From IMG/VR virus record IMGVR_UViG_2654587569_000001: a stretch of 7,413 bases of DNA, one strand, 5' to 3'. Position numbers and translations under genes: made by a program. Below the pieces are notes generated by a model. It did not search any database, had not been told where the DNA came from, and saw nothing but the letters and a program-made list of their open reading frames with translations. Positions 1 to 7,413 of the stretch are shown here, piece after piece (positions within the stretch are counted from its first letter, which is position 1; every line of letters starts with the position of its first letter). Origin of the DNA: a virus. Lineage: Duplodnaviria; Heunggongvirae; Uroviricota; Caudoviricetes.

Positions 1-75
1 GGGAAAAAAGCGGCAGCGGACTTTATGCAACAGCAGGCCCGTGATGGTGGTCGGTTAAGTGGAGCATATCGGTAA
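1..75 (+). CDS. H: Tail tape measure protein gpH, extreme C-terminal end (5' part lies outside the window)
   Basis: Frame 1 is open from the window edge (GKKAAADFMQQQARDGGRLSGAYR) to TAA at 73..75, which overlaps the ATG of the next gene (TAATG, 73..77). The call rests on position immediately upstream of M in a lambda-like tail module; 24 codons is too short for independent recognition. Confidence 0.5.
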   Translation, partial: GKKAAADFMQQQARDGGRLSGAYR

Positions 76-404
76 TGGAGACGTTTCACTGGAAAGTGCG
101 CCCGGATATGAATGTGGTATCAGAGCCGAAAGTGGTGACAGTGAAGCTGGGCGATGGTTATGAACAGCGTCGTGCGGCGGGACTGAATAACCAGTTGTCG
201 ACTTACAGCGTGACGATACGTGTTCGTAAATGTGAACACCCATCTTTAAAAGCCTTTCTGGAACGGCACGGTGGCGTCCGCGCATTTCAGTGGACGCCAC
301 CTTATGACTGGAAGCCGATCAGGGTGGTTTGTCGTAAATGGTCGGCAAGCGTGGGGGCGTTGTGGGTAACCATAACGGCAGATTTTGAACAGGTCGTGGC
401 ATAG
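75..404 (+). CDS. M: Minor tail protein M (tail tip assembly), 109 aa
   Basis: Complete ORF ATG 75 to TAG 402..404. Same length and, from memory, very similar sequence to lambda gpM (METFHWKV...GDGY..TYSV....WTPPY.W......KWS.....FEQVV). Start overlaps the upstream stop (coupling) and the stop sits inside the RBS of L. Confidence 0.88.
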   Translation: METFHWKVRPDMNVVSEPKVVTVKLGDGYEQRRAAGLNNQLSTYSVTIRVRKCEHPSLKAFLERHGGVRAFQWTPPYDWKPIRVVCRKWSASVGALWVTITADFEQVVA

Positions 405-413
405 GAGGCTCTG

Positions 414-1112
414 ATGCAGGATATTCCACAGGAAACACATCATGAGACGACACGCCTCACTCAGTCAGCCCAGGTGGTGCTCTGGGAAATCGATCTGACA
501 GAGGTCGGTGGTGAACGTTATTTTTTCTGTAATGAGCAGAACGAAAAAGGTGAGCCGGTTACCTGGCAGGGGCGGCAGTATCAGGCATACCCCATTCAGG
601 GGACGGGATTTGAACTGAACGGCAAGGGCAGTGCTGCCCGTCCGACACTGACGGTTTCTAACCTGCACGGAATGGTCACCGGGATGGCGGAAGACCTGCA
701 GAGTCTGGTCGGCGGAACGGTGGTCAGGCGTAAGGTTTACGCCCGTTTTCTGGATGCGGTGAACTTCGTCAACGGAAACAGCGACGCCGATCCGGAGCAG
801 GAGGTGATCAGCCGCTGGCGCATCGAGCAGTGCAGCGAACTGAGCGCGGTCAGTGCCTCCTTTGTACTGTCCACACCGACGGAAACGGACGGCGCTGTTT
901 TTCCGGGGCGCATCATGCTGGCCAACACCTGCACCTGGACCTATCGCGGTGATGAGTGCGGTTATAACGGTCCGGCTGTCGCGGATGAATATGACCAGCC
1001 GACGTCCGATATCACGAAAGATAAATGCAGCAAATGCCTGAGTGGCTGTAAGTTTCGCAATAACGTCGGCAACTTTGGCGGCTTCCTTTCCATTAACAAA
1101 CTTTCGCAGTAA
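414..1112 (+). CDS. L: Tail tip protein L, 232 aa, with C-terminal cysteine cluster
   Basis: Complete ORF with strong Shine-Dalgarno AGGAGG at 403..408 and ATG at 414. The protein begins MQDI.QET and contains WEIDLTEVGGERYFFCNEQNEKGEPVTWQGRQYQ, which I recognise as lambda gpL, also 232 aa. C-terminal cysteines (CTWTYRGDECGY ... KCSKCLSGC, roughly 930..1052) fit the Fe-S cluster reported for the gpL family. Confidence 0.9.
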   Translation: MQDIPQETHHETTRLTQSAQVVLWEIDLTEVGGERYFFCNEQNEKGEPVTWQGRQYQAYPIQGTGFELNGKGSAARPTLTVSNLHGMVTGMAEDLQSLVGGTVVRRKVYARFLDAVNFVNGNSDADPEQEVISRWRIEQCSELSAVSASFVLSTPTETDGAVFPGRIMLANTCTWTYRGDECGYNGPAVADEYDQPTSDITKDKCSKCLSGCKFRNNVGNFGGFLSINKLSQ

Positions 1113-1117
1113 ATCCC

Positions 1118-1862
1118 ATGACACAGACAGAATCAGCGATTCTGGCGCACGCCCGGCGATGTGCGCCAGCGGAGTCGTGCGGCTTCGTGGTGAGAACGCC
1201 GGAAGGGGAAAGATATTTTCCCTGCGTGAATATCTCCGGTGAGCCGGAGGAGTATTTCCGGATGGCGCCGGAGGACTGGCTGCAGGCAGACACTGCACGG
1301 TCAGATTGTGGCGCTGGTCCACAGCCACCCCGGTGGTCTGCCCAGGCTGAGTGAAGCCGACCGGCGGCTGCAGGTGCAGAGTGATTTGCCGTGGTGGCTG
1401 GTCTGCCGGGGGGCGATTCACAAGTTCCGCTGTGTGCCGCATCTCACCGGGCGGCGCTTTGAGCACGGGGTGACGGACTGTTACACACTGTTCCGGGATG
1501 CTTACCATCTGGCGGGAATTGAGATGCCGGATTTTCATCGCGAGGATGACTGGTGGCGTCACGGTCAGAATCTCTATCTGGATAATCTGGAGGCAACAGG
1601 GCTGTATCAGGTGCCGTTGTCAGCGGCGCAGCCGGGCGATGTGCTGCTGTGCTGTTTTGGTTCATCGGTGCCGAATCATGCCGCCATTTACTGTGGTGAC
1701 GGCGAGCTGCTGCACCATATTCCTGAACAACTGAGCAAACGAGAGAGGTATACCGACAAATGGCAGCGACGCACACACTCCCTCTGGCGTCACCGGGCAT
1801 GGCACGCATCTGCCTTTACGGGGATTTGCAACGATTTGGCCGCCGCATCGACCTTCGTGTGA
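1118..1862 (+). pseudogene. K: Tail tip assembly protein K (JAB/MPN peptidase + NlpC/P60 domains), reading frame broken near 1287..1299: N-terminal 60 codons in ORF 1118..1354, remainder in ORF 1239..1862
   Basis: ORF 1118..1354 (frame 2) starts 6 nt after the L stop and encodes MTQTESAILAHARRCAPAESCGFVVRTPEGERYF...EDWLQAD, then reads into unrelated residues and stops. The frame-0 ORF 1239..1862 starts with GTG, has no nearby ATG or RBS, and from codon 1299 encodes GQIVALVHSHPGGLPRLSEAD (JAMM motif HxHx7Sx2D, 1320..1361), followed by an NlpC/P60-like Cys (DCYTLF, Cys codon 1479..1481) and His (NHAAIY). The two pieces make one K-like protein only if the frame switches by +1 between about 1287 and 1298. 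Whether this is a real mutation, a sequencing error or natural cannot be decided from sequence alone. Confidence 0.6.
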
Positions 1863-2407
1863 AAACGGGGGCCGAAGCCATCCGGGCGCTGGCCACACAG
1901 CTCCCGGCGTTTCGTCAGAAGCTGAATGACGGCTGGTATCAGGTGCGCATTGCCGGGCGTGATGCAGGTGAAACCGAATTATCTGCCCGTCTTAATGAGC
2001 CGCTGGCAAATGGTGCCGTGATCCATATCGTGCCGCGTCTGGCGGGAGCTAAAAGTGGCGGTGTATTTCAGGTGGTGCTGGGGGCGGCGTTGATTGCGGT
2101 GGCATGGTGGAACCCTGTGGGCTGGCTGGGTGCCGCGGCTGTATCGGGCATGTATGCGGCAGGGGCCAGTATGATCCTGGGCGGTGTGGCGCAGATGCTG
2201 GCACCGAAAGCCAGGACGCCCACGGCAGCCAGTACAGATAACGGCAAACAGAACACCTATTTCTCCTCACTGGATAACATGGTTGCTCAGGGCAATGTTT
2301 TGCCTGTTCTGTACGGTGAAATGCGTGTGGGGTCGCGGGTGGTTTCTCAGGAGATCAGCACGGCAGACGAAGGGGACGGTGGTCAGGTTGTGGTGATTGG
2401 TCGCTGA
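1760..2407 (+). CDS. I: Tail assembly protein I, 215 aa (N-terminal ubiquitin-like domain ending in Gly-Gly, then a hydrophobic segment and conserved C-terminus)
   Basis: Complete ORF ATG 1760 to TGA 2405..2407. It begins MAATHTLPLASPGMARICLYGDLQRFGRRIDLRVKTGAEAIRALATQLPAFRQKL and ends NGKQNTYFSSLDNMVAQGNVLPVLYGEMRVGSRVVSQEISTADEGDGGQVVVIGR, which I recognise as lambda gpI (223 aa in lambda, from memory). Its first 103 nt overlap the end of the K frame-0 ORF in a different frame, as in lambda. Confidence 0.85.
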   Translation: MAATHTLPLASPGMARICLYGDLQRFGRRIDLRVKTGAEAIRALATQLPAFRQKLNDGWYQVRIAGRDAGETELSARLNEPLANGAVIHIVPRLAGAKSGGVFQVVLGAALIAVAWWNPVGWLGAAAVSGMYAAGASMILGGVAQMLAPKARTPTAASTDNGKQNTYFSSLDNMVAQGNVLPVLYGEMRVGSRVVSQEISTADEGDGGQVVVIGR

Positions 2408-2425
2408 TGCAAAATGTTTTATGTG

Positions 2426-2453
2426 AAACCGCCTGCGGGCGGTTTTGTCGTTT
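2426..2453 (+). terminator. Candidate hairpin with T-rich tail in the I-J intergenic gap (possible partial terminator or RNA-stability element)
   Basis: Perfect 8-bp inverted repeat AAACCGCC (2426..2433) / GGCGGTTT (2438..2445) with 4-nt loop TGCG, followed by TGTCGTTT (2446..2453). The U-tract is interrupted, so termination efficiency is uncertain. It lies between the I stop (2407) and the J start (2468). Confidence 0.3.
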
Positions 2454-2467
2454 ATGGAGCGTGAGGA

Positions 2468-5400
2468 ATGGGTAAAGGCAGCAGTAAGGGGCATACCCCG
2501 CGCGAAGCGAAGGACAACCTGAAGTCCACGCAGTTGCTGAGTGTGATTGATGCCATCAGCGAAGGGCCGATTGAAGGTCCGGTGGATGGCTTAAAAAGCG
2601 TGCTGCTGAACAGTACGCCGGTGCTGGACAGTGAGGGGAATACCAACATCTCCGGTGTCACGGTGGTGTTCCGGGCAGGTGAGCAGGAGCAGACTCCGCC
2701 GGAGGGGTTTGAATCCTCCGGCTCCGAGACGGTGCTGGGTACGGAAGTGAAATATGACACGCCGATCACCCGCACCATCACGTCGGCAAACATCGACCGT
2801 CTGCGCTTTACCTTCGGTGTACAGGCACTGGTGGAAACCACCTCAAAGGGAGACAGGAATCCGTCGGAAGTTCGCCTGCTGGTTCAGATACAGCGTAACG
2901 GTGGCTGGGTGACGGAAAAAGACATCACCATTAAGGGCAAAACCACCTCGCAGTATCTGGCCTCGGTGGTGGTGGATAACCTGCCGCCGCGCCCGTTTAA
3001 TATCCGGATGCGCAGGATGACGCCGGACAGCACCACAGACCAGCTGCAGAACAAAACGCTCTGGTCGTCATACACCGAAATCATCGATGTGAAACAGTGC
3101 TACCCGAACACGGCACTGGTCGGCGTGCAGGTGGACTCGGAGCAGTTCGGCAGCCAGCAGGTGAGCCGTAATTATCATCTGCGCGGGCGCATTCTGCAGG
3201 TGCCGTCGAACTATAACCCGCAGACGCGACAATACAGCGGTATCTGGGACGGAACGTTTAAACCAGCATACAGCAACAACATGGCCTGGTGTCTGTGGGA
3301 TATGCTGACCCACCCGCGCTACGGCATGGGGAAACGTCTTGGTGCGGCGGATGTGGATAAATGGGCGCTGTATGTCATCGGCCAGAATTGCGACCAGTCA
3401 GTGCCGGACGGCTTTGGCGGCACGGAGCCGCGCATCACCTGTAATGCGTACCTGACCACACAGCGCAAGGCGTGGGATGTGCTCAGTGATTTCTGCTCGG
3501 CGATGCGCTGTATGCCGGTATGGAACGGGCAGACGCTGACGTTCGTGCAGGACCGACCATCAGATAAGGTGTGGACCTATAACCGCAGTAATGTGGTGAT
3601 GCCGGATGATGGCGCGCCGTTCCGCTACAGCTTCAGCGCCCTGAAGGACCGCCATAATGCCGTTGAGGTGAACTGGATTGACCCGGATAACGGCTGGGAG
3701 ACGGCGACAGAGCTTGTTGAAGATACGCAGGCCATTGCCCGTTACGGTCGTAATGTCACGAAGATGGATGCCTTTGGCTGTACCAGCCGGGGGCAGGCAC
3801 ACCGCGCCGGGCTGTGGCTGATTAAAACAGAACTGCTGGAAACGCAGACCGTGGACTTCAGCGTCGGCGCAGAAGGGCTTCGCCATGTACCGGGCGATGT
3901 TATTGAAATCTGCGATGATGACTATGCCGGTATCAGCACCGGTGGTCGCGTGCTGGCGGTGAACAGCCAGACCCGGACGCTGACGCTCGACCGTGAAATC
4001 ACGCTGCCATCCTCCGGCACCACGCTGATAAGCCTGGTTGACGGGCAGGGTAATCCGGTGAGCGTGGAGGTCCAGTCCGTCACCGACGGCGTGAAGGTGA
4101 AAGTGAGCCGTGTTCCTGACGGCGTTGCTGAATACAGCGTGTGGGGGCTGAAGTTGCCGACGCTGCGCCAGCGCCTGTTCCGCTGCGTGAGTATCCGTGA
4201 GAACGACGACGGCACGTATGCCATCACTGCCGTGCAGCATGTACCGGAAAAAGAAGCCATCGTGGATAACGGGGCGCACTTTGACGGTGACCAGAGCAGC
4301 ACGGTGAATGGTGTCACGCCGCCAGCAGTGCAGCACCTGACCGCCGAAGTCACCGCAGACAGCGGGGAATATCAGGTGCTGGCGCGCTGGGACACGCCGA
4401 AGGTGGTGAAGGGCGTGAGCTTCCTTCTTCGCCTGACCGTGGCAGCGGATGACGGCAGTGAGCGGCTGGTCAGCACGGCCCGGACGACGGAAACCACATA
4501 CCGCTTCAGGCAACTGGCGCTGGGGCGTTACACGCTGACAGTCCGGGCGGTAAATGCGTGGGGGCAGCAGGGCGATCCGGCGTCGGTATCGTTCCGGATT
4601 GCCGCACCGGCAGCGCCTGTCACTATTGAACTGATACCGGGGTATTTTCAGATAACAGCGGTCCCGAAACTGGCTGTATATGACCCGACGGTGCAGTTTG
4701 AGTTCTGGTTCTCGGAAAAGCGGATTGCGGATATCAGGCAGGTTGAAACCACAGCCCGCTATCTTGGCACGGCGCTGTACTGGATAGCTGCCAGTATCAA
4801 TATCAAGCCGGACCATGATTATTATTTTTACATCCGCAGTGTGAACACCGTTGGCAAATCGGCATTTGTGGAGGCTGTTGGCCAGCCGAGTGATGATGCA
4901 TCCGGCTATCTGGATTTTTTCAAAGGAGAGATAGGGAAAACCCATCTGGCTCAGGAGTTGTGGACGCAGATTGATAACGGTCAGCTTGCGCCTGACCTGG
5001 CTGAAATCAGGACGTCCATTACGGATGTCAGCAATGAAATCACACAGACCGTCAATAAGAAACTGGAAGACCAGAGTGCAGCGATCCAGCAGATACAGAA
5101 GGTTCAGGTTGATACAAATAATAACCTGAACAGCATGTGGGCTGTGAAGCTGCAGCAGATGCAGGACGGACGCCTTTATATCGCGGGTATTGGTGCCGGT
5201 ATTGAAAACACCCCTGACGGCATGCAGAGTCAGGTGCTGCTGGCGGCAGACAGGATTGCGATGATTAATCCTGCGAATGGCAACACAAAGCCGATGTTTG
5301 TTGGGCAGGGCGATCAGATATACATGAATGAAGTGTTCCTGAAATATCTGACGGCTCCCACCATTACCAGCGGCGGTAATCCTCCGGCATTTTCCCTGAC

Positions 5401-5950
5401 ACCGGACGGGCGACTGACGGCGAAAAATGCGGATATCAGTGGCAGTGTGAATGCGAACTCCGGGACGCTCAATAACGTCACGATAAATGAGAACTGTCAG
5501 ATTAAGGGGAAACTGTCCGCCAACCAGATTGAAGGCGATATTGTCAAAACGGTCAGCAAGTCTTTCCCCCGCACGAGCACTTATGCCAGCGGCACCATTA
5601 CGGTCACGATTAGTGATGATCAGAAGTTTGACCGACAGGTCATGATCCCGGCTCTGCTGTTTAAAGGAAGCAGGAAGGAAAATTATGGCAGTAATAATCA
5701 ACAGTCTTATGTTTATTCTGTATGCCGTTTGCAGGTAACGAAAAACGGGACAGAAATTTTTAATCAGTCAACAACGGATGCTCCGGCGGTTTTTTCTTCC
5801 GTTATTGATATGCCTGCGGGGCAGGGAACGTTGACGTTAAAGTTTACGGTCTCTTCTTCAATGGTCAATAACTGGACACCGACAACCAGTATCAGCGATT
5901 TGCTTGTTGTGGTGATGAAGAAATCCACCGCAGGTATCACGATTAGCTGA
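2468..5950 (+). CDS. J: Host specificity protein J / central tail fibre (tip attachment protein), 1160 aa
   Basis: Complete 3483-nt ORF with GGAG/GAGG upstream of ATG 2468. The N-terminus [54 protein letters not shown] matches lambda gpJ as I recall it. An internal fibronectin-III-like segment is present (about 4290..4570, ...[27 protein letters not shown]). It is longer than lambda J (1132 aa, from memory) and the last ~300 nt are conspicuously AT-rich. Confidence 0.93.
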
Positions 5951-6017
5951 ATTTTATAACCCAGATACGGGCGCCAGAAATGACGCCTTTTTTATTGCAG
6001 AAAAGCGAGAGGTAATT

Positions 6018-6617
6018 ATGCGTAAAGTTTGTGCAGCAATTTTGTCCGCAGCCATCTGTCTGGCCGTATCCGGCGCGCCTGCATGGGCGTCTGAACAGCA
6101 GGCCACGCTGAGCGCGGGGTATCTTCATGCCCGGACGAACGCTCCCGGCAGCGATAATCTTAACGGGATTAACGTGAAATACCGTTATGAATTTACGGAC
6201 ACGCTGGGGCTGGTGACGTCATTCAGCTATGCAAAAGACAAAAATCACCAAAAAACCCATTACAGCGATACCCGCTGGCATGAAGATTCAGTGCGTAACC
6301 GCTGGTTCAGCGTGATGGCGGGGCCGTCTGTGCGCGTGAATGAATGGTTCAGCGCGTATGCGATGGCGGGTATGGCTTACAGCCGTGTTTCGACTTTCTC
6401 CGGAGATTATATCCGCGTAACTGACAACAAGGGGAAAAAGCACGATGTGCTGACCGGAAGTGATGACGGTCGCCACAGCAACACGTCTCTGGCGTGGGGG
6501 GCTGGCGTGCAGTTTAACCCGACCGAATCCGTGGCCATTGATGTCGCTTATGAAGGCTCCGGCAGTGGTGACTGGCGCACTGACGGTTTCATCGTGGGTG
6601 TCGGTTATAAGTTCTGA
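6018..6617 (+). CDS. lom: Outer membrane protein Lom (Ail/Lom/PagC/OmpX family beta-barrel), 199 aa; lysogenic-conversion moron
   Basis: Complete ORF with RBS GAGAGG 6007..6012 and ATG 6018. N-terminal Sec signal peptide [24 protein letters not shown] with AxA cleavage site. Motifs [22 protein letters not shown] and the C-terminus [23 protein letters not shown] (terminal aromatic residue typical of OMP barrels) match lambda Lom as I recall it. Located between J and stf exactly as in lambda. Confidence 0.9.
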
Positions 6618-6643
6618 TTAGCCAGGTAACACAGTGTTATGAC

Positions 6644-6670
6644 AGCCCGCCGGTTCAGGCGGGCTTTTTT
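6644..6670 (+). terminator. Rho-independent terminator downstream of lom
   Basis: 8-bp GC-rich stem AGCCCGCC (6644..6651) / GGCGGGCT (6658..6665) with 6-nt loop GGTTCA, followed immediately by a run of six T (6665..6670). It lies 27 nt after the lom stop and 12 nt before the stf start. Confidence 0.75.
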
Positions 6671-6681
6671 GTGGGGTGAAT

Positions 6682-7413
6682 ATGGCAGTAAAGATTTCAG
6701 GTGTACTGAAAGACGGCACAGGAAAACCGGTAGAGAACTGCACCATTCAACTGAAAGCCAGACGGACCAGCAGCACGGTGGTGGTGAACACGGTGGCCTC
6801 TGAAAATCCGGATGAAGCCGGTCGTTACAGCATGGACGTTGAGTACGGGCAGTACAGCGTCATTCTGTTGGTGGAAGGATTCCCGCCATCACATGCCGGG
6901 ACCATCACCGTGTATGAAGATTCTCAACCCGGTACGCTGAATGATTTTCTCGGTGCCATGTCGGAGGATGACGTCCGGCCGGAGGCACTGCGCCGTTTTG
7001 AACAAATGGTGGAAGAGGCAGCGCGTCACGCCGAGGAGGCGAAGAAGAATGCCGGAGAGGCAGAGACGTCAGCGAGGAATGCCGGCATATCAGCCAGTCA
7101 GGCAGAAAAGAGCGCTGCAAATGCTGACACTTCAGCAGGAGAGGCATCGGAGTCAGCCCGGCAGGCGGCAGAAAGTGCAGCCTCAGCAAAGCAGTCAGAG
7201 GAGGCGTCCTCGTCCTCGGCCTCTGAGGCCGCTCAAAAAGCCAGTGAGTCATCACAAAGTGCAGCAGAAGCTGAATTGTCAAGAAAGACGGCAGAAAGTG
7301 CAGCCGGTAATGCAGCCAGGGATGCAACGACCGCAGCAGAAAAAGCCCGGGAGTCAGCAGAAAGCGCACAGTCAGCGGAACAAAGCAGGATAGCGGCGGA
7401 AGACGCCGTAAAC
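6682..7413 (+). CDS. stf: Side tail fibre protein Stf, N-terminal 244 codons (3' part outside window)
   Basis: ATG at 6682; frame 1 is open through the window end (732 nt, exactly 244 codons, no stop). The N-terminus MAVKISGVLKDGTGKPVENCTIQLKARRTSSTVVVNTVASENPDEAGRYSMDVEYGQYSVILLVEGFPPSHAGTITVYEDSQPGTLNDFL matches the start of lambda Stf (orf-401) as I recall it, and is followed by an Ala/Ser/Glu-rich repetitive shaft region. It is absent from the ORF track only because it has no stop codon within the window. Confidence 0.85.
   Translation, partial: MAVKISGVLKDGTGKPVENCTIQLKARRTSSTVVVNTVASENPDEAGRYSMDVEYGQYSVILLVEGFPPSHAGTITVYEDSQPGTLNDFLGAMSEDDVRPEALRRFEQMVEEAARHAEEAKKNAGEAETSARNAGISASQAEKSAANADTSAGEASESARQAAESAASAKQSEEASSSSASEAAQKASESSQSAAEAELSRKTAESAAGNAARDATTAAEKARESAESAQSAEQSRIAAEDAVN

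Follow-up and report, generated by a model that had tools for sequence, protein, structure and literature searches.

Gene content of the tail module

The window, which is the whole stretch of 7,413 nt analyzed here, is identical in sequence to the complete contig JHTI01000062.1 of draft assembly GCA_001266405.1. It contains the end of H, M, L, K, I, J, lom, and the start of stf, in this order and all on the plus strand, and this is a module of the lambda tail-tip type. The order M-L-K-I-J is the same as that of lambda and about 20 annotated loci. The best DNA relatives of the window are E. coli prophages and lambdoid phages such as cdtI, Ayreon, and mEp460 (95-98% identity).

Position 1 lies within the last 24 codons of the tape-measure gene H, of which only the 3' end is present. 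M (75..404) encodes the minor tail protein of 109 aa (Pfam Phage_min_tail, 1-108 of 108, E = 1e-39), and L (414..1112) encodes the tail tip protein of 232 aa (Phage_tail_L, 1-206 of 206, E = 1.6e-99). The K region (1118..1862) holds a split gene, recognized from the two halves of its Pfam matches and from alignment to intact K. NCBI gene calls for JHTI01000062.1 pass over 1118-1862. I (1760..2407) encodes the ubiquitin-like tail assembly protein of 215 aa (Lambda_tail_I, E = 1.3e-24); its first 103 nt lie within the 3' end of K. J (2468..5950) encodes the tip attachment protein of 1160 aa with six J-specific Pfam domains in order. It is followed by lom (6018..6617), which encodes an Ail/Lom outer membrane protein of 199 aa (Ail_Lom, 1-199 of 199, E = 2.9e-122). 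The side tail fibre gene stf (6682..7413; translation MAVKISGVLKDGTGKPVENCTIQLKA...; called as a gene in locus L133) is represented by its N-terminal 244 codons, which are open to position 7413, where the contig ends. The contig ends probably reflect breaking of the assembly at repeats common to co-resident lambdoid prophages.

The initial annotation had described M, L, I, and J as apparently intact, and the full-length Pfam matches agree. The same holds for Lom, and the stf start is also open. In the six genes other than K, comprising about 5.8 kb of coding sequence, there is no frame break. Since these genes are intact, the contig is not generally indel-ridden. Identical L and I proteins are found in 289 and 257 blocks of the assembly collection, respectively. 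The exact J protein is found in JHTI01000062.1 alone in a 153-billion-gene index.

Gene K is divided between two reading frames

K codons 1-57 (1118..1288) are in the original frame and encode the N-terminal half of the JAB/MPN domain, as supported by alignment to the intact 247-aa K. This half includes a putative JAMM glutamate, Glu19 (1172-1174), assigned from the motif pattern. An extra G at 1289 shifts the frame by +1. Codons 58-247 and the stop codon follow in the new frame (1290..1862). They encode the second half of the JAB domain, HSHPGGLPRLSEAD (1320-1361), which has the HSH...S..D motif, and the NlpC/P60 domain (about 1449-1790, by Pfam). According to the ORF list and three-frame translation, the original frame runs into a premature TGA at 1352..1354.

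The two open reading frames match consecutive parts of the same Pfam profile. The ORF at 1118-1354 (78 aa) matches Prok-JAB profile positions 3-62 (E = 2.8e-7), and its final 21 residues are out of frame. The ORF at 1239-1862 (207 aa), whose frame is free of stops throughout, matches Prok-JAB positions 60-103 (E = 1.7e-5) and the complete NLPC_P60 profile (1-105 of 105, E = 3.7e-13). When one base is removed, a 247-aa protein is obtained with Prok-JAB at 3-98 (E = 2.3e-14) and NlpC/P60 at 111-224 (E of about 5e-13). Because consecutive halves of a single domain occupy adjacent frames, the two-frame arrangement is not due to chance. The proposal that K is split across two frames is thus borne out by the Prok-JAB halves and by a single indel against intact relatives. 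The coordinates given earlier for the HSHPGGLPRLSEAD core are also correct. Its separation from the upstream acidic part, which probably includes Glu19, is explained by the inserted G in the JAB domain. Around the junction, the repaired protein reads ...EDWLQATLHGQIVALVHSHPGG... (over a longer stretch, ...EDWLQATLHGQIVALVHSHPGGLPRLSEAD...) and not ...ADTHGQ..., the reading offered as an example in the initial annotation.

Two potential internal starts were considered. In the 207-aa ORF, the first listed start is GTG at 1239; as had been suggested, no Shine-Dalgarno-like sequence is seen by eye before it. An internal ATG at 1262 is preceded by GGAGGAG. It is the equivalent of the start used in the 199-aa annotation of lambda K. 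This ATG lies upstream of the insertion, and its frame is lost after nine codons.

Repaired K has the characteristics of lambda gpK/TAPK: an N-terminal Prok-JAB domain (E...HxH...S..D), a C-terminal NlpC/P60 domain, and a position in the order M-L-K-I-J. In place of an uninterrupted ORF of about 247 codons, however, the window has pieces of 78 and 207 aa. The K locus here thus represents either a pseudogene of K or a K that was mis-sequenced, and not an intact member of gpK/TAPK. A PDB sequence search with K gave a single weak match in the JAB domain (2kks, E = 1.8e-6), which does not bear on the frame break.

The insertion is found in the window alone

Aligned with K of Ayreon, of two E. coli prophages (annotated as a 247-aa 'C40 family peptidase'), and of lambda, the window has one extra base. 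IMG/VR was scanned with two conserved words bordering the insertion site, and 124 relatives were matched. The spacer between the words measures 20 nt in each of these 124, compared with 21 nt (1284-1304) in the window. The spacer is AGGCAACACTGCACGGTCAG in L127 and L130, two IMG/VR loci with the closest intact alleles, and AGGCAGACACTGCACGGTCAG in the window, and G1289 is the sole difference between them. In the region 1250-1330, the form of the sequence that lacks the insertion is GGCAACACTG. L127 is 98.3% identical to window positions 1-4011, and G1289 is the sole indel in these 4,011 nt.

The alignment to lambda K and other K genes, which the initial annotation had suggested, thus placed the indel at G1289. 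This is inside the range where the frame change was expected (1287-1298) and outside the stretch given as an example (1291-1301). Note that the arithmetic presented earlier (1262-1862 is 601 nt, one more than 600) is still valid, because the insertion lies downstream of ATG 1262. G1289 turns GCAG-GCA-A into a perfect tandem GCAG-GCAG. There is no homopolymer in its context, as noted before.

None of the 111 aligned K genes carries G1289, and it is the only private change in K of the window; when rare alleles are included, there are no private substitutions. Among about 131 relatives examined, 125 encode K as one 247-codon ORF, and the other six are broken elsewhere in the gene. In 99 of 105 aligned K genes the ORF is 245-252 aa long (exactly 247 aa in 97 of these). 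K is also open, in frame, and 247 codons long at all of 20 further loci that have the exact I or L protein of the window. The G is private and none of the approximately 131 relatives is broken at its site, as would be expected from the single 1-nt inactivating insertion, or assembly error, that had been postulated.

At sites other than G1289, K is broken independently in five of about 130 relatives. The K ORF is truncated to 36-192 aa in five IMG/VR prophage contigs (L120, L023, L044, L034, and L094). Indels limited to single sequences are scattered over the K alignment (window-equivalent positions 1204, 1408, 1499, 1748, and 1847, among others). As far as database sequences tell, K disruption is not rare among prophages.

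The exact K allele of the window has no match in IMG/VR, in GTDB species representatives, or in JGI metagenomes. It is also absent from 5,426 complete E. coli genomes, where the best match is 95% identical over 121 nt. Neither K ORF product (78 aa or 207 aa) is found elsewhere in the protein/contig index.

A dimorphic patch at the insertion site

A dimorphic patch is located at 1289-1302 of the window, in the JAB domain and directly upstream of the HSH motif. The common form, GCA GA(A/G) ATG CAG GGT GAG (A-E-M-Q-G-E), is found in 104 of 111 aligned K genes. The remaining seven have the rare form, GCA ACA CTG (C/T)AC GGT (G/C)AG (A-T-L-H/Y-G-E/Q), and all seven are in frame. Four positions in a stretch of nine nucleotides distinguish the E-M-Q and T-L-H/Y forms (with a fifth in T-L-Y), and there are no intermediates among the 111. 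L127 and L130 are two of the seven rare alleles. The window belongs to the rare 'TLHGQ' class, and a single event separates it from the rare allele. G1289 is the same base as that of the common allele at the dimorphic position (GCAGA vs. GCAAC). Around the insertion, the window has six further differences from L127, all within the 96-nt patch 1251-1346.

Two ways of deriving the insertion from the dimorphism were rejected as unsupported. A recombinant between the allele classes does not explain it, as an in-register swap of alleles of equal length cannot yield an indel. Nor does an intermediate of a compensated double frameshift (EMQ to TLH), as the indel route requires four events and is no shorter than four substitutions.

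The lambda reference K and other known systems

K of the lambda reference NC_001416 is annotated at 14276-14875 with 199 aa. The initial annotation had given this length correctly. It is, however, a truncated annotation. Compared to all relatives, NC_001416 lacks one G after 14266 (GGAGGC-TATTTCC; window equivalent 1252), and for this reason lambda K is annotated as 199 aa. The G-containing form of lambda 14261-14273 is GGAGGCGTATTTCC. The missing-G state is limited to J02459, NC_001416, OR474059, and OR974322. The G is present in independently sequenced lambda and hybrids, including PV340536, KT232076, LC730321, OM418625-7, and DE3. Over 14133-14875, this G is the sole difference between the reference and either PV340536 or OM418626. 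With the G, lambda K is a 247-aa ORF that starts at 14133, 5 nt past the L stop, and it is annotated so in PV340536. These comparisons suggest that the absence of the G from J02459 and NC_001416 is very probably a sequencing error of 1982. Our literature search found no published correction of lambda gene K.

The 199-aa reference model, NCBI NP_040598, omits the first 48 residues, which are in the JAB domain. UniProt P03729 is presumably the same truncated model. At five loci (L001 of Ayreon, L131 of lambda imm434, L144, L146, and L147), K is called as 199 aa from the internal ATG despite an open 247-codon ORF, and these calls look like the truncated lambda reference model copied onward. L144, L146, and L147, whose L protein is identical to that of the window, were considered as candidates for a natural two-frame K and were rejected, since their 247-codon ORFs are actually open. 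The L-K spacer is one nucleotide shorter in all three, and K of L144 starts with GTG instead of ATG. The short calls at these three loci are annotation choices.

Re-sequenced lambda (PV340536) and the window share the position of gpK/TAPK between L and I, the length of 247 codons (after repair in the window), and the Prok-JAB and NlpC/P60 domains. The nucleotide identity over the K region is about 96-97%. The window differs from PV340536 in having the ORF-splitting G1289 and the rare TLHGQ patch, where lambda has EMQGE. The lambda reference K (J02459/NC_001416) resembles the window in its two-frame arrangement with a break inside the JAB domain; from ATG 14133, the first approximately 45 codons are in a different frame from the remainder. 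This break is about 37 nt upstream of the window site, is of the opposite sign (-1), and is absent from independent lambda stocks. No reference K with two frames meeting at the window site was found. A 199-aa ORF can be annotated in the lambda reference because the internal ATG is downstream of the break there. In the window, there is no such rescue because the internal ATG at 1262 is upstream of the break.

Two other systems are comparable. Degenerate TAPK proteins with only the NlpC/P60 domain, described in integrated prophages by Iyer, Burroughs and Aravind in 2006 (PMC1779556), have lost a functional JAB part, as has K of the window. While these proteins are shorter and miss the domain, the window keeps both JAB halves undecayed with one base between them. 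Another example is stf of lambda PaPa (PMC10721106), in which, as in K of the window, a one-base frameshift inactivates a single tail gene in an otherwise complete module. While stf is dispensable for plaques, K is needed for tail assembly (PMC12617516).

Origin and consequences of the extra base

On balance, we favor the reading that the K lesion is real and arose very recently as an inactivating mutation of the prophage. While the insertion in the sequence, its uniqueness, the domain split, and the intact neighbors are read directly from the contig and its alignments, we infer from them that the G is truly present in the DNA of the isolate. An ordinary lambda-type gene for the tail tip assembly protein K, 247 codons long, would have gained one G at 1289, possibly by transient strand misalignment on the quasi-repeat GCAG-GCA-A. 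The repaired gene predicts a product with a JAB/MPN metalloprotease-like N-terminus and an NlpC/P60 papain-like C-terminus. Ribosomes starting at 1118 would read 57 right codons and 21 wrong ones and stop at 1352-1354. In their 78-aa product, the JAB domain would be reduced to its upstream half, which has Glu19 as the likely catalytic residue; the zinc ligands of HSH...S..D and all of NlpC/P60 would be missing. The downstream remainder, which encodes the zinc-site motif HSH...S..D and NlpC/P60, appears to have no credible start. No functional gpK would be expected, because the product from 1118 stops early and the remainder cannot be credibly initiated.

In lambda, gpK is needed for tail assembly (PMC12617516) and is absent from virions (PMC10721106). 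For the JAB and NlpC/P60 domains of K, a role in processing the ubiquitin-like domain of gpI has been predicted (PMC1779556). Given the need for gpK in tail assembly, a real lesion would leave the prophage tail-defective. It would probably be unable to form infectious tails unless a co-resident lambdoid prophage gives K in trans. Such complementation is conceivable because the median number of matching K regions per E. coli genome is three. Expression of I, which begins within the 3' end of K, might be reduced by the lesion as well.

There is no further decay in K or its neighbors, with no private substitution in K and all neighbors intact. From this lack of decay, the lesion, if real, must be very recent. 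A broken K is normal in the population of relatives, because independent disruptions at other sites occur in five of about 130. The case is biologically ordinary: a known family in a known module with either a young pseudogenizing mutation or a consensus error. Should the extra G be real, the contig would represent a tail-defective lambdoid prophage with a very young lesion, an example of routine prophage decay.

It is also possible, though we hold it somewhat improbable, that K of the isolate is an intact 247-codon gene with the rare 'TLHGQ' allele and that the G comes from base calling or from a consensus of mixed prophage copies. The window is an entire short draft contig (7.4 kb) ending within repeated prophage genes. 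It appears to be repeat-bounded, a setting prone to mixed-copy consensus errors, and several K copies with 80-99% identity are usual in an E. coli genome. The inserted G equals the base of the common allele at the dimorphic position. Its position is within the 96-nt patch (1251-1346) whose ancestry relative to L127 is mixed, as a mixed-copy consensus could yield. The allele is not replicated in any collection searched, either as DNA or as the two ORF products. K has no other lesion and no private substitution; this absence of private change is predicted by an artefact and equally by a very recent mutation. A one-base error in the same gene of the lambda reference has stayed uncorrected for decades. 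Against these points, the insertion is not in a homopolymer, the context where sequencing indels are most expected. The word GGCAGACACTG would not be invented by a graph-based short-read assembler without reads that contain it, and the remaining 6.7 kb of the contig has no other frame break. Our literature search found no paper for assembly GCA_001266405.1. If the base is an error, K is to be annotated as an intact 247-codon gene.

A real insertion in a prophage that is still transmissible is very unlikely. Here, K would be given in trans by co-resident prophages, or a reinitiated product with NlpC/P60 only would suffice. If the latter were true, the JAB half of gpK would be dispensable for tail assembly, and this would bear on the proposed processing of the ubiquitin-like domain of gpI by the JAB domain of K.

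We give hardly any credence to the idea that the arrangement is functional as it stands, with full-length gpK made by a programmed +1 frameshift near 1289 or with the pieces, or a reinitiated NlpC/P60 piece, sufficing for tail assembly. The frame-0 ORF is wholly open and undecayed, but none of the approximately 131 relatives has a two-frame arrangement at the G1289 site. Lambda K was taken for 40 years as a 199-aa protein without the N-terminal JAB part, but this model arose artefactually from a missing base. TAPK versions with the NlpC/P60 domain only were noted by Iyer et al., but these are degenerate prophage forms, as the same authors suggested (PMC1779556). The frame from ATG 1262 and its GGAGG is likewise lost, since this start precedes the insertion. 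On inspection, the codons around 1289 (GCA GAC ACT GCA CGG) form no known +1 shifty motif; in 1284-1304 (GCA GAC ACT GCA CGG TCA), neither a +1 site of the CUU-U, CCC-U, or UUU-Y type nor an X XXY YYZ heptamer occurs. Folding of the RNA at 1270-1380 gives a structure no stabler than that of shuffled sequence (z = +0.71), and an Rfam search of the window gave no matches. A programmed ribosomal frameshift is thus rejected for want of conservation, a slippery motif, and a stimulatory structure or upstream SD-like element.

Outside annotation, the significance of the extra base in the window is small. More useful is the finding that the lambda reference K misses a G, and that new annotations continue to take over its truncated model.

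Other features of the tail module

The start of I is annotated in two ways, and L002 and L132 differ in this from L003 and L004. The long form begins at ATG 1760 (215 aa), and the short form at the K stop (182 aa). Since the Pfam Lambda_tail_I match starts at long-form residue 14, about 20 residues of the ubiquitin-like domain would be lost in the short form.

In the I-J spacer, a GC-rich hairpin is seen by eye at 2426-2445 (AAACCGCC-TGCG-GGCGGTTT); it is absent from the output of the hairpin scan. Another strong hairpin, followed by a T-run and resembling a terminator, is found after lom at 6644-6665 (AGCCCGCC-GGTTCA-GGCGGGCT TTTTT). Two long ORFs are on the minus strand, one opposite L and K (465-1562, 365 aa) and the other opposite J (3560-5701, 713 aa). 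Both are rich in Arg and Pro and seem to be a side effect of sense-gene codon composition.

Follow-up and report, generated by a model that had tools for sequence, protein, structure and literature searches.

A rare, AT-rich allele of the C-terminal receptor-binding domain in the mosaic tip attachment protein J of a lambda-like prophage

Described J proteins and their receptors

The tip attachment protein gpJ of phage lambda binds LamB and has been described structurally (8xcj/8xck/8iyk; PMC11101478); the names of the shaft and central straight fibre domains used below follow that work. Structures are likewise available for the A8 gpJ chimera (Brodel et al. 2024, PMC11338833), whose receptor-binding domain (RBD) is 100 % identical to the natural RBD of Escherichia phage PhiR70_1, both in the closed state (9wca) and, as A8 gpJ 713, in the open state with three OmpC chains from EDL933 (9wcb). 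[quoted passage not shown] The J protein of phage 21 has LamB as its native receptor, the single substitution I1025T adds OmpC, and a few more add OmpF (PMC11336670), while phage 434 uses OmpC (PMC3509688). A 2026 receptor-prediction preprint covers the Drexlerviridae-type GpJ and excludes the lambda C-terminal domain, and a paper on Chi sites in lambdoid phages offers no data on receptors and leaves the PhiR phages unmentioned.

Mosaic structure of gene J

The window, i.e. the complete stretch of 7,413 nt that was analysed, derives from a lambda-like prophage of the E. coli type. Gene J (2468..5950, + strand; 1160 aa) is located in a tail-tip operon with the order M-L-K-I-J, followed by lom and stf, an ORF map that is collinear with the annotations of lambda, 434, 21 and cdtI. 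The two downstream genes serve as context only: lom (6018..6617, +) encodes an Ail/Lom outer-membrane protein (Pfam Ail_Lom, E 2.9e-122) and the side tail fibre gene stf is present with its 5' part (6682..7413, +), the frame being open from the ATG at 6682 to the window end, where the gene runs off (the corresponding position in homologous prophage loci is annotated as 'prophage tail fiber N-terminal domain'). Six Pfam families were recovered along J above their cut-offs and in the same order as in lambda: FNIII-A_GpJ (aa 86-207), Phage-tail_3 (330-498), Ig_J (611-714), Ig_J_second (716-818), Phage_Tail_Tip (872-1000) and Ig_GpJ_C (1037-1160), which completes the series of hub, FNIII/Ig, tail-tip fibre and C-terminal Ig receptor-binding domains. 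A phmmer search of the PDB with J returned A8 gpJ 713 (E 8e-155) and lambda gpJ (1e-103). On the basis of its domain series and operon position J is a lambda-type tip attachment protein, also named central tail fibre. The phage that is closest across the window is cdtI (95.6 % identity over 94 % of the window), and among complete E. coli genomes no match to the region 4600-7413 exceeded 94.2 %.

The comparison with other J alleles shows that at least four segments make up the mosaic gene: a body of the lambda type, a shaft of the phage 21 type with 28-29 additional residues, a conserved island, and an RBD cassette of 158 aa. The body (2468..4900, +), comprising the hub domains and two FNIII/Ig domains, is 88-100 % identical in protein and 86-99 % in DNA to those of lambda, 434, 21, cdtI and PhiR70_1, with ~98 % DNA identity to lambda J over most of its length. 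Along the protein, the identity to lambda is 95-100 % for most of aa 1-800 (88-92 % at 681-800), 12-70 % over aa 815-950, 98 % over aa 961-1000 and 32-56 % from aa 1001 onwards. The synonymous divergence from lambda follows the same segmentation, with a dS of 0.14 for the body, 2.3 for the first variable module, 0.33 for the island and 1.9 for the RBD.

The first variable module (4900..5345, +) consists of the alpha-helical shaft and the upper part of the central straight fibre and is of the type found in phage 21, PhiR70_1 and cdtI, to which its DNA is 93-100 % identical, as opposed to 8-63 % for lambda and 434. It contains an insertion in the shaft (4976..5062, +; aa 837-865): the alignment shows gaps in lambda and 434 at window aa 836-866, and phmmer aligned lambda gpJ from the PDB to window residues 801-836 and then 866-1159, skipping the insertion. 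In a single-sequence AF2 model, aa 840-899 are predicted to be helical (pLDDT 58-91 there, 57 overall). The earlier note had given the protein lengths of 1160 aa here and 1132 aa in lambda correctly and had attributed the difference to a longer C-terminal module; the RBD, however, has 158 aa in both proteins (aa 1003-1160 and lambda aa 975-1132), and the additional 28 aa stem from the shaft insertion. The island that follows (5346..5473, +), the lower part of the central straight fibre with the sequence NANSGTL, is 85-98 % identical in DNA to all alleles and represents the crossover region; lambda aa 964 (window aa 992), which was the fusion point chosen by the engineers of A8 gpJ (PMC11338833), falls within it.

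The remainder of the gene (5474..5950, +; aa 1003-1160) is the Ig-like C-terminal RBD, and the comparison with prophages and phages defines it as a cassette. Its 477 nt differ by 1-6 mismatches from prophages of STECUZB006, 2015C-4136CT1 and Rb-23, and the same cassette (99-100 % DNA identity) occurs in E. coli prophages on J genes of three different lengths (1132, 1160 and 1233 aa). When the window is compared with the E. coli prophages bearing this RBD, the identity rises from ~75 % to >99 % across nt 5473/5474, and against two of these prophages ~52 mismatches were counted in 5261-5473 versus 1-2 in 5474-5950. At the other end, the DNA identity to cdtI is lowered (42-72 %) solely within ~5500-5953 and returns to 92-98 % past the stop codon. 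The synonymous divergence of the RBD is ~8-14 times that of the body. The mosaic junction within J that the earlier note had proposed is thus found at nt ~5473, and the shaft module assorts independently of the RBD. We assign a probability of roughly 95 % to this reading, in which J is a mosaic with the junction given above and the cassette assorts independently and belongs to the known family and fold. The cassette was exchanged through homologous recombination: one crossover fell in the conserved island, the other at the stop codon or immediately beyond it.

The cassette is a rare allele: of 5426 complete E. coli genomes, 12 have it at 95 % identity or more, and among 50,697 phage records no RBD matched above 81 %. 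Species-representative genomes, scanned for exact matches to 55 nt of the RBD, yielded no hit. The dN/dS with respect to the nearest RBD allele (A8/PhiR70_1) is only 0.08 (dS 1.2) and therefore the allele should be old and not the product of recent mutation. Taken together, the cassette is a rare allele of the known J receptor-binding domain and the locus reflects an ordinary host-range module swap, not a new system.

Fold and predicted receptor of the cassette

The C-terminus matches Ig_GpJ_C (PF12421) over aa 1037-1160 with an E-value of 1.6e-34 (119 bits, cut-off 26.2), and the AF2 model of the RBD monomer is all-beta, with nine strands and a pLDDT of 82. The best Foldseek matches of this model were 9wca (E 1e-24), 9wcb (2e-22) and lambda gpJ 8xck (6e-20), at sequence identities of 88 and 87 % for 9wca and 9wcb and 53-54 % for the lambda structures 8xck and 8xcj. 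In protein sequence the RBD is closest to that of A8/PhiR70_1 (86 % identity over aa 1001-1160), followed by those of phage 21 (74 %), 434/cdtI (45 %) and lambda (43 %). The domain thus has the known Ig-like gpJ C-terminal fold and is a divergent allele that is collinear and homologous with the lambda RBD throughout: the predicted loss of identity to lambda was found in the last ~160 aa, but an unrelated domain was not. The suggested beta-sandwich tip is likewise borne out by the family match and the all-beta model, whereas a lectin-like tip was rejected, as the nearest structures are gpJ RBDs that bind porin proteins and matches to lectins and carbohydrate-binding modules had E-values of ~1e-3 or weaker at 8-15 % identity. 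An RBD of the 434/cdtI type was rejected as well, given the 45 % identity and the different indels at aa 1036 and 1136.

By analogy with its closest structurally described relative, the receptor of this allele is probably OmpC rather than LamB. The RBD aligns to that of A8 without indels and with equal loop lengths. Where the three sequences of the window, A8 and phage 21 are not all alike (45 positions), the window has the residue of A8 in 23 cases and that of phage 21 in 3. If J acts like the lambda and A8 proteins, it would form a homotrimer that keeps the tail tip shut and opens once a receptor is bound. In this model the RBDs would assemble as a trimer at the end of the central fibre, four distal loops would enter a trimeric porin through its extracellular mouth, and the opening of the RBD trimer would be passed up through the beta-prism and the helical shaft until the tail tip opens.

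The main alternative is that the cassette binds LamB, as do the RBDs of phage 21 and lambda, and that the swap altered the allele and not the receptor. Phage 21 J belongs to the same clade and is of equal length without indels, LamB is its native and only receptor, and the window retains I1025 and V1026, the residues whose mutation unlocks OmpC in phage 21. A8/PhiR70_1 retains both residues too, however, and yet uses OmpC without LamB, and the window is nearer to A8 than to phage 21, both in overall identity and at the positions that match exactly one of the two (23 of 26 with A8); we regard LamB as an unlikely receptor on these grounds. The earlier note had concluded from the different module that the receptor must differ. 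A receptor other than LamB is plausible in view of the similarity to A8, but a change of RBD module need not entail a change of receptor, because phage 21 J, at 74 % identity within the same clade, uses LamB. Moreover, receptor choice in this clade may turn on very few residues, because a single change in phage 21 suffices to add OmpC and few more to add OmpF.

A specificity unlike that of both A8 and phage 21, directed at another general porin (OmpF, PhoE or OmpN-like) or at a subset of OmpC variants, appears less likely still. The RBD differs from that of A8 at 22 of 158 positions, 19 of which are private with respect to both A8 and phage 21. These private substitutions are concentrated in four stretches (aa 1062-1074, 1082-1095, 1106-1107 and 1132-1133), which lie in or beside putative receptor-facing loops and in the hypervariable columns of the family alignment around the putative distal loops L2-L4, the orientation of the loops being derived from strand topology and not from coordinates; by this assignment 7-9 of the 22 differences from A8 lie in or beside distal loops. 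A8 and 1A2 accept different OmpC variants (PMC11338833), OmpF was reached by evolved phage 21 with ~4 substitutions (PMC11336670), and the rarity of the allele, in E. coli genomes as well as in phage records, would fit an unusual specificity. Against this, the loop lengths are the same as in A8, and the low dN/dS with respect to A8/PhiR70_1 speaks against strong diversifying selection overall. That the private substitutions could confer a receptor spectrum distinct from those of A8 (OmpC) and phage 21 (LamB), whether through another porin or through OmpC variants missed by A8 and 1A2, is accordingly put forward very tentatively, and OmpC is retained as the preferred candidate.

Base composition of the C-terminus

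The last ~300 nt of J had been described as AT-rich, and indeed the GC content over 5650-5950 is 0.432 versus 0.593 over 2468-4717 (z = -4.4 relative to all 301-nt windows outside 4700-5950; -5.7 binomial). The lowest-GC window of 301 nt in the entire 7.4 kb begins at 5658, and the DNA quoted in the earlier note lies at about 5663-5720; the RBD cassette as a whole has a GC content of 0.451. From the body to the C-terminus GC3 falls from 0.72 to 0.46 and GC1 from 0.60 to 0.40, while the fraction of residues with AT-rich codons increases from 0.20 to 0.31. The AT-richness is therefore partly compositional, because GC1 drops and these residues become more frequent. The C-terminus is also rich in Ser, Thr, Asn and Gly, as had been observed (0.38 of aa 1001-1160 versus 0.28 of the body; the peptides quoted correspond to aa 1002-1026 and the C-terminus).

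The GC shift was in addition considered as a marker of the junction, and this use was rejected since the main drop occurs around 4700 in conserved sequence and is common to lambda. The GC content of the body is 0.59 up to 4717 and, in all J alleles, 0.49-0.51 from 4718; at nt 4718-4867 it is already 0.47-0.49 in all alleles compared, lambda included, in sequence that is 87-95 % identical to lambda. Only the last step is specific for the allele (RBD 0.41-0.48 here versus 0.50-0.56 in lambda). The J C-terminus is a known hot spot of host-range point mutations, and together with the changes in GC1 and codon use this could suggest that it diverged in place, without any exchange, through accelerated point mutation under host-range selection and with a low GC content that merely reflects amino-acid composition, but the synonymous divergence of the RBD, the sharp boundary at 5473/5474, the identical cassette on three J backbones and the recovery of cdtI identity right after the stop codon make this highly improbable.

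Significance and comparison with known systems

The locus illustrates neatly, in a natural setting, how host range changes in lambdoid phages: a 477-nt cassette, situated between a conserved crossover island and the stop codon, travels separately from a second module, the shaft, which varies in length. The natural junction falls where engineers placed their fusion point for the retargeting of lambda, and the allele could therefore be grafted directly. With this locus, a clade in which few substitutions separate the use of LamB, OmpC and OmpF gains one uncharacterised allele; the locus reveals neither a new mechanism nor a new protein family. Should the receptor spectrum prove distinct, the allele would constitute a ready-made natural retargeting cassette for lambda-based delivery vectors and a naturally occurring intermediate on the specificity landscape of LamB, OmpC and OmpF known from experimental evolution.

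With lambda gpJ the window shares the gene order M-L-K-I-J-lom-stf, the domain architecture and the fold of the RBD. The lambda RBD differs by its 43 % identity and by compensating loop indels at aa ~1036, ~1075 and ~1134, and the lambda shaft module, at 12-70 % identity, is shorter by 28 aa. Phage cdtI has body, shaft module, lom and stf in common with the window and differs in the RBD, which, as in 434, is of the same fold family and of another allele class (45 %), with an insertion of 6 residues at aa 1036 and a loss of 3 at ~1136. The J protein of phage 21 has 1160 aa like that of the window, the same long-shaft module (92-100 % DNA identity) and the conserved I1025/V1026; its RBD belongs to the same clade (74 % identity to the window and 82 % to A8), although the window sides with A8 at the discriminating positions. 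The A8 chimera, with the natural RBD of PhiR70_1, is of the same Ig-like family and length. It has the short shaft of lambda, whereas the window has the shaft with the additional 28 aa, and its DNA identity to the window is only 61-82 % over 5602-5895 and 88 % in the last block. The natural junction of the window (aa ~1002) and the engineered fusion of A8 (lambda aa 964, window aa 992) share one conserved stretch.

Tail-tip locus and segments of J

In the window lies the tail-tip operon of a lambdoid element (phage or prophage), made up of M (75-404), L (414-1112), K (between L and I), I (1760-2407), J (2468-5950), lom (6018-6617) and the 5' start of stf (6682 onward, past the window end). It is matched by 271 phage-collection records, of which 118 cover at least 80% of it; the best match, phage cdtI (95.6% identity, 94% of the window covered), leaves the 3' end of J uncovered. 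Between lom and stf there is a strong intrinsic-terminator-like hairpin (6644-6665; 8 pairs, 7 of them G-C, then a T run), at the same position as a terminator annotated in phage 434. In the E. coli STECUZB006 prophage (L006), which has the same receptor-binding domain (RBD) and a 1160-aa J, cdtA and cdtB (cytolethal distending toxin type I) lie directly downstream of stf (L006 7170-8511); the window stops short of that position, and phage cdtI is its nearest phage overall.

The J protein, 1160 aa long against 1132 aa in lambda as the earlier note had correctly given, was compared by alignment with its counterparts in lambda, 434, 21, cdtI and PhiR70_1, and is described here with the domain names of Ge and Wang (PMC11101478). 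The alignment falls into four segments. Segment a (aa 1-800) shows 88-100% protein identity to all five comparators (dS versus lambda 0.14). Segment b (aa ~815-950, nt ~4900-5345), the alpha-helical shaft and upper beta-prism, shows 12-70% protein identity to lambda and 434, and 92-100% to cdtI, PhiR70_1 and phage 21 (dS versus lambda 2.3). It is followed by a conserved island, segment c (aa ~951-1002; 85-98% DNA identity to all alleles), and by segment d, the RBD (aa 1003-1160). Its protein identity is highest to PhiR70_1 (86%), then phage 21 (74%), and falls to 45% for 434 and cdtI and 43% for lambda. An insertion at aa 837-865, in segment b, accounts for the difference in length and lies within a long predicted helix (aa 840-899; pLDDT 58-91 there, in a low-confidence single-sequence model). 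The extra residues, previously assigned to a longer C-terminal module, thus belong to the shaft, and the RBD counts 158 aa in window and lambda alike, with loop indels that compensate. A third small mosaic patch is present in the beta-prism (5261-5422), where STECUZB006 and 2015C-4136CT1 are ~63-85% identical to the window (flanking shaft module 95-100%, RBD ~100%), and cdtI and PhiR70_1 85-100%.

Exchange of the receptor-binding domain

The swapped RBD with a mosaic junction inside J that the earlier note had proposed was borne out, both by a sharp boundary and by the recovery of the same cassette on other J backbones. RBD DNA (5440-5950) at least 95% identical to that of the window occurs in 12 of 5426 complete E. 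coli genomes (next tier 83%), and among deposited phages there was no match above 81%; the window RBD adds a new and rare allele to a known RBD type. Three prophages with the same RBD were fetched from the 12 genomes: STECUZB006 (J of 1160 aa), 2015C-4136CT1 (1233 aa, 73 added shaft residues) and Rb-23 (1132 aa, lambda-type short shaft). Between nt 5474 and the stop codon (477 nt), these have 1, 2 and 6 mismatches to the window, respectively. Within 5261-5473, STECUZB006 and 2015C-4136CT1 each differ at ~52 positions, and because the mismatches fall from ~52 to 1-2 the junction is sharp at nt 5473/5474, where the conserved island ends on its 3' side. Identity to cdtI is 97-100% up to 5319, 42-72% over ~5500-5953 and 92-98% directly past the stop codon. 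Since a dS of 1.2 goes together with a dN/dS of 0.08 versus the nearest phage allele (PhiR70_1), the RBD is an old allele under purifying selection and not a product of recent in-place divergence.

The helical shaft varies in length independently of the RBD, one cassette being carried on J of 1132, 1160 and 1233 aa; the further 73-aa insertion of the latter is located at window aa 836.

Base composition along J

The low GC noted earlier at the end of J is real (0.432 at 5650-5950 versus 0.593 at 2468-4717; z = -4.4 compared with every other 301-nt window, -5.7 binomial), and the DNA and peptides quoted with it were found in their places. The lowest-GC stretch of the whole window begins at 5658, and GC3 falls from 0.72 to 0.46. 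Along J the GC declines stepwise, the biggest step, from 0.65 to 0.49 around nt 4700, lying inside sequence 87-95% identical to lambda; because lambda, 434, 21, cdtI and PhiR70_1 have it in common, this step belongs to the gene itself and does not mark a junction. Only the last step is allele-specific (RBD 0.41-0.48 in the window versus 0.50-0.56 in lambda).

Within the second Ig/FNIII domain, GC is down to 0.47-0.49 at 4718-4867 in all six J alleles compared, lambda included, amid conserved sequence; this dip is a conserved compositional feature unconnected with mosaic junctions. A 713-codon ORF with a TTG start runs antisense within J (3560-5701, minus strand), its high-coordinate end (5701) near the GC3 collapse in the RBD and its low-coordinate end at 3560, and probably arises as a side effect of the J body's high GC3.

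Family, receptor and mechanism

The RBD belongs to the Pfam family Ig_GpJ_C (E 1.6e-34; described as the 'C-terminal receptor binding domain' of tip attachment protein J), with Phage_Tail_Tip ahead of it. The top match in a PDB sequence search was A8 gpJ 713, an engineered lambda gpJ chimera (9wca and 9wcb, E 8e-155), with lambda gpJ behind (E 1e-103). The AF2 model of aa 961-1160 is all-beta (pLDDT 82); its best matches are 9wca/9wcb (88/87% identity), with lambda 8xck and 8xcj next (53-54%). The 'lectin-like' tip suggested before can be dropped, as the relatives are gpJ RBDs that bind porin proteins. E. coli RBD alleles recovered by homology search form a graded series from 99% to <50% identity, with 44 member sequences in the 99% cluster.

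We favor OmpC as the receptor of the window RBD, with an estimated probability of roughly 0.6; LamB is rather unlikely, and another or shifted specificity less likely again. Structure 9wcb shows A8 gpJ 713 in the open state with three chains of OmpC from EDL933, and A8 and PhiR70_1 share one and the same RBD (J aa 1001-1160, 100% identity), for which reason the latter, an isolated, natural phage, is predicted to use OmpC. Against OmpC speaks phage 21 J, a member of the same RBD clade (82% identical to A8, 74% to the window) with LamB as native receptor, the single change I1025T adding OmpC and a few more OmpF (PMC11336670). Residues I1025 and V1026 are retained in the window, but in A8 as well. 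Of the 45 positions variable between window, A8 and phage 21, the window has the A8 residue at 23 and the phage 21 residue at 3, and the other 19 are private to it. The private substitutions concentrate at aa 1062-1074, 1082-1095, 1106-1107 and 1132-1133. Loops 1032-1041, 1074-1078, 1103-1106 and 1133-1144 should be the distal loops L1-L4, their orientation being derived from strand topology and not from coordinates; these loops are, besides, where the indels fall and where the family varies most from column to column.

By analogy with the lambda and A8 structures, the distal loops of the RBD trimer would enter the porin trimer, upon which the bottom of the RBD trimer would open; the opening would reach the helical shaft via the beta-prism, the shaft would flip, and the FNIII strings would then let go and allow the tip to open. 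The window shaft is longer than that of lambda by about 28-29 residues.

All observations fit a known family and a known way in which lambdoid phages evolve. This junction in J has already been put to use in engineering: in A8 gpJ, lambda gpJ runs up to aa 964 and continues with the C-terminus of a gpJ that occurs naturally in an E. coli prophage (PMC11338833), and this fusion point corresponds to window aa 992, within the natural crossover island of the window.
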